A stretch of 64,000 bases of DNA from positions 1 through 64,000 of IMG/VR virus record IMGVR_UViG_3300037325_000137. One strand, 5' to 3'. Origin of the DNA: a virus. Positions within the stretch are counted from its first letter, which is position 1, and the number at the start of each line of letters is the position of its first letter. The notes under the pieces were generated by a model. It did not search any database and was not told the origin of the DNA. It was given only the letters and a program-made list of their open reading frames with translations. Below, one piece after another: positions 1-64,000 of the stretch. The position numbers were made by a program, and so were the translations under genes.

Positions 1-44
1 TTACAACCGAAGACGGAATGATTTAAACTAAATACGGTATTAAT

Positions 45-1328
45 TAAAATATATTTACAAAAACCTTACTATTTGTAAAATAATTGTAACTTTACAGAAT
101 ATTAGACTATTTAATAATAGATGAAAGAAATACATAGGTCATATAAATTTAGGATTTACCCGACAAAGGAGCAAGAAACTCTTATGTCTAAACATTTTGG
201 GTGTTCAAGATTTGTATTTAACCATTTCTTAAATGTTCGCAAAGAACAGTACTTGAATGATAAGACTTCTTTGAATTATTATGATAATGCCAATAGCTTA
301 ACTCAATTAAAAAAAGAAGAAGACACAGAATGGTTAAAGGAAGTTAATTCACAATCTTTACAATCTGCTATTAGAAATTTAGATACTGCATATAAAAACT
401 TTTTTAATAAACAAAATCAATTTCCAAAGTTTAAATCAAAATATAATAAACAGAGTTTTAAAATACCTCAAAATGTATTCATTGAAGAAAATACTTTGGT
501 AATACCTAAATTTAAAAGTGGAATTAAAGTAAAGGTTCATAGAGGAATTAAAGGCAAGATACTATTTGCTACGATAAGTAAAAATACAACTGGTAAATAT
601 TATGTATCTGTTACTTGTGATGAAAACTATAAACCTTACTCTAAAACCAAAACATCTATTGGTATTGATGTTGGGATTAAAGATTTTGCAATACTGTCTG
701 ATGGAAAGGTATATGAAAATATTAAACCACTTAAAACTAAATTAAAGAAGTTAAAATATAACCAAAGACAACTATCTAAAAAAGTAAAAGGCAGTGAATC
801 AAGAAATAAACAAAAGCAAAAACTTGGAGTTATATATGAAAATATAACAAATATAAGAACAGATTATTTACATAAAATATCTACTGAAATTGTCAAAAAC
901 CACGACATAATAGTAGTAGAAGATTTGAATGTAAAGGGTATGATGAAGAATCACAAATTAGCACAAGCAATATCAGATGTTAGTTGGGGTACATTTTACA
1001 CTATGTTAGAATATAAATCTAAATGGAACGACAAAGAATATGTTAAAATAGATAGATGGTTTCCATCATCTAAGACGTGTTCTTCTTGTGGTTGGATTAA
1101 ACAAGATTTAGAATTGAAACATAGAGAATGGACTTGTGATAGTTGCAATGAAACTCACGATAGAGATTTGAATGCAGGTAAAAACATACTTAAACAAGGA
1201 TTAAATATAATATCTGGTTGTGGAATACAGTCGGATAAAAAACAAAAACGGAGTAAGGCGTTGCCATTAGGTGAGTCTGTGACCTCCGAAGCCCATCACA
1301 TCGGCTCTGCCGTGGGTGGGTAGTTCAC
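45..1328 (+). mobile_element. Non-autonomous IS200/IS605-family (IS1341-type, tnpB-only) element
   Basis: Left-end hairpin TTTACAAA/TTTGTAAA (54-79) follows TTAAT (40-44, candidate TAM). Right end has a GC hairpin ending GGGTAGTTCAC (1328). No tnpA. Excision restores a plausible gene end. Confidence 0.75.
121..1323 (+). CDS. tnpB: RNA-guided endonuclease TnpB
   Basis: N-terminal YKFRIYPT HTH, RuvC-I GIDVGI, RuvC-II VEDL, Zn finger CSSC/CDSC, RuvC-III DRDLNAG; 400 aa. Confidence 0.95.
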   Translation: MKEIHRSYKFRIYPTKEQETLMSKHFGCSRFVFNHFLNVRKEQYLNDKTSLNYYDNANSLTQLKKEEDTEWLKEVNSQSLQSAIRNLDTAYKNFFNKQNQFPKFKSKYNKQSFKIPQNVFIEENTLVIPKFKSGIKVKVHRGIKGKILFATISKNTTGKYYVSVTCDENYKPYSKTKTSIGIDVGIKDFAILSDGKVYENIKPLKTKLKKLKYNQRQLSKKVKGSESRNKQKQKLGVIYENITNIRTDYLHKISTEIVKNHDIIVVEDLNVKGMMKNHKLAQAISDVSWGTFYTMLEYKSKWNDKEYVKIDRWFPSSKTCSSCGWIKQDLELKHREWTCDSCNETHDRDLNAGKNILKQGLNIISGCGIQSDKKQKRSKALPLGESVTSEAHHIGSAVGG

Positions 1329-1507
1329 ATTGTAAAGCCGTTTTGATTTACGGTACTAACTATTATTCTATTAGGTGTATGAACTTTTCTCATGAATACA
1401 GGCATACCAATTATGTTTACGTGTATCTGCATCCAACTCAATAAATAGATTCTGTTTCTAAACGATTCAAACTTTGTTGACCTTCGTTCACCTCTTGTTT
1501 TTTTCAT
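1325..1507 (-). CDS. Hypothetical phage protein, C-terminus altered by the IS insertion
   Basis: Its stop codon comes from the IS right end; the frame continues ILIPYLV* at 44..23 if the IS is removed. Confidence 0.55.
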   Translation of the reverse strand: MKKTRGERRSTKFESFRNRIYLLSWMQIHVNIIGMPVFMRKVHTPNRIIVSTVNQNGFTM

Positions 1508-1698
1508 TTTAATAGTTGATTAGGTTCATGACTTATTTCCCATCCAGAAACTATACACATACTGTCTATAAAAGAAACTTCGTATTCTAAATGATTTTTT
1601 CTTTTTATTTCAGCGGATATTAATCTCTTGTGTTGTGATGGGTCTGTGAGTAGGTAAACTGTGTCACCTATTTCAAAAATAGGTTTATTATTTAACAT
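1504..1698 (-). CDS. Hypothetical phage protein
   Basis: ORF coupled to neighbours; FEIGDTVY motif common in small phage proteins. Confidence 0.6.
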   Translation of the reverse strand: MLNNKPIFEIGDTVYLLTDPSQHKRLISAEIKRKNHLEYEVSFIDSMCIVSGWEISHEPNQLLK

Positions 1699-2005
1699 GA
1701 GACAAGAGCATTGTTTTTTTGATTAGCAAATAAATAATATTGTCGTCTATTTTTTCGTGAACTTGTTTAGCGTTAACTTCTAAGCCCTGCACCTTATCAA
1801 AAGTAATATCACGTATAGAAACCTCGTGTTTTAGTAAAAAGCCGTCTAAGACTTCTAATGGGTGTCTGCCACTTATATCTGAACCAGATTCAAAGTTGTG
1901 CAAAGGATTGTTGTTGCGCCTATACTCTTTTCCTTTTACTAAAATTAATTCTTCTAGGTTAATTAAAGTCTCTTCTACTATTTGATCAAAATCTTTTTCA
2001 GTCAT
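1688..2005 (-). CDS. All-alpha nucleotide-modification-associated protein (DUF1599-like)
   Basis: L..KGKEY...NPLHNF and EKIDDNIIYL motifs. Confidence 0.55.
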   Translation of the reverse strand: MTEKDFDQIVEETLINLEELILVKGKEYRRNNNPLHNFESGSDISGRHPLEVLDGFLLKHEVSIRDITFDKVQGLEVNAKQVHEKIDDNIIYLLIKKTMLLSHVK

Positions 2006-2022
2006 TTTAATGTTTTTTTTAG

Positions 2023-2090
2023 CTCCCTATAAGTGAGTTGAACACCTATCTATTCATAAAGAAACGCATTACCAACAATGCTAATAGGGA
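2023..2090 (-). ncRNA. tRNA-like element with shortened anticodon arm (pseudo-tRNA or tRNA mimic)
   Basis: Acceptor TCCCTAT/ATAGGGA, D arm GCAT-TGTTGGTA-ATGC, T arm AGGTG-TTCAACT-CACTT; anticodon arm only 13 nt. Confidence 0.65.
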
Positions 2091-2099
2091 AAGGTTTTT

Positions 2100-2840
2100 T
2101 TAGTGATAGAGAACGGTTACTTTGTCCTCTATTTTTTTTACCTCTTCATTAATAAGCTTTTCTCTTTGATTCTCCATTAAATCAGCAGCGTCTACACTCT
2201 CTAAAGAACATAATATGCCAGAACCATTTGCATTAAAAAAGATAAAAACCTCTATTTTTTGAGTTTCTTGACCTTCAAATAAAGGTATGTTTAAAACAAA
2301 CTTTTCTGGAATGGAGCTTTTAACTACTATGTCTACAGCCGTACTTGTATTACCCCTCATATCGTCGTTGTCTTTGATAACAGCGTCTACACTAGCGGTA
2401 AAGTTTCTAAGTGATGAAACTAACTTAGAGTGATCACTAGGGCTTTCAAATAAAGTTCTAAGTAATCTAAACTTTTGAGAAAGCATCTTAGGTTCTAAAG
2501 AAACGTCAGGATTGTTAATACCTAACTGCTTAAATCTTTTAGACTCGTGAATAGCTCCGCTTATAGTATATTTAGCGACTGTATTTTTTTCATTAATAAC
2601 TAATTTAATAGTGCCATCAAATACAGAAACTAAAGCGTGGGAACTCAAAGGATCTATAATGGCTTTTCTCTTTTCAACAAATATTGAAGGAGCTGTAATA
2701 GTTCCGTTAATTGTTAAAGGTTCTGGATTGTGCTGTTGTACCGCTTGACCTTCAAGCCATACAACCTCTACGCTACTATTTTGATCAAGGATATTTTGAC
2801 CAAATCTATTTTTTACTTCTTGTTTATTATTGTTTTCCAT
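2100..2840 (-). CDS. Hypothetical phage protein (DUF2303/YfdQ-like C-terminus)
   Basis: 246-aa ORF; IPEKFVLNIPLFEG motif. Confidence 0.55.
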   Translation of the reverse strand: MENNNKQEVKNRFGQNILDQNSSVEVVWLEGQAVQQHNPEPLTINGTITAPSIFVEKRKAIIDPLSSHALVSVFDGTIKLVINEKNTVAKYTISGAIHESKRFKQLGINNPDVSLEPKMLSQKFRLLRTLFESPSDHSKLVSSLRNFTASVDAVIKDNDDMRGNTSTAVDIVVKSSIPEKFVLNIPLFEGQETQKIEVFIFFNANGSGILCSLESVDAADLMENQREKLINEEVKKIEDKVTVLYH

Positions 2841-2861
2841 CTTGTGTTTTTAATAGATTAA

Positions 2862-3359
2862 TTATTCTGCTCTTCTTAACTTCATGTCTTCACGAAGTTT
2901 TTGTTGACGCTCTTCTGGTGTAATAGGTCTTTGATCTACGCATACGCCAGAATCGTCAAACTTATACATCATACCTTTTGATGTATCGTCAAATAAGAAT
3001 AAACGACCACTTTTACTTACTGACTTAGATTTGATGACTTCAATAAGACATTGCAAATCTTTTTTAACAGGATCTAGACGACCTTTCATTTCGTCCATTA
3101 GGTCTTTTTTCTCTTGCTCTAGCTTTGAGATATGAATACTCACATCTGCAAGTCTTGATTTTCTCTCTGCTATTTCATCTGAATTTAGACGCTTTGTGTA
3201 GTCACCTTCTTCTATCCCATAACAGATAGCTTCTAGGTGTCTAGCCATTTCAATTTTAGACATTCCATCTATAGAATCGTCTAACTTTCTTCCCAACTCA
3301 TATGGGTCTTGATTTTTTGTACTCATAATTACAGTTTTAAAATTAATCTTTATTACCAA
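2862..3359 (-). CDS. Coiled-coil hypothetical phage protein
   Basis: ORF in operon with 2100..2840; true start may be the internal ATG (MSTKNQD). Confidence 0.6.
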   Translation of the reverse strand: MVIKINFKTVIMSTKNQDPYELGRKLDDSIDGMSKIEMARHLEAICYGIEEGDYTKRLNSDEIAERKSRLADVSIHISKLEQEKKDLMDEMKGRLDPVKKDLQCLIEVIKSKSVSKSGRLFLFDDTSKGMMYKFDDSGVCVDQRPITPEERQQKLREDMKLRRAE

Positions 3360-3499
3360 AAGCGTCTACACGCTTGTAAATATTATTGTTTTCTATAATG
3401 TATTTATCTTCTTTGAACTGACATCTTGGACAAGTATCTGTTACTCTTAGTTCACGTAGAAACTTTCCGTAAACTAATCCATTCGGGTATTTTAAATCA

Positions 3500-3886
3500 C
3501 TAGCCATGATATGTGTTTATGTGAGACAAATGTTTTTTAATTACTTCTTGTGCCATTTCTAAAGTCCAAACGAATTGAGCATGATAGCCTTTACCTTTTA
3601 GTGCAATGTGCATTTGATCCTGTTCTTCGTAATGCTCGTTCTTTTTTAAATCTCCATTAACTTTATAAGGAGATTCTTTTTTAACTTCTAAAAAAAGTAT
3701 AGATCCTAAATCTCCGTCTTCATAAATAGTAATGTCTGGGAATCCATTAGAGCTACGAAGTTTTTTCATTTGACCAGCTTGACCAGCGTTTAGCTTTATA
3801 CCGCTAGAGTCCGTGTTAAATATAACTGTAGGGTATGTTTCTTTTATCCAATCAGTTATTAAATTATGTATCTCTGATTCTTTCAT
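3500..3886 (-). CDS. VRR-NUC-like PD-(D/E)XK nuclease
   Basis: MKESEIH...GFPDITI...FLEVKK...Q...GY motif pattern. Confidence 0.75.
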   Translation of the reverse strand: MKESEIHNLITDWIKETYPTVIFNTDSSGIKLNAGQAGQMKKLRSSNGFPDITIYEDGDLGSILFLEVKKESPYKVNGDLKKNEHYEEQDQMHIALKGKGYHAQFVWTLEMAQEVIKKHLSHINTYHG

Positions 3887-4179
3887 GAGTAAATTTTTAT
3901 TTTTTCTTCAAACCTACTATTCTTAAATTTAACTCCGTTATCGACAAGGAACTGTCTATGGGTTTCAAGTTGATAAACCATGGTGCTATTGTTTTCTCCA
4001 TGAAAATCATGCTCTTCACGTGTTAAAGCCATAAGGTTTTCTATATGGTCTTTACCTCCACGACCCCTTCCTATTATGTGGCAAACGTCAATTGCTTTAG
4101 CACCGCTAATCTCTGACGGAACAAAGTCCGTTATGTCATAGCCTAAAGCAGTAAAATAAACCTTTGTGTGATTTTTCAT
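3883..4179 (-). CDS. HNH-like small nuclease
   Basis: DVCHIIGRGRGG.D.IENLMALTREEH. Confidence 0.6.
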   Translation of the reverse strand: MKNHTKVYFTALGYDITDFVPSEISGAKAIDVCHIIGRGRGGKDHIENLMALTREEHDFHGENNSTMVYQLETHRQFLVDNGVKFKNSRFEEKIKIYS

Positions 4180-4193
4180 AAAATGTCCATTCT

Positions 4194-4535
4194 TTATTCT
4201 TTAATCACATATTTATCTAAACTTACATCTAACCAATTTGATATAGATAAAAAGGTTTCAATATCTATTGCTTTTCCTTTTGACATTCTCCAAAAAGTAG
4301 CTCTTGAAAACCCTAGTTTTTCGGTTATATACCTCTGAGGTTTTTTTATTAAACACAACTTTATTATTATGTCATGGTGCATTTTCTTAGTGTCTAAACT
4401 GATCCTCTTTTCAATTTGAGGTTTAATGCTACGCCAACACATTTTACATTTATTAGCGTAGCCATCTTTATTACTTTTGCTTTTGTAGAATAAAGTCACC
4501 TCTTTAGCTCTGTCACAAAAATTACATACCTTCAA
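4194..4535 (-). CDS. Zn-finger plus HTH DNA-binding protein
   Basis: CNFC...CKMC followed by an XRE-like HTH (LGFSRATFWRM). Confidence 0.6.
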   Translation of the reverse strand: MKVCNFCDRAKEVTLFYKSKSNKDGYANKCKMCWRSIKPQIEKRISLDTKKMHHDIIIKLCLIKKPQRYITEKLGFSRATFWRMSKGKAIDIETFLSISNWLDVSLDKYVIKE

Positions 4536-4904
4536 TTATGGGAAAGGTGGTGCTTGTGGCTGTGCTTGTTGAGTTTGTTGACCAGCTAGCTTTTCAACTT
4601 TCCATGCTGAATTTTTGTAAAACTTTCCTGCCGTTCCGTCTTTTTTTGTGTACTCTGTTTTCTTTAAGTTAAAAGAAACAGTTACTTGCGTTCCTAAAGG
4701 ATTGTTTACTGCAAAGTCTCTAGCATTACCTATATACTCTCCGTTTTTAAAAAAATCAAAGAAACCTATTTGTGGATATTCTGGATTAGCAGCTCCTATT
4801 TCAGTAACTTCAAATTCTGCGTTTGCCCAATCTCCTTTAGCTCCTGCACCTGTTCTAATCTCTCCGATTTCTGTAATTGATCCTGTAAATGTAAGTTCAC
4901 TCAT
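4536..4904 (-). CDS. OB-fold ssDNA-binding protein (DUF3127-like)
   Basis: LTFTGSI...W...VTVSFNL...AWKVE with Q/P-rich tail ending PFP; start taken at MSELTF. Confidence 0.7.
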   Translation of the reverse strand: MSELTFTGSITEIGEIRTGAGAKGDWANAEFEVTEIGAANPEYPQIGFFDFFKNGEYIGNARDFAVNNPLGTQVTVSFNLKKTEYTKKDGTAGKFYKNSAWKVEKLAGQQTQQAQPQAPPFP

Positions 4905-4929
4905 TTTATTTGTTTTTATGTTATTTGTT

Positions 4930-5370
4930 TTATTTATCTCCGCTTGATCCGTAAGATCCGTCACCTCTATTGGTTTCGCTTAATTCCTCTACTTGCACAA
5001 AAGTTACAGAAGGAATAGGAATAATTACTAATTGCGCTACTCTTTCTCCTACTTGGTATCTTAGGTCATTATTTAAACCTATAGTCATTACTGCGGATAA
5101 CTCACCACGATAATTACTATCAATTACACCTACTGAATTTGTAAGTATTTGCTTTTTCTTGTAGATGCTTGATCTAGGAAATATTAGTCCTACATATCCT
5201 TTTGGGATTTCAACTGCAATACCGAAATTGTATTTTACAGTATCGTTGTCATCCTCAAAATCAACTACTTCAATAGCTGTTAAGTCTGCGCCAGCATCAC
5301 CTTCTCTACCAAACTTAGGCATTACAGCTCTGCGAGAAAGCCTTTTAAAATTAATATTTAGTTCACTCAT
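4930..5370 (-). CDS. dut: Trimeric dUTPase
   Basis: Motifs AGADL, PRSS, GVIDSNYRGE, RVAQLV, RGDGSYGSSG. Confidence 0.95.
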   Translation of the reverse strand: MSELNINFKRLSRRAVMPKFGREGDAGADLTAIEVVDFEDDNDTVKYNFGIAVEIPKGYVGLIFPRSSIYKKKQILTNSVGVIDSNYRGELSAVMTIGLNNDLRYQVGERVAQLVIIPIPSVTFVQVEELSETNRGDGSYGSSGDK

Positions 5371-5371
5371 G

Positions 5372-5701
5372 TTATCTATATATTTTTAATGTTGATACAA
5401 TGTTGGGTTCTACAGCTAGTGGTTGTCCACAAATTAATAAAGCTGTCCAATCTTCTTCTCTTTCTACAAAAAGTTTAATTCCGTTTTTTGTAACTAAAAT
5501 ATCTTGGGGTTTTAGCCTTGCTTGACCTTTGTATTTAATCTGGAAAGCAAAAATGTATTTGTCATCATTTTTAGCACCTATAGCTTTTTCAATCACTTTT
5601 TTTAAACCAATACTACTTTTCTTTTTTTGACTTAATACGCATTTGCATTTAGTCACAGTAGCTATACCTATAGGTTTTACAATATCTTTTTCTTCACTCA
5701 T
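5372..5701 (-). CDS. Hypothetical protein
   Basis: ORF in operon. Confidence 0.6.
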   Translation of the reverse strand: MSEEKDIVKPIGIATVTKCKCVLSQKKKSSIGLKKVIEKAIGAKNDDKYIFAFQIKYKGQARLKPQDILVTKNGIKLFVEREEDWTALLICGQPLAVEPNIVSTLKIYR

Positions 5702-5720
5702 TTTACTTTTTTTTTAAAAA

Positions 5721-5936
5721 TTACCACTCTATAATAAGTGCGTTAGTAATTATACCATCCCAATCACCTCTGTAAACCTTATATCCATTCTCAATTAATT
5801 CTGATTTTACTTGTTCACTCACATATACAAAATGAGGTATAAAGTGTTTAAAATTTCCATTTTGATTCTCCCTACTTATAGATTGATATATATTTTCAAT
5901 AACTTCGCTTTGTTTTTTTAAATGAGATGCTTTCAT
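5721..5936 (-). CDS. Hypothetical protein
   Basis: ORF; start taken at MKASHL. Confidence 0.55.
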   Translation of the reverse strand: MKASHLKKQSEVIENIYQSISRENQNGNFKHFIPHFVYVSEQVKSELIENGYKVYRGDWDGIITNALIIEW

Positions 5937-5940
5937 GGTT

Positions 5941-6156
5941 TTATTTGCTTTTAAACTTTGATTTTTTAAACATAATTTCTTCGGTAGAAACATCTAAAGT
6001 TTTTGCAATAAGCTCTACAGTATTCATGCTTATGTTGCCATTTAATCTTTGAGACATGGATGGAGTACTTATGCCTATCATTTCGGCTAATGATTTATCA
6101 GTCTTAATGCCTTTACTTGACATTACATCATCTATATTTGATTCCTCTCTTGTCAT
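5941..6156 (-). CDS. Cro/XRE-family HTH regulator
   Basis: SLAEMIGISTPSMSQRLNG...IAKTLDV; lies behind a divergent promoter pair. Confidence 0.8.
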   Translation of the reverse strand: MTREESNIDDVMSSKGIKTDKSLAEMIGISTPSMSQRLNGNISMNTVELIAKTLDVSTEEIMFKKSKFKSK

Positions 6157-6177
6157 TACTTTAATTATATTACATGG

Positions 6178-6236
6178 CAAATATAGTATTATAATTCGTA
6201 ATATTACTAATAATAATTAAAAAAAGATTAAATTTG
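6178..6236. promoter_or_regulatory. Divergent Bacteroidota sigma70 promoters
   Basis: TAnnTTTG -7 elements: minus TATATTTG 6178-6185, plus TAAATTTG 6229-6236. Confidence 0.65.
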
Positions 6237-6240
6237 TGAT

Positions 6241-6606
6241 ATGATAAAATATGGTTTTCAAATAGTAGGAGGTAAGATATTTGATAGGTATATTGACGTT
6301 TATTCAAAAAAAGTTACTTCTACTGAAAACAATTTAATATACACTATGTCTTGTGTCTCTTATAAGAGACTTTACATGTTTGAAGTATTATTAGAAAAGT
6401 ATAGCGATGCAGAAGTTTTTGAAATACTTAGAATTAACTTGTATCTAAAAAAGCAAAGGAATAATTCTGAAAATGGAGTGAGAGATAAGTATCATTATAT
6501 GTCTAATTCAATGATGGTTTACAATTACCCTATAAAGTACCTAACTCCTAGAATGTTTGAAATGTATAAAACTTGTCAAAAATTAAAACAGAAGATAGAT
6601 GAATAG
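6241..6606 (+). CDS. Hypothetical protein
   Basis: ORF directly after a TAAATTTG promoter. Confidence 0.6.
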   Translation: MIKYGFQIVGGKIFDRYIDVYSKKVTSTENNLIYTMSCVSYKRLYMFEVLLEKYSDAEVFEILRINLYLKKQRNNSENGVRDKYHYMSNSMMVYNYPIKYLTPRMFEMYKTCQKLKQKIDE

Positions 6607-6955
6607 TATAATACCTCTAATAGCAACCGATATAATATTTACAAAACATTCAATATGTTATAAAGTAAAAACAGACTCTAAGATACCTGTAAGGTTTGAA
6701 TATAGTTATTTTGGATTCTATTCTGGAAATGATATAAATGACAAAGATTTAATACCTAAATCCTCTTTATTGTGTTTTAACGCATCTTCATTTAATAAAT
6801 TTAATGATATAGTGGTATTTAAGCCACATAATGTTACACCTCAATTTTACGAAAGTCTTTACAAAAAAATAGAACCTAATACTAGTGAATATTCTAGCGA
6901 ATTAGATTCTATTTATGCAATTGGTGATGTAGTAGGATATATACTAATGGATTAA
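6599..6955 (+). CDS. Hypothetical protein
   Basis: ORF overlapping the previous one. Confidence 0.55.
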   Translation: MNSIIPLIATDIIFTKHSICYKVKTDSKIPVRFEYSYFGFYSGNDINDKDLIPKSSLLCFNASSFNKFNDIVVFKPHNVTPQFYESLYKKIEPNTSEYSSELDSIYAIGDVVGYILMD

Positions 6956-8157
6956 GTTATTTGTATTATAGCAGCGTCTTCTCCTACAAATCCATTGCTA
7001 TTGGTAACTGTTAGTCTAAAGATATAAACCCCTGTAGTTAGATCATTTATGGTAACGTTTTGTATGTTCTCATTTACTATTGTATGAGTTGTTCCTGTAC
7101 TTCCTATTTGTTGAAAAGTCCATTGAAATTGAGGATTAGTTAACGATTGTGGGTCGGTATAACTTCCGTTTATAGTAACGCTAGATAAAGTAGTGTTTTG
7201 ATCTGATAATGTAACTATTGGATTATCTGAAACCGAGTTCTCCCTCCTAAGAACCTTAACAGTATCAGATGTAGTAACTCCACTTATATTATCAGTCATT
7301 GTTATCTTAAACTCAAAATCACTACCGTTATCTAGAGAAACTATAGTTTCTTTTAAGTTAGAATTAGATATTGTTACTGATTGATTACTTATTTGTTCCC
7401 ATAAATATGTTACGTTGGTATTTCTAGAAATAGCACTTAAAGTAGTTTGATTATCTCCCATACCAATATATCTATTATATCCAGCATCTATTCTTAGAGA
7501 TTGATTTTCTATTACGGTTACATCAATACTTAAATTATCACCAACTGTTACAGTGTCAGACTGATCGGATGATATAGATGTAATTGTATTTGTTATAGTT
7601 TGACCTACAGTCACATCATTTGCTAAAGTTACCGATATATTAAGAGTAAGCGTTGTTCCTGCATTCACATTACCTACAGTCCATAATCCATTTGTAGGGT
7701 TGTAAGCGTTAGTATTTGACGAGACGAATACTAAGCCACTAGGTAGTAGATCGTTTAAGAGAACACCTGTAGCGTTTATATTACCTCTGTTTTGAACTGT
7801 TATAGTGTAAATAAAAGTTTCTCCTAGTAATGGACTTGAATTACTAACGGTTTTATTTGTAAGTAAGTCAAAAACAGGTATTTCTTGAATGTTACATATT
7901 GCGTTAATAATAGACTGTAAAACATCTAAAGGCTGAATAGGTAGTGTCGTTACTACTCCTTCACAATCTGTAATAGTTCTTCTTACAACCGATAAGCAAT
8001 GTAAATCAAGATTATCTAAGTTATAGTCTTGATTTATTAATTGACCTAAAGTAAAATTTTTAGTTTTTCCTGTTAATGCGTCAGTACCTATTACGTAATC
8101 ATTTGGATGTAAAGGATTTTTTAATGGATATATTGGTATTTTTTTTATCTTAGCCAT
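6952..8157 (-). CDS. Virion fibre/decoration protein with DUF11 and PKD/Ig-like domains
   Basis: DL..NKTVSN..P..GETFIYTITV.N.G...ATGV...D.LPSGL (DUF11); Y.W.Q and GVYIFRLTVT (PKD-like); N-terminus shared with 11957..12985. Confidence 0.75.
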   Translation of the reverse strand: MAKIKKIPIYPLKNPLHPNDYVIGTDALTGKTKNFTLGQLINQDYNLDNLDLHCLSVVRRTITDCEGVVTTLPIQPLDVLQSIINAICNIQEIPVFDLLTNKTVSNSSPLLGETFIYTITVQNRGNINATGVLLNDLLPSGLVFVSSNTNAYNPTNGLWTVGNVNAGTTLTLNISVTLANDVTVGQTITNTITSISSDQSDTVTVGDNLSIDVTVIENQSLRIDAGYNRYIGMGDNQTTLSAISRNTNVTYLWEQISNQSVTISNSNLKETIVSLDNGSDFEFKITMTDNISGVTTSDTVKVLRRENSVSDNPIVTLSDQNTTLSSVTINGSYTDPQSLTNPQFQWTFQQIGSTGTTHTIVNENIQNVTINDLTTGVYIFRLTVTNSNGFVGEDAAIIQIT

Positions 8158-8167
8158 TGTGAAGTAT

Positions 8168-8308
8168 TTACTTTTTAATTATCTTTTTAATCTTTACATT
8201 TTCTGTTCTAGCAAATGTAGCTTTAGAAGTTTCCTTAGATTTAATTTCTGTTCCTGAGTATTTTTTACCTCCGTACATCCAACTTACTTTTTTACCTTTG
8301 CTTTCCAT
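8168..8308 (-). CDS. Small basic protein (46 aa)
   Basis: MESKGKKVSWMYGGKKYSGT...; fills the gap between genes; below the ORF-track cutoff. Confidence 0.55.
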   Translation of the reverse strand: MESKGKKVSWMYGGKKYSGTEIKSKETSKATFARTENVKIKKIIKK

Positions 8309-8310
8309 GA

Positions 8311-8538
8311 TTACTTTTTATGAGTTGATTTATATTGTTTTACAGTCATACCTGATTGTTCTTTAAAAGTAGTTTTTATATCTTCCTTAGTAATCCATTG
8401 ATATACAGACATTAAAGCACCACCTAGTCCTAACAACGTTCCTATCAATATTTCTAAACTTATTTGATCGTGATAGAATATAACTATAATAGATATAACT
8501 ACTGCGACTACTATTGCGTAAATTAATTTTGTGTTCAT
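8311..8538 (-). CDS. Small 2-TM membrane protein (holin-like)
   Basis: Two hydrophobic helices and a charged tail. Confidence 0.55.
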   Translation of the reverse strand: MNTKLIYAIVVAVVISIIVIFYHDQISLEILIGTLLGLGGALMSVYQWITKEDIKTTFKEQSGMTVKQYKSTHKK

Positions 8539-8579
8539 GATTGTATTTTTATCAAATTTAATCTTTTTAATAGGTTTTA

Positions 8580-8981
8580 TTATTTTTTTAAAAATCCTTT
8601 TATTTGCTCGGGAGTTTGAATTGAGGCGATGCAGTGTCCTGATTTAAACCACTTTGTAAAATCTACTATGTTTATTATTACTAAAATTATCCAACCTAAA
8701 AGTGTTAGGGTTTTTTCTAGTTGTTTTTTACCAAGCGCGCTACTTATTGTTTCTCCAAAAACTCCAAAAGAATAACCGCCATTACCTAACGCATTATTCC
8801 AAAAATGCCGAAATAAATAATTTGCTGCTACGTCAATTTCAAAAGCCATTACAAATGATCTCTTATCTATTAATTGATACCACTTTCGACCTTTAACATC
8901 TGTGAAAAGAAACAGAATTAAGGACGCTAAACCAACGATAATAAAAAGTACCAAAGCGATTAATGAAAGTAATAAACTCAT
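8580..8981 (-). CDS. Membrane protein
   Basis: Hydrophobic N-terminus; FG..GETISSALGK...GHC motif. Confidence 0.6.
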   Translation of the reverse strand: MSLLLSLIALVLFIIVGLASLILFLFTDVKGRKWYQLIDKRSFVMAFEIDVAANYLFRHFWNNALGNGGYSFGVFGETISSALGKKQLEKTLTLLGWIILVIINIVDFTKWFKSGHCIASIQTPEQIKGFLKK

Positions 8982-9096
8982 AATTGCATTTTTTTAACGT
9001 TAAATAAAACCTCTTCTATCCATTTAATGCCTTTACATTGCTTTAACATAAAGCTATAAATTGGATTCTTTATGTCTTTTATTTTGTAGTAGGTCA

Positions 9097-9630
9097 TTAT
9101 TCAAAAATTGTAAATCCTAACTCTTTTGCGGTTTTTTCATCAAAATTAATGCTAGACAAAACAACTTCTTTTGCAATTCTGATTAATGATAAAGGGAGTT
9201 CATCGTTAAAAAGAATCTCTCCGTTTACTTTCTTAAAATACTGTTGGACGTCCATATAATCGGCATAACCATAATCTACAATATCGATAGTTTCTAAATC
9301 CCCACCGCTTAAAAGGTATGTAACTAGATTTTTTACAACTAACTTATCCTCTAACATTTCGGTGTCAGTATATGCACTCATTCTATTAGAGCTTGTTTCT
9401 GTGGTGTTGTGGTGTCCGAAAAAATTAAGAGTAAACTCTTCGATAAGCCTAGCTCTTACATAAAATTTATGAGCTACCTGAACACCTGACAAATCATCTT
9501 TAAATAATTTAAAAGAGATATCCCTAGTTAAATCAAGATCGCTATCGTTATCTCTGCAAGATACTATCGTTGCATTTCTCATTATTTGATTATCGATCCA
9601 AACTTCTGAATTTGTGTTTTTTATTTTCAT
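9097..9630 (-). CDS. Hypothetical protein (possible fibre chaperone)
   Basis: Lies downstream of the tail fibre gene. Confidence 0.5.
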   Translation of the reverse strand: MKIKNTNSEVWIDNQIMRNATIVSCRDNDSDLDLTRDISFKLFKDDLSGVQVAHKFYVRARLIEEFTLNFFGHHNTTETSSNRMSAYTDTEMLEDKLVVKNLVTYLLSGGDLETIDIVDYGYADYMDVQQYFKKVNGEILFNDELPLSLIRIAKEVVLSSINFDEKTAKELGFTIFE

Positions 9631-9640
9631 AGCTGCTTAT

Positions 9641-11344
9641 TTATTGTTTACTTATTATTTGCCAGTACGTTCCCGTATTTATAACTGTATAAATATCCCC
9701 AGATCCTAAAGTTAACGAGGTTGCATTGTCTGTCTTTACTTGTCTTATTTGCTGAGAACTAGAAGTTGCTATGGTAATAGTATTAGTAGCGTCGTAAGCT
9801 ATTACAGTATATTTTTTACCTACTGGCACACTTGCTAAAGTTGGCAAAATTACTGATACCGCCTGACTAGCTGCATCTATAATTACCTCACTATTTGATA
9901 ATGTTAAAGTTATGTCTTCTATTATTGTTATTAACGGAGATAAAAATGAGTTTGCTTTAATATTTCCAACCACTTCAATTTTTTCCGTTGCCACTGTAAT
10001 TCCTAACCCAATATTCCCACTTGGGGATATAGTCATGTTATTAGTGCTTGCGTGTGATAAATTAAATCCTATATAAGCGTAACTGTAAACTGTTCCGTTT
10101 CCAAATATTCCAATATTAAAAGGGTCATCTAAAGAATTTGTGTTAACCCCTTGAATAACATTTCTAGCATAACCACCAGACGGAAAAGATATAATTTTTC
10201 TAAACCCATTATTTCCTGATGAATTATTGGCAATATCCAAAATACTTGTAAAAGAAGTGTTTGCAGATACTGTTTGTCCCGCACCTGATTTTTGTACTGA
10301 ATTATCTGCTAAAACACCTTGCGCTTCTGTTGCTACTTCCGAAATAAATGCAACCTCTTTAAATGCGCTACCATCGTGTATATGCATTGCTGCGTTTTCG
10401 TCTAGCATTACCGAGCCTTTAACCGCATTGGTAATAGTAGATAATGCAGCGGTGAAGAACTTTTGCATACCGTTTTTAAATAGCGTGTAGGCGTCTGATC
10501 TTGCTCCTGCGTTAGTTCCTCTCCCATAATTAACAAGTCTGTCCAAAGCGTTAAATGAAAAGGCACTTTGTGGCGTGTAATCAGTGCCAAAGGATCCTGC
10601 TGAATGTTCACTATATGACCTTGCACGATTTCCATATCCCTGTGCGTGTGATTGGTTTCCGCTTGCTATAGTGTCATATCCCTCTGCGTGTGACATATCT
10701 CCACTTGCTAAAGTGTTAAATCCTTCTGCGTGAGACCTTAGACCACTTGCCACTGTTTCTTGTCCTTCGGCATGTGAAATAGAGCCACTTGCCAGCGTAG
10801 TTTGACCTTCTGCGTGAGAGTTTAGACCACTTGCCCTGCTTCCTAATCCTTGTGCGTGTGAATATTCGCCAGTTGCCTTACTTCCTGATCCCTCTGCATG
10901 TGATGCTATACCGCTTGCGGTTGTGTTTACTCCTTCTGCGTGCGAATTATTTCCATTTGCGCCTTTAGTGGTGCTTGCTTGCGTTTGAATACTTAAATCA
11001 ACTGCATTATCACCTATGTCACCATGGTTTGAAGGATTTTCACTTTTTAATCTAAAACCAGTATTACCGCCTTCGGTTACTTCAATAAGCTGTCCTCTAG
11101 ACCCTAACTCATTTTCACTAATAAAAGGATTGACTCCATCTTCTCCATCGTTTGTAAACTCTGACGTTGCTGTTGGTATCGTTACATCTTCTGGTTGCAA
11201 AGCGGTGTCTGCTATTGCACCTTGTGCTGCGGTTGCATAGTCACTACTATTAAATGGACAACATACAGGATATAGGTTTGCTGTAGTTATGTTTAAAATA
11301 CCCTTACCTACGTCTACTAGCCTATATTTTTTTTTCACTTCCAT
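9641..11344 (-). CDS. Tail fibre / receptor-binding protein with YadA-head-like repeats
   Basis: About 8 tandem 14-aa ASG..SHAEG repeats; GNIGLG..TEKIEVVGNIKA fibre motif. Confidence 0.75.
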   Translation of the reverse strand: MEVKKKYRLVDVGKGILNITTANLYPVCCPFNSSDYATAAQGAIADTALQPEDVTIPTATSEFTNDGEDGVNPFISENELGSRGQLIEVTEGGNTGFRLKSENPSNHGDIGDNAVDLSIQTQASTTKGANGNNSHAEGVNTTASGIASHAEGSGSKATGEYSHAQGLGSRASGLNSHAEGQTTLASGSISHAEGQETVASGLRSHAEGFNTLASGDMSHAEGYDTIASGNQSHAQGYGNRARSYSEHSAGSFGTDYTPQSAFSFNALDRLVNYGRGTNAGARSDAYTLFKNGMQKFFTAALSTITNAVKGSVMLDENAAMHIHDGSAFKEVAFISEVATEAQGVLADNSVQKSGAGQTVSANTSFTSILDIANNSSGNNGFRKIISFPSGGYARNVIQGVNTNSLDDPFNIGIFGNGTVYSYAYIGFNLSHASTNNMTISPSGNIGLGITVATEKIEVVGNIKANSFLSPLITIIEDITLTLSNSEVIIDAASQAVSVILPTLASVPVGKKYTVIAYDATNTITIATSSSQQIRQVKTDNATSLTLGSGDIYTVINTGTYWQIISKQ

Positions 11345-11346
11345 AA

Positions 11347-11946
11347 CTACGCTTTAGTATATTGTACCACTATTCTGTAAGGTGGTACAGGTTCTAGGTT
11401 TGTAACTATACCATTCTCGTCTAAAATTATATCTAAATCTTTGTTTAAATCACCTCTTTCTAAACTGATGGTTGTAAATGTTTGAATTTCTAAGCTATTT
11501 ATTGTGAATGAAAATGCAGGTATAACTTGTGTAGTGTTGTCTACAAATTTAATTAGAGAAACCCCAGTATCAATTATATCTACAACATCACCATCGACAA
11601 GCCCGTTTAAAATAGATGATTGACCATCATTGTTAATAGCAAATGTGCCTGAACCATCTGCTCCACCGTTTATAGAGTATTGTAAAACAACCTGTAAACT
11701 CCTAAAAACTCTAGGAAACTTTAGAGTTGTATAGTTCAGTATTATATTATAATCTGTTACTTGTTTAGGAGAGGTATTAATCTTTGTTTTAGCTCTATCT
11801 AAGTTTGTAAAGAAAGGTGCTATTGATCTAGTTGAAAACGGAGCTGATACTGCTGTCATTTCTTTTTCTACTTGGTAAACTTGTTGACCATCCCATGTTA
11901 ATCCTGTTATAAGAGTTTCTACTCCTTCTAATATATCTAATGCCAT
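11347..11946 (-). CDS. Putative tail protein
   Basis: Position in the tail cluster; beta-rich. Confidence 0.5.
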   Translation of the reverse strand: MALDILEGVETLITGLTWDGQQVYQVEKEMTAVSAPFSTRSIAPFFTNLDRAKTKINTSPKQVTDYNIILNYTTLKFPRVFRSLQVVLQYSINGGADGSGTFAINNDGQSSILNGLVDGDVVDIIDTGVSLIKFVDNTTQVIPAFSFTINSLEIQTFTTISLERGDLNKDLDIILDENGIVTNLEPVPPYRIVVQYTKA

Positions 11947-11956
11947 AATATTTTTT

Positions 11957-12985
11957 TTAACTAATTGTTATTATTCCTCCGAACGCATTTATTGTTTCTG
12001 GTGCTGCTACCTCTGAATAATCAATCCAAACTTCCGAATCTTGTGTTTGTTTATCGTAATTTAATTGATTAACATAGTTTACTATCTGATCTTCTATTGT
12101 AGCTCCTGCTACGCCATCTAAATCTAAATTATTTATATAAATAGTTCTAGAAAAATTATCATCCCTTTCACTTAATTGTTGCAATGCTTCTTGAACATTA
12201 ACTGCTGTAAGGTCGGTTATAGAGTCTAACAAAATATTTACTGCTCTAGGTGTAGTAGTATTTGAAGGGTTAGATTCATCTTCAACTAGTAAAAAATCTC
12301 CTTCAACGGTTGTTAAACCTCCTTGACCATAAGTTCCAACGTCTCCTATAAACCTATAAGTTCTACTAGGTGTTACGCTACCTTGTGAAGGATCTATAAA
12401 TCTACTCCTTATAACAAAATAAGTGTCTCTGTTGTTTATAATTTCGTAGCTCGAAGATGAAGAGTTAACAGCTATTGAAGGAAATGCTATATCTGTAATT
12501 GTTGTAATAAACTCTACCTTTGGAGGTAAGTTAGATGTAGTAAGTAATTGCGCTCTTTGTTGCGCTCTTAAAAAAAAGAAGTCACTTGATGTTGTGGTAG
12601 TTCCAGAATTTAAACCATAAGTTCCTTTACCTGATTTAAGCATCCACCATTCAACTCTAAAAGCAAATGAACCTGCGCTTTCTTGAACCGTATAAGTGTT
12701 AGATATTACATATATTTCAGAAGATGAAACGGTAAAAATTGTAGAGTTATTTACTGCATCTTGTATGTTAGAAAATACTGAGTTTAAACCTTGTAAAGCT
12801 TGAAGTTCTACAATTTTATTATTTTGATCTAAGTCTTTTATTGTTGAAAAAACATATTCCGCTATAGCTGAAACAGGGAAGTTTTTAGTCCTGTTATTTT
12901 GATCACCGTCAGTACCTATAACAAAATCATTCTCTGTTATTAAAACATCTTTAGGGTATCTTTCTGTATTTTTTATTTTAGCCAT
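11957..12985 (-). CDS. Putative tail fibre adaptor/structural protein
   Basis: MAKIK...YP...NDFVIGTDG...TKNF N-terminus; NVQEALQQL fibre motif. Confidence 0.6.
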   Translation of the reverse strand: MAKIKNTERYPKDVLITENDFVIGTDGDQNNRTKNFPVSAIAEYVFSTIKDLDQNNKIVELQALQGLNSVFSNIQDAVNNSTIFTVSSSEIYVISNTYTVQESAGSFAFRVEWWMLKSGKGTYGLNSGTTTTSSDFFFLRAQQRAQLLTTSNLPPKVEFITTITDIAFPSIAVNSSSSSYEIINNRDTYFVIRSRFIDPSQGSVTPSRTYRFIGDVGTYGQGGLTTVEGDFLLVEDESNPSNTTTPRAVNILLDSITDLTAVNVQEALQQLSERDDNFSRTIYINNLDLDGVAGATIEDQIVNYVNQLNYDKQTQDSEVWIDYSEVAAPETINAFGGIITIS

Positions 12986-13011
12986 TACGGTTTATTGTTG
13001 TGTAAATTTAA

Positions 13012-13551
13012 TTAAAAGAAACTATAATTTATTCCTATTAGGTAAACAGGTTTTTCTAAAGGAGCAAAAGTTGGTCTAGCTATTAAATTGAATTTACCTG
13101 TTATTGGAATCCTTAAATTAACCTCAAATCTGTAAAGACTAAATTCTTTTACATCGCTAATTAATGATCCAGACAAGTGGCTATTGTTTGATAAGTCTTT
13201 CCAATATTCAGTAATGAAATCATTTGCTTCTGCTAAATCATCTGTTGCTTGGTTTTGATCTTCTATAGCTTCTGATTGGTTAGATAATGCGTCAGCTTGT
13301 CTTTCGGCTATCTTAAATATCCTATCTACTAATTTTTTGTTTCTACTGTTTAAAGAGTCTATAGCAATTCTTAATAATAGGTTGTTGTCTAGCAATGAAT
13401 CTCTTTCAATAATTAAGAAATGATGTGCTTGTGCTGCATCATTTGATATTTTGAAGCTGTCTTTGTTTAGTCTCTCTATATCTGTTTGCGGATTTTGTGA
13501 TAGACTTAATAACGGTAGCATCATCAGCATTAATAAATACAAGTGTCTCAT
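13012..13551 (-). CDS. Secreted coiled-coil protein (spanin-like outer component?)
   Basis: Signal peptide, coiled coil, beta-rich C-terminus ending YSFF; overlaps 13439..13834. Confidence 0.45.
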   Translation of the reverse strand: MRHLYLLMLMMLPLLSLSQNPQTDIERLNKDSFKISNDAAQAHHFLIIERDSLLDNNLLLRIAIDSLNSRNKKLVDRIFKIAERQADALSNQSEAIEDQNQATDDLAEANDFITEYWKDLSNNSHLSGSLISDVKEFSLYRFEVNLRIPITGKFNLIARPTFAPLEKPVYLIGINYSFF

Positions 13552-13834
13552 AATATATAGGTATTTTAACAGGTGGTTTTTTTTGCTCTTTAGATAGTAA
13601 ACTGTAAAGTTCTTTTGTTAACCTACTTAGAGAATCGTTTTCTGATTTTATTTTTAGATTACTTTCTTTTTGTAACTCTAAAGCAACTTCCTTATTTGCT
13701 TTAGCTTGTTTAAGCATATCTTCATTATTGTTTGAATTATTCCACCTTGTAAATAAATAAAACAACAAGATAAGCAATACTATAAATGCTACTCCATATA
13801 CTATTATCTTGTTTTCCTTAAAGTTGAAAGTCAT
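13439..13834 (-). CDS. N-terminal TM coiled-coil protein (i-spanin-like)
   Basis: Single TM plus coiled coil, directly after the endolysin. Confidence 0.5.
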   Translation of the reverse strand: MTFNFKENKIIVYGVAFIVLLILLFYLFTRWNNSNNNEDMLKQAKANKEVALELQKESNLKIKSENDSLSRLTKELYSLLSKEQKKPPVKIPIYYETLVFINADDATVIKSITKSANRYRETKQRQLQNIK

Positions 13835-14550
13835 TATATAGATTTTAGCATTTGTATTAATTCTGGTTGTGGAAAAACATCGTCTTTGTCTTGTCTGTAA
13901 CTACCATGAGTCCACAGACCACTTTCTCCTTCTAAAGCATCTTTAGATACTTCAAATATTCTATCTCCTTTGTAAGATGTGTCTATTCCGTATTCTTCAT
14001 TCCAATGAATCAAAAGTTTTCTAGTTACTTCTAATTGCTTATCTGTATATGATTCAAAGTAATATTGACCTTTATATGGTTTGTCTAGTTTAGTTACTAA
14101 ACCATTATCTATTTTTTCATTAGTCCATGAGTAGAAACTATTTCCTTTTTTAGTCAATCTTCCCCATGAATCTAATTCACATTGTACTGCTTGCTCGTTT
14201 AAAATTTCGTTATTAGCAACATATATTTTACCATTATCATATTTTCTAAATATTCTTTTCACACCTAAATTATCAAAATCTTTAATTTTAACACCTAGAG
14301 CATGCGCCCAATACTTACTATCAAATATGGTTGATATATCTCCATTTCTTTGAGTTGCAATACATGTAGCAACCCTTTGTTTGTTTGACTTCCACCAGTT
14401 AATATCGCCTTTAGCTGATTGACCACTAGCCATGTGATGAAGTATAACAGTTTTCTTTTCTGTTTGTATTTTATAGTATTGATCATCTGGAAAGTTATAA
14501 TCTATAACTTTATGACCTTTCCATTCCCATTCCCTTTTTATAGTACTCAT
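13834..14550 (-). CDS. Endolysin, N-acetylmuramoyl-L-alanine amidase (Amidase_2-like)
   Basis: VILHH..., WAHALG, YTDKQLE, THGSYRQDKDDVFP Zn-amidase pattern. Confidence 0.85.
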   Translation of the reverse strand: MSTIKREWEWKGHKVIDYNFPDDQYYKIQTEKKTVILHHMASGQSAKGDINWWKSNKQRVATCIATQRNGDISTIFDSKYWAHALGVKIKDFDNLGVKRIFRKYDNGKIYVANNEILNEQAVQCELDSWGRLTKKGNSFYSWTNEKIDNGLVTKLDKPYKGQYYFESYTDKQLEVTRKLLIHWNEEYGIDTSYKGDRIFEVSKDALEGESGLWTHGSYRQDKDDVFPQPELIQMLKSI

Positions 14551-14554
14551 ATTA

Positions 14555-15268
14555 TTAAACTTTAGTTATATAAACACTCAATGAGCTATACTCGTAAATA
14601 CCTTCAAAAGAATGTATTTCATTTGCTTTAATTCTTATAACATCACCTTCGATATATATTTTATTTGTCACTAAGCATTTTATTTTCCCTGAATCAACAC
14701 GTATGTATTCATCTGCGTTACTATGAAATTGTGGTGTAAAAACACCTCCCATTTTCAGATACGCATTAAAGAAATGTGTTAAATTAAAAGGGCATGATCT
14801 TTTAATAATAGCTTCTTTTCCGTTCTTGCTTACATATAGTCTGTTTATATTAAAAACACTAAAATCATCCCAAGAAACATTTTCAGCTTCGTCCAAAGGT
14901 TTTTTTTTGCTAAATGCTAAAATATTTAAAGTTTTTTCTTCTTTTTTTGAAAAAGTTAATTCTTTTTTAATTAGCCTATGTAAACTAAATACATTCTCTT
15001 TTTTTTCTTTTGCTAACATGTAAAAAGCATTTGCTGCTCCCATTAAAAATATGATCATAAAAGGAAATCTTTTTGACATTGATTCTAAATTAGAAGTCTG
15101 CTCAATCAAAAAACCTATACCTGCTATTAAAGGAATTATCATGATCCAAAAGTTTTTTTTGTCCATTCCTTTTTTTGCTTTTATTAAAAAAAATACACTT
15201 CTTAATAATAATGCCACTACTAAAAAATGTGGTATTAAGTATATCATTTCGTTGTTAATCCAGTCCAT
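14555..15268 (-). CDS. Membrane protein with C-terminal cupin domain
   Basis: 3 TM helices, then FH...EYIRV.SG...GDVIRI.AN.IH. Confidence 0.65.
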   Translation of the reverse strand: MDWINNEMIYLIPHFLVVALLLRSVFFLIKAKKGMDKKNFWIMIIPLIAGIGFLIEQTSNLESMSKRFPFMIIFLMGAANAFYMLAKEKKENVFSLHRLIKKELTFSKKEEKTLNILAFSKKKPLDEAENVSWDDFSVFNINRLYVSKNGKEAIIKRSCPFNLTHFFNAYLKMGGVFTPQFHSNADEYIRVDSGKIKCLVTNKIYIEGDVIRIKANEIHSFEGIYEYSSLSVYITKV

Positions 15269-15569
15269 TTTCCTTTATCTTTTTAGTTAATTTGTTTTTT
15301 ATAATTTCTGGCAACTTTTCAATAATTAATGTTACCAAGTCAACACTTATTAGACCTCCTAATATTCCAGAAAAACCTAACCAATTCTCTTTGTCGTAGT
15401 TAATAGCTAATTCATAGCATAAATAACCTATAGCTAGAGAACATGCGTATATTAAAAAGATCTTTCTGTTTTTGATTCTTTCTTTTTCGTTTTCATGTAG
15501 TATTCTTACTATTGCACCTATACTAGATGTGATTAAAACTATCAAGATTGAATTTATATTTATTTCCAT
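15255..15569 (-). CDS. Putative holin
   Basis: 3 TM helices, basic C-terminus, lysis-cluster position. Confidence 0.6.
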   Translation of the reverse strand: MEININSILIVLITSSIGAIVRILHENEKERIKNRKIFLIYACSLAIGYLCYELAINYDKENWLGFSGILGGLISVDLVTLIIEKLPEIIKNKLTKKIKENGLD

Positions 15570-15773
15570 TTAATTTTGGTTCTTTCTTTTTTTTAAAAAT
15601 GACTCTTTTAATTTTATTAAAGATACAGTCATTATAACTCCGCTAATTGTTATGAGTAATAAATCTAATATATTCAATGCGTGAGCTTCTTTTACTGTTA
15701 AATTTACGTTCCATCCCATTATACCAGAACTTATTATAAGTATAACTATGTTTTTTATAATAGATATTATCAT
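15570..15773 (-). CDS. Small 2-TM protein (holin/antiholin-like)
   Basis: Two TM helices, basic tail. Confidence 0.5.
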   Translation of the reverse strand: MIISIIKNIVILIISSGIMGWNVNLTVKEAHALNILDLLLITISGVIMTVSLIKLKESFLKKRKNQN

Positions 15774-15779
15774 TTTAAA

Positions 15780-18185
15780 TTATTGTACTTGTTGTTGATT
15801 TGAAAATATATTATTAATTGATTTATCAAAATTAGGGTCAGTGCCACTTTTTCTCTGCTCTATTAACTTAGATTGGTTTCCTGCTCTTTGATCTTCTCTA
15901 TCGTCTTTTTTACCTTCTTGGTATGTAAGTTTGTTGGCGATTATTTGAGATTCTAATTCTATTTGCTCTAACTTTCTAATATGCTGCTCTTGTGCTAAAG
16001 CGTTTTCAGTCAAAGATTTTTTTCTAAAATGATTGTCATCTAGTTCGCTTTTTAATCTTGCTAAAGTCATTTCAGCATCTAACTCAATGGCTCTAGTTTG
16101 CTGTTTTGCTTGTTCGCTTTTAACACTAGTTTCAGCTTGCGCTTGTGCTTGTGCTTGTGTAAACCTTATTTGTGACTGTTCTTTTTTTATAGAGTTTTCT
16201 TCTACAACTATTTCCATATACTTAATAGCGTTTTTAACGTTTCGTATATTTCTAGTTTTAATATATTGAGGTGCTGTTATTTCTCCTTTACTATAAGAGT
16301 CTATTAAAGCTTGCTCAAAATCTAATCTTTGCTTGTCGTCTGGCTCAAAGTCAAAGTATATACCGAATCTACGCATAGAGAGGTTTTTGATTTCTTCTAA
16401 AACCTCTACATTACCTCTTCCGATAATGCTCATGTACATATCTTTTAATGCAGGAGTAGAAAGTACATCGTAAAGTCTGTGCGAAATGGCTGTTGCAAAC
16501 TTTAAAGAGATAGCAAAACTTGCTTTTACAAGATGATTGGTAGCGTTGTTTGAACTAGCTAGTAGTATTTTACGGACTGCAACTGCGGTTCTGTCTGATT
16601 TAGCTGTGCCATCACGCACTTCATTAATTCCTAATAATTGTCTTAGACGACCTAAATTATTAGATATTTCAACCGATAAGAAATTAAGGCTTGTATTGTT
16701 AACACCTCCGTTATTTTCTGTAATAGCTCTATTCATAGCGTCACCATCATCGTTTGTTCCTCTCTTTAAAAGAAGTCCACGACCAAAAAACATATTAAGC
16801 AAGTCTTGTGGCGTAACTTTATCAGCTCCTAACATAACATCATTAAGAGCGTCTGCATCTATTTCTACTGTGTTTGGTCTGAGTTCTCTTTTTAATTGTT
16901 GGAACTTAAACCAATCTGTTTGCAAGTCGTCTAATATAGGAATTGCTCTAGCGATCATAGAATCAAACCTTACGTTTCCTGTTTCTGAGTTTCTTTTTAC
17001 TTTAGGTGCGTAAATAATGAATGGCGACATAGCATTATTTATACCTTCGTCAACTTGGTTTTCTATAACACTCCATTGCACACATTCTTCTGCTTTAGGA
17101 ACGTATATACCTTCAAACCAAACATTATAAGGAATTTCTAACTTCTTGTTGGGGTTATTAGGTTTGTATTCTGTGTCTCTACCTTCATCATCTGTCCTAT
17201 CAATAAGTATTGTAGACTTATTGACTCTTTGCTTTTTATAAGCCCTACTTAAAGATGTTTTATAGGCGTAAGAAACCCATTCATATAACCTCTCTTCGTC
17301 TTCTTGATTGGTGTATTGCTCGTTAATTCTTGTTTTATGAGTATTGTCTAGCTTCTTAGCTTTCTCTATTATCCTTTGCTTTTGATCTTCTGGCAAGCCA
17401 CCGCATTCAGCTTCTAACTCTGCTAAAGTTCCTTCATTCCAAATTCCATGATAACGTATATCTCTACCGTCATCATACTCAAAAGTACTGTTAACATAAT
17501 CATAAGCGTCTACGTATTTAGTGATTATACCTTCGTTTTTAGAAGTAAAATGTCTTCCTACACCAAAACCTAAATCAAATAAATCTTCGTTTATTTTATC
17601 TTTAACTTTTTCAAAGTCTTGATGTTTTATAACTTCTTCGATAGCCAGCTCTTGTGCCAACTCTATCATAGGCTTATACTCTAGTTTTTTTATGCTTAAA
17701 TCGTCTTGGGTATTAGGGGTGTTTGGATCTGTTAAATCAAGACCTATATTTTTACTTACTTGCGCTGTAATGTCTTTAGTTAAAAATGCTTTCTCTAGTT
17801 TTTTGAAATAGTTTTTCTTTTCATCTACACCTAATTCATCTATTGCTTCTGCTCTAGGTTTAAACAAAGTTTCATCTATTGGATTAATAACTAAATCTTT
17901 AAAAGTAGACATCACTTTAAGAATCTTATCATACTCAATTTTGTGAGTCTTTACATCTTTTTTATAATTCTTACCTTCAATTACAAGTCTGTAATCTGTT
18001 TTTTGCTCACCTCTAGAATAAGAACGCATTTTTTGAATCCATTCTCTTCTAAAGGATAAAGCTCCGTTGTTTCCCCATTGGGAATAAATAGCTTCACCAA
18101 CTTCTTTTCCAAAATCACGGTCTAATTTTTCAGCATTGGACTGATTATCATTTGGGAAATTATTATTTTCAAGTAGGTTTGCCAT
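15780..18185 (-). CDS. Portal protein (crAss-like type)
   Basis: 801 aa next to the terminase; GINEVRDG motif; long C-terminal coiled coil. Confidence 0.85.
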   Translation of the reverse strand: MANLLENNNFPNDNQSNAEKLDRDFGKEVGEAIYSQWGNNGALSFRREWIQKMRSYSRGEQKTDYRLVIEGKNYKKDVKTHKIEYDKILKVMSTFKDLVINPIDETLFKPRAEAIDELGVDEKKNYFKKLEKAFLTKDITAQVSKNIGLDLTDPNTPNTQDDLSIKKLEYKPMIELAQELAIEEVIKHQDFEKVKDKINEDLFDLGFGVGRHFTSKNEGIITKYVDAYDYVNSTFEYDDGRDIRYHGIWNEGTLAELEAECGGLPEDQKQRIIEKAKKLDNTHKTRINEQYTNQEDEERLYEWVSYAYKTSLSRAYKKQRVNKSTILIDRTDDEGRDTEYKPNNPNKKLEIPYNVWFEGIYVPKAEECVQWSVIENQVDEGINNAMSPFIIYAPKVKRNSETGNVRFDSMIARAIPILDDLQTDWFKFQQLKRELRPNTVEIDADALNDVMLGADKVTPQDLLNMFFGRGLLLKRGTNDDGDAMNRAITENNGGVNNTSLNFLSVEISNNLGRLRQLLGINEVRDGTAKSDRTAVAVRKILLASSNNATNHLVKASFAISLKFATAISHRLYDVLSTPALKDMYMSIIGRGNVEVLEEIKNLSMRRFGIYFDFEPDDKQRLDFEQALIDSYSKGEITAPQYIKTRNIRNVKNAIKYMEIVVEENSIKKEQSQIRFTQAQAQAQAETSVKSEQAKQQTRAIELDAEMTLARLKSELDDNHFRKKSLTENALAQEQHIRKLEQIELESQIIANKLTYQEGKKDDREDQRAGNQSKLIEQRKSGTDPNFDKSINNIFSNQQQVQ

Positions 18186-18251
18186 TGTTTATATTCTAAT
18201 ATGTAAAAATAGCAATTGCTATTCTGTATTGTTGTTAATTTAGGTAATCAA

Positions 18252-20591
18252 TTAAGCTTCAAAAAACTTGATAGTCATTCCTGTGTTTTGACCTATACCA
18301 ACTACCTTTCTTTGCTTTGCCATATATTGACAACCTAGTAAAGCTAATTGATCTGCTACTGCGAGGTCAAACTTAGTACGTTTGTTTACATCAAAGCGTA
18401 TCCATTCTTTAATACGAGTTTTTGAATATACTTTACAATCTTGATCTAAGTTAACACCTATGTTATCAAATATATAGTTTTTAAGAAGCATTGCTTGGTC
18501 GTTATTACCTTGCTTTGATGAAGGAACACCACCACAATCTTTTTCAAATTGAGATAAGTCTTTCCATTTTTTATCTGGTCTAGTCATAGAATAACCTCTG
18601 TAACCGTTATCATTCATGTAATGAAGTAGTCTAGGTTTGTTATTTTCAATTAACGCAAGCATTCCAAAAAACTCACAAGCCATAATTACGCTATCGTAAA
18701 AATCTTCTACTTTGTCTGGTCGTTCACAGTATTCTAAAAAGAAAGCTCTGCTAGGCGCACCTGCCATATTCGTTTTGGTATGACCGCTTATTGTTCCGTT
18801 AGATCCGTTTTTATTTACGGTAGTTGATATATCATAACTATCTACTCCTAACGCACCGAGATCATTATTATCTGGCATTCTCAACTTACGTCCATGAAAT
18901 TCTCTGATGCTTGATTTATTACTTTGCTCTTGTGTAGGAATCCATGTTGTTTTAAACTTACCTTTTGGATTAGGTCTCCATCTTACTTTAGATTTAAACT
19001 TTTCTCCTTCGTATTCTAAATCTCCTGTATAGACTATTTCTTTTAGGTCATGGTCTAGTATTCCTTCTAAGTGGTCTAAGTGATTGTTTAAATTTTCTAT
19101 GTCAAAGTCATTGTTTTTACCACCTTCATTACGAAACATATGTTGCGTATTTCTTGGGCTATCACGTAAAAAACCGTTTATCGCTTTTTTTTCGCCTATT
19201 TCTTTAAGTTGTTCATATGTTGCATTCCAATAGGTTTCAGCACCCATTTCTAACCATTTACCTTCTTGACTTAGAATAGGCTCTTCTGGATCGTAAACAA
19301 CTGAATAACCCCATTCGTCAAAGAAACCATAAGGCTGCGTCATAGATTGGCAATAGTCTATAAAAAAAGATATAAGACCATTTGCTGTTCTTCCTGTTAA
19401 TTCGTTTCTTTCTTTTGCATTTGCGTTTTTAAACTCTGCTTCAAACTCTTTACCACCACCTTTAAAATATTCTCCTGCTGTACTTCCAAACTTTGCTTTA
19501 CCACCACCTTGCGTATGACATTTAGAGTGCCTAGATATAAATGCTGTTAAAGAACACTCTTCCCATTTACCTATTTCGTCATTAATAGAAAAAGGTTTTA
19601 CTTTAGTACTGTCGTAAGCCGTTTCTTTTGTTGGGTAAGGTGTAATGCTTCCGCTTTCTTTTCTGTCGCTCTCGTGTCTTATTTCAAGAGTAGACTTAGC
19701 TTCTACGTTAGGTAATTCAATGAGTGGTTTAAAGTATATGGGGAAATACTCCCATGACTTAACAATTTTACCGCTAAATAACTTTTCTGCTAAATCTTTA
19801 CGTTCTGAAACTATAGGTATTTCTGCGTATTTTACAATAGAAAACATATCAAGAGCTAAACTAGCTGCTTCTACTGACCAACTTGATCTACGACCTTTAC
19901 CTCTTATTTCTCCCCAACATCTACTATCTGCTACGCAAGCTTCCCAATGCCAATAAGCTTCTGTCTGAACCATTCTAAAGTCTGGGTACATATCACTTTC
20001 CGTAAGGTAGTAATGCTGTAAGAACATCCAATTTGATCCAGTTATGTAGTGAGTTTCTTGATCTATCTTTACAAAGATCCCATGTTCTCTACGTTCAAAC
20101 TCGCTATCTACAAATTCTTTATGTTTGTGTAATGAGTTATTTCGTTCTAATATAAACTTATTACGAACCTGTTGACGCTTGCTACCAGCTTTTTCCTTTG
20201 CCATTCTAGCTTTGTACCTAAACCATATATCGTCAAATTCTTTAAGGTTTGTTTCATCACGTTTCCATTTTGCATTTTTACCTTTTTTATTGTTGTTAAC
20301 TACTGTCTTAATATATTGTTTCTTAATAACTTGACTATCTTCATCTAAATCATTAATAGATCCGCTAATTGATAAGCTAGGTAGTGCTATTATTAAATCT
20401 TCTACTTGATATATTTCTCCTATTGTACCGTCTTTACTAATGCATACAAAGTTTATATCAAATTCTGGGTACTCCTTGTATTCCCATGACTTTTCTTTAT
20501 TTTTCTTATCGTATATTTTCTTAGGCACATAATCGTAAGGATTTAATTTTGTACTTATTCTGCCACGATAATTTTTAGAAACCTCTATCAT
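18252..20591 (-). CDS. terL: Terminase large subunit
   Basis: Walker A-like KGRRSSWS, Walker B INDEIGKW, GST coupling motif, RNase H-fold GVDSYD, ENNKP, DLAVAD. Confidence 0.9.
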   Translation of the reverse strand: MIEVSKNYRGRISTKLNPYDYVPKKIYDKKNKEKSWEYKEYPEFDINFVCISKDGTIGEIYQVEDLIIALPSLSISGSINDLDEDSQVIKKQYIKTVVNNNKKGKNAKWKRDETNLKEFDDIWFRYKARMAKEKAGSKRQQVRNKFILERNNSLHKHKEFVDSEFERREHGIFVKIDQETHYITGSNWMFLQHYYLTESDMYPDFRMVQTEAYWHWEACVADSRCWGEIRGKGRRSSWSVEAASLALDMFSIVKYAEIPIVSERKDLAEKLFSGKIVKSWEYFPIYFKPLIELPNVEAKSTLEIRHESDRKESGSITPYPTKETAYDSTKVKPFSINDEIGKWEECSLTAFISRHSKCHTQGGGKAKFGSTAGEYFKGGGKEFEAEFKNANAKERNELTGRTANGLISFFIDYCQSMTQPYGFFDEWGYSVVYDPEEPILSQEGKWLEMGAETYWNATYEQLKEIGEKKAINGFLRDSPRNTQHMFRNEGGKNNDFDIENLNNHLDHLEGILDHDLKEIVYTGDLEYEGEKFKSKVRWRPNPKGKFKTTWIPTQEQSNKSSIREFHGRKLRMPDNNDLGALGVDSYDISTTVNKNGSNGTISGHTKTNMAGAPSRAFFLEYCERPDKVEDFYDSVIMACEFFGMLALIENNKPRLLHYMNDNGYRGYSMTRPDKKWKDLSQFEKDCGGVPSSKQGNNDQAMLLKNYIFDNIGVNLDQDCKVYSKTRIKEWIRFDVNKRTKFDLAVADQLALLGCQYMAKQRKVVGIGQNTGMTIKFFEA

Positions 20592-20872
20592 TATCTTGTT
20601 CTTTGAGCTAGGCTGTTATTACTAGAAGTCTCTTCTTTGACTTTAGCATTTGGATTTTTAAGCTTTTCTAGCTCTTGCTCTTTTTCTTTAAGCTGAGTTA
20701 AAAGCATGTCAGCAACATCCTGTGCTTTCCCTTTACCATCAGCTACCGCTTTCCATTTGTCTTCATTTATATTTTCAAGGTCAATAGATTCTTTTAAAAT
20801 ATCCATCATTTGAGTGTGGGCTATACCTATGGCTTCAATGTTTTCTGTTAATCTATCTTGATATGTTTTCAT
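20591..20872 (-). CDS. Putative terminase small subunit
   Basis: Small helical protein directly upstream of TerL. Confidence 0.5.
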   Translation of the reverse strand: MKTYQDRLTENIEAIGIAHTQMMDILKESIDLENINEDKWKAVADGKGKAQDVADMLLTQLKEKEQELEKLKNPNAKVKEETSSNNSLAQRTR

Positions 20873-21606
20873 ATTAAATTTGCTTTTAACGCTTCTTCTT
20901 TTGTTTTATACTGCCCACAATACTTATATTTATTATCAACTAATATCCTAGAAACGTACATAATTCTTCTTTTACAAAAATAAACGCTTTTATATTGTTT
21001 AATTCTTATTTTTTTATTAGGTCTATATGTTTTAATATCCGTTCCTTGTTTTATGCTTTCTAAGGCGTTTTGATAATATAAATGAGCTTCAATTTCAGAT
21101 TTAAAATAACCTAATAATATTCTATTTTTTTTAAATAGAATTCTTGAAATCCATTTTTTACAACGTTTATTATAAGTTACTCCAACATATTTGCTTTTAG
21201 AGTATAAATGTTTTCTATCTGAATTTTTTCTTATTGTAACTATTTCTAAATTTTCAAGTCTATTATCTGACCTATCAAAATTAATATGGTTAACAACAAG
21301 CTTTGTTTCCTTTGGTTTATGATTTAAAAAAGCTATAGCAACTAATTGATGAACTTTTAAATATTTTGCTTTATTATTTATTTTCGGATTGACTAATAGG
21401 TAGCCTTTACAGTAGGATTGTTTAAGTATTCTTGTTTTAACAAGCCTATTAGATTTGTTTTTTGAATTAACATACCTTGACAATGACTTAACCCTACCTA
21501 AGTTACTTATTTGGTATCTGTTCTCATAATTAGGAATATCTATCCATTGTTCGTTTTTTAAGTCTTGTAAAGAAGTGTTTTTATGTAAGTTTGCATTGTT
21601 TTTCAT
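20869..21606 (-). CDS. NUMOD4/HNH homing endonuclease with AP2-like DNA-binding repeats
   Basis: EQWIDIPNYENRYQISNLGRVKS (NUMOD4); VHQLVA..F, VNHINFDRSDNRLENLE (HNH); YVGV...W.SRI. Confidence 0.9.
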   Translation of the reverse strand: MKNNANLHKNTSLQDLKNEQWIDIPNYENRYQISNLGRVKSLSRYVNSKNKSNRLVKTRILKQSYCKGYLLVNPKINNKAKYLKVHQLVAIAFLNHKPKETKLVVNHINFDRSDNRLENLEIVTIRKNSDRKHLYSKSKYVGVTYNKRCKKWISRILFKKNRILLGYFKSEIEAHLYYQNALESIKQGTDIKTYRPNKKIRIKQYKSVYFCKRRIMYVSRILVDNKYKYCGQYKTKEEALKANLI

Positions 21607-21667
21607 ATAAGTTAGATTTATGTGATTAATGTTTAATACCGATAGTTGTAGCTATCGGTATTTTTAT

Positions 21668-21847
21668 TTACAAATATAGTAATTTTAATACTTGACCGTC
21701 TTTTAAGGAAACAGATGTGTTACCGTCATCGTCTGTTGTTGTGTCCATTTCCTTTTTAAGTATATCAATCATTTTCTCATAACTGCTGTATAAAGCTTCT
21801 ATATGATTTTTTAGTATTTCTATTTGCTTTTGTTTTAAAGTGTCCAT
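21668..21847 (-). pseudogene. 59-aa truncated paralogue of the TerS-like gene
   Basis: LKNHIEALYSSYEKMIDILKKEMD aligns with LTENIEAIGIAHTQMMDILKESID of 20591..20872; ends in the HNH promoter. Confidence 0.5.
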
Positions 21848-21856
21848 TCTTTATTT

Positions 21857-24800
21857 TTATTTAGGTAGCGAAGGTAGTTTATTCATTGACGTACTAGGTA
21901 GTGGGGGTAGGTTATTACTACTTGACTTTCTAGGGTTCTCTTTGTAAAAGTCATCTTTGTAGTCTTGATCTAAATTACGCTCTATTATTTTCTGTAATGT
22001 AACTCCTGTTCTTTCTTCTCTAACCTTATCTACTCCAAAAAAAGATGCTCCTGCGTATATTCTAGCCCTTTCCGAAGCTGTAAATCCACCTCTATTTTCG
22101 TCATGCAACTCTTCATTAAATAAAGCTATTGTCATTGCGTGTTTTGGTAAACCTAGACCCATTCCAGTCATTTGTGTAATTAATAGTTTGGTGTATTTTT
22201 CTTTAGTTTCTGGGGTTTTAGAGTTTTGTCTTCTTTCAAAGTAGCTTTCTAACTTTTCTATTTCTTGTAAGGCAAAAACATTTCCTATTCCTCCAAAAGT
22301 AAATTCTTTTCTTAAAATTTCTTTGTCTAAATAATACTTAAAAGCATTTCCGAGTATAGGGTCGTCTAGTAATTGACCAGTCAATAACACCCTTGCTATA
22401 TCTTTTTGCTCTTCTGACATTTTATCTAATTCATCATCATCACCAGACATTAAATATCCTAATGTTTGAACAGCTCCATAAATAGCTGCTGGTGCTGCTG
22501 CTACACCGCTAATTTTAACTACGCCCCATAATGCATAGAATAACGGTTGACTAAATCCGTAATTGACAAAACCTCTTATGTTTTTACCAACTGTGTTTGA
22601 TGGCTCTAGGTGTTTGAAATCATTAACGTCATAGCCTAGTTTATCATATATAACACCTATGTTTTCATTATTAGAAGCCATTTTATTTATATGCCTTTTT
22701 AAATCTTTATATCTTAAACTACTTTCTCGCATGTCTAATATTATTGTCGATCCAAAACTTACTAATAGCCTTGCAAAAGCATCTCTTTGAACAACTGTTT
22801 TAGAGCCTTTTGTTTGACCTTGTTGAGTATTGTTAGCTATGTTTTCAAAAACTAACATAGACTCGTCTAAAACTTGTTGCTCTGTAAAGTTTGGGTTTTC
22901 TTTTCTAATTCTTGCTTTTGCAGCTGTATAAACAGGTACAACTCCCATTATCCCCATAGCGTCACCTGCTTTTATCGCATACATTCCTGTATCTAAAGCT
23001 TGATCATAAACTTCGGTTAATATATCTGTTACCATTTTAGACCTATCTCCCAAAAATTGAAAATCTTTTAATTGTCTATTTGTGTCTACCGAAGCTAAAA
23101 CCTTGACCATTTGTTCTGCACTATATCTTATTTTAAGAAATTCTGAATTTTTAAATAAATAAGCTGCTTCTGAAATGATGTTTTTATGTGCATCTAACCA
23201 TTCTTTAGCTGTTAAGTTGTTAGGTAAAGAGCTTTGTCCGTTTAGTGCTGACATCATTTGAATAGGAAGGTTAAATAATTTAGCTCCTAACGTGTATTTT
23301 GCGAAGCTACCTGTTATCGTATTAACAACTCTTTCTGCTGCTGATCTTTTACCGTCTTCGTATATCTCTGTTTTTTGAAACTTTTTAAGGTAATCTATCA
23401 TCATACCACCTTCAAGCCCAATATTTAATAAAGCTAGTTTTTCAAAAGTTTCATCTTTAACTATGTTGTTAAATTCTTTCTCTACTTCTGCGTAAGCTAT
23501 AAACCTAGACATTTCATTTATGTATTGATTTGTACTCATATCTACGGGTTGTACTATTATGGCGTGGTCGTGTTCTTTTTTAGCTTTTGAGCTTCCAGAA
23601 TGAACAGATCCATTTGAAACAATTCCGCTAAATAAATCTTGTGAAAAATCTTTTGCTGAATTAGGCTTGTCTACATTTAATTTACCAGAATAAAATTCAT
23701 CAAAAGGCATGTCTCTATAAAATATTTTTTTATAAACCTCGTTAACTTGATCGTACTTGCTTTGATAAAACTCCATTATTTTGTTTCCGTAGTCCTTTAC
23801 TTCATCTGATAGTTTGTCATTAATTTCATTTATTGCTTTTTCATCAAAACCTTGTTTAGCCAACCTAATTAAGTTTTTAGGATCTTTAGCTTTTAAAATA
23901 ACATCTAGTAAAGTGCTTACTGAAAACTTTGTTACGTCTACAGTTCCGTCTGGGTATGTTCTGTTTATGTTTTCTTGTGCTGATAAAGCCCAATCTGCTT
24001 TTGCTCTTTTAAATTTAGACCTAGATATAAATCCTAAAGACTTTTTAATTACATTAATATCTGAATCTGCAAATGATCCAAAAGCTAATTCTTTAATTTC
24101 GGTTATCTCTTTATTCCATTCAATTATTATTGAATCTCTAGTATTTTCAGACAAGTCGTATTTTGCTAGAACCTTGTCAAGACCTAGTAATGCACTTCCT
24201 TTATCCCCTGTTCTTTTAAATGCTTCTGATATGCTTCTAAAATTTTGGTAAAAACCTCTTGAATATCCTTTTAAAAACTGAATCGATATTTTAATTGCTG
24301 AACGACTTTTAGAAACATTGTCTTTTATATTAGATAATGGCTTGTCAATTTCTTTAGAGCCTAGTTGTTTTTTAGAGTCTATTGCATCGTAAGCTTCTTG
24401 ACGTTGTTGATCTAATATAGCTTTATCTGCTGCTTTTTTTGATTTTAAAATTGAACGACCTTCTGCTTTTAATTCTAAAATATAATCTAAGGAAGCATTA
24501 ATAAGCTTGTTAGCATATTTGTTGTTTTTGATTAGGGAATCTAAAAAGTCTTTAGCAACTTGAAGGTTTTTTAGGTCTTCTGCTTCCTTTTCTGTCAGTT
24601 CTATTTTAGCTACTAATTCAGTTTCCCCACTTTCTGAATTAGGAATTTCTCTTTCTGTGTAAAGTATGTCATCAATTAGCTCGTCTAATTTATTTACAAT
24701 GTCTTTTGCGTTTTGTTGTTTTTCAGTTCCTCTTTTCCCTTTTTTAGCTAATCCGTTTTTAGAAAACAATTCTTCGTATTTTGATTCAAAATCAAAGTTG

Positions 24801-27800
24801 CCATTTATTAATTTTTCAATCGTATCTATAGACCTTTCTGCTGTAAAGTAATCTATAGACCCTGCGACAATTCTACCAGATTGCTTTTTAGATCTTCCTT
24901 TAGACAGCTCTAAAATAAACTTACCTCTTAATCTTTTATTTTCAACTCCTAAAGCTATGTCTTCTGCTTTGTCAAGTACTTCTTTAAGTTTAGCTTTTTG
25001 CTGTTGCTCTAAACTTCTATTATCTCCTTTTGTTTTTGATTTTTTACCTTCAAATTTGGTTAACTCTATAAGTGAATTAAAGTCACTTAGTTTCATAAAG
25101 CCAAACATTCTATTTTCAAAGCTGTCTTTTATGTAGTCTCTTACTGCTTTTTGTGTGTCTCTAACAGAATTTGTTTTGTCTCTTATTTTTTCATCAGCTA
25201 TACGTTTTTTCTCTTCATTACGAGATTTGGATTCGTTATATTTAGTTTCTAAATCAACTGCTAAAGCGTCAATAGCACTTAAAGCGGAATCTATATTTTC
25301 ATTTGTTGATTGCTCTATAATGCTTTCAATAGATTTTATGTTATTAAAAGTAATGTTTGAAAACCACTTGCCTTTTATAACTTCGTTTAAGTATTTTTGA
25401 ATTATGATTCTTCTGCTTTTTTTATCAGTTTTTTCTCCCTGTTCTATTTTTTTAGCATTTTCTCTAGCTTGCTGTAGTTCTGTTTTATTATTATTGTACT
25501 TAGTATCTAGTTTAGCAATTAAAGCGTCTATCTCCTTAATCGCTTTTAAGCCGTTAATATCTGTTTTAGCGTCTGCTACTATTTTTACAAGTTTTTTGGT
25601 ATCTGCATCATTTGCCTGTAGAGCTTGTGCTTTAGTCAGGTTAGCATCTATATAATCTTGTAATGCTTTCTTAACACCTTTTTCTGTTTTGTTTTTTTCG
25701 TTGGTCTTTTCTATTAGCTTTTGCTTAGTTGATCTTACGGCTTCCTCTTGTTCTATAACCGACTGCATAGTTGTATTGGGAGTTGCTGCGTCTTTTCTTT
25801 TTGCTGCATCACGACTAGCTTTTGTCTCTCTTCCAGTTATGTCTTTACCGCTTAGTATTTCGGCTGCTGCAAGGTCTGTAAACTGTTTTAGGTTAAGGTC
25901 AGCTAATTTGTCAGGTTTAATGTTTGATAGCCTTAAACCTGCTGCTATTCTCTTGAATAAAACTTTAAACCATTCTTTAAACCCACCGCTTTTAGCTTCA
26001 TCTAATATTTTAACTCCTTTTTCTCCTATCGCTATTGCAAGAGCTTCTTCTAGTTTTTGCTCTGGCGTAAGGTTATCATAAGCAGTATTATTTATAACAG
26101 CGTCATGATATTCCGTACCTTCAACTAGTTTAAGTCCTTTATCGTAAACGGCTTTATGATTTGCTTTCATGTAAGTATTCCACAAGTGACCAAACTCATG
26201 AACAAGTGTGGAAGAGTTTACTTTGTCGGAGTTTATATAAACTTTTCCTTGATAAACAAAACCATTAGGCGTTCTTACAAAGTCAGCTTGTGCTTGTACG
26301 TTTTCGTAGCCTATTTCTTTTAAAAACTCTACTATCTGCTCGTCTGTAAGAATAACTACATCATCAGCAAGGTTAGTCGGTATAAGTGTTCGTATTTGAT
26401 CTGCCACTTCTTGACTATCAATAACCTCTTGTGGTATTTCATTTTGACCATCTACTTGAAATGGTAGTTCGTCCATTTCCTCACCTACTTCCTGATCTAC
26501 TTGATCTAATTCTTGATTCGCCACGTTTGCTACTGCGTCTATATTAGAGTCAGTAGATTCAAGACCTGTTAGTTCTGTAAACTTATCTTTAAGACTAGAG
26601 ACTTCTGAACTTTCTGATTTTCTTTCTGATTTAGCTTGATTTATATAATCTGTTCCAGAAGTATATTCGTTTACAAAGCCTCTAACATCATCTTCACTAA
26701 CAACATTGTCGCTACCTTGAAATCCTGTTGACTGAACATCAATTGCATCTGTTTCTTGTTGAGTGTTTTCGTCTAATTTACGTTGTGCTGCTTCTATAAT
26801 AGCACCTAAAGTTGATGCTTTTTTGTTACCTCCTTTAAATCCTTGTGATAGATCTACTATTTCATATCCTTTAGTACCGTCTCGTTTATCTACTTTTTTA
26901 AATCTAAGCTCTTTAAAGGTTTCGGCAATAGAGTTTTTCTTAGCTTCATTACTTACTTCGTCTGTATTGACTTGACCGCTTTGCTCTGCTTCTTGTTGGA
27001 TTCTTATTTGACTAGCTACTTCCGATGGATTAGTGGAATTTACTGCTATTTCTTGTGAGTTTATAGATGGGTTGTCACTAGATTCTTGCGGTGTAAATTC
27101 ATTGTTGTCAAAATTATTATTTTCAACATAAGCGTCTATAGCAGCTTTCTCATTCTGTTTAGATACTTTCTTTTCTTTATTAAATGAATTTGTTACAACT
27201 ACCTTTCCATCTTGTAAGCTAACATCTAAAACATCATTGCCAAACCTTTGTCTAATAATAGGTTTAGGAGCTATGTCTATACTTGTGTTTACTTCAACCT
27301 CTCCTTGACTTGCTGTAGGTTCAGCGGTGGGTTGTACTGCGTTATCTTTCCCTTGCTCTGTGTCTGTGTCAGATGTAGGTCGAACGTCTGCATCAGCAGT
27401 AGTATCTCCTTGCGTTTGTGTTTCATCTACTCTTGTTTCATTTCTTCCTTGTAAACCTCTCTCGCTATCTCTATTTGCTTCGATTTCGGAAGACCTCTGA
27501 ATTTCTTCATCAACTCTTTGTTCAACAATTCTTTTTGCTTTTTCATCTGTGTTTATTTTAGTTTCTAATCCTCCTTCTTTTTGTAATGCAAAGTCTAAAA
27601 GCATACCGTTAGCAAGCTCTACAGCTTCTTCTCCTTTAACACTTATAGTATCACCATTAGAGTGTGTTACAACAACTCTTTTTACATTACCATCTTTATC
27701 TGTCTTTATACTTTTAAGACCTTTTTGCTGTGTTGTTATTGTTCCTTTTTCAAAAGAATCACCATTATATTGAAAAGAACCATCTTGATTAACTTCAAAT

Positions 27801-30800
27801 TTAATTACTGTTGGTGTAATAGGCAGTGATTTTTGCTGTAAAGCATCTTGTACTGTTCCTAAAGAAAACTCTTGTTTGCCATCTGTAAAAACAATTTCGT
27901 TACCATCAAAAAACACATCACCAACAAGTTTTTCTTTGTTTATTGGATTAACATATTCTTGTTGTGATTTCTGTATTCTTTCTAAGAATGTTCCTTTTGC
28001 ATCTTGTGGTACGTTATTCGGTAGAGCAAGACTTCTTTTAACTTTATCTTTAAATATTTCAATAGAATCAGCGTTTTCAACGTCTTCGTTCTCTTCTAAG
28101 TATGCTTTGTAACTTTCTGTATGTTCTTCTGCTATACGATTAACTTCTTCATCACGATCTTTTTTAGGATCAATTTCTCCTTCAAGTCTAGTTACGGCAT
28201 CTTCTTCATTCTCTAACTCGTCAAAGTAAGTTTGATTGGAATCTGACGCTTGTGCTATTGCTGTTTGAGTATCTGTGCTTTCAGACTGTGTTTGCTCAAC
28301 TATATCTGTTCCTTCTGTATTTTCTTGTGTAGGGTTTTTAAAGTCTTCCACTCTTTCACTTAAAACTCTGCTTGCTTCTTCATTGTTTTTTATGTCTATA
28401 GATATAGTTCCGTTTGCTACTCCTTCGACAAAATTATCATCTGCTATTTTTTTATAAAGATCAGAACTGTTTGTGATAATTTCTTCTTGACCATCTATCG
28501 TAATAGTTGTTTTTACCTCTGCGGATTCTATTAACTTAGCTTTTTCAGCTTCTAAAGAAGCAAGCCTTTGTTCTAAGAAAACTGTTTCTGATACACTATC
28601 AAGAGTAAGTTCTGTTTTACTTAAAGGATTTGTAGCAGCAGATTTAATATTGGTAATTGTCAACTCTATAGCACTTGCTTGCTCACTTATTTCAACTACT
28701 CTTTTCTTATCTTGAACAGTTAAGTTATCGTAAGCTTCAAAAGTTCTTTTTATCAACTTACCATTCTCTGTGTTTATTTCTCTTATTCTACTTTGATAGG
28801 ACTGAATTATAGTTGTTTTATCTTCTTCGCTTGTTGATTCGCTTTCTGAAACCTCTTCTATTTTTCTTAGCAAAGTATTTGTTTCCTTTACGTTTTTTAC
28901 TATTGTTTTTCTAGAGTTTCTATCTCCTACTATATTACCTACAATTCCTGTTAAAGATGCAGTTCCAGACATCGCTCCACCAGCAGACATCCCTCCTATT
29001 GTTGCTTCCCATGTATTATCAAGAACGCTCTTTTTAGATCCGTCTTCGTTAAAGTTTTCTCCAAAAACATATTTATCAGTAAGGTTTGTAAAAAGTGTAA
29101 TACCTAATTCTTCACCTCCCTCACCAATAGTTCCTTTTCCAAATTCAATACCGCTATTTAAAGTTTTTTTTCTAAAGCTTTCAACCATTGCTGTTTGAAG
29201 TTTTGGCTTACCTATAGATAGTGTCGTTCTTTTTAAGGCTTTTAAGTTTCTTATTTTACCAAATTGAGCTAAAAAAAGTTCTACTCCTGCTGACGCATAA
29301 GAAACAGCCATTATTTCTGTTTCGCTAGGCTCTTGTATAGACTCTAATTGAGATTTACGTTTGTTTAATGCTGGTCTGTTTTGGATTGGTAAATTTTCTT
29401 TTAAAAGATCTTTATTTATTTGGTTTAAATCTTTTTGGTTATCAATCGTTCTTTGTCTAGTAGCTAATTCGGCACTAGCTTGTTGTGAAGCGAAAAAAGA
29501 AGCTTGACCTACGTAAGGTATCGATAATTGAACTAATGTTGGTGTTGTATCTAGAAGAGTATTTTTTACAAATTCCCCAAAATCAGCTATGCCATCTACT
29601 TGGTCTAAGGATATTTTTTCTGTTAATACGTTTTTTCTGTATTCATTAATAGTAGCTACTCTTGATAAAGCTTCTTCTCTTATTCTTATAGTGTTAGCAT
29701 CACCAGTCTCCATTTTACCAGTCTCTTCATTAAAAACAGGTATGTTAACGTTAAATAATTTTTCACCAGAATACAATAGTCCAGATCCTATTTCTGCAAA
29801 ACCAGTGCTTAAAGTTGCTTTTGTTTGAGTAGCAAAATCATAAGTTTTTTTAAGTAGTTCTTTTTCTTCTTCAAATGTCCCTAAAGAGTTTTCACTCTCC
29901 ATAGATTCATCTAAAACAGTTTGAGATTGTGCTGCTAATTCTTGACGCTGCACGACTAAACTTTCTAATTCTATTTTTTTATTTTCAAAGTCTTCTTTAA
30001 AAAGCTGTTGATCCTCTATCGTAAGATCAGGGTTATCCTTTATCGATTTGTTTATTTCGTCAAGACCGTTTGACAAAGACTCAATATTAAGGTCTATATC
30101 TGCAAATTCTTTGTTGGCTTTCGATATTGTTTTGTTTGCCTTGAATATTATGTTTTGATTTACTTGCTCTTCAATAGCAACTAACTCTAATACTTTTTTT
30201 CTTTTTTCTGGATCTAGGTCATTTAAAAACTCTGTCTTCTTTCTTTTGGTAAAAGCTGTTTCAGCACTACCACTATCTAGTTCTTGTTGTCTTTGTCTAT
30301 TTAGCTCTTTAATTTCTTTTAATCTCTCTTTTTCAAAGTTTTTGTCACTTCCGAAAATTTTTGAGAAAGAAAAGTTTTTTAAGTCATTTTCTACACTTCC
30401 TAAAAAGCCTAGTTTTTCTCTTCTATTATCTAAGGTAATTTCGCTTTTAGATTCGGTTATAGTAGACCTTTCTTCGTCACTAATATTCCTTAAATTAATA
30501 AACTCTTGATAAGAGTTCTTAGTTTCTTGATCAGTTTTAGATATTACTTCATTATATTTTTTAGCAACTAAACTTTCAGAAAAATCAGCGTCAAACTCTA
30601 TAGGTCGAAAATCTAAAGGTTGACTTTTAGGTATTGCTGTTTGTGACACCGAAGACAAAGACTCCACCTCGTTTGATATATCCGATACGCCACTTTCCAC
30701 ACTTGAAGTAACAGTCGTAGTTTCTTTTTTTTTTACTTCATCAACTTTTACAGGCTCTTGTGTTGGCTGTTCTACAAGTTCTTGATTTAAGTCACCAAAG

Positions 30801-30991
30801 TATTCACTATAAAATTTATTTGAATCTAAATCAGTTAGTTTATTTTCTTTAAGATAACTATATATTTCATTGCTTTTTTCTTCACTAGAATATTTTGTAG
30901 AAAAAGTTTCAAAATCTAAATCTGTAAGACTTTCTGATTTTAAATAGTCATAAAGCTCTTTTCTTTTAATTGGATCAGTATTGTTTTCCAT
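21857..30991 (-). CDS. Giant virion ejection/polyvalent protein with zincin-like metallopeptidase domain
   Basis: 3044 aa; LVHEFGH...EEALA; long helical and low-complexity regions; follows the tail genes. Confidence 0.7.
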   Translation of the reverse strand: MENNTDPIKRKELYDYLKSESLTDLDFETFSTKYSSEEKSNEIYSYLKENKLTDLDSNKFYSEYFGDLNQELVEQPTQEPVKVDEVKKKETTTVTSSVESGVSDISNEVESLSSVSQTAIPKSQPLDFRPIEFDADFSESLVAKKYNEVISKTDQETKNSYQEFINLRNISDEERSTITESKSEITLDNRREKLGFLGSVENDLKNFSFSKIFGSDKNFEKERLKEIKELNRQRQQELDSGSAETAFTKRKKTEFLNDLDPEKRKKVLELVAIEEQVNQNIIFKANKTISKANKEFADIDLNIESLSNGLDEINKSIKDNPDLTIEDQQLFKEDFENKKIELESLVVQRQELAAQSQTVLDESMESENSLGTFEEEKELLKKTYDFATQTKATLSTGFAEIGSGLLYSGEKLFNVNIPVFNEETGKMETGDANTIRIREEALSRVATINEYRKNVLTEKISLDQVDGIADFGEFVKNTLLDTTPTLVQLSIPYVGQASFFASQQASAELATRQRTIDNQKDLNQINKDLLKENLPIQNRPALNKRKSQLESIQEPSETEIMAVSYASAGVELFLAQFGKIRNLKALKRTTLSIGKPKLQTAMVESFRKKTLNSGIEFGKGTIGEGGEELGITLFTNLTDKYVFGENFNEDGSKKSVLDNTWEATIGGMSAGGAMSGTASLTGIVGNIVGDRNSRKTIVKNVKETNTLLRKIEEVSESESTSEEDKTTIIQSYQSRIREINTENGKLIKRTFEAYDNLTVQDKKRVVEISEQASAIELTITNIKSAATNPLSKTELTLDSVSETVFLEQRLASLEAEKAKLIESAEVKTTITIDGQEEIITNSSDLYKKIADDNFVEGVANGTISIDIKNNEEASRVLSERVEDFKNPTQENTEGTDIVEQTQSESTDTQTAIAQASDSNQTYFDELENEEDAVTRLEGEIDPKKDRDEEVNRIAEEHTESYKAYLEENEDVENADSIEIFKDKVKRSLALPNNVPQDAKGTFLERIQKSQQEYVNPINKEKLVGDVFFDGNEIVFTDGKQEFSLGTVQDALQQKSLPITPTVIKFEVNQDGSFQYNGDSFEKGTITTQQKGLKSIKTDKDGNVKRVVVTHSNGDTISVKGEEAVELANGMLLDFALQKEGGLETKINTDEKAKRIVEQRVDEEIQRSSEIEANRDSERGLQGRNETRVDETQTQGDTTADADVRPTSDTDTEQGKDNAVQPTAEPTASQGEVEVNTSIDIAPKPIIRQRFGNDVLDVSLQDGKVVVTNSFNKEKKVSKQNEKAAIDAYVENNNFDNNEFTPQESSDNPSINSQEIAVNSTNPSEVASQIRIQQEAEQSGQVNTDEVSNEAKKNSIAETFKELRFKKVDKRDGTKGYEIVDLSQGFKGGNKKASTLGAIIEAAQRKLDENTQQETDAIDVQSTGFQGSDNVVSEDDVRGFVNEYTSGTDYINQAKSERKSESSEVSSLKDKFTELTGLESTDSNIDAVANVANQELDQVDQEVGEEMDELPFQVDGQNEIPQEVIDSQEVADQIRTLIPTNLADDVVILTDEQIVEFLKEIGYENVQAQADFVRTPNGFVYQGKVYINSDKVNSSTLVHEFGHLWNTYMKANHKAVYDKGLKLVEGTEYHDAVINNTAYDNLTPEQKLEEALAIAIGEKGVKILDEAKSGGFKEWFKVLFKRIAAGLRLSNIKPDKLADLNLKQFTDLAAAEILSGKDITGRETKASRDAAKRKDAATPNTTMQSVIEQEEAVRSTKQKLIEKTNEKNKTEKGVKKALQDYIDANLTKAQALQANDADTKKLVKIVADAKTDINGLKAIKEIDALIAKLDTKYNNNKTELQQARENAKKIEQGEKTDKKSRRIIIQKYLNEVIKGKWFSNITFNNIKSIESIIEQSTNENIDSALSAIDALAVDLETKYNESKSRNEEKKRIADEKIRDKTNSVRDTQKAVRDYIKDSFENRMFGFMKLSDFNSLIELTKFEGKKSKTKGDNRSLEQQQKAKLKEVLDKAEDIALGVENKRLRGKFILELSKGRSKKQSGRIVAGSIDYFTAERSIDTIEKLINGNFDFESKYEELFSKNGLAKKGKRGTEKQQNAKDIVNKLDELIDDILYTEREIPNSESGETELVAKIELTEKEAEDLKNLQVAKDFLDSLIKNNKYANKLINASLDYILELKAEGRSILKSKKAADKAILDQQRQEAYDAIDSKKQLGSKEIDKPLSNIKDNVSKSRSAIKISIQFLKGYSRGFYQNFRSISEAFKRTGDKGSALLGLDKVLAKYDLSENTRDSIIIEWNKEITEIKELAFGSFADSDINVIKKSLGFISRSKFKRAKADWALSAQENINRTYPDGTVDVTKFSVSTLLDVILKAKDPKNLIRLAKQGFDEKAINEINDKLSDEVKDYGNKIMEFYQSKYDQVNEVYKKIFYRDMPFDEFYSGKLNVDKPNSAKDFSQDLFSGIVSNGSVHSGSSKAKKEHDHAIIVQPVDMSTNQYINEMSRFIAYAEVEKEFNNIVKDETFEKLALLNIGLEGGMMIDYLKKFQKTEIYEDGKRSAAERVVNTITGSFAKYTLGAKLFNLPIQMMSALNGQSSLPNNLTAKEWLDAHKNIISEAAYLFKNSEFLKIRYSAEQMVKVLASVDTNRQLKDFQFLGDRSKMVTDILTEVYDQALDTGMYAIKAGDAMGIMGVVPVYTAAKARIRKENPNFTEQQVLDESMLVFENIANNTQQGQTKGSKTVVQRDAFARLLVSFGSTIILDMRESSLRYKDLKRHINKMASNNENIGVIYDKLGYDVNDFKHLEPSNTVGKNIRGFVNYGFSQPLFYALWGVVKISGVAAAPAAIYGAVQTLGYLMSGDDDELDKMSEEQKDIARVLLTGQLLDDPILGNAFKYYLDKEILRKEFTFGGIGNVFALQEIEKLESYFERRQNSKTPETKEKYTKLLITQMTGMGLGLPKHAMTIALFNEELHDENRGGFTASERARIYAGASFFGVDKVREERTGVTLQKIIERNLDQDYKDDFYKENPRKSSSNNLPPLPSTSMNKLPSLPK

Positions 30992-30993
30992 TT

Positions 30994-32508
30994 TTAGTTG
31001 AATTTCTTTTGTTGATTATTCCTATCTCCAAATGTTTCATTTCGCTTTTTTTGATAAGACTTAGCTGTTTCGGTTGGGTTTGTTGACTTACCTCCTGTTG
31101 CATTATTTATAGTTCCGAAAAGAGATGTTAATGTAGTTTGGTTTTGAGTTTCTATAACTTCTTCTATAATTTTTTCTTCGGTTTTTGGTACTTCTTGAAA
31201 CGATGATTTAAAAATAGGGTTTTTACCATCGAACTCACCAGTTGGTATAGGTTGATTATTTTCGTCTAAATCAAAAATACGCTTTTGTTCTACAACTTGC
31301 TTTCCATCAGTGTTTAAGACTGGAACTTGCTCTGTTCTACTTATTACACCAAATACTCTAATTGTACCGTCTGGTTGAACGGAGTGAGCTGCATATACTG
31401 CGTCTTCACCATCAATGCTAAGGCTAACTTTTTTAGCATTTTCTTTTGGTACAAAAGCAAGTTCTCCCTCTTTAAGAGAATATATTTTTCCATTAATATC
31501 TACTTTGTTGGGAACTGTGCCATCTGTACTTATTTGGGCGTTAACAACGATTTCTTCTTCATTAAGTTTTTTGCGATCAAGAGCATTTCTAAGACTTTTA
31601 CCTTCATCTCTTTCATCTTTAAAACCACTTTCTATATATATATTACTTGCTTTTAATGCTAGTTCTTCAAAATCATCATCATCGAATGTCTCATATGCTT
31701 TTCTATCTTTATCGTACTCCTTAAAACTAAGTTCATCTGCTAATATTCTAGCGTAAATAGGGTTTTGAACCCATCCTCTAGCTCTGTCTCTAGCTGCTTC
31801 TATGTTTGCTGGTGAAGCTTTTATTCTTCCGTTATTATCTGGCTCAGATATACTTAATAATATTTCAGTTCCTAATTCTGTAAAGTTTACTGATTCTGTG
31901 TATGTTATACCTCTAACTGCTCCATTAAATTCACTAGGTGTTAATTGTATCTTTTCTCCAAAATAATCGTCAAATATATAATTACCATTTTGAGGGTCAA
32001 TATCATAACTACCTGTTTGATAAATGTTTTTAAGATGTGTATCTTGAAAGTCTACAGCATCTACAGGGCTTTTATCTTGTAATTCGACACCTTTAGCTGC
32101 TGTTGCGTCATTCGTTTTTGACATCTCCATAAGGTATTGTAGGTTTGAATTATTTCTAATACGAGCAGCAGTTTTTTCTTCTTCTGTTCCGCTTTCTATA
32201 ATTTTAAAATTATTTACATATTCTTCTGTAACAAAGTTATGAGCTTTAGCTACTAATGAATTTTGATAACCGTCACTTTCAACTATAGGGGTGTTTGCGA
32301 AATAATCGTCTCTTCTTTTATTGTAATCAAATTCTTTTTTGTACTTAAATTGAGCTTCCCTTGCAGCAGCAGCTTTTTTAGCTGCATCCTCTTTACGATC
32401 TACTGAGTTCCAATACCTAATATTTTCCTCTACTATAGCACCTATATTAGAATTTTCTAAAGGTCTAAGCTGTTGAGCTGCTTGTCCTATTACTGTTATA
32501 TCTGCCAT
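30994..32508 (-). CDS. Putative internal virion/ejection protein
   Basis: Position between the tail nozzle gene and the giant protein. Confidence 0.55.
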   Translation of the reverse strand: MADITVIGQAAQQLRPLENSNIGAIVEENIRYWNSVDRKEDAAKKAAAAREAQFKYKKEFDYNKRRDDYFANTPIVESDGYQNSLVAKAHNFVTEEYVNNFKIIESGTEEEKTAARIRNNSNLQYLMEMSKTNDATAAKGVELQDKSPVDAVDFQDTHLKNIYQTGSYDIDPQNGNYIFDDYFGEKIQLTPSEFNGAVRGITYTESVNFTELGTEILLSISEPDNNGRIKASPANIEAARDRARGWVQNPIYARILADELSFKEYDKDRKAYETFDDDDFEELALKASNIYIESGFKDERDEGKSLRNALDRKKLNEEEIVVNAQISTDGTVPNKVDINGKIYSLKEGELAFVPKENAKKVSLSIDGEDAVYAAHSVQPDGTIRVFGVISRTEQVPVLNTDGKQVVEQKRIFDLDENNQPIPTGEFDGKNPIFKSSFQEVPKTEEKIIEEVIETQNQTTLTSLFGTINNATGGKSTNPTETAKSYQKKRNETFGDRNNQQKKFN

Positions 32509-32509
32509 A

Positions 32510-33109
32510 TTAGAAGTTTCTACCTGTTCTACCGTCTACACCATCACCAACCCTTGTTCCGTTTATTGTAAGTGGGTTTGGGTCTATTTCTGTTCCATTA
32601 GCAATATCTATTGATCTACCTCCTGCTAATAGGCTGTTTGTAAAACCTCCTAAAGCACTTACTGAATCTTGTCTACCTACTTGTCTTTGCTGACCAAGAC
32701 CCATTATAGCACCCAACTCACGTTGTTCTCTAATGCTTTGAATCCTATCTTCTCCTTGCGCTATTGCAAAACTTCTGTTAACGTCTTGTTCCTCTACATT
32801 TTCGAGTATAGTATTACGTGTAAGAATATTACCATCAGAAATAGAAGGGAAAGCTCCAAGTATTCCTCTAGCTCCTAAACGTCTTGTAGCATCTATGGTG
32901 TTAGCATTTGATGACAAACTAGAATCTAATAGCCTATCTGTTCTTTCTGTAGATATTTTTATGTCTCTTTGGTTATTTACAAGCTCTTGTCTTCTTAGAT
33001 TGTTTAAAGCTTCTTCCGCATCTTTCTTTTCTTTTTGAGCTTGAAAAAATTGAATCCCGCTACTTACTAAGCCTACTGCTGCTCCTATTCCTGCAAATGG
33101 TATTGGCAT
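32510..33109 (-). CDS. Putative ejection/pilot protein
   Basis: Gly/Ala-rich hydrophobic N-terminus plus Q/R-rich helix. Confidence 0.6.
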   Translation of the reverse strand: MPIPFAGIGAAVGLVSSGIQFFQAQKEKKDAEEALNNLRRQELVNNQRDIKISTERTDRLLDSSLSSNANTIDATRRLGARGILGAFPSISDGNILTRNTILENVEEQDVNRSFAIAQGEDRIQSIREQRELGAIMGLGQQRQVGRQDSVSALGGFTNSLLAGGRSIDIANGTEIDPNPLTINGTRVGDGVDGRTGRNF

Positions 33110-33174
33110 GATATTAAATTTAATTAATCAAAGATAATCAATTTAACTCTTTTTTTAATCAAACTTTAGTAAAC

Positions 33175-33205
33175 CAAAAAACCTTGCCGAACTAGACAAG
33201 GTTTT
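33175..33205 (-). terminator. Rho-independent terminator
   Basis: AAAACCTTGTC-loop-GGCAAGGTTTTTT. Confidence 0.7.
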
Positions 33206-33250
33206 AGGTTCAAGATCAATTGAAAAGATTAAAACGAGTTCAAATATAGT

Positions 33251-36200
33251 CTAAATTTTAGACTCTATTGCTTCTACGTCTACTGCTCTTATTTCTACAT
33301 ATTCCGAACCGATATAAGTTAGTTCTATATCTAAAACATCACCTCTGATGCTTTGACCTTCAATTGATTGGTTTTTATTGTACTTTAAAAAACTTATTGA
33401 TTCATTTAAAGATGTGTTTGCTATTGTTATTTGATTATTAATAACACTCGTGATTACTGACGCTGCAAAACCTAATGATATACTAGATACTGTGTCTCCT
33501 ACGGATAAAGAGCTAGGAACTCCTTGTGAACAATTTATTAAACCGTTTACTATCTCATATGATCCTAGACCAAAAGAGCTATTAGATAGCGGTTCTGAAT
33601 TAGTATTACCCATTATTGCAGCATAAAAATAATCTTCATACTTTTCAAAATGCTCTTTAGGTATTAAAACAGAAGTTAACCTAGTTTTTATAAAAGCATC
33701 CCACGGCTTGTTACTCTGTATAGCCATAGAATTGCATATTTTAACGGTGGATGGTTCGGTGTTTTCAAAGAAATTAATCTTGCTCATAGACTGTACTCCA
33801 AAGAACTCATTATAATTCTCTGTAGCATTCATACGGTACATAACACCATTTTTCCATGCGTAGAACTCATTATTTGCGTTTAGCATAAAATCTGGCTCAA
33901 ACATGAAGTAGTTCGGAAAACCATTTCTAGTTAATTTATATGCCAAGCAAGATTGTTTGTTAGGTATATGTACCACATATTCTTTATGCTTAAAATCATA
34001 TCCAGCAACTAATTTCGTAGACTTATTGTTCGCCATAGCGTTAGAGATTTCATACTCTAAACCATATTGATTTATAGTAGTGACTCCATCGTTAGCGAGT
34101 TGTATAATGTTTCCTCTTTGCTGATCTGTAAAATATTTTCTTCCTTCTATTTTTACATAGCTTTCTGGGTGTAAAGATATTCCGTGTTCCCCACCAGCGT
34201 AAGGTCGCCAACTTCTTTCATCCAAAACATTATTTACAACACCAATAGTTTGATTTCCACTAGCATCATATATGACTTGTTTATTGTAAGGCATAGTACC
34301 AATAGCACTTTCTTGCAATATCAATAGGTTTCCGTTATCGTTATCTATTAGCTGAATACTTCCGTTTTCTTTATCTAATAAAACATAGTTAGGTGCTGAT
34401 AAATTAAACCAATTTAATCCGTTAAAATCTGAATCATCATTGTAAATATCAGACCATTGAACATCTGCGACTCTTGTTATTTCTCTATATCTATCTTTAG
34501 TATTAGATAAAACCCTTATACCAACATCTAAACCTTTTTTGTTAAATTCATCTTTAATCTTGTAGCTTTCTACTCCATTACCATAAGACCAAGCGTTAAA
34601 CCAATCTAGGGTTATAACCAAGGGCTGTGAAGGTAATGATTGTGAAATATCAGTTGAGATATTTTCTATGTCGGTTTCGTAATCGTCAGTTATTTTGCTA
34701 TGTAAATTATCTATAACCCTATATGTTTTTCCAATTTCAAAAAATATTTCTGGTGATTGATCTTTAGGCTCTGTTTCAAATATAGGAATGTTTCTGATTT
34801 GTCTGATTTCAGAAAACACATCAGAATATATGTTTCTTGTGTTTTCTTTTCTTCTATCAGAAGCTATTATTAATGAGTGAGAAATACCTTGTGGATTAAC
34901 GTCAATAAACAACTTATCTCTGTTAGCAGAATTTCCTGTTGAGTATCTTAAATCAACTTCTCTAAACCAAAAGTTTTGTTCTGACCAGTCAAAATTAGGT
35001 TGGCTTTGGATAAGAGAAAATATTTCATCACCATAAAACCATTCTTCAATATTATCATATTTTTGATTTGATTTTACCTCTATTAAAAAACTTCTGCTTG
35101 TATTACTTCTTTCTTTTGCTGAAAAATACTTTAACTTTATAGTACTTCCTGCATTTATAAAATTAGGAACGCTAAATATTGCGTGTGATCTATTGTCTTG
35201 ATCTAATAAAAAAGCTATACTTTTTTTTAGAAGCCACTTGTCGTTTAAAGAGTTTCCTGTTGTTGCAGCAAACCTTACTGAAACGTCTGAATCTAGAACA
35301 ACGTCCGAAGTATCTGTGTCTAATTCTGTCCAAACACTTGGAGGTGTTACTCCGTTTGTCTGTTGTGTTCTAAACCTAAATACGTTAGGGGTTGTAGATA
35401 CATCATGAATTTCTATTTCATACCTTAAATCTTCTGTTCCATTAAAAGTCACAGTTGGGGTTAGCGTGTCTACACCAGAATTTTTAAATTTTATTTTATA
35501 GAATGATTGGTTGTTTTGTGTTACAGGGCCTAGTCCACCACCACTTGCATCGTAATGGTCATATTTTGTAAAACTATAGTTACTTTCGTCGAAAGTTACA
35601 TCTGAATCTATTAATGATATTTTCATATACCAACCACTAGGTTGACCACCATCTTGATCGTTCAAAAAATCTTTATCTTTTCTTTCAAACTCTAATACTT
35701 TTATTTTTTCCAAAGTATTTAAAATACCTTCTCCATCTGCCTTTACTATAACGAAATCTCCCTCTTTAAATTTATCAATATCTGACTGCTCAACTTTAAT
35801 ATACCTATATACACCTTCTTGATAAAATAATGTAGGCAAGAATTGATCATACCCTTTTTTATTCTGAGTAACAAAAAATCTATAATACTTAGCCCAAAAA
35901 GGTGGTTTGTGTCTTAACTCTACTTTTATTTTATTTTCAGTATCACTAGCACTAGCAGGAATCATAATTGTATTAGTCTTACTTACTAACACTGTTGTTG
36001 ACCTTCCATGCTCGTCAGAATACACTAATCCAATCTCTACATCTCTATTTGATCTAACTGTTTTTTTAGGTTCAAGGCTAGGTTTTTGTACGGTAGTTTG
36101 ATTTCCAGTAGGATCTCCATCTGCGTCTAATTCATCTTCTTGAACGTCTATGGTATTCTCTAAAGACTCTAATATTAGATTGTAATCTATGTTTATATTA

Positions 36201-37225
36201 ACGCCATCAATATTTTTAAGGTCATATTGCTCTTTGTAATGAGCATATATAAGCCTACCTTCTATCATTGTTTGAGCTTTAACCTCTCTTGGTACGTTGT
36301 CGAAATAAGATTTTAAAACATTATCTGGTAAAGCTCTATATACTTTTGAGTTGTCAAAAAGAAATGTCTCAATGTCATTATCTTCATATTCTAAATCCTC
36401 TTTATTAAAGTCATCTATAATCCATTCAGTACTACTTTGGCTTTCTTTGTATATGAGCTGTATTTCGGTAACGTTTTTATTACCTGTAAAAAACTCTATT
36501 TGAACTTGGTTAAATTTATTAACCATCGACTTATTTGACTGCTCTGTGAAGTCATAATCAAAAGACTTAGGTTGAAAAGCAGCATTAGTAAAAGGTGCTA
36601 ATGCGCTATACTCACCATCTAAATATCTGTATCTATAAGAGAATGAAAGGAATTTTTCCTCTATATTGTTTTCTACACCTTGACCTGTTACAGTATCATT
36701 AAGAGAAATTCTAAGTTTTTGGTGTGGAGGAATAACAGCCACCATAATGTCTTCTTCCGTAAATCCGTTAAGACCGTATTCTTTTGCTCTTTCTATATTT
36801 ATGCGTCTAGGATTATTAGTCCATTCGCTAATTAATAACAATCCATTTAGTTCATTTACACCTGTTACATATCCATTGTAGTTAAACCTTAGAATGCTTA
36901 TATCGTCTTCTATTATAACCGTTGAAATATTGTTTATAACATCATACTCAACTATTTTAGATGAAACTCTATTAAATGTTGCTAATAAATAATAAACCAA
37001 ATTTTTACTTTCATCAAAATAACCGCCAACACATTTAAAATTCGCTCCTTTTGTTTCGTCGCTTACTATTAACGTACCTTTTATATTTGTGCCAATACCG
37101 TCTTTACCATCGTTTATGTGAAACCTAAGATTTTCTACGTTTCTAGTAGAACCATTTGGAACTAAAGATCTGTCTAAATCTTTTTCCATTACGCCATTAG
37201 TAAATAAACTTCTTAATTTTGCCAT
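33251..37225 (-). CDS. Tail stabilization/nozzle (muzzle) protein, P22 gp10 / crAss type
   Basis: F.NGVMEKDLDRSLVPNG..R...N N-terminus; NGVES..IKDEFN; HGISLHPES motifs. Confidence 0.8.
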   Translation of the reverse strand: MAKLRSLFTNGVMEKDLDRSLVPNGSTRNVENLRFHINDGKDGIGTNIKGTLIVSDETKGANFKCVGGYFDESKNLVYYLLATFNRVSSKIVEYDVINNISTVIIEDDISILRFNYNGYVTGVNELNGLLLISEWTNNPRRINIERAKEYGLNGFTEEDIMVAVIPPHQKLRISLNDTVTGQGVENNIEEKFLSFSYRYRYLDGEYSALAPFTNAAFQPKSFDYDFTEQSNKSMVNKFNQVQIEFFTGNKNVTEIQLIYKESQSSTEWIIDDFNKEDLEYEDNDIETFLFDNSKVYRALPDNVLKSYFDNVPREVKAQTMIEGRLIYAHYKEQYDLKNIDGVNINIDYNLILESLENTIDVQEDELDADGDPTGNQTTVQKPSLEPKKTVRSNRDVEIGLVYSDEHGRSTTVLVSKTNTIMIPASASDTENKIKVELRHKPPFWAKYYRFFVTQNKKGYDQFLPTLFYQEGVYRYIKVEQSDIDKFKEGDFVIVKADGEGILNTLEKIKVLEFERKDKDFLNDQDGGQPSGWYMKISLIDSDVTFDESNYSFTKYDHYDASGGGLGPVTQNNQSFYKIKFKNSGVDTLTPTVTFNGTEDLRYEIEIHDVSTTPNVFRFRTQQTNGVTPPSVWTELDTDTSDVVLDSDVSVRFAATTGNSLNDKWLLKKSIAFLLDQDNRSHAIFSVPNFINAGSTIKLKYFSAKERSNTSRSFLIEVKSNQKYDNIEEWFYGDEIFSLIQSQPNFDWSEQNFWFREVDLRYSTGNSANRDKLFIDVNPQGISHSLIIASDRRKENTRNIYSDVFSEIRQIRNIPIFETEPKDQSPEIFFEIGKTYRVIDNLHSKITDDYETDIENISTDISQSLPSQPLVITLDWFNAWSYGNGVESYKIKDEFNKKGLDVGIRVLSNTKDRYREITRVADVQWSDIYNDDSDFNGLNWFNLSAPNYVLLDKENGSIQLIDNDNGNLLILQESAIGTMPYNKQVIYDASGNQTIGVVNNVLDERSWRPYAGGEHGISLHPESYVKIEGRKYFTDQQRGNIIQLANDGVTTINQYGLEYEISNAMANNKSTKLVAGYDFKHKEYVVHIPNKQSCLAYKLTRNGFPNYFMFEPDFMLNANNEFYAWKNGVMYRMNATENYNEFFGVQSMSKINFFENTEPSTVKICNSMAIQSNKPWDAFIKTRLTSVLIPKEHFEKYEDYFYAAIMGNTNSEPLSNSSFGLGSYEIVNGLINCSQGVPSSLSVGDTVSSISLGFAASVITSVINNQITIANTSLNESISFLKYNKNQSIEGQSIRGDVLDIELTYIGSEYVEIRAVDVEAIESKI

Positions 37226-38055
37226 TATGCTATACCGCTATATCTTGTTCCTGTAAACTCTAATATTTCTTCTTTAGTAATCTTAGCTCCTAATAATCTA
37301 CTAGCTCTCTTAAAATATTTTTTCTTTTCTTTTTCATGAAACATTACGACATTCATTGGCACGTTTCTTTGACCTTGTAAGGAGTAATATTTTATATAGA
37401 ACTCTACAGCTCTTTCCATGTTATGATGTACTTTAATATCACAAGCTTTAGTTTCATTTAATCCAGCTGTTACAAATTCTATTACAACTTCTTTATCTTC
37501 TAAGTCTGTACTAAACTCAAAGTAATTAGCTTCTAAATTTTCTTTTACAAAGCTATTCTCATATGTTCTAGAGTCACTGCAAGGTGTTACTAATAGACTG
37601 CATTCTACCGCTATTCTACAGTGACCAATTTCTGCATTAAAAGAATTAGCTTCTAATATTTCTCCATCACAATCATAAAGCAGTTCAGCTTCGTTATCTT
37701 GTAAGTAATCACGTATAGTAGGGTTGTTATTTATATTAAGAGGTGTCAGTGTTCCACATTCATTTATAACAGAAATTCTAAACCAATCTGTCATAAATCT
37801 AGGGAATGGAAATGTAAGATTTGGGGGAACTGTAATTGATATAGCTTTCTTTTTAGATAATATATCTACATTAAATTCCTTTATAGCCATTTTGCCTAAT
37901 ATCTCTAGTGTGTAATTAGGAATATTTTTAAAATAACTGTCATCACCAGACATTAAGGATATGTTGTCTAGAATATTTTTAAGAGAAACAAATCTTCTTT
38001 CTCCAAAACGTTCTTCGTTTTCGTAGTACTGATCGTCTGTAGTAGCAAAACTCAT
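37225..38055 (-). CDS. Tail tubular/ring protein
   Basis: Gene order typical of crAss-like tail modules. Confidence 0.6.
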   Translation of the reverse strand: MSFATTDDQYYENEERFGERRFVSLKNILDNISLMSGDDSYFKNIPNYTLEILGKMAIKEFNVDILSKKKAISITVPPNLTFPFPRFMTDWFRISVINECGTLTPLNINNNPTIRDYLQDNEAELLYDCDGEILEANSFNAEIGHCRIAVECSLLVTPCSDSRTYENSFVKENLEANYFEFSTDLEDKEVVIEFVTAGLNETKACDIKVHHNMERAVEFYIKYYSLQGQRNVPMNVVMFHEKEKKKYFKRASRLLGAKITKEEILEFTGTRYSGIA

Positions 38056-38057
38056 AA

Positions 38058-38753
38058 TTATTGGATATTAGATTCTTGTGTGTCTGTTTGTTGTTCTGCA
38101 TTAGCTAATTGAGCTGCTTGAATATCTCTAATGCTTAACGCTGCCATTTCAAATACTAAGGATATTATTTCGTCTCTAGATGTTTCTGGCATATCTACGT
38201 CTTCAAAATCTTGTGCGGTAGCTTCAAATAAAGGTTTTCCATTGTCTAATACGTAAGTCCACTTTGCGTTTTTAAACCTTCTTAGATATTGTATTTTAAA
38301 CTCTGATATTGATGGAGGGTGAATTTCTAGCTTTTCACCTATTTTAGAACACTTAGGGCTACAATCATCTGGTGATACATAAATGTTTCTTTGTAAGTCT
38401 ATAAGTACAGAATAAGGGACTTTATCTATCCTTATGTTTGACATCGTAAATACGTCTAATATAAACTCTGTGTCTGTAGGAAGGTTTGAAATTCCATTTG
38501 TAGCAGTCATTGGCTGTATTTTAGAGTAATACTCTAAGAGCTGTCTAAGATATTCAGAATACTTAGCCATATTCTTACCTTCTAGATGCGAGTTACTTCT
38601 CCTTACAGAAACCTTTAATTCTATAAGGTAATCATTATATACTTTTCTAATAGCGTTATTCAAATAAAGATTAAAGTCCATAGGTTTTAAATAACCTAGC
38701 TGATCTTTATTAAGCAAACCTTGGACGGTTTTATAAATTGTGTCTATTAACAT
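38058..38753 (-). CDS. Head-tail adaptor/ring protein
   Basis: IDTIYKTV..LLNKDQLGYL.P..FN motif; module position. Confidence 0.65.
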   Translation of the reverse strand: MLIDTIYKTVQGLLNKDQLGYLKPMDFNLYLNNAIRKVYNDYLIELKVSVRRSNSHLEGKNMAKYSEYLRQLLEYYSKIQPMTATNGISNLPTDTEFILDVFTMSNIRIDKVPYSVLIDLQRNIYVSPDDCSPKCSKIGEKLEIHPPSISEFKIQYLRRFKNAKWTYVLDNGKPLFEATAQDFEDVDMPETSRDEIISLVFEMAALSIRDIQAAQLANAEQQTDTQESNIQ

Positions 38754-38814
38754 TTTTAGAGTTTAAAACAAATATAATCAACTTGATCATCTTTATTATT
38801 TAATTTAAGTAAAC

Positions 38815-38848
38815 AAAAAAGCCCAATCAAATTAATGAGTGGGCTTTT
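38815..38848 (-). terminator. Rho-independent terminator
   Basis: AAAAGCCCACTCA-loop-TGATTGGGCTTTTTT. Confidence 0.75.
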
Positions 38849-38888
38849 CAGATAAAACCATATCTATGAAAACAAGTTCAAATATAGT

Positions 38889-39275
38889 CTATTTTAGACT
38901 AATCCACTCTTCTAAAATAATTTTTCTTTTTTCGTTGTTGGTAGCTTCTGAATCATCTATTTCAAAATCATTAAAAAACTTAATATAGTCATCCTTTCTA
39001 TCTGTCGCTAAAACATTAACAGCACGTTCTAGGTCTTTATCAATAGATGAATCTATCTCTTTTGTTTTTTTAGATCTCTTCTCTAAGTCTTCACTTGTTA
39101 AAATTGTTTTACGATTATTTGAATAGACATCGTATTCAGTTCTTACATATTCAGTGCCTTCTTTGGTCTGAGTCTTCAATATGTGGTTTTGAGACACTAG
39201 TTTTTTGTCTCCACTGTCAAGAGTAAGCAATGTTTTACCGTTTGTTTGCGCTTGAATTTTTACAACTTTAGCCAT
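38889..39275 (-). CDS. Hypothetical protein
   Basis: ORF in the structural region. Confidence 0.6.
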   Translation of the reverse strand: MAKVVKIQAQTNGKTLLTLDSGDKKLVSQNHILKTQTKEGTEYVRTEYDVYSNNRKTILTSEDLEKRSKKTKEIDSSIDKDLERAVNVLATDRKDDYIKFFNDFEIDDSEATNNEKRKIILEEWISLK

Positions 39276-39280
39276 GATTT

Positions 39281-40060
39281 TTATTTTTTATGTTCTTTAA
39301 TTTTCTTAGCGACACTCGCTAATGTAGTCTGTCCTTCTTTGTCCGTTTTGAACCATGCAGCAACTTCATCCATTACACTACCTGCTTGTGTTCCTGCATA
39401 AATAGTTTCTCTTCCGTCTATCGCCCATCTAATGTTTTTACCATTATGGATTTCCAATATTGATAAGTTTAAAGCTATAGCCAAGGCTATTTTCTCATTA
39501 ATCATATTTGATTTAGAGAACTTCATAAACCTTTCTATAAATCCATCGGAATCAGCATCAATTAATGGGCGTATTGCCATTTTAATTTTATTGTTTGTGT
39601 AGCCTAAAGACATTGCACCAATAAATTCAACACCAAAAGCTCTTACTAAATTCTCTTCGGCTTCCATTAATACAGAACTAGCTTTCACTATTCTATTATA
39701 CCTCTCAATTTCAAATTTATCTTCTTCGTCAATAATATATTCTTTAAACATTTTACCTCCGTTAGCAATGTTGTGAGGTAAAGTTTCTATGTATTTAATT
39801 AACACATGGTCTTCTTCGTCAACTCTCAAAATACCTTTAATAAAAGCTTTGTTGGTTTGCTTTGCGTTTGGATCTACTTTGTCTTGTTCATCAACAAAAA
39901 TAGAATCTAGGGTCTCTACGTACCTAATGATTCTTCTTTTTTTGATTACACCCTTGACACCTTGTTTAGTCGTTTCGGTTGTAACCGTAACGTTTTGAGG
40001 TAAGTTACATGCTCTTGATTTTTTAAGAGTAACGTATGTTTTTCTATTTGTTCCGTCCAT
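39281..40060 (-). CDS. Conserved head-module protein downstream of the capsid gene
   Basis: R.IRY....SIFVDEQD motif; position after the MCP. Confidence 0.6.
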   Translation of the reverse strand: MDGTNRKTYVTLKKSRACNLPQNVTVTTETTKQGVKGVIKKRRIIRYVETLDSIFVDEQDKVDPNAKQTNKAFIKGILRVDEEDHVLIKYIETLPHNIANGGKMFKEYIIDEEDKFEIERYNRIVKASSVLMEAEENLVRAFGVEFIGAMSLGYTNNKIKMAIRPLIDADSDGFIERFMKFSKSNMINEKIALAIALNLSILEIHNGKNIRWAIDGRETIYAGTQAGSVMDEVAAWFKTDKEGQTTLASVAKKIKEHKK

Positions 40061-40104
40061 TATGTGTTGTTATTGATTAATAGTATTGAAAGCAAATATA
40101 ATAC

Positions 40105-40136
40105 AAAAATCCCTACTTATTGAAAAGCAAGGATTT
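40105..40136 (-). terminator. Rho-independent terminator
   Basis: AAATCCTTGCTT-TTCAAT-AAGTAGGGATTTTT. Confidence 0.65.
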
Positions 40137-40235
40137 AAGATTTTAATCAACAATAAAGAATGGACTTCTTATACGTGCAATATAGAACTAAACTATTATT
40201 GACATATTGCTTTTAGGTAATCAATGATAATGAAT

Positions 40236-40269
40236 AAAAAACCCCGTAACAATTAAGTTACAGGGTTTT
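40236..40269 (-). terminator. Terminator after the capsid gene
   Basis: AAAACCCTGTAAC-loop-GTTACGGGGTTTTTT. Confidence 0.8.
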
Positions 40270-40293
40270 GTTTGTTTTTATTAAACCTTTAAA

Positions 40294-41700
40294 TTACTCT
40301 GGGTTTACGATACAAATAAGTTCTGGACAAGGAACTCCGATACAAACGTCTACAGATTTTGTGATTTTAATGTTTTCACAATCATCAGTAGGTACGGCAG
40401 CAAGACCTCCTGTAATAAAGGTTCTAATCTTACCTTTTTTAAGAGCAAGTTCTTTGTATGCTGTGAACACATAAGGTACTTGTCTAGTCTCTCCGTTAAC
40501 TACAGTTTCGATAGTTCCCATTGGGATTATCATTGCATAAGGCATAGTTGCAGAAATACGATTCTTAGAGAAAGCTCCGTTACCTTCGGTTAACCTAACC
40601 TTGGTAAAGTAAAACGTGTGACCGTCTTTTTGGATTCCTCTGAAACCATACATAGCCATGTTGTCATTGTTGTTATTAACATCGTGACCCATATCAATAT
40701 TAAGAGTTCCACCAAGCAATGCTGCTATAGCTTCCATCTTTCTGTATTGGGTATTGTTAAAGCAATGAACTGTTAACTCCATGTTAGGCATTCCTAAACT
40801 ATCGTAATAGTCAGTTACCGCTTCTAAATCAGCCATTGTTTCAATGTAACCAACATGCTCTAAACCTTCACTTGTTGCTTTATCGAACAACCCTTTAGTT
40901 CCATATTTACCAGCAGCATAAGCGTCAGATCCAGTAGCAGACTCTTCTTCAATAAGAAGTGTTTTAGCTATTTTAGAATAAAGACGTTTATCAAGTTTTA
41001 ATTGATTATCGTCATACCAAAAGATTTCTTCATCATCACCAAAACAATATTGGTATTGATTAATAGAACCACTTGCTCCGATAGCATCTTTGATCTTTTG
41101 GAATTTAAGATTTATAGATTTTACCTTTCTTCTTTCAAGTAACCCTTCTGGACCACAAGTTCCTTTATCCCAATCACCACCATTTACATCAACTGTGATA
41201 TTTGTAAGAGCAGTAGTCCATCCACCGTCTAAACGAGAAAGCGCTGTAAATGTATTGGCTGACTTATCAATGGCAGTAATAACACCTAACTCTCTTTTAC
41301 CAGTGTTATCATAAACCGCTATCGTGTCGTTAAGTCTGAAAAAGAAATAATCTTCACCAGCTACATAACCTTGTATAGCTGTAGGGTCAATTGTAAACAC
41401 GTTTGCAGCACGTGCTACAGCACCGTCATCGTCAATTACAAAGTTAAAAGTTTCGTGTTCTACGAAAGTAATATAATCGGTTGTGAACATTAAGTCCATT
41501 TGGAACAATTCAAAAAAGATAATTAGGTTATCTTTTAACATGCCTAAACAGTCTGTTCTAACTAAGTCAAGAGCTTCTTTTGGAAGACCTCCCCTTTCGT
41601 TTTGCAACGCTGCCATTTCAACAGGCGTGCGGTAATTTTTTTGATCCAATAATACGGGTGCGGTATTATTAAAAGGATTCGTTGGAGCATTAACTGCCAT
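40294..41700 (-). CDS. Major capsid protein (crAss-like HK97 fold)
   Basis: 468 aa after an acidic scaffold gene; GTKGLF and YGFRGI motifs; strong terminator follows. Confidence 0.8.
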   Translation of the reverse strand: MAVNAPTNPFNNTAPVLLDQKNYRTPVEMAALQNERGGLPKEALDLVRTDCLGMLKDNLIIFFELFQMDLMFTTDYITFVEHETFNFVIDDDGAVARAANVFTIDPTAIQGYVAGEDYFFFRLNDTIAVYDNTGKRELGVITAIDKSANTFTALSRLDGGWTTALTNITVDVNGGDWDKGTCGPEGLLERRKVKSINLKFQKIKDAIGASGSINQYQYCFGDDEEIFWYDDNQLKLDKRLYSKIAKTLLIEEESATGSDAYAAGKYGTKGLFDKATSEGLEHVGYIETMADLEAVTDYYDSLGMPNMELTVHCFNNTQYRKMEAIAALLGGTLNIDMGHDVNNNNDNMAMYGFRGIQKDGHTFYFTKVRLTEGNGAFSKNRISATMPYAMIIPMGTIETVVNGETRQVPYVFTAYKELALKKGKIRTFITGGLAAVPTDDCENIKITKSVDVCIGVPCPELICIVNPE

Positions 41701-41719
41701 AATTTCTAGTTTTTAAATT

Positions 41720-42934
41720 TTAAATTAACGCTTTACCCATGTTTTTAGAGCTGCCAGATGTACTGCTTATAGTTACTCCTGCTTTACTATTTTGATTAGG
41801 TAAAACTTTTTGTTGTTTTCCTAAGTTTACATTCCTATTCTTCTTTGAAAATTCATCGATTGTAAGACTTTGTAATTGTTTAGAAAAATCAGCTAATAAT
41901 GTGTTTCTTATTGCTGGATTAGCCCATGCTTGATCTAGTAATAGCGAATCAGTATTAACACCTACTTCTCCTTCTTTTGCTTCTTGCACGTAAGATTGGA
42001 AAAGGGAATCTACTGTTTGCGTTTGTGTGGCAAGCATAGCCTTGTGTTCTTTTGAAATGGTTAAACTAATCTCATTGTCACCCAATTTCATTTTAATTTC
42101 GTTGAGTGATGCAAGTGACTTATCTCTTTTCTCCCAATAAGGTCTGTGAGCTTTTGCTGCATCCTCTTCTGTCATTGGTTTTGCATCAGCTTTCTTAGGA
42201 GTAGCAAATTCCTTTGATTTCTTTTGCATGAAGTCTAAAGCTTTGTTATAAACTTGGTTTATTTCAAGCTTCTTGCCTTTGAGATCCTTTGGACTCATTT
42301 CGTCTTCGTCTTCCTCTGTAAGTGTTAAAAGTTCGACACGAGTATCTAAATCTTCATCTGTAGAATTTGGATATTCGTATTTTAAAAACTCACGTAAAGT
42401 ATCTTCTTTACTTTCCTTACTCCAATCTTTCTGTGAGTTAAGGAAGTCTTCCATACCTCTTCCTGTTTGTTCTTCAAACTCTTTGAATTTTTGTACAGGT
42501 TCGGACAAAGTTTCTTTTCGAGAAAGTTGATCTAGGTTATCTACGTCTAGTCCTTTTGTTTTAAGATACTCCCTAACTGCTTCGTCAGTAATCACATTTT
42601 CAGTTTCCTTAGATGTATTTTCTGGACTTGCTTTTTCTTTAGGTTTTTCTTGGTTAAACGTAAGTTCTACAGGCTTATAACCTTCCTCTTCTTCTCTATC
42701 TTCACTAGGTTTTTTGTCATCAACTTTAGGAATAACCTTACCTTCTTCATCTTTAGTTTCCTTAGATGTATCAGGATTTTTAGGCTCTTCTGTTTTTTTA
42801 ATGTCATCAACCTTTACTTGTGATGGTTCTTTTTTTTCTACTGGTTTTGTTTCAGCAGGCTCTTGTTTTTGATCACCAAGAGACATAGGTTGACCCATTT
42901 GTCTATTTGGTAATACTTGTTCTTGTCCGTCCAT
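41720..42934 (-). CDS. Putative capsid scaffolding protein
   Basis: Acidic low-complexity N-terminus; TGRGMEDF; upstream of the MCP. Confidence 0.65.
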   Translation of the reverse strand: MDGQEQVLPNRQMGQPMSLGDQKQEPAETKPVEKKEPSQVKVDDIKKTEEPKNPDTSKETKDEEGKVIPKVDDKKPSEDREEEEGYKPVELTFNQEKPKEKASPENTSKETENVITDEAVREYLKTKGLDVDNLDQLSRKETLSEPVQKFKEFEEQTGRGMEDFLNSQKDWSKESKEDTLREFLKYEYPNSTDEDLDTRVELLTLTEEDEDEMSPKDLKGKKLEINQVYNKALDFMQKKSKEFATPKKADAKPMTEEDAAKAHRPYWEKRDKSLASLNEIKMKLGDNEISLTISKEHKAMLATQTQTVDSLFQSYVQEAKEGEVGVNTDSLLLDQAWANPAIRNTLLADFSKQLQSLTIDEFSKKNRNVNLGKQQKVLPNQNSKAGVTISSTSGSSKNMGKALI

Positions 42935-42954
42935 TGTGTTGTTATTGATTAGGA

Positions 42955-43010
42955 CAAATATAGAGTGATGAAATAAAAACCATGTGTTATCTCGGTAATC
43001 GTTAAATTTG
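42955..43010. promoter_or_regulatory. Divergent promoters (head operon / 43015 gene)
   Basis: Minus TATATTTG 42955-42962; plus TAAATTTG 43003-43010. Confidence 0.65.
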
Positions 43011-43014
43011 GGGT

Positions 43015-43479
43015 ATGAAAAAAATAGTTCCTTTTAATAAAAATCGTATTGTAGAAGTTGACTTTTCTGTAAATAAGAATATTGAACTAATAAAGGCTAA
43101 AGAGTTAATGACTAGTTTTTCTAGCAATGATTTTAGTTTTACAATATTTGTTCTAGAAGACTTAAGTAGCAAGTATTCATTGTCTTATGAAGACATACTT
43201 GTAATTTTGTATTTGTATGAAATTGTAGTTTTTGGTAGGAAAATTGATTTTAATGGTGGTTGGTATTTGTTAGGAAACCTAATAGATAAAGGTTTTGCTG
43301 ACAAGGATTATTCTATTAAACAAAAAGACCTATACCGATTGTCAGAAAGGGGTATAGGTCTGGTAAATGATTATTCAAAAGGTTTTGGCAATAAAGATAA
43401 ATGGATTAATGAGAATCGTAAAATACCTATTTCAGATCAAAGCATAGTTACAAGTGTAATATCTGATTACTTTAAGTAG
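43015..43479 (+). CDS. Winged-helix-like regulator
   Basis: L..LIDKG.....LYRLSERG pattern; divergent from the head operon. Confidence 0.55.
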   Translation: MKKIVPFNKNRIVEVDFSVNKNIELIKAKELMTSFSSNDFSFTIFVLEDLSSKYSLSYEDILVILYLYEIVVFGRKIDFNGGWYLLGNLIDKGFADKDYSIKQKDLYRLSERGIGLVNDYSKGFGNKDKWINENRKIPISDQSIVTSVISDYFK

Positions 43480-43501
43480 TTCTTATTGCCTATATACAGC
43501 C

Positions 43502-43798
43502 GTTAGCACACATTAAAACTATCTAATATATATTTCGCTAATTTTAAGGCTTGCTCTTTATTTAAGTAAGTATGTGCATCTCCTTGAAAATCTCCCTCTA
43601 TCTCAATCTCAAAGTCATTATCCTTGTCTACTGGGTTTATCACAAAATTATCAAGTGATAAACGTGTGCTAACACTTGGTATAGTGCATTGCTCGGTTTC
43701 GGTTTTTTTACTATCTGTATTCATAATTCAAAGTTTTTGTGTAATTAATTAAGTTCGTGCTATAAGGTCGCAACGACACCATACCATATCCGTTATTA
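43502..43798 (+). mobile_element. Solitary integron-like cassette outside the array
   Basis: GTTAGCACACATT(43502)...AACGTGTGCTAAC(43673), then arms GGTATAGTGCATTGC / GCAACGACACCATACC and GTT at 43792. Confidence 0.75.
43503..43724 (-). CDS. Cassette-encoded hypothetical protein
   Basis: Starts in the attC-like loop; stop TAA lies within the GTTA core. Confidence 0.7.
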   Translation of the reverse strand: MNTDSKKTETEQCTIPSVSTRLSLDNFVINPVDKDNDFEIEIEGDFQGDAHTYLNKEQALKLAKYILDSFNVC

Positions 43799-44011
43799 AG
43801 TAAACTCCCACTCGTCGGGAATATGTACTTCAAAACATTCTTCGTTAGTGTCATTGATTTTGGTTTTTAAAAACGAATCTCCAATGTTTTCATCATCAGT
43901 ATATGTTGCTATCCCGAGATATTTACCATCACGCCAAAGGTGGTAATCTTTACCTTATATCAAAAGTTCTTGCCTTAATCCTAATACACCTAGTTTTAAT
44001 ATACGTTTCAT
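43796..44011 (-). pseudogene. Hypothetical gene with internal TAA
   Basis: MKRILKLGVLGLRQELLI* continues in frame as GKDYHLWRDG...DEWEFT*; stop at 43955-43957. Confidence 0.5.
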
Positions 44012-44022
44012 TATTTTGTCTT

Positions 44023-44334
44023 TTAAATATTAAACAGTTTGTTGAGGTCTTCTGTTGTGATTGAATCTTTTTGTCCAGAAGCTTCAATTATGTCTTTAAA
44101 CCCTTCTAGGTCTTCTTGCTTAATTGCAAATCTAGTAAGGCTGAAATATTCATACTGCAAGCATAGACTTATTAAGTTTATTTCCTCTATTTGCACTCCT
44201 AATGTGTTTCCTTGCATTGTTAGTCTAGCAACATCTTTTAAAGTATATAGCTTATCTTCTTCTACCCAATGTGTAAAAGGAATGTCCTCTGGCTTATTTG
44301 TATCGTCAATACAAAGTAGTTTTATTTGGCTCAT
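44023..44334 (-). CDS. Hypothetical phage protein
   Basis: ORF in operon. Confidence 0.65.
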   Translation of the reverse strand: MSQIKLLCIDDTNKPEDIPFTHWVEEDKLYTLKDVARLTMQGNTLGVQIEEINLISLCLQYEYFSLTRFAIKQEDLEGFKDIIEASGQKDSITTEDLNKLFNI

Positions 44335-44516
44335 AGTTCTTTAATTTCAAGTTTAATATCTCTACAATCTACACCACATACAGGACAAAATTGAACCCTT
44401 AGATTATCTTTATAGCTTATTTCTAAATGTGGCATAAGCCTTGACTTTTTATCCTCTGTAAGCATCCACTTAAAGGACTTTTGTATTTTTTCTATGTGTT
44501 CACATTTTGGTTTCAT
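44331..44516 (-). CDS. Small Zn-ribbon protein
   Basis: C.H ... FCPVCG. Confidence 0.55.
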   Translation of the reverse strand: MKPKCEHIEKIQKSFKWMLTEDKKSRLMPHLEISYKDNLRVQFCPVCGVDCRDIKLEIKEL

Positions 44517-44520
44517 GGCT

Positions 44521-44817
44521 TTATTTTTTAATGAAAATATCTAAATAAGTTTGATTAAGTTCTTCAAGTATAACTTTAGCTTCTAATCTATTCTCTACAG
44601 GTGCGTCATTAACTTCTAACGCCATTAAGTATATTAAAGCTATTGGAATACCAATTACTTCACAAAAGCTATCTACATACTTAGACTTAATAAAATTAAC
44701 TCTGTTGTTTTCTAGTTGAGAAAGATAAGATGGTGAGCAATTAACTTGTTTAGCCATTTCGTTAAGGTTGTAACCTTTTTCTTTCCTAAGTTTTTTAATT
44801 GCTTTACCTAAGTTCAT
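44521..44817 (-). CDS. XRE-family HTH regulator
   Basis: LGKAIKKLRKEKG...SPSYLSQLENN. Confidence 0.85.
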   Translation of the reverse strand: MNLGKAIKKLRKEKGYNLNEMAKQVNCSPSYLSQLENNRVNFIKSKYVDSFCEVIGIPIALIYLMALEVNDAPVENRLEAKVILEELNQTYLDIFIKK

Positions 44818-45454
44818 ATTTATTCTCTGATTCTCTGATTCTCTTGGACTCTTTTACTTTGTGTAAAGGCTTTAGATTAGGCATTGTTTTTAAAAATTCT
44901 TTTTTGCTTTTATAAAACCAATGTGATACAGTGTATCTTCTAAATCTACTATCATAACAAACATACTGCCATTCATAAACTGGCTCTGATTTTATTATCT
45001 CATCCCATACGCCATCCCTAAATATAAGATTCCATTTACCTATGTTTCCCATCCAAAGACTACCTCCTAAAACAAAGAAGTTATCTATAACTTTTTTATA
45101 AGAATTAAAATTACTCAAACACTCATGGTTACCACTCTTATACCCTCGTCTCTTCGCTTCTGCTATAAGAGCTGTCGATACTTCTTCGTCGGTTGCTGGT
45201 ATTAAAGAATCTCTATATCCTATGCCTAACAGGTTACTCCAATCACCCTCTGCATCAAACCCGTAGTTACTAAAATTAGCGTCTTTTTTAAAACACATTA
45301 AAAACTTATTGTGTTCCATACTCTTATACCACTTACCAACCTCTAGCGTTGGCTTAAACAAAGCGGGAAAGTCTTTCTCTATCCTAGTCTTTAATGATTC
45401 ACAAGCGTCTTTGTGGTAGCTCTTAATCGTTTCTTCTGTTACTTCTATTTTCAT
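44804..45454 (-). CDS. Hypothetical phage protein
   Basis: LEVGKWYK and ALIAEAKRRGY motifs. Confidence 0.65.
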   Translation of the reverse strand: MKIEVTEETIKSYHKDACESLKTRIEKDFPALFKPTLEVGKWYKSMEHNKFLMCFKKDANFSNYGFDAEGDWSNLLGIGYRDSLIPATDEEVSTALIAEAKRRGYKSGNHECLSNFNSYKKVIDNFFVLGGSLWMGNIGKWNLIFRDGVWDEIIKSEPVYEWQYVCYDSRFRRYTVSHWFYKSKKEFLKTMPNLKPLHKVKESKRIRESENKYELR

Positions 45455-45598
45455 GGTTTTAGTTTTTAGTATTTTTTTTTATATTTTCTCTTAGTCTTTT
45501 AAATTCATTGAATTCTATAAAATCATTGTTAAATAAAAGACTTACTGCTTCTAACAAGTCTAATTGAATAGGTGTGTAATTTACCATAATATTGTTTT

Positions 45599-45991
45599 TT
45601 AATAGTTGTCTCGGATTAGGTTGAGCATATATGATTTACTTATGTTAAAACTCTTTCCTTTAGACACCCATTTGATGAATTTTGTTTCAGATCTGTTTCC
45701 TTGGTTAGAAACAATTTTTTGTGGATTTGTTTGAACTTTAAAGAAACTAAGGTCTTTATGCTCTTCTGACGCCTTACCATCTATTTCTACAACTCCTATA
45801 TCCATGAGTTCAGATAGCCTTGCTGTAACTGTTTGATGCTTCATTTTAAGAACATCACATATAGAATCTTTGTTAGGGGAAGTTAAATATTTATTGTTTA
45901 CATCTATAAACTTATAGATTCTAATAGCATCTGTTTCTTTTTTACCGCTTTCAATTTGATTCTTAAAAGCTTTATATGATTTTTCACTCAT
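45599..45991 (-). CDS. Winged-helix DNA-binding protein
   Basis: HQTVTARLSELMDIGVV. Confidence 0.65.
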   Translation of the reverse strand: MSEKSYKAFKNQIESGKKETDAIRIYKFIDVNNKYLTSPNKDSICDVLKMKHQTVTARLSELMDIGVVEIDGKASEEHKDLSFFKVQTNPQKIVSNQGNRSETKFIKWVSKGKSFNISKSYMLNLIRDNY

Positions 45992-45994
45992 GGC

Positions 45995-46228
45995 TTATGG
46001 TTCTTTAGTTGTTTTCTTATATTCATTAACAAATCGTTGAGACTCAAATATAATTTCGTCCATTTCTTCGCAAGTCAATGTTAAACTATGTTCTTGACTC
46101 ATGAAGTTAAAAAAATTTTGATATTGACTTGAGTGCCTTTGCCTGTCCATTTCTTCATTATATTGAGCTTCTGCTTCTCCTTGTGCTTGATTGTAAGCGT
46201 TGTATTCATCTTCGCTGCTATGGTTCAT
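45995..46228 (-). CDS. Hypothetical protein
   Basis: ORF in operon. Confidence 0.55.
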   Translation of the reverse strand: MNHSSEDEYNAYNQAQGEAEAQYNEEMDRQRHSSQYQNFFNFMSQEHSLTLTCEEMDEIIFESQRFVNEYKKTTKEP

Positions 46229-46564
46229 TGCTTATGGTTATTTAGTGAGTTTTATTAGTTCGTTTTTTAAATCCATTGCTGATCTTTTTAATGTTCCGCT
46301 TTCTTTGCATCCTTGAAAAGCATATTCGTCTTTGTTTGCTCTTTTTCTCATTTCACTTAATCTCTCTTGAAATCTATTGATCTCATTCTGTACTGTAATT
46401 AGGTCTTCGTATCTCATAGTCTAGTTTTAATAATTTGTTTCATTTTTTGTTTACCTGAGCAATTAGCCCAATGATTACTTATTCCGAATATTCCAGAAGG
46501 TAATATAGCTTCACAAGTTGTGCATCTATATTTATTATCTTCGATTCTTTCAAATTCCATATTT

Positions 46565-47437
46565 TTATTTTCTAAAGGAGTTTCCTTTAAATTGAATTAT
46601 GTTGAACATAGAAAATAAACGATCATAAACTCTACCACCGTATCTATTTTCAAATTGTGCTAATCCAGAATCTAGATTACCAACTTCACCATCTATAAAA
46701 TTGCAGTTTATATGAGTGATTAATTTCTTGTCATATCTTCTTTCAATAATATCTTTAAACACATCGACCTTACCATAATTACTTGCTACCTTTTCTGTAA
46801 GTACATCATCAAAACACCTTTTACCTCTTAGGTATTTAGTGTCAAATTCTTCTTTTTCATCATTTTTAGTAGATTCAAACTCATGGACTACATCATTTGC
46901 TGAAAACAATTTAAAAGTGTTTGTAGTACCTATCAAGCATTTATCCAATGCTCTCATAATAGAACTCTTGCCATTACCGTACCCACCAATAATCAACATA
47001 CCTTTTTCTAAACTTGGTTGTGATAATTCCGTTAGGTTATCGCATAGTTTAAATTTTTCAAAATTATCGGATAGATAATAAAGCAAAGGTTCAATGTTTT
47101 TAACTGTGTCTTGATTGCTATAATTAAAATCGCAACCGTTCTGTTCTTTGTAAACCTTTAAAAAGTATTTCCATATTTGACTTGAAGTAGGTATTATCTC
47201 CTTAAGTTCCTCTTTCGGTTCTCTTACTGATTTCAGATACTCTATGCGTTTAGATTCTGCTTCTGGACTCAATGCCCTTGTTTCATCAAACTCTTCTATA
47301 GATTTTAATGCACTACCAACCGTTTCGTTAGGAAATTCCTTAGAGAACATGTCAAGCTGGTTTTCGCTAAGGTTTAATAGATCATACTTTTTTAAAGCAT
47401 TGTATTTATTAAAGCCTATTTTATTTATTTCCATCAT
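46565..47437 (-). CDS. DnaC/IstB-like ATPase (helicase loader)
   Basis: Walker A GGYGNGKS, Walker B CFDDV, RYGGRVYDRL, FKGNSFRK. Confidence 0.85.
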   Translation of the reverse strand: MMEINKIGFNKYNALKKYDLLNLSENQLDMFSKEFPNETVGSALKSIEEFDETRALSPEAESKRIEYLKSVREPKEELKEIIPTSSQIWKYFLKVYKEQNGCDFNYSNQDTVKNIEPLLYYLSDNFEKFKLCDNLTELSQPSLEKGMLIIGGYGNGKSSIMRALDKCLIGTTNTFKLFSANDVVHEFESTKNDEKEEFDTKYLRGKRCFDDVLTEKVASNYGKVDVFKDIIERRYDKKLITHINCNFIDGEVGNLDSGLAQFENRYGGRVYDRLFSMFNIIQFKGNSFRK

Positions 47438-48267
47438 TGTGTTTGTCTTGGTGGTCGGTTTCCTAAAACTTTTTTAGTGGTACTATTTTTATCTGATCTA
47501 ACTATTATTTCATCTTCCCAAGATTTGTTATTAAAAAATGTTTGTGGGTCTTTTCTAAATTGCTTGTCGGGTTGACTTTTTATATAATCTAAAACGTAAG
47601 TCATTATATTTTCTTTATCACTTTGCTTTAATGTATTCCATTTCTTCTGTGCTTTTTCTTTACCTACTTTTTTGTCATAGGTTTCCCAAAAATTTTTAAA
47701 GGTTGGATAAACATTTTCCTCTACTTCATTATCAACTTCTACAGCATCAATTTTAGATTTTGATAAATCTTGCTCATTAAAAATTATTTCTAATTTTTTA
47801 TAAAGTTTGAATAAGAGTTTATTAGTTTGATTGTTTATTAGTTTACTAGTTTGATTGTTTATTAGTTTATATATGATCGCAGAACCTGACTCGATACCTA
47901 TACCACTACCTATACCACTACCTGTATCAGTACTTGTGTAGAACTCTGTCATCACATTGTCACTACCTGTATCAAATATGCACAGGTTAACAACACTCCC
48001 TATTAGTGGGTTGTAACTAGGTATATACTTTATCATACCGTTTTTATCTAACTCCTTCAAACACTTTAGATAGGTGTTGTTTGATCCTATTTTAGATAAC
48101 AGCATTACATCGTTTCTGTTGATTGAAAGCTCTAAAGGAAACCCAGCATTATTCCATAATAAAAAAAGTGCATTATATAAACTTATATGTGTAGGGTTTA
48201 ATTTTAATTTCCCCATTTCTATGTTTGCATTTTTATGCTGATTTATATAATTAACTTTCTGTTTCAT
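47434..48267 (-). CDS. Phage replication initiator protein
   Basis: N-terminal wHTH, repeat-containing linker, FWETYDKKVGK..A.KKW C-terminal domain; adjacent to the DnaC-like gene. Confidence 0.8.
   Translation of the reverse strand: MKQKVNYINQHKNANIEMGKLKLNPTHISLYNALFLLWNNAGFPLELSINRNDVMLLSKIGSNNTYLKCLKELDKNGMIKYIPSYNPLIGSVVNLCIFDTGSDNVMTEFYTSTDTGSGIGSGIGIESGSAIIYKLINNQTSKLINNQTNKLLFKLYKKLEIIFNEQDLSKSKIDAVEVDNEVEENVYPTFKNFWETYDKKVGKEKAQKKWNTLKQSDKENIMTYVLDYIKSQPDKQFRKDPQTFFNNKSWEDEIIVRSDKNSTTKKVLGNRPPRQTQ
47823..47974. repeat. Iteron-like repeats within the initiator gene (candidate origin)
   Basis: 24-bp-period tandem TAGTTTGATTGTTTATTAGTTTA x2; CCTATACCACTA x2; CACTACCTGTATCA x2. Confidence 0.55.
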
Positions 48268-48554
48268 TTTTTATCAATTTTCTCTTGTACGGCTAATCTG
48301 ATATATGCAGAAATAGATAGTTCTAATTTTTCAGAAGCAATATCTAAATCATCTTTTAAAGATTCAGACATCTTGAAAATTACTCTCTTAGTTTTTTTCA
48401 TTATTCAAATATATATAAACGTATGCAATAAAGGCATACGAAAGTTAATTATTATTAATTTATTTTTTAGGCTGGATCAATTTACTATGAGTCATTTGAT
48501 CAAGTATGTTTTACCAATCGCAGTAGGCTGTGAACGATTTTTTATTCAAAGCCA

Positions 48555-48758
48555 TTATTGTGAGTTTAGAATTTTAATGATAGCATCTATAACGTATTCT
48601 TCACGTAAGAATGATTCTTGATAATCATTTACTTCCCACCTATCTTCAATTACCTTTACTTTATATTGTGCATTTTGTGAAATAAAGCATCCTATTTTAC
48701 TTCTTTGGTCTGGTGTTGCGTTAATCCCTTCTGTTTCTAGATACTCTTTTAGTGTCAT
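48555..48758 (-). CDS. Hypothetical protein
   Basis: ORF; start taken at MTLKEYL. Confidence 0.5.
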   Translation of the reverse strand: MTLKEYLETEGINATPDQRSKIGCFISQNAQYKVKVIEDRWEVNDYQESFLREEYVIDAIIKILNSQ

Positions 48759-48892
48759 AATTTTACATAAAAAAACCCTTAAATAATCAGCTTTCGGGAG
48801 CATCATATTTAAAGGAATTTTTTAATGTGTTTCAATGCTATTAATCGTTTCCCGAATCGAACCTTAATAACTTATAAGCAAATGTAACGTAA

Positions 48893-49264
48893 TTATTTAT
48901 TATTAGAGTTGTTTTTATTGTGAATTTTATCGCTAATACCTTTAATGCTTTTAGGATCTATATCGTAAGCCATAATAATTTCTTGAATAACGGTAAAGTC
49001 ATTAAACAATTTTTTATGAATACAAGCTTCAATAAAAGATATAGAGTTATGAGATAGTTTATTGCTAACATCATTATCATCTATGTTTTCTATCTTATCG
49101 TAGTATTCTTTTTCTACTTTTTTAAGAGCTTCTATTGCACTCTTGACCTTGTACTTCAAGTCCTTTTTAAATATGCTTGTGTGGCTTACTTCTTCTAGGT
49201 AGTGTAAAGCTACAAAGGATGATATTATTGCACCAGAAGCTTGCTCTAAATCTTTTTTATTCAT
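48893..49264 (-). CDS. Hypothetical protein
   Basis: ORF. Confidence 0.6.
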   Translation of the reverse strand: MNKKDLEQASGAIISSFVALHYLEEVSHTSIFKKDLKYKVKSAIEALKKVEKEYYDKIENIDDNDVSNKLSHNSISFIEACIHKKLFNDFTVIQEIIMAYDIDPKSIKGISDKIHNKNNSNNK

Positions 49265-49296
49265 TTTTTTTATTTGTTCCGTTGTAAAATGTTATT

Positions 49297-49689
49297 TTAA
49301 ATATTAGTTTCATTCTCTATTTTATTAAATTTATCAATTCCCTTTTGGAGTTTTTTTATACTTTCTTTATGTGTAGAAATATCAGATTCATACTTTGTTC
49401 TTATTACTTTAAAGAAGTCCTCTAAAGCTTTTTGTTTTTGACTAACATCTATAATTAAACAGTAATTAAAAGCGCAGTAGTAGTTATCATTTTTACAGTA
49501 ATAAGTCCACGTTTCTTTTTTTATACTGTGAGTTCCTTTAAAAAATCTGCATTCATCAAAGTATTCTATATTAACACTAATATCAGGTTCTTTAGTAGTA
49601 TCAAATCTTTCGTATTTTAAGAAACTTACCGTTTGTTTAGTTGTAATAAGTATTACTTCTTTTTTTATTGTTTCAGCTTTTTTAGACAT
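49297..49689 (-). CDS. Hypothetical protein
   Basis: ORF. Confidence 0.6.
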   Translation of the reverse strand: MSKKAETIKKEVILITTKQTVSFLKYERFDTTKEPDISVNIEYFDECRFFKGTHSIKKETWTYYCKNDNYYCAFNYCLIIDVSQKQKALEDFFKVIRTKYESDISTHKESIKKLQKGIDKFNKIENETNI

Positions 49690-49707
49690 AATTTTTGTTT
49701 TTATTTA

Positions 49708-49941
49708 TTAATATGTTTTTATTTCTGTTCCTATTCTTTCAAAAGACTCTCTAATATTAGCTCTGTGTTGTCTTATCCACTTTCTTAGATAAAACTCTTC
49801 ATTTTCCGTTAATTGAGAAACCCCTACAATGCCTTTATTGGTTTTCTGTAAGGTTATCTCTTTATTGTCGGATCTGATTATGTAGAACGTTCTATTATCG
49901 CTTAAAGAATTGGTTATGTGAAATTCTAGTTGTTTAGCCAT
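49708..49941 (-). CDS. Hypothetical protein
   Basis: ORF. Confidence 0.55.
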   Translation of the reverse strand: MAKQLEFHITNSLSDNRTFYIIRSDNKEITLQKTNKGIVGVSQLTENEEFYLRKWIRQHRANIRESFERIGTEIKTY

Positions 49942-50245
49942 TATTTAAGTTTTTGTAAAAAGAACAATTTATTCCCCCATTAATTATAGAGTAATCAAAA
50001 ATAGATTTTAAATGAAAAAATACAATTATTCTTTTTTCAATTTCTTCATATGTTGATTTTGGTTTTAAAAAACCACATGAAACTAGACCATCTATATCAA
50101 AGGACAAATCAATATACCGTTTTTTGTCTTTTGATTTTAAAGCATTGATCAAGTCGTACATGTCTTGACACCTTTCATAATGTTCTAATTGCTCTAATTT
50201 ATTTAGATGTTGTTCGCATTGAAGTATGTATTGATTTATTGTCAT
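49934..50245 (-). CDS. Hypothetical protein (UVR-like N-terminal motif)
   Basis: EHYERCQDMYDLI. Confidence 0.5.
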   Translation of the reverse strand: MTINQYILQCEQHLNKLEQLEHYERCQDMYDLINALKSKDKKRYIDLSFDIDGLVSCGFLKPKSTYEEIEKRIIVFFHLKSIFDYSIINGGINCSFYKNLNNG

Positions 50246-50691
50246 TATTCAAAACCTATTTTAACTTGTTTTTTTGGTAAAGGAACTTCTACGTTGAAGT
50301 ATTCCAAGATGAACTCTCTGCATCTTGTGTGGTAAGTTTCTTGTTGCTTAGTGTTGTTTGCACTAGACCTTCTTACTTTTCTAAGAATCTCGCCTGTAGC
50401 TTCATTTACTAACTCTTCGTAATTAAAGTTAGATAAAAGAAATTCATGAGTTTCTGATTTACTCCATATCTCTCCCCATTCATTTTTTATGCAATTCTGC
50501 ATGATTGGAATTATAACTGGAAAGTAATACCCTAACTGCTTATTGCTTTTTTCATTCCTTTTTTTATGAAATGTTATGTGTATTAAACAATCATCCCATG
50601 CGCTACAAAAGCCTTTGATAACATCTAAGTTAGTAGTAAACTTACCGTTTTTAAGCCATGTAGTTAACTCAATTTTATTTGGTGCTTTCAT
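50245..50691 (-). CDS. NinB-like recombination protein
   Basis: KSNKQLGYYF...HEFL...RSSA....Q...Y pattern. Confidence 0.6.
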   Translation of the reverse strand: MKAPNKIELTTWLKNGKFTTNLDVIKGFCSAWDDCLIHITFHKKRNEKSNKQLGYYFPVIIPIMQNCIKNEWGEIWSKSETHEFLLSNFNYEELVNEATGEILRKVRRSSANNTKQQETYHTRCREFILEYFNVEVPLPKKQVKIGFE

Positions 50692-50950
50692 CTATAAATT
50701 TTTGATTAATTTCAAATAGATCACATATACCTTTGCATAGTTTTGATCTTCTCCAAGCGCACACAAATAAATACTCTTTTACAATTTTATCTTTAGAGTT
50801 TTCTTTTTTTATATCTCTTGTCATCGGATCATGCCCTTTACTACTAGGGCATTTATTACAACATGATTTGTGTATTTGTGTATTTCTATTAGGGAACAAA
50901 ACATCTAGCTCTTGCTCTTTTTGTAAAAAGCTTTCTATTTCAGTATTCAC
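50675..50950 (-). CDS. Cys-rich hypothetical protein
   Basis: CCNKC, CAW, CKGIC. Confidence 0.55.
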   Translation of the reverse strand: MNTEIESFLQKEQELDVLFPNRNTQIHKSCCNKCPSSKGHDPMTRDIKKENSKDKIVKEYLFVCAWRRSKLCKGICDLFEINQKFIDESTK

Positions 50951-51306
50951 GACTCCAAAGTATTTACATCTATTGCTAGTCCTTTTTCTATTAATCCGAA
51001 GACGTCGAAGTGGTTTTTAAATAAAAGTTCAATTTTATAATATGCGTTTAGCTGAATTAATGATAATGATTTATATTCATAATCAATAGGCTCACCATGT
51101 TCATCTTTTACATTGGAATTTATCAAATCAGATAAAGGTCTTAGTATTGGTTTAAATATAGTTGCTGACTTTAAAAAATAATCTGAAAATAATTGATTAC
51201 TTAATTTTTTTATAGTATTTACTTTATAATTCCTGTTTGTATTTATGATCTTAATATTTACATCGTATGGTAAATAAGGCGCTAAGTGTTTTAATTCTAG
51301 TTTCAT
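50947..51306 (-). CDS. Hypothetical phage protein (paralogue of the next gene)
   Basis: LAPYLPY...KPILRPLSDL...HFDVFGLIEKGLA. Confidence 0.7.
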   Translation of the reverse strand: MKLELKHLAPYLPYDVNIKIINTNRNYKVNTIKKLSNQLFSDYFLKSATIFKPILRPLSDLINSNVKDEHGEPIDYEYKSLSLIQLNAYYKIELLFKNHFDVFGLIEKGLAIDVNTLES

Positions 51307-51713
51307 AATGTTTGTTTTATATCTGTTGCTAAACCTTTTTCAATTAAGCCGAATAAGTCTGCGTGTTTAGATAATAATTTTATGTAATCGTGATGCAGTA
51401 GGTATCTTATATCAAAGTTTTCAGCATACCAAAATTCACTATGATAACCAGCACTAATCATATCTGAAAAGCTAACCCCATCTACATCTTCGTAAAAATC
51501 AGATAGAGGGTTTAATATTAGTTTAATTTCAGTAGTAGATTTACCTGTGCTACCACCTTCATATGTAAAATGTACCTTACCATTTAAAAAATAAAAACCA
51601 TTAAGTGTAGAGTATTCAATACCTACATAATCAGACTTGTGGTTTAATATTTTTACCTTTATTTTAAAAGGAAGGTATGTTATTATTTGTTTTTCTAGTT
51701 CTGTCATGATCAA
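51303..51713 (-). CDS. Hypothetical phage protein (paralogue of the previous gene)
   Basis: YLPF...LILNPLSD...HADLFGLIEKGLA. Confidence 0.7.
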   Translation of the reverse strand: MIMTELEKQIITYLPFKIKVKILNHKSDYVGIEYSTLNGFYFLNGKVHFTYEGGSTGKSTTEIKLILNPLSDFYEDVDGVSFSDMISAGYHSEFWYAENFDIRYLLHHDYIKLLSKHADLFGLIEKGLATDIKQTL

Positions 51714-51821
51714 TTGTTTTTTTCATATCCATCACATACTTGACAATAGATAGGTGTTTTGTGATAAGGGCAATAATCCACTATTCCGTTATCGCAATGT
51801 GGATTATCACACTCTTGTTTT

Positions 51822-53129
51822 TTATTCATTTATGATTTCGTAAGTAATATCACCACCTTCCCAATCTGGCTTTTCTACAAGTAGTTGATAGCCATTTTCA
51901 GTAGACCAAGACAAAACTTCATTTAAAGAGTTTTTATCTAAGAAGCTACAATCAAAATGCAAAGCTTTTATATCCCCAATAACTAAAGCTCCTAACTTTA
52001 ATGCTGCTATGTATTTAGAGCTTGTAGATATTTGGCTAGTAGATAATGGAAAGCCATTATATAGCAAGTTGTTATCTTCTGAAATAGTAAACTCCTTTGG
52101 CATATTAGCATTGGCAACTAGATTAGCTTTTTGCTCTAGTATTGATTTAAGATTATCCTCATGTAATTGAGTATTAGCTTTAGCTTGTAAACCTTCTTTT
52201 CTCCAATCATTAAATGTTTTAACGTCACTAGAGTAGACGTTATATTTTTCTAGTTTTTTATAAACATCTTCTATTTCTTGATCTATTTCTTGAAGACTAT
52301 TGTAAGCTGGTTGATCTAAACTGGTTAATTGCTTAGTAGGTTTAGGCTCTGGCACTTCTTTAAGTAAGTCCTCCATCCCTTTAAAATCTATAAAAGAACC
52401 TACAACACTTCCTTCATATTCTTTTAGATTCGAAATAGATTTGCTTATAAACTGAATTGATTTTCTAAGTTTTTCTTGAACATCGTTAAACTCTAATGTT
52501 TCTTTTTGATGCTCTTCATTTTCTTTAGTCCATTTGTCTTGTAAATCCTTATTAGACTTGATTAAAGCTTCTTTCTTTTCTTTAACACCATCTAAGTCGG
52601 GTTTGGATCTTTCGATTGGCTTGGTGTAATCGAAAGCTCTTAATCTTTTCAACTCTCTATTGGCATCTGCTCTTAAGTCGTATTGCTCTTTATAATCAGC
52701 ATCTAGTCTAGATGTGTCTACACCTAGAATCTCTAAAACTTTTTCGGTCTGTTTAGTGGACGAGCTGGCTATGAAGTCATCTATGCTAAATTTTTTACCA
52801 AAGTATCTTTCTCCGATAGCCTTTAGTACACCTGTGGTCATTTTGATACCTTCTTTTGTTGTAAAGGTAAAAGACTCTGTTTTTTCCGTAAAGCTCCACT
52901 TAATAACAGATCCGTCAGTAAGTTCCATTTCATTAAAGCCTTTGCTTTCTCCTTCTTTTACAATAACAGGAGGTTTAACAGATTGAAATCTATCTATTAA
53001 GCCTTTTAAAATACTTGACTTACCTTGATTATTTGCAGCAACCATCATTATTGATTGACCATCTAGGATAACTTCTTTTTGAGAAATCGCTTTAAAATTT
53101 TCGACTCTAATTGTTTTGATCTTTGACAT
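51822..53129 (-). CDS. SMC/Rad50-like AAA ATPase
   Basis: IRVENFK, Walker A ANNQGKSS, central coiled coil, degenerate signature and Walker B. Confidence 0.75.
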   Translation of the reverse strand: MSKIKTIRVENFKAISQKEVILDGQSIMMVAANNQGKSSILKGLIDRFQSVKPPVIVKEGESKGFNEMELTDGSVIKWSFTEKTESFTFTTKEGIKMTTGVLKAIGERYFGKKFSIDDFIASSSTKQTEKVLEILGVDTSRLDADYKEQYDLRADANRELKRLRAFDYTKPIERSKPDLDGVKEKKEALIKSNKDLQDKWTKENEEHQKETLEFNDVQEKLRKSIQFISKSISNLKEYEGSVVGSFIDFKGMEDLLKEVPEPKPTKQLTSLDQPAYNSLQEIDQEIEDVYKKLEKYNVYSSDVKTFNDWRKEGLQAKANTQLHEDNLKSILEQKANLVANANMPKEFTISEDNNLLYNGFPLSTSQISTSSKYIAALKLGALVIGDIKALHFDCSFLDKNSLNEVLSWSTENGYQLLVEKPDWEGGDITYEIINE

Positions 53130-53130
53130 T

Positions 53131-53886
53131 TTATTTGTTTTTATAATTTCCGTTTAACATATCAAAACCTTTTAAGTCTTGAACCTCGTAGTGTTTCCAT
53201 TCTTCTTCTAAAACAATACTTATTTTTCTAGTTACAGTCCATCCAGATTTTTCTAGCATCTGTTCTTGAATGCGTAGTTGTAGAGCCAACTTAGATAGTT
53301 TACTAGTGGCAAGGGTTATTTCTTGTGGCAAGTTTTTGAAATTTGTAGTACCATGATCATCAAAATTTACATTTACCTTATAATCAACCAAAATACATTC
53401 TTTTCTATCTTGATCTGTGACAATTAAATTATCAACTAAGGCACAAACATCATTTTCTACATCAGAAACTAAAGATTCTGGAAAGGATTGACCTCTTAAG
53501 CCTAGATTTTTTGCGTAAATAAAAAAGTCTTTTACTATGGCTTTAATAATTGGGTGCTTTATATTAAAACACCTTTCTCCATTCTTTTTTAAGTTACGTC
53601 TATAAAGTAGTTCGTATTCAATTGCTTCATGAATAGCAGTTCCAAAACCTCTAGCAATGTTTCCGCTTAATTCCCAAGCTTTTTCAATAGTTTCTTTTGG
53701 TATTTGCCAATTTACCTCACACCTATCTGCAACCTCTTCTGAATCAAATTCTTCTATATATCGTTTTGAGAACGTAGTAGCACCGCTTAGTATTCTATCT
53801 TTATAAACGTATCTATGATCTATTGGATCAAAGTTTATAATCAAGTCCTCGTTAAAGGACTTGATGTTGTTTTTCTCTAGTAGCAT
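53131..53886 (-). CDS. PD-(D/E)XK exonuclease
   Basis: GTAIHE, ES.V, VD, ILVDYK, LQL motifs. Confidence 0.75.
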   Translation of the reverse strand: MLLEKNNIKSFNEDLIINFDPIDHRYVYKDRILSGATTFSKRYIEEFDSEEVADRCEVNWQIPKETIEKAWELSGNIARGFGTAIHEAIEYELLYRRNLKKNGERCFNIKHPIIKAIVKDFFIYAKNLGLRGQSFPESLVSDVENDVCALVDNLIVTDQDRKECILVDYKVNVNFDDHGTTNFKNLPQEITLATSKLSKLALQLRIQEQMLEKSGWTVTRKISIVLEEEWKHYEVQDLKGFDMLNGNYKNK

Positions 53887-53889
53887 ATC

Positions 53890-54318
53890 TTAATCTTTAG
53901 AAGCACTTACTTTAAGATAACCTTTACCAAATTTTATTATTGGCATAGGTAATATTTCACCGTCTGTTGTTACATTACTATTTGTGTTTCCAGAAATAAA
54001 ACTGTCGTGCATTCGTTTATATTTTGTTTCCATGTCTTTCACGTAATCTTTAGCACTCATAACTTCTGGAACACCGCTATAATCGTAAGTTTTTCTACCA
54101 GAAACCAAAGTAACCTTGAAACCTCTGTAGCCGTTAGGGTGTTCGTTTGCTTGATTAGCTATATCTTCTGCGTTTTCTGTCTCAAACTGTTTAACAGCTC
54201 CTAGAATAAGGTCTGCTGTAGTTTTAAGTTCACGTAAATCGATAAGGGCATCAAGTTCAGATAACATACCGTCATCTACTTTTTGTACTGTGTCTTGTAA
54301 TTGTTGTAATAAATTCAT
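53890..54318 (-). CDS. Hypothetical phage protein
   Basis: GRKTYDYS and TTDGEILP motifs. Confidence 0.65.
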   Translation of the reverse strand: MNLLQQLQDTVQKVDDGMLSELDALIDLRELKTTADLILGAVKQFETENAEDIANQANEHPNGYRGFKVTLVSGRKTYDYSGVPEVMSAKDYVKDMETKYKRMHDSFISGNTNSNVTTDGEILPMPIIKFGKGYLKVSASKD

Positions 54319-54597
54319 AGTTTTTAGTTTTAAATTTTAGTCTCTGCAATTTTCTTTTAAATCTGCCTTGGCACATGAAGTAGAGCAAAAATCTTCTGCC
54401 GTTGGTGTACCACAATAGCTACAAGTATTATCGTGTTCAACTTCATCAAAATATTCTTGATCGTCTAAGTCTCTTGTTTCTGGCATAATTAATCTTTTCT
54501 AAATGTTGGTCTTTCTTGCTCTTGAACCCAATCCAAATAAACTTCGTTATCATTTATTTGTGAGCTTTCAAACTCTCTTTGGTCATGGTGTAACTCT

Positions 54598-54810
54598 TTA
54601 CTTCCTTTCATGATCGTATAGTGATTTAAGCCTTAAATAAAAAGGCGTGAATGTTTTTTTACCGCTATTAGCTAAAAGTATTTCTAAATGAGAATCAACA
54701 AACTTTTTCTTGTTAACTACAACTGTTGCTTCGTTTAGATTAAATGGTTCTGAATCTAATTCATGAGTCTTAAAAAACTCTACCATTTCTTTGAAGTCAG
54801 TATTACTCAA
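54598..54810 (-). CDS. Hypothetical protein
   Basis: KFVDSHL...PFYLRL. Confidence 0.6.
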   Translation of the reverse strand: MSNTDFKEMVEFFKTHELDSEPFNLNEATVVVNKKKFVDSHLEILLANSGKKTFTPFYLRLKSLYDHERK

Positions 54811-55456
54811 CTCCTTTTTTTAAATTATCAATTCTAATAGTTATTTGATTTCTTTGATCTTCTGTTAGATCATAATAAGATATAGAAGACTCTAATGCTT
54901 TAATATCTTTAGATACTATAACATTGTTTTGAAACGTAGTATCTGGAAGCTTTGGCTTATTAGCTACTAGTGTTGGTGCTTGTTTTGGTAGCTGGTGGTC
55001 GTTTGAGTGTGTAGCCTCTGTGTCGTCTATTTTCCCTACAGGCGTTAAGAAAGCATATAGCAAACAGTTCTTTAAAGCGTAAGTGGTTGCTTTTCCAGCT
55101 CCTTTATCTTGTGGGTCTACTCCATGTCCATATCCTGCTAAAACTTGACTCTCGCCAGAAGTGTGAAGTAATAAATACTTAGTTGTCACCTTAGTAAATA
55201 CTGATTGCTTTTGCTTAATACTAGTTACACCGTTCCAAACTTCTTCTTGATCCCATCTATCAATTTGAGTAGACTCTTCAATCCCGATTGGTAGAATACA
55301 AAGACCGTTTCTAACTAAAGCATCGTTAAAAATCTCTTTTACATCCGAGTCCTTAGTGCCATTATATGCTGAATTACCCTTTCCTACTTTACTGTTTTTC
55401 TCCATGCCCTTAACTTCTGACATTACCGCTACAATAGCTTCTGCTAAATTTTTCAT
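54803..55456 (-). CDS. erf: ERF-family ssDNA-annealing protein
   Basis: LLHTSGE...G.D.QDKGAGKATTYALK..L...F....DD. Confidence 0.85.
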   Translation of the reverse strand: MKNLAEAIVAVMSEVKGMEKNSKVGKGNSAYNGTKDSDVKEIFNDALVRNGLCILPIGIEESTQIDRWDQEEVWNGVTSIKQKQSVFTKVTTKYLLLHTSGESQVLAGYGHGVDPQDKGAGKATTYALKNCLLYAFLTPVGKIDDTEATHSNDHQLPKQAPTLVANKPKLPDTTFQNNVIVSKDIKALESSISYYDLTEDQRNQITIRIDNLKKGVE

Positions 55457-55458
55457 AT

Positions 55459-55701
55459 TTACTTTAGTTTTTTATAAGTTACAAATGATTCTAATTGTTG
55501 AGTAAACTTTTTACTCTCTATGACACCTTCCCAAAGATCATTAATTTGATCTGTTGTATATTCATTTCTGAATTTATCTATAAAACCTATTTTGTCGCTA
55601 TCATTTTTAGCTCCTATATTTTTTAATTCTAGCCTACAAGCTTTGACTCTATTTATTAGATCACTCATTTTATATGTTGTTAATATTAAATCCATTATCA
55701 A
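55459..55701 (-). CDS. Hypothetical protein
   Basis: ORF. Confidence 0.5.
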   Translation of the reverse strand: MIMDLILTTYKMSDLINRVKACRLELKNIGAKNDSDKIGFIDKFRNEYTTDQINDLWEGVIESKKFTQQLESFVTYKKLK

Positions 55702-55924
55702 TTAATAATTCCCCTGTAATCTTTGTGTAAAGCAACACGGATGCTTCTTTGAAAGCATTTTTTCTTACCTCATTATCCGTGTTATCTGCTTCATTAAGCA
55801 TTGAGTGAAATAAAAGTAAGTTACTTTCATAAGATATTGCGGTTACAATAAGATCTTGAATCCAAATATTAATGATTGGATATTTAGGAAGTGTTATATC
55901 AATGTAAGGTGTCCATTTAGTCAT
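55670..55924 (-). CDS. Hypothetical protein
   Basis: ORF. Confidence 0.5.
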   Translation of the reverse strand: MTKWTPYIDITLPKYPIINIWIQDLIVTAISYESNLLLFHSMLNEADNTDNEVRKNAFKEASVLLYTKITGELLIDNGFNINNI

Positions 55925-56090
55925 GACTTTCTTATTATGTTGTTTAACTTAGTCTCAACAAGATTGTTGAACGATCTGTTTTCTTTATTAGCCATTGATT
56001 TAAGCTCTTCTATTAGAACCACATCAAGCCTAAGACTAACGTGTTTTTTTGTTGCTGATGTTTTCATATCTTTTTTTTAAAGTGTTAGGT

Positions 56091-56098
56091 CAAATATA
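56091..56098 (-). promoter_or_regulatory. Bacteroidota -7 promoter element heading the recombination/replication operon
   Basis: TATATTTG (TAnnTTTG consensus) in an intergenic gap; the same motif occurs at 8553, 21671, 33129, 33241, 38769, 38879, 40093, 48406, 48879. Confidence 0.65.
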
Positions 56099-56190
56099 CA
56101 TTGTATCTTTTTATCCCACAAATTTTTTACTGTTAAAATTAGTAATTACACTAATAAAAGTTGATATAATTTAAGTTATTTGTGTGCGGT

Positions 56191-56712
56191 TTACTTATCG
56201 TTAAGATGTTTTTCTAGGAATAAGCACATATCTTTTACGAGAATAGCTTTGTGATGTTTGTCTTTTATTTTTGACTTTTGCTTGTAGGGTATGTGAAAGT
56301 TGTAAAACTGTTCAGAATCTTTATCGTAGTAGATATGACACTTAGGTTCTATAAGTCTATTGATCTTAATAGATTTTTCGTCTTCAAATATTTTATGGGT
56401 TTTTAACTCCCAATTATTATTTAAAGTGATTTTTAGATTTGCAAACTGTATAATTCTAGAAATATCATCAACTATTGATTCAGAAAATATAATTTCTAGT
56501 AGATCCCTATTTACCTTTGTATTCTCTATGATTTCATCAAGGCTTATATTTTCGTCTTTAAATCGTTTCTTAGCCACTTCAAAAATAAACGACAAACTAG
56601 ACTCTCTTTGAATTTTTACTCTCGTGTTTGTCTTTCTGGACTTGTTTCTTGCTACTTCAAGCTTTCTGTAATATTCATCTTGAAAATTAATTTCATTTAT
56701 CTTGTTTTTCAT
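56191..56712 (-). CDS. Hypothetical protein
   Basis: ORF downstream of the integrase. Confidence 0.6.
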   Translation of the reverse strand: MKNKINEINFQDEYYRKLEVARNKSRKTNTRVKIQRESSLSFIFEVAKKRFKDENISLDEIIENTKVNRDLLEIIFSESIVDDISRIIQFANLKITLNNNWELKTHKIFEDEKSIKINRLIEPKCHIYYDKDSEQFYNFHIPYKQKSKIKDKHHKAILVKDMCLFLEKHLNDK

Positions 56713-56941
56713 AAAAATCGATTATTGAATTGTGAGCCTTTAATATTTTAATTAGATTCATATAAGTGCTATTATCTTGTGTTTCTTTTATAAATATTTC
56801 TAAGAACTCTTTGTGAGTAATAGGCTTGTAATTTATAAAGAAATCATATTTAAGACTAGGATTAGATGTGATTATATTTCCTATTTCTTGAATATTGTAG
56901 GATTTAAACCTGTGACCTAAATTATTTCTAATTTTATACAT
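56693..56941 (-). CDS. Hypothetical protein translationally coupled to the integrase
   Basis: ATG overlaps the integrase stop codon. Confidence 0.6.
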   Translation of the reverse strand: MYKIRNNLGHRFKSYNIQEIGNIITSNPSLKYDFFINYKPITHKEFLEIFIKETQDNSTYMNLIKILKAHNSIIDFYEKQDK

Positions 56942-57750
56942 TAAATAGGCATTTGAATTTTGCTTAAATGATTTTTTGAAACGTGGGTGTAAATTTCAGT
57001 TGTCTTAGAGCTTTGATGCCCCGCAATAGATTGGATTATCCTTAAATCAGTACCTCCCTCTAGTAAGTGAGTGAAGCAACTATGCCTAAGCTGATGCATA
57101 TAAGCATCTTCTTTAATATACTTTTTAATTATTTTATTACAAGATGTGGCTGAATACTGTAAAGAAGACTGACCGTTAAAAAGATATTCTTTTGGTCTAT
57201 GTTTTTTAAAGTAATCCCTAAGTGTTTTTAGTAGCCCATTAGACAAAGGAACAACTCTATCTTTCTTGCCTTTAGCTTGAATTATATGAATCAATCCTCT
57301 ATTTGAATCAATGTTTTCTATTTTCAGATTTATTATTTCTGAAACCCTTAATCCGCAACTATATGCTGCGGATAAAATAGCTTTATGTTTCATGTTTTTT
57401 ATAGATAATATTTTTTCTGTAAGAATTTTTTTATCTATTATTTGGGGTAGCTTTTTTTCTTTTCTAGGTCTTGAAAAATCTACTTTATCGTATTTTTTAT
57501 TCAGAACTTTTTTGTAAAGAAACTTGATTGAGCTTATTATTTGATTTTGTTGCGATATAGAGCTGAAATTATAATTTTCTAAATAAGATTTAAAATCATT
57601 ACTATCTAGCTTAGAAGGAGACTTTTTATTGACTCTTAAAAATTCTTCAACGTAATAACTATATATTTTTACAGTATTTTTACTGTAGTTAAAATAGTTC
57701 AATTTTGAAATGAAATTCTGCAGAAAAGTGTGTTTAGTTTTGCTTAACAT
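56941..57750 (-). CDS. Tyrosine recombinase, integron-integrase-like but lacking the IntI insertion
   Basis: SAM-like N-terminus (YSKNTVKIY); catalytic R (GLRVSE), K (KGKKDR), HQLRH, GH, Y (TTEIYTHV); 269 aa. Confidence 0.9.
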   Translation of the reverse strand: MLSKTKHTFLQNFISKLNYFNYSKNTVKIYSYYVEEFLRVNKKSPSKLDSNDFKSYLENYNFSSISQQNQIISSIKFLYKKVLNKKYDKVDFSRPRKEKKLPQIIDKKILTEKILSIKNMKHKAILSAAYSCGLRVSEIINLKIENIDSNRGLIHIIQAKGKKDRVVPLSNGLLKTLRDYFKKHRPKEYLFNGQSSLQYSATSCNKIIKKYIKEDAYMHQLRHSCFTHLLEGGTDLRIIQSIAGHQSSKTTEIYTHVSKNHLSKIQMPI

Positions 57751-57799
57751 ATTGATTTATATTGATTTGTTAGTTATGGTTGATATATAGTAGTTAGCA
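57751..57799 (+). other. attI-like site
   Basis: ATTGATTT direct repeats (57751, 57761) and GATATATAGTA-G|TT at 57793 where the first cassette begins; no hairpin. Confidence 0.6.
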
Positions 57800-58084
57800 A
57801 ACATTATTCAAATAATCACAGTACATTTTTGCCTGTTCTTCGCTATGTATAAAGAACACTACCTCTATACCTTTGCCATCGAGTACCGCTTTACCTTGTT
57901 TTCTGCCAACTCTAAAAGGTGGTGTATATTTATTAGCATCATAACGTTTGCTAACACCAGATAAAATTAATGCCTCGTCTACTGCATTTTTAATAAGTCC
58001 TATACATTCTTCTTTTGCTAATGAAGTTCCTACCCAACTTTTTAAATTTTGTGCATGTTTATCAATTATTTGCTCTTTAGTCAT
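57794..58084 (-). CDS. Cassette 1 hypothetical protein
   Basis: Starts in the attC1 loop; stop lies in the GTTA core. Confidence 0.7.
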   Translation of the reverse strand: MTKEQIIDKHAQNLKSWVGTSLAKEECIGLIKNAVDEALILSGVSKRYDANKYTPPFRVGRKQGKAVLDGKGIEVVFFIHSEEQAKMYCDYLNNVC

Positions 58085-58147
58085 TGTCTATTTATTTAAT
58101 TATTGTTATTATTTATCGGCACTAATCTTATCTGCGGTACGTTAGCT
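57949..58147 (+). repeat. attC-like site 1
   Basis: TGCTAAC-ACC-AGATAAAATTAATGCC ... GGCACTAATCTTATCT-GCGGTAC-GTTAGCT. Confidence 0.8.
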
Positions 58148-58155
58148 ACAAGTGC

Positions 58156-58875
58156 TTAATTTAGTTGATTAAACAAAGTTGGTGCTTCAATCTCTTTTTC
58201 TTTTTTTTTCCCCACCCTTTCACTCGCAATATCAAAATAATCCTGTTGCATTTCAATTCCAATAAATCTTCTATTTAGGTTTTTACAAGCAACTCCTGTT
58301 GTACCACTACCCATAAAAGGGTCTAATACTACTTCGTTTTCATTAGTTGAGTTGTTTATATAAAATTCCATTAATTCTATTGGTTTTTCTGTTGGGTGTA
58401 CTTTACTCCCAATTATATTATTAAAAGAATGTACTGTTTTGCTTCCGCCAATGTCATTTATGTATTTAGATTTTCCTTTTCTAAAAAATATAGTGTACTC
58501 GCAATTCTTCATATAAAATTGAGAAGGTGTGCAGTTGTTTTTTTGCCAAACTAAAAAGTTTTGTATTTTAAATCCTGCTTTTTCTATCTCGTTTGCCATT
58601 TTTAGTAAATTAGAAGAGTTTACCATCACATAGTTTTGAGTTCCATCTTTTAGTATTCTAAACATTTCTGGCAACCATTCACTAAATTTAGGAACACTCC
58701 TCATTAGTTCTCTATTTCCTTTCAATATACCTTTTGGTCTAATACTGTTTTTGCCATTACTATCACCTCCTGTTATTATTTTATAAGGAGGGTCAGTAAC
58801 TACACAATCAATACTTTCGCTTGGTAATGTTTTTAATATTTCAAGGGCATCACCCATTTTTAAATCTATATTCAT
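58156..58875 (-). CDS. Cassette 2: DNA N6-adenine/N4-cytosine methyltransferase (beta class)
   Basis: TDPPY, HPTEKP, VLDPFMGSGTT. Confidence 0.92.
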   Translation of the reverse strand: MNIDLKMGDALEILKTLPSESIDCVVTDPPYKIITGGDSNGKNSIRPKGILKGNRELMRSVPKFSEWLPEMFRILKDGTQNYVMVNSSNLLKMANEIEKAGFKIQNFLVWQKNNCTPSQFYMKNCEYTIFFRKGKSKYINDIGGSKTVHSFNNIIGSKVHPTEKPIELMEFYINNSTNENEVVLDPFMGSGTTGVACKNLNRRFIGIEMQQDYFDIASERVGKKKEKEIEAPTLFNQLN

Positions 58876-58975
58876 AATGTTTTAATTTTATCAAATTAAT
58901 TTGCCAACGCTCAAAAAAGAAAATAAAAAGGTTCAGTTCTATTAATTAAGTTTAGGTGTTTAAAGTCGCACCAGT

Positions 58976-59032
58976 AGGTAACACTGTATAAAAGCCATTG
59001 AAAATAACGGCTCTTATACCCATCCGTTAGCA
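58976..59032 (+). repeat. attC-like site 2 (57 bp)
   Basis: AGGTAAC-ACT-GTATAAAAGCC ... GGCTCTTATAC-CCATCC-GTTAGCA. Confidence 0.8.
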
Positions 59033-59036
59033 ACAA

Positions 59037-59279
59037 TTAATTGCCCTGTAAGTAATTGTCTGCAATCCATTCTTTACTTACAAACCTATTTCCTCCACCT
59101 TTTTCAAGGCTTGTTAAAAGGTCAATTAACAGTTCCCTTCGGTTGCTAACATCGTTTAACCGTAATTGCTCGGTTACGTACTTATCTATGAAGTCTGTTA
59201 ACCATTCTACCTTTTCATTTCCAGTCATATCGTTTCTTGATACAAGTTGGTTTAATTTTTCAATCTCTGTTATTTTCAT
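59037..59279 (-). CDS. Cassette 3 hypothetical protein
   Basis: Starts in the attC3 loop; arm read as QLRLNDVSNR. Confidence 0.7.
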   Translation of the reverse strand: MKITEIEKLNQLVSRNDMTGNEKVEWLTDFIDKYVTEQLRLNDVSNRRELLIDLLTSLEKGGGNRFVSKEWIADNYLQGN

Positions 59280-59343
59280 CTGTTCTTATTTATTAAGTTT
59301 TGTTATTAATTCACGCAACTACGGTTACACGTAGCCGTTGTAG
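59144..59343 (+). repeat. attC-like site 3
   Basis: TGCTAAC-AT-CGTTTAACCGTAATTGC ... GCAACTACGGTTACACG-TAGCC-GTT. Confidence 0.8.
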
Positions 59344-59348
59344 TGCAT

Positions 59349-59645
59349 TTACATTACGTTTCGCTCGATACTTATGTTTTTATCAGTAACAACTACTATA
59401 AAGCTTGTTCTTTGCACCGCCAAAGGGGCTTTTTTTTCAAGATGTTTAAGAACGTGGTTTGCACCATTATTTACTATATCACGTCTAGTTTTTAATTGAT
59501 GAAGTTTGTTTTGTACTTGCTCAATTTCGGCTTCCAATTCTTCTTTCTCTAAAGCTATATTCACTAATATATCAGCCCCTTTTATTTCCTCGCCTTGAAT
59601 AAGGTCAGTAATTCCAGAGAAACTTAGGTCGTCAATTTTTTTCAT
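59349..59645 (-). CDS. Cassette 4 coiled-coil hypothetical protein
   Basis: ORF between cognate inverted repeats; start taken at MKKIDD. Confidence 0.7.
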   Translation of the reverse strand: MKKIDDLSFSGITDLIQGEEIKGADILVNIALEKEELEAEIEQVQNKLHQLKTRRDIVNNGANHVLKHLEKKAPLAVQRTSFIVVVTDKNISIERNVM

Positions 59646-59659
59646 AGCAAAAAAACGCA

Positions 59660-59791
59660 CTACAACACTGTATAAAAATAATAGCCTGTTGTAGTGTCTT
59701 TTTAGTGGCTATTACTCACTTATTAATTAATTGTTTAACTTAAACTTTTCGCTTATTTATTCGGCTACTATTCTTATACTAAACGTTGTAA
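59660..59791 (+). repeat. attC-like site 4
   Basis: TACAAC-ACT-GTATAAAAATAATAGCC ... GGCTACTATTCTTATAC-TAAAC-GTT. Confidence 0.85.
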
Positions 59792-59795
59792 GTAA

Positions 59796-60029
59796 TTAAG
59801 GTTCGAGATACCTCAAAGGCACTTCTTTACTCCAAAAACCACCCTTATCAATGTTCTGTACTAACGCTCTTGGTTCGTCATAATATTCTTGTGTTTTACC
59901 ATCTTGAAATATTGGATAATACACCAACATCCATCTGTCTTTTTTACCATCCATTTTATAAACGCTTTCGTTACGCTTATGATTTTTCCAAATCGGGTGG
60001 TTTAAGGCTTTTTCTAAATCTATGTTCAT
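59796..60029 (-). CDS. Cassette 5 hypothetical protein
   Basis: ORF between GTTGTAAGTAATTAA and TTAACTACTTACAAC. Confidence 0.7.
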   Translation of the reverse strand: MNIDLEKALNHPIWKNHKRNESVYKMDGKKDRWMLVYYPIFQDGKTQEYYDEPRALVQNIDKGGFWSKEVPLRYLEP

Positions 60030-60049
60030 TTCTTATTTGCTTTAACTAC

Positions 60050-60252
60050 TTACAACACTATATATAATTAATATAAAAGGGGCGCAGTCCAACTATCCGT
60101 TATTCCTTTCGGGTCAAGCCTAAGCCCCCACGGAAGGAACGTTTTACAGGCTTTGGACACCTTCAATTTCACTATCTAAAACGCTGTTGGTAAACCCACT
60201 AATTTCTGCATTTTTAACCCCTTTTAAACTAATCATATATTTTACGTTATAA
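60050..60252 (+). repeat. attC-like site 5 with a structured GC-rich loop
   Basis: TACAAC-ACT-ATATATAATTAATATAAAAGGGG ... CCCCTTTTAAACTAATCATATAT-TTTAC-GTT. Confidence 0.75.
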
Positions 60253-60519
60253 ACAATACTCTTTTTGTGTATATGGTTCAGAGTAGAAGCATTTATCAGT
60301 ACTATCAAATTTAATATTTCTATACCAAGTTATTTCTGTATTTGTTGTTTTTCCTGTTCTACTACTGCAATCACAATCTTTATGACATTGGCAACTACCA
60401 TTATCAATAGAAGTGTATTTTTTAGTAAATATTCTATAAGAAACACCATCTATAATTGTGATTTGCAATGCTTCCATTTCTATATTCAATCTTTTAGGGT
60501 TTAACAATCTTTCTCGCAT
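60247..60519 (-). CDS. Cassette 6 Cys-rich hypothetical protein
   Basis: CQCHKDCDC; stop in the GTTA core; start taken at MRERLL. Confidence 0.65.
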   Translation of the reverse strand: MRERLLNPKRLNIEMEALQITIIDGVSYRIFTKKYTSIDNGSCQCHKDCDCSSRTGKTTNTEITWYRNIKFDSTDKCFYSEPYTQKEYCL

Positions 60520-60533
60520 AACTTCCGTACAGT

Positions 60534-60628
60534 TTATAACACAGGCTATAAATAAAAGCCCTGTCAAGGTTATTGTTGTGAATCGAACTTTGTGTTTAGG
60601 GCTTCAATTCATAGCCGAGCCGTTATCT
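60534..60628 (+). repeat. attC-like site 6
   Basis: TATAAC-ACA-GGCTATAAATAAAAGCCCT ... AGGGCTTCAATTCATAGCC-GAGCC-GTT. Confidence 0.8.
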
Positions 60629-60799
60629 TTAATAATCAAACTCTTCCTCATTTAATACATCAAAGTGAATATCCTCATTTAATACATCAAAGTGAATATC
60701 CTCTATTTTGTTTTTAATAAACAGTCTTTTAATTCGATAGATAACTAAAGATAACAATGTATAAAATGCATAGCTTAATTTCGTTCTTAAATTTTTCAT
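60629..60799 (-). CDS. Cassette 7 small protein (56 aa) with a 9-aa tandem duplication
   Basis: MKNLRTKLSYAFYTLLSLVIYRIKRLFIKNKIEDIHFDVLNEDIHFDVLNEEEFDY; 27-bp repeat x2 at 60645-60703. Confidence 0.55.
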   Translation of the reverse strand: MKNLRTKLSYAFYTLLSLVIYRIKRLFIKNKIEDIHFDVLNEDIHFDVLNEEEFDY

Positions 60800-60886
60800 C
60801 TGTTCTGTTTTTAAAGTTTATAATTTATAATTAATTCAAAGTCTGTGGTGTTTAGGTCGCTACGCACCTTATACTAAACGTTGTGT
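60749..60886 (+). repeat. attC-like site 7
   Basis: GATAAC-AAT-GTATAAAATGCATAGC ... GCTACGCACCTTATAC-TAAAC-GTT. Confidence 0.8.
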
Positions 60887-60894
60887 GTAATACT

Positions 60895-61137
60895 TTATTT
60901 AGGTTCGTTTACAGCATTACTATCTACTTTTTTCCAAGGACGTTCTATCATATTACAACCTGCTTGATACCAAGTTTGTATTTGTAATTTATTACATTTT
61001 GTACACTTTCTAAAATGAGCATATCTATTATCTTCTTTTCTACCACCGTCCCAATACTTATAAGGATGATATAAATTAAAAAAACAAAGTAATTTTTGCA
61101 ATGCTTTAGGTTTGTCTATTCTTAAAACTTTTTCCAT
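60895..61137 (-). CDS. Cassette 8 small Zn-binding protein (DUF1660-like)
   Basis: LLC....H......RKCTKC. Confidence 0.65.
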   Translation of the reverse strand: MEKVLRIDKPKALQKLLCFFNLYHPYKYWDGGRKEDNRYAHFRKCTKCNKLQIQTWYQAGCNMIERPWKKVDSNAVNEPK

Positions 61138-61171
61138 TTTAATAAAGTTTGTGGCTTAAATTCCGTATTAC

Positions 61172-61267
61172 ACACAACAATGTATATAGTTTATAAGCCA
61201 ATTAATATTTGTTTTTAATTTGTAAATTTCTGATATGGCTTACAAAACCATATACTCAACGTTAGGC
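61172..61267 (+). repeat. attC-like site 8
   Basis: CACAAC-AAT-GTATATAGTTTATAAGCCA ... TGGCTTACAAAACCATATAC-TCAAC-GTT. Confidence 0.85.
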
Positions 61268-61271
61268 ACAA

Positions 61272-61577
61272 TTAAGGTTTGCGTCCTAATAACTTACTTA
61301 GCTTCATCCCCAACCACTCAGGGCAAGGTATAGCTACTACCCATCTTAAATAAGGCAATATACCTACAAAACCAATCCCCCAATGCTCTGTTGCAACTAT
61401 TGAAACTTCAAAGCTAAATGCGTCTAAAGTCCAAAATGTAAATATTAGCCATCTAAAACTAAAACTACTTGTATTGTGTTCGTCTGCTTTCCTTATTTCT
61501 ATTAAGGGTATTAATGGAAATACATTTTTGTTGTACCATTTTTCTGTTCTCATTCTTCCTGATGCTGTTTGTGACAT
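61272..61577 (-). CDS. Cassette 9 hypothetical protein
   Basis: ORF between GTTAGGCAC and GTGCCTAAC. Confidence 0.7.
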   Translation of the reverse strand: MSQTASGRMRTEKWYNKNVFPLIPLIEIRKADEHNTSSFSFRWLIFTFWTLDAFSFEVSIVATEHWGIGFVGILPYLRWVVAIPCPEWLGMKLSKLLGRKP

Positions 61578-61587
61578 AATTAAAAGT

Positions 61588-61681
61588 GCCTAACAATAGC
61601 TAAAGTTAATAGCCTCAATAGGTCTTGTTATAATTTGATGGTTAGTATTAAAGGCTACTAACCTTAGCCTAGACGTTATGA
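61588..61681 (+). repeat. attC-like site 9
   Basis: GCCTAAC-AATA-GCTAAAGTTAATAGCCT ... AGGCTACTAACCTTAGC-CTAGAC-GTT. Confidence 0.85.
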
Positions 61682-61834
61682 TGCAATTAAAATTTTAAGC
61701 ATCTCGTTTAACTTCCCTACACATTGAGCATAGTATCGTTCATTATCTTCCTGTTTCATTATTTTAGCTACTTCATAAAGGTCTGTATAAATACCAATTT
61801 TCTTTATTACAATACTTTTTAGTTCATCCATCAT
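61676..61834 (-). CDS. Cassette 10 small helical protein
   Basis: MMDELKSIV...; stop in the GTTA core. Confidence 0.55.
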   Translation of the reverse strand: MMDELKSIVIKKIGIYTDLYEVAKIMKQEDNERYYAQCVGKLNEMLKILIAS

Positions 61835-61849
61835 TAAAATTTTAAAAGC

Positions 61850-61934
61850 ACATAACAATGTATAAAATTAATGCGCTATGATAATTAGTGTTAAATTTTT
61901 AAGTATGTGGTTAGCGCACTAATCTTATACTAAC
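61850..61934 (+). repeat. attC-like site 10 (downstream GTT core apparently deleted)
   Basis: CATAAC-AAT-GTATAAAATTAATGCGCTA ... TAGCGCACTAATCTTATAC-TAAC, with no GTT at the expected position. Confidence 0.75.
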
Positions 61935-61944
61935 TGCAATGTTG

Positions 61945-62193
61945 CTATTTAAAGTTTTGCCTAAACGGCTTGTTACATTTTGGACAAGAAGTGCCTAAAT
62001 ACAAGCCTTTGATTATCGGTTCGCAACACTGTTCGCTCTGCCTTACAACAACGGGTATAGAAAATAATTCAGAAGGCATCAGTCTTTCTATCACGTCTAT
62101 TGCACTCCATATTTCTCTTGATTCATAACTGTGATGTATTGAGTCAAAGTGTTCTGCTCTTTTTTCTAGTGTTTTAATAACGTCTGCTTTCAT
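61945..62193 (-). CDS. Cassette 11 protein with C-terminal Zn-ribbon
   Basis: Starts in the attC11 loop; arm read as LFSIPVVVRQ; CC...CPKC. Confidence 0.7.
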   Translation of the reverse strand: MKADVIKTLEKRAEHFDSIHHSYESREIWSAIDVIERLMPSELFSIPVVVRQSEQCCEPIIKGLYLGTSCPKCNKPFRQNFK

Positions 62194-62253
62194 CTTTTAA
62201 GTTTTTGCGTTTTAAATCCTCCTAAATTAAATTCCATACCCAAACCGTTAGCA
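62043..62253 (+). repeat. attC-like site 11
   Basis: TTACAAC-AAC-GGGTATAGAAAATAATT ... AATTAAATTCCATACCC-AAACC-GTT. Confidence 0.75.
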
Positions 62254-62373
62254 TTAATACTCAGTACCTAAGTATTCTACTAAATAAGGGTAGTCCCAAC
62301 TTTTACTGCTACTGTAATACATTTTCCAGTAACCTCTATTATTCTTTATTATTTCAGTCCATTTACTTGTCAT
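62254..62373 (-). CDS. Cassette 12 micro-protein (39 aa)
   Basis: MTSKWTEIIKNNRGYWKMYYSSSKSWDYPYLVEYLGTEY between GTTAGCATTAATAC and GTACTAATGCTAAC. Confidence 0.55.
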   Translation of the reverse strand: MTSKWTEIIKNNRGYWKMYYSSSKSWDYPYLVEYLGTEY

Positions 62374-62400
62374 AGTTTCTATTTTTTAAGTCCGTACTAA

Positions 62401-62453
62401 TGCTAACAATATGTAAAAAACATTAAAACGATGTGTTATACTAGACGTTAGCA
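62401..62453 (+). repeat. attC-like site 12 (minimal, 53 bp)
   Basis: TGCTAAC-AATATGTAAAAAACAT...ATGTGTTATAC-TAGAC-GTT. Confidence 0.65.
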
Positions 62454-62732
62454 AACATTTATGTTGTTGCTATCTATAAAGCTTTTAGGATTTCCGCAAC
62501 CTATTAAAAACTCTGCTCCGTTACCTAATTTAAAGTAACATCTATCCCAATCATTGCTTCTATCGAAAGTAAAATTTTCACCTTTTTTTATGGTATAATA
62601 ACACCCTTTCCAACTCAAATTCTCCCTTCTATTGTTAGGTATATTACCCACATCAGTGGCTTCTATGGGTGTGCTACCATACCTACCTTTATCAATAAAA
62701 ACTCTAATATCTTCTGTTGCTTGTAAATTCAT
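62448..62732 (-). CDS. Cassette 13 hypothetical protein
   Basis: Start taken at MNLQAT; stop in the GTTA core. Confidence 0.7.
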   Translation of the reverse strand: MNLQATEDIRVFIDKGRYGSTPIEATDVGNIPNNRRENLSWKGCYYTIKKGENFTFDRSNDWDRCYFKLGNGAEFLIGCGNPKSFIDSNNINVC

Positions 62733-62744
62733 AATTAAACGATT

Positions 62745-62838
62745 TGCTAACACAACCTATACACCATAAAGCAATATAGTATTGTGCTAATATTAAACAT
62801 TGTGCTACGCTTTACGGTGCATAGCTTTACCGTTGGCG
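62745..62838 (+). repeat. attC-like site 13
   Basis: TGCTAAC-ACAAC-CTATACACCATAAAGC ... GCTTTACGGTGCATAG-CTTTACC-GTT. Confidence 0.8.
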
Positions 62839-62844
62839 GTAATA

Positions 62845-63195
62845 CTACATTAGTACCTTATCCATCATTTCATTTATGTTCTCCGCAATTTTTTCATCAT
62901 AACCTCTATTGTAAAATTCATCGCCAGTAGTCAAATGATAAGTACCTATGTTATCCAAATACTGTTTCATTTTTTCATAAGGTTCAGTATTTTCATACCC
63001 TATCAAATTAAGATAAGACCAATAACATTTAATAGAAAATTGCTCTGTGTTTGTTCCTCTATCTGTTCTTTTTTCGTTTTGTCTTTGTATCCATAAGGCT
63101 TGTTCTTTCTTGTAGTCTGTGTACTTTAAAGCCGTACTACTGCCAACAAAAAATATAGCAAATGCTTTTCGTAATCTTTGGGTAAATTGTTTCAT
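62845..63195 (-). CDS. Cassette 14 hypothetical protein
   Basis: Starts in the attC14 loop; arm read as AFAIFFVGSS. Confidence 0.7.
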   Translation of the reverse strand: MKQFTQRLRKAFAIFFVGSSTALKYTDYKKEQALWIQRQNEKRTDRGTNTEQFSIKCYWSYLNLIGYENTEPYEKMKQYLDNIGTYHLTTGDEFYNRGYDEKIAENINEMMDKVLM

Positions 63196-63261
63196 ACTTC
63201 TAATTTTTAGTTCATTTAAGTTAGAGTGTTGTTGGCACTTGCCATCTTCAAACCGTTAGCC
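63141..63261 (+). repeat. attC-like site 14
   Basis: TGCCAAC-AAAAAATATAGCAAATGC ... GCACTTGCCATCTT-CAAACC-GTT. Confidence 0.75.
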
Positions 63262-63522
63262 ACCATTTGAAAAACCGCACTCATCCAAGAAGCTTTGTCC
63301 AACAGGAGAACCTAACCATTGAATTAAGTTTACGCAAATATCTTCTTCTTTTTCGGACAACCACTCTTTAGGTTGCGTTTGTCTATCATTAGACCACCCA
63401 TTCACAATAGCACTTAGGCTTTTTCTGGCAGAACCATCATGATTGAACATTTTAATAAATTTATCGTGAAATTCTTTTTCTTTAGGATTGTCATTAAATC
63501 TGTATTCTTTATTGCCTTTCAT
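63256..63522 (-). CDS. Cassette 15 hypothetical phage protein
   Basis: NPKEKEF...IQWLGSPVGQSFL; stop in the GTTA core. Confidence 0.75.
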   Translation of the reverse strand: MKGNKEYRFNDNPKEKEFHDKFIKMFNHDGSARKSLSAIVNGWSNDRQTQPKEWLSEKEEDICVNLIQWLGSPVGQSFLDECGFSNGG

Positions 63523-63533
63523 AGTAAAACGGT

Positions 63534-63656
63534 GGCTAACAATGTATATAGCAAATAGCCTTATTAGCCATTTTAGAAACTACTTGCTTGTTTATAATTT
63601 ATTTACTTTTTACTTAATTCTGTGATAGGCTACTTGCCATATACTAAACATTGTAG
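63534..63656 (+). repeat. attC-like site 15 (core ATT instead of GTT)
   Basis: GGCTAAC-AAT-GTATATAGCAAATAGCCT ... AGGCTACTTGCCATATAC-TAAAC-ATT. Confidence 0.8.
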
Positions 63657-63750
63657 TGCATTAAAACGTTCGATTCGCCACAACAACACGCTATATAAAT
63701 AATGCTTGGTTTCGTGCTGTAATCAAAGTTTAGCGCTTTTAATGCCATAA

Positions 63751-63981
63751 TTAAATATTTTTAAAAACCCATTCACCATTTAGTTTCCAAGTTTCTTTAT
63801 CATAGTAAACTTCTACTACTATATTTTGCATTTTATTATGGCAACGTAAATTTCCACAAGAGAAGTCTACTGCTTCAATACCTAATTCATCATTTACATC
63901 AATAAAATCTTGGTTTTTACTCGTTGCTATCAACCTTACTGGGTATTCTGCTTTCTTTTTTAATACTTCTTTTAAGTTCAT
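63751..63981 (-). CDS. Hypothetical protein (probably a further cassette)
   Basis: ORF near the window end; flanking site incomplete. Confidence 0.6.
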   Translation of the reverse strand: MNLKEVLKKKAEYPVRLIATSKNQDFIDVNDELGIEAVDFSCGNLRCHNKMQNIVVEVYYDKETWKLNGEWVFKNI

Positions 63982-64000
63982 TTTTAAAAATATTTAATTA

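Follow-up and report, generated by a model that had tools for sequence, protein, structure and literature searches.

Which strand of the attC-like sites of this phage is folded and exchanged, and by what features could its recombinase recognize that strand? The window analysed here, a stretch of 64,000 nucleotides, comes from the record of a 78-kb virus in which terminal repeats are present. The phage carries 16 attC-like sites separating small genes; such hairpin sites span 40–300 nt and are arrayed beside a recombinase gene (Table 1). Among related loci, 48 offer 3 kb or more of sequence upstream of this gene, and 41 of these have arrays there; 74 offer as much downstream, and two of these have arrays on that side.

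The recombinase, P0001, has the catalytic fold of the Xer/IntI enzymes: PF00589 and PF13495 both match, the translation shows the HQLRH, GH and EIYTH motifs, and the structure matches include XerA-like 4a8e (E = 1e-38) and IntI4 (2e-30). Among the NCBIfam models, XerA_Arch scores 180 bits, under its cut-off, and every Xer equivalog model is far under its own. The integron integrase model TIGR02249 covers only profile positions 1–181 and 253–313, with about 24 residues of P0001 standing in for about 70 profile positions; both the whole-protein score (157.7 bits with hmmscan) and those of the two stretches in a six-frame genome search (106.8 and 57.2 bits) are under the 265-bit cut-off. Similarly, in the alignment with IntI4 (PDB entry 2a3v) residues 180–212 of P0001 lie opposite residues 180–260 of IntI4. 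Profile and alignment thus both show P0001 without the additional domain specific to IntI (I2 helix), and the same insertion is absent from three relatives (L001, L114 and L124).

Table 1. Features of the recombinase locus and of the solitary cassette. Positions are those of the window; A.C pairs are given as left/right arm.
Feature	Position	Strand	Description
Solitary cassette	43491..43794	-	TATATAC-agcc-G|TTAGCACAC, minus-strand ORF, GTGTGCTAAC-act, hairpin, tatcc-G|TT; hairpin with one A.C pair and a right-arm bulge
P0001	56941..57750	-	269-aa tyrosine recombinase of Xer/XerA/IntI type, without the IntI-specific insertion
attI-like junction	57776..57802	+	TGATATATAGTA-G|TTAGCAAAC; hairpin-less
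Site 1	57953..58143	-	A.C 57965/58127 and 57970/58122; 137-nt loop
Site 2	58980..59028	-	A.C 58992/59013 and 58997/59008; short loop
Site 3	59148..59339	-	Sole A.C at stem position 12 (59165/59319); T.C mismatch at position 3
Site 4	59664..59787	-	A.C 59676/59773 and 59681/59768; example of the first-pass annotation
Site 5	60054..60248	-	A.C 60066/60234 and 60071/60229
Site 6	60538..60624	-	A.C 60550/60610 and 60555/60605
Site 7	60753..60882	-	A.C at stem positions 7, 8 and 12
Site 8	61176..61263	-	A.C at position 7; position 12 adjoins a 1-nt right-arm bulge; sequence read directly
Site 9	61592..61677	-	A.C 61604/61663 and 61609/61658; extra A.C at stem position 1 when the spacer is taken as 3 nt
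Site 10	61854..61943	-	A.C 61866/61924 and 61871/61919; right core longer, atypical
Site 11	62047..62249	-	Sole A.C at stem position 7 (62059/62235)
Site 12	62405..62449	-	Degenerate, short; sequence read directly
Site 13	62749..62834	-	A.C 62761/62820 and 62766/62815
Site 14	63145..63257	-	A.C at stem positions 1, 7 and 12
Site 15	63538..63652	-	A.C 63550/63638 and 63555/63633; right core ATT
Site 16	63684..64000	-	Degenerate; extends beyond the window to GTT at genome position 64141; array end

The first-pass annotation had described the arms of sites 1, 4, 9, 10 and 15 as perfect complements except at two positions 5 bp apart, with C always opposite A on the plus strand. We found this to hold: the arms are otherwise perfect over 16–19 bp, and A in the left arm faces C in the right one at stem positions 7 and 12, or +10 and +15 when counted in nt past the AAC core. 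The pattern is real and stronger than was stated. In the phage, 11 of the 16 sites carry A.C at both positions (sites 2, 5, 6, 7, 13 and 14 besides other mismatches), with constant orientation throughout. Chance hairpins elsewhere in the phage genome showed mixed A.C and G.T mismatches without positional pattern. Two further features that had been noticed are also present: the asymmetry of the spacer, here 3 nt on the left versus 5–7 nt on the right, and, in the terminal repeats, a C/A mismatch at position 11, for example AACGGTGGCTAAC versus GTTAGCCACCAT.

These features were then followed in relatives, using 178 sites from about 60 related loci, validated by the complementarity of their cassette ends. 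Of these sites, 97% have A.C at +15. The second mismatch varies (A.C at +10 in 37%, A.C at +12 in 17%, C.A at +13 in 10%), and one third of the sites have a single mismatch only. Hence, of the two positions initially singled out, stem position 12 is near-invariant in the larger set, while +10 proves to be one of several alternatives. All conserved arm differences are transitions, and read on the top strand the mismatches are of A.C type in 305 cases versus G.T type in 12, a ratio of about 25:1 favouring the minus strand. The terminal-repeat mismatch also extends to the relatives: among 126 cassettes, the 15-bp cassette-end stem, which pairs only when the cassette is circular or folded, has C.A at position 11 in 77% and a Watson–Crick pair there in 6%. 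The central spacer is unpaired, with 2–3 nt on the left and 5–6 nt on the right (most commonly 2/5 in 95 sites, 2/6 in 72, 3/5 in 22 and 3/6 in 22).

The mismatches had been said to persist although the arm sequences co-vary, and the alignment of 94 sites bears this out: compensatory changes occur at 17 of the 19 stem pairs and the +15 pair remains A.C in all 94. The covariation score is 0.671, compared with 0.145 for shuffled alignments (attained by none of 500 shuffles) and 0.08–0.13 in slid controls. AAC and GTT are invariant, and the L''/L' arms keep their pairing with free sequence, as integron arms do. Standard pairs amount to 93.7% on the bottom strand versus 86.4% on the top strand. 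Using DNA parameters, folding favours the bottom strand by a mean of 2.8 kcal/mol, its hairpin being the more stable one in 257 of 286 sites; for the phage itself this is true of 14 of 15 sites. For five sites whose fold was predicted, the full hairpin formed in all five minus strands and was absent in two of the five plus strands, with modest z-scores (-1.2 to -3.0).

The side of the crossover could be placed at the level of the core. Sites have the inverse cores RYYYAAC/GTTRRRY with a G|TT crossover, whose side is mapped and whose position is approximate at the phosphate level. The attI-like junctions, the solitary cassette and contig breakpoints all place it at the right core, where only the minus strand reads 5'-AA|C-3'. 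The left core of site 1 is complemented by the distal part of the attI-like junction. The same TATATA-N3-4-GTT element is found in at least 20 related loci, about 85 nt upstream of where the recombinase starts, and pairs 11/12 with the left core of the first hairpin. In four other samples, near-identical contig blocks begin 0–4 nt from the GTT guanine, and one such block stops at the final base of the right arm.

Gene orientation supplies a further line of evidence. In viral arrays, the ORF is on the wobble (bottom) strand in 166 of 185 cassettes, whereas in bacterial arrays the ORFs lie opposite the wobble strand (19 of 21, and 25 versus 2) with the mismatch polarity unchanged. The polarity tracks the site, not transcription. 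Genes on the top strand, read from an attI promoter, are found in the bacterial-type relatives and not in phage-type arrays. Altogether, the 25:1 mismatch polarity, the stabler hairpin, the coding-independent polarity and the right-core crossover are four independent lines that lend indirect support to the minus (bottom) strand as the folding and exchanged strand, in line with the interpretation of the first-pass annotation. Its other part, that wobbles replace bulged bases, is only plausible (see below).

We rate at somewhat better than even the chance that this is an attC-like, integron-style cassette system, in which the adjacent compact Xer-type recombinase acts on bottom-strand ssDNA folds with fixed wobbles as marks. 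Each site would fold as single-stranded minus-strand DNA, the R stem 5'-RYYYAA|C pairing with GTTRRRY, followed by an asymmetric unpaired spacer (5–6 nt on the 5' side, 2–3 nt on the 3' side) and beyond it the co-varying L stem and the variable loop. The fixed transition differences are T.G wobbles in the bottom strand and non-pairing A.C in the top strand, located at +15 almost always, usually at one of +10, +12 or +13, and at R-stem position 11. Only the bottom-strand hairpin thereby remains a continuous helix, and the wobbles would probably offer the recombinase an asymmetric positional mark, a role that in classical integrons falls to extrahelical bases, recognized there by the IntI-specific I2 segment that P0001 lacks. 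A cassette would be inserted or excised by a cut at AA|C and exchange with the attI-like TATATA-N3-G|TT, and replication would then resolve the product. The anatomy of the sites, their conservation and covariation, the mismatch polarity, the side of the crossover and the missing IntI insertion are shown by the data; the single-strand substrate, the read-out of wobbles and the replicative resolution are what we infer from these patterns.

Several other explanations have to be weighed against this one. G.T pairs might simply stabilize the bottom-strand hairpin, the protein reading no particular wobble. Indeed, 263 classical attC sites show an excess of G:T mispairs (1.24 versus 0.39) and a bottom-strand advantage of 2.12 kcal/mol (Nivina 2016; PMC5027507), similar to the 2.8 kcal/mol obtained here. 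Stability, however, needs no fixed place, and the marks at +15 and at R-stem position 11 are held while their neighbours co-vary freely, so that we regard a purely thermodynamic origin as unlikely. Still less probable, in our estimate, are double-stranded half-sites of the Xer/dif kind, with A/G differences distinguishing a left (accessory) from a right (crossover) half-site. The Xer-like enzyme without the IntI insertion, the attI-like site as a plain duplex L-spacer-R resembling the right half of the hairpin sites, and the fixed base identities at +15 would all suit such sites; yet a duplex model leaves the strong compensatory changes between the arms without a role, the conserved differences are all transitions, as wobble pairing requires, and the cassette-end stem closes only in a circular or folded form. 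Xer/dif and pdif modules do share a small Xer-like recombinase and site-bounded genes with the present system, but their sites are 28-bp duplexes of 11-6-11 layout without co-varying hairpin arms, and the locus does not display the single duplex site of this layout with a housekeeping role that defines Xer/dif. Single-strand folding, cruciform recognition and recognition of double-strand half-sites are inseparable by sequence alone.

Were the top (plus) strand the substrate, its unpaired A.C would serve as bulge-like marks, comparable to extrahelical bases, and the bulges present in about 13% of sites would lie opposite AAC in the top-strand hairpin, fitting the classical rule for the recombined strand. 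Such a hairpin would be cut at the left core, so that cassette boundaries would be expected there; they lie at the right core in the junctions, the solitary cassette and the contig breakpoints, and the top strand folds less well, which leaves this alternative very improbable. The slimmest chance goes to RNA structures in the phage transcript (stabilizers, processing sites or terminators) with G.U pairs as the wobbles. The wobble strand is the coding strand in the phage, and some sites have alternative terminator-like stems (59651–59703, for example), but the polarity relative to cores and recombinase is the same in bacterial arrays, whose genes lie on the other strand, the wobbles hold fixed places with respect to the AAC/GTT crossover cores, and the cassette ends carry the footprint of a circular intermediate. 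That the hairpins act as mRNA structures only is already largely refuted.

The favoured reading, a folded bottom strand recombined in the manner of an integron cassette, invites comparison with attC/IntI (class 1 and Vibrio chromosomal integrons). Both systems have the inverse cores and the G|TT crossover, an imperfect palindrome running from R box through unpaired central spacer and L box to a variable loop, cassette ends that pair in the circular form only, attI beside the recombinase gene, a bottom-strand bias in G:T mispairs and folding energy (PMC5027507), and marks about 9–16 nt from the R box (PMC7439510). In classical integrons, the bottom strand is cleaved at AA|C, the extrahelical bases lie 9 and 16 nt from the R box (PMC7439510) opposite the AAC arm (PMC5027507), and these bases together with the I2 helix confer strand choice (PMC4792948). 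The phage system differs in its insertion-less recombinase, its position-fixed T.G wobbles, a mark spacing of 4 bp instead of 6 bp, and array genes that are antisense to classical cassettes and co-directional with the recombinase. It also differs in its bulges: 286 sites have no indel within the first 16 bp and 42 have one bulge, a bulge-free share of about 87% of detected sites that is an upper estimate because the scan permits at most one transversion mismatch and one bulge. Of the 42 bulges, 38 are in the right arm, 32 of these at +12 to +14. In the bottom strand this arm carries AAC, so that the bulges oppose the classical rule; the two or three extrahelical bases (G, T) opposite AAC on the bottom strand were not found in these 286 and 42 sites.

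That wobbles stand in place of bulged bases is plausible because +10 and +15 resemble the extrahelical positions 9 and 16 and the enzyme has no IntI base-binding segment. Wobbles alone would not amount to a substitute, since bulged classical attC sites also show the bottom-strand G:T excess (Nivina 2016). Against such a substitution, moreover, stand the sites bulged on the other arm, the third of sites with a single mismatch, and the T.G at +6 of the top strand, opposite in polarity to the A.C marks, which occurs in 4% of viral sites and 44% of bacterial-type sites. The folding bias of the sites examined here resembles that of classical sites, where bulges do most of the selecting. The +15 mark could also be a sequence-specific contact and not a wobble geometry, because A and C are fixed there.

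Two other systems come close. Qi et al. (2023; PMC9892861) likewise reported attC-type sites and cassettes on phage genomes (phage-borne integrons and CALINs), but these are attC sites of the classical kind, detected with IntegronFinder, and it is IntI1 that recombines them; their paper makes no mention of Flavobacteriia-type phages, of an insertion-less recombinase or of a wobble code. In CTX-phi attP(+), a Xer-type enzyme without the I2 segment (XerCD at dif1) acts on a folded single-stranded hairpin with an unpaired centre, by single-strand exchange and replicative resolution (discussed in PMC4792948), much as proposed here. It is, however, one attachment site for lysogeny served by host XerC and XerD, not a multi-site cassette array. 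We know of no conserved wobble code for it.

The G:T bias on attC bottom strands has been known since 2016 (Nivina 2016; PMC5027507), whereas position-fixed wobbles with an insertion-less enzyme appear to be undescribed. We tentatively suggest, as a possibility with the odds somewhat against it, that the fixed T.G wobbles are specific marks by which a minimal, I2-less Xer-type recombinase chooses strand and orientation, perhaps blocking second-strand exchange. If so, hairpin-site recombination would have a second and simpler natural solution, widespread in Bacteroidota phages and in some bacteria, which could be a relative of the transition state from Xer to IntI. Read as such marks, the wobbles sit about 10–13 bp out along each binding arm, the T being in the strand whose 5'-to-3' direction leads towards the centre.

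The virus record (78,375 bp, the window being its first 64 kb) carries direct terminal repeats and is rated complete by CheckV. Its array, at approximately 57.79–64.14 kb, consists of small minus-strand ORFs alternating with 16 hairpin sites, each flanked by AAC...GTT cores (AAC on the left, GTT on the right). The neighbouring tyrosine recombinase, P0001, is at most 39% identical to the integrases of Cellulophaga and Polaribacter phages, and the only match in the INPHARED phage collection is 74 nt long, in Maribacter phage Panino; an Rfam scan of the window gave zero family matches. The sole Pfam family among ten cassette ORFs scanned is an N6/N4 DNA methyltransferase (PF01555, E = 2e-41) from the second cassette (58156–58875). 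Some cassette ORFs begin within a hairpin loop and read across the left arm and core (57794–58084, 59037–59279 and 62845–63195), and the stop codon of a minus-strand ORF is often supplied by a GTTA core, for example at 57794 and 60247. Site 4 contains an alternative stem (window 59651–59703), in which AAAAACGCACTACAACA pairs with TGTTGTAGTGTCTTTTT and which copies the left-core sequence; read on the minus strand, it precedes a T-run and resembles a terminator.

The first-pass annotation had reported two C/A mismatches, that is, G–T wobbles on the minus strand, in the otherwise perfect arms of five sites. A site scan that gave A.C and G.T mismatches equal treatment bears this out, and the pattern could be generalized to relatives. 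In the array sites recovered by the scan, all transition mismatches have A in the left arm and C in the right arm (A.C) and lie at stem positions 7 and 12, namely +10 and +15 when counted from the AAC core. Chance hairpins elsewhere in the phage genome lack this positional pattern. The spacers measure 3 nt on the left and 5–7 nt on the right, in keeping with the asymmetry (3 versus 5 nt) described earlier.

Features of the array and its surroundings (window coordinates)
Feature	Position	Strand	Remarks
Tyrosine recombinase P0001, 269 aa	56941–57750	minus	left of array
attI-like element, TGATATATAGTA-GTTAGCAAAC	~57790		
Sites 1, 4, 9, 10, 15			A.C at stem positions 7 and 12; arms perfect apart from these
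Sites 2, 5, 6, 7, 13, 14			A.C at stem positions 7 and 12; further mismatches too
Site 8			A.C at stem position 7; position 12 adjoins a bulge
Site 3			A.C at stem position 12 only
Site 11			A.C at stem position 7 only
Sites 12, 16			decayed
Block starts at right cores	59337, 59025, 60876, 62445, 60244		unlike sequence leftward in same contig

Relatives of the recombinase number 209 in IMG/VR at 55–67% identity; weaker relatives (at most 52%) occur in bacterial genomes, mostly of Bacteroidota, and metagenomes hold thousands of related insertion-less proteins of 263–270 aa, mostly annotated just as XerD or integrase. Among IMG/VR loci sequenced for 3 kb or more on the side in question, two or more sites of this type lie upstream of the recombinase in 41 of 48 and downstream in 2 of 74. 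A set of 178 sites was validated by requiring cassette-end complementarity between neighbours, a criterion independent of the stem. In this set A.C is found at +15 (97% of sites), +10 (37%) and +12 (17%), and C.A at +13 (10%), while the remaining stem positions are 92–99% Watson–Crick. Top-strand mismatches are of the A.C type in 305 cases versus 12 of the G.T type (25:1). The commonest single pattern is +10 with +15, as in the phage (51 sites), followed by a lone +15 (40 sites); one third of the sites have a single mismatch only. The expected conservation of the wobbles in a larger set therefore holds for +15 and fails for +10 as a fixed place, +12 and +13 being its alternatives. At a few sites the stems are perfect palindromes, with both arms A-type or both G-type (on the reverse complements of related loci L030, L041 and L079, at 19368, 16994 and 12159, respectively), as though one arm were a copy of its partner. 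The scan is blind to sites with several bulges, and its 16-bp stem is escaped by a recurrent short class, ATAAC-aa-ATGATAAACAAC-ATTAAAACG-ATTGTTTATCAT-N5-GTT, with a stem of 11–12 bp, present in many IMG/VR loci (e.g. L034 at ~200–243 and L041 at ~11480–11526, both on the reverse complement).

The arms co-vary strongly: the covariation score of a 94-site alignment is 0.671, versus 0.145 for shuffles (none of 500 reaching the observed value) and 0.08–0.13 for slid controls. Compensatory changes are seen in 17 of the 19 stem pairs, and every one of the 94 sequences has A.C at +15. Because +15 stays invariant while the neighbouring pairs co-vary, the mismatch is maintained by selection and not by shared descent.

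A further wobble is found at the cassette ends, where the right core of one site pairs with the left core of the next over 15 bp. In the 126 cassettes compared, pairing reaches 90–100% at positions 1–9 and 66–85% at positions 10 and 12–15, and position 11 is C.A in 77% and Watson–Crick in 6%; the mismatch noticed earlier at position 11 of the phage terminal repeats thus recurs widely. Within a single site, the two cores pair at positions 1–4 only. Position 11 of the cassette-end stem is a third fixed wobble, formed only in a circular or folded cassette. The R-arm and L-arm wobbles both have T on the equivalent strand, but their distances differ (10 nt versus 12–13 nt); exact dyad symmetry was rejected, and the symmetry is approximate only. 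All-against-all BLAST of 217 cassettes from related loci returned merely four weak shared pieces and gives no information on cassette mobility. At the distal array ends the strict scan skips short or variant sites, so that the ‘last’ site is often not truly the last.

Cassette-end complementarity alone fits a crossover at either core, and a left-core crossover with a top-strand substrate was seriously considered; left and right cores were tested separately. At least 20 loci, including three bacterial ones, have a hairpin-less TATATA-N3-4-GTT element some 85 nt upstream of the recombinase start; the element's distal part pairs at 11 of 12 positions with the left core of the first hairpin. A solitary cassette, 14 kb from the array (window 43491–43794), has a hairpin-less TATATAC-agcc-GTT on its left and a hairpin on its right, and is inserted at this TATATAC-agcc-GTT secondary site; no right-core partner was found downstream of it. 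Contigs from four other salt-lake runs contain near-identical blocks whose first base lies within 0–4 nt of the G in a right-core GTT, and the block at 60244–60616 terminates at the final base of the right arm. On these three observations the left core was rejected and the crossover placed at the right core. The strand cut by integron and Xer enzymes reads 5′-RYYYAA|C-3′ (PMC7439510); at the right core this sequence is on the minus strand, which is also the one whose hairpin bears the wobbles. The contig joints were not read as excision events: in most of them similar arms enclose different loops, and the contigs come from mixed relatives. Stretches of the array that lack contig coverage carry no weight either way. 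Across 57700–64000, contigs of runs X2–X5 (other salt-lake samples) carry the same hairpin arms with different loops and different neighbours; at the site 9 block (61586–61679) at least three different sequences follow GTTAT in such samples.

With DNA folding parameters the bottom strand has the more stable fold in 257 of the 286 sites (mean difference 2.8 kcal/mol) and, among the phage's own sites, in 14 of 15. Of all cells, 93.7% are standard pairs on the bottom strand, compared with 86.4% on the top. When five phage sites were folded, the minus strands all gave the full hairpin (−7.3 to −12.1 kcal/mol), whereas the plus strands gave −5.0 to −10.5 kcal/mol and no hairpin in two of the five; fold z-scores were modest. 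As the wobble strand of this phage doubles as its mRNA strand, a role as an RNA hairpin had to be excluded. The ORF indeed lies on the wobble strand in 166 of 185 cassettes of phage-type arrays. Bacterial arrays show the opposite: 19 of 21 cassettes at L114, L120, L124 (a Desulfitobacterium chromosome) and L134 have the ORF on the other strand, and the count in 25 metagenome loci is 25 versus two. Relative to the cores and recombinase, their mismatch polarity is nevertheless the same as in phage arrays. Polarity therefore belongs to the recombination site and not to the transcript, and the RNA reading was rejected on these bacterial arrays. Top-strand T.G, of opposite polarity, is common at +6 in bacterial-type sites (44%). 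The mismatch polarity, the folding energies and the right-core crossover all support the earlier proposal that the minus (bottom) strand is the folded substrate.

In textbooks, integron recombination exemplifies a recombinase that reads the shape of DNA and not its sequence, with strand choice ascribed to bulged bases held by a protein segment found only in IntI. CTX-phi integration shows that Xer enzymes need no such segment to act on folded single strands. The recombinase here, unlike IntI, lacks the segment: the integron-integrase profile matches P0001 at profile positions 1–181 and 253–313 only, about 24 residues standing in place of some 70 expected positions, and alignment with IntI4 (PDB entry 2a3v) leaves a gap over IntI4 residues 180–260. 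It is likewise missing from relatives adjoining arrays. Bulges are also few, since 286 sites have none and permitting one adds 42. The bulge is on the right arm in 38 of these 42, at +12 to +14 in 32, where it adds a T to the AAC-bearing arm of the bottom strand. The hairpin of the solitary cassette is one such right-arm variant. Classical extrahelical bases are on the arm opposite the AAC-bearing one (PMC5027507); they are a G and a T, located 9 and 16 nt from the R box and separated by 6 bp (PMC7439510), and they act with the I2 helix to set strand choice (PMC4792948). Bulges thus appear to be a minority feature here, with a placement unlike that of classical sites.

A strand-biased wobble is not in itself new, as classical sites already show, in favour of the bottom strand, an excess of G:T mispairs (1.24 versus 0.39) and an advantage of 2.12 kcal/mol (Nivina et al., 2016; PMC5027507). 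What differs from classical attC is the fixed wobble positions (+15, then +10, +12 or +13, plus position 11 of the cassette-end stem), the 25:1 polarity bias, the rarity and displacement of bulges, and the missing IntI segment. A limited text search of the literature found no description of arrays served by insertion-less enzymes, and the word ‘wobble’ was absent from the 15 attC papers that it listed. The family keeps the integron cassette logic, with a near-invariant wobble pair where the bulges, rare here, would stand. Of the suggestion that wobbles take the place of bulged bases, the rarity and displacement of bulges and the near-invariant wobble stand, and the replacement itself is plausible. 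Since the bases at +15 are fixed, this mark may be a sequence-specific contact. If the wobble is the mark, it would reveal a minimal requirement for structure-specific recombination, give a testable picture of IntI evolution from Xer and provide a compact enzyme and site pair for engineering. Phages also maintain cassette stores of their own, invisible to tools that require the IntI domain.

In the bacterial-type relatives (L114, L120, L124, L134 and L163–L242) the recombinase lies upstream of, and co-directional with, the cassettes, which have top-strand ORFs; in L114 and L124 the recombinase ORF has an N-terminal extension and a length of about 380 aa, and the Desulfitobacterium host of one array belongs to the Firmicutes. 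In the phage genome itself, outside the window at 74698–74890, there is a solitary site of the same type but inverted. It lies among plus-strand genes, and its wobbles are accordingly on the plus strand. The arms are nearly those of site 1, the loop contains a small ORF and the site's own two cores are mutually complementary over about 10 nt.
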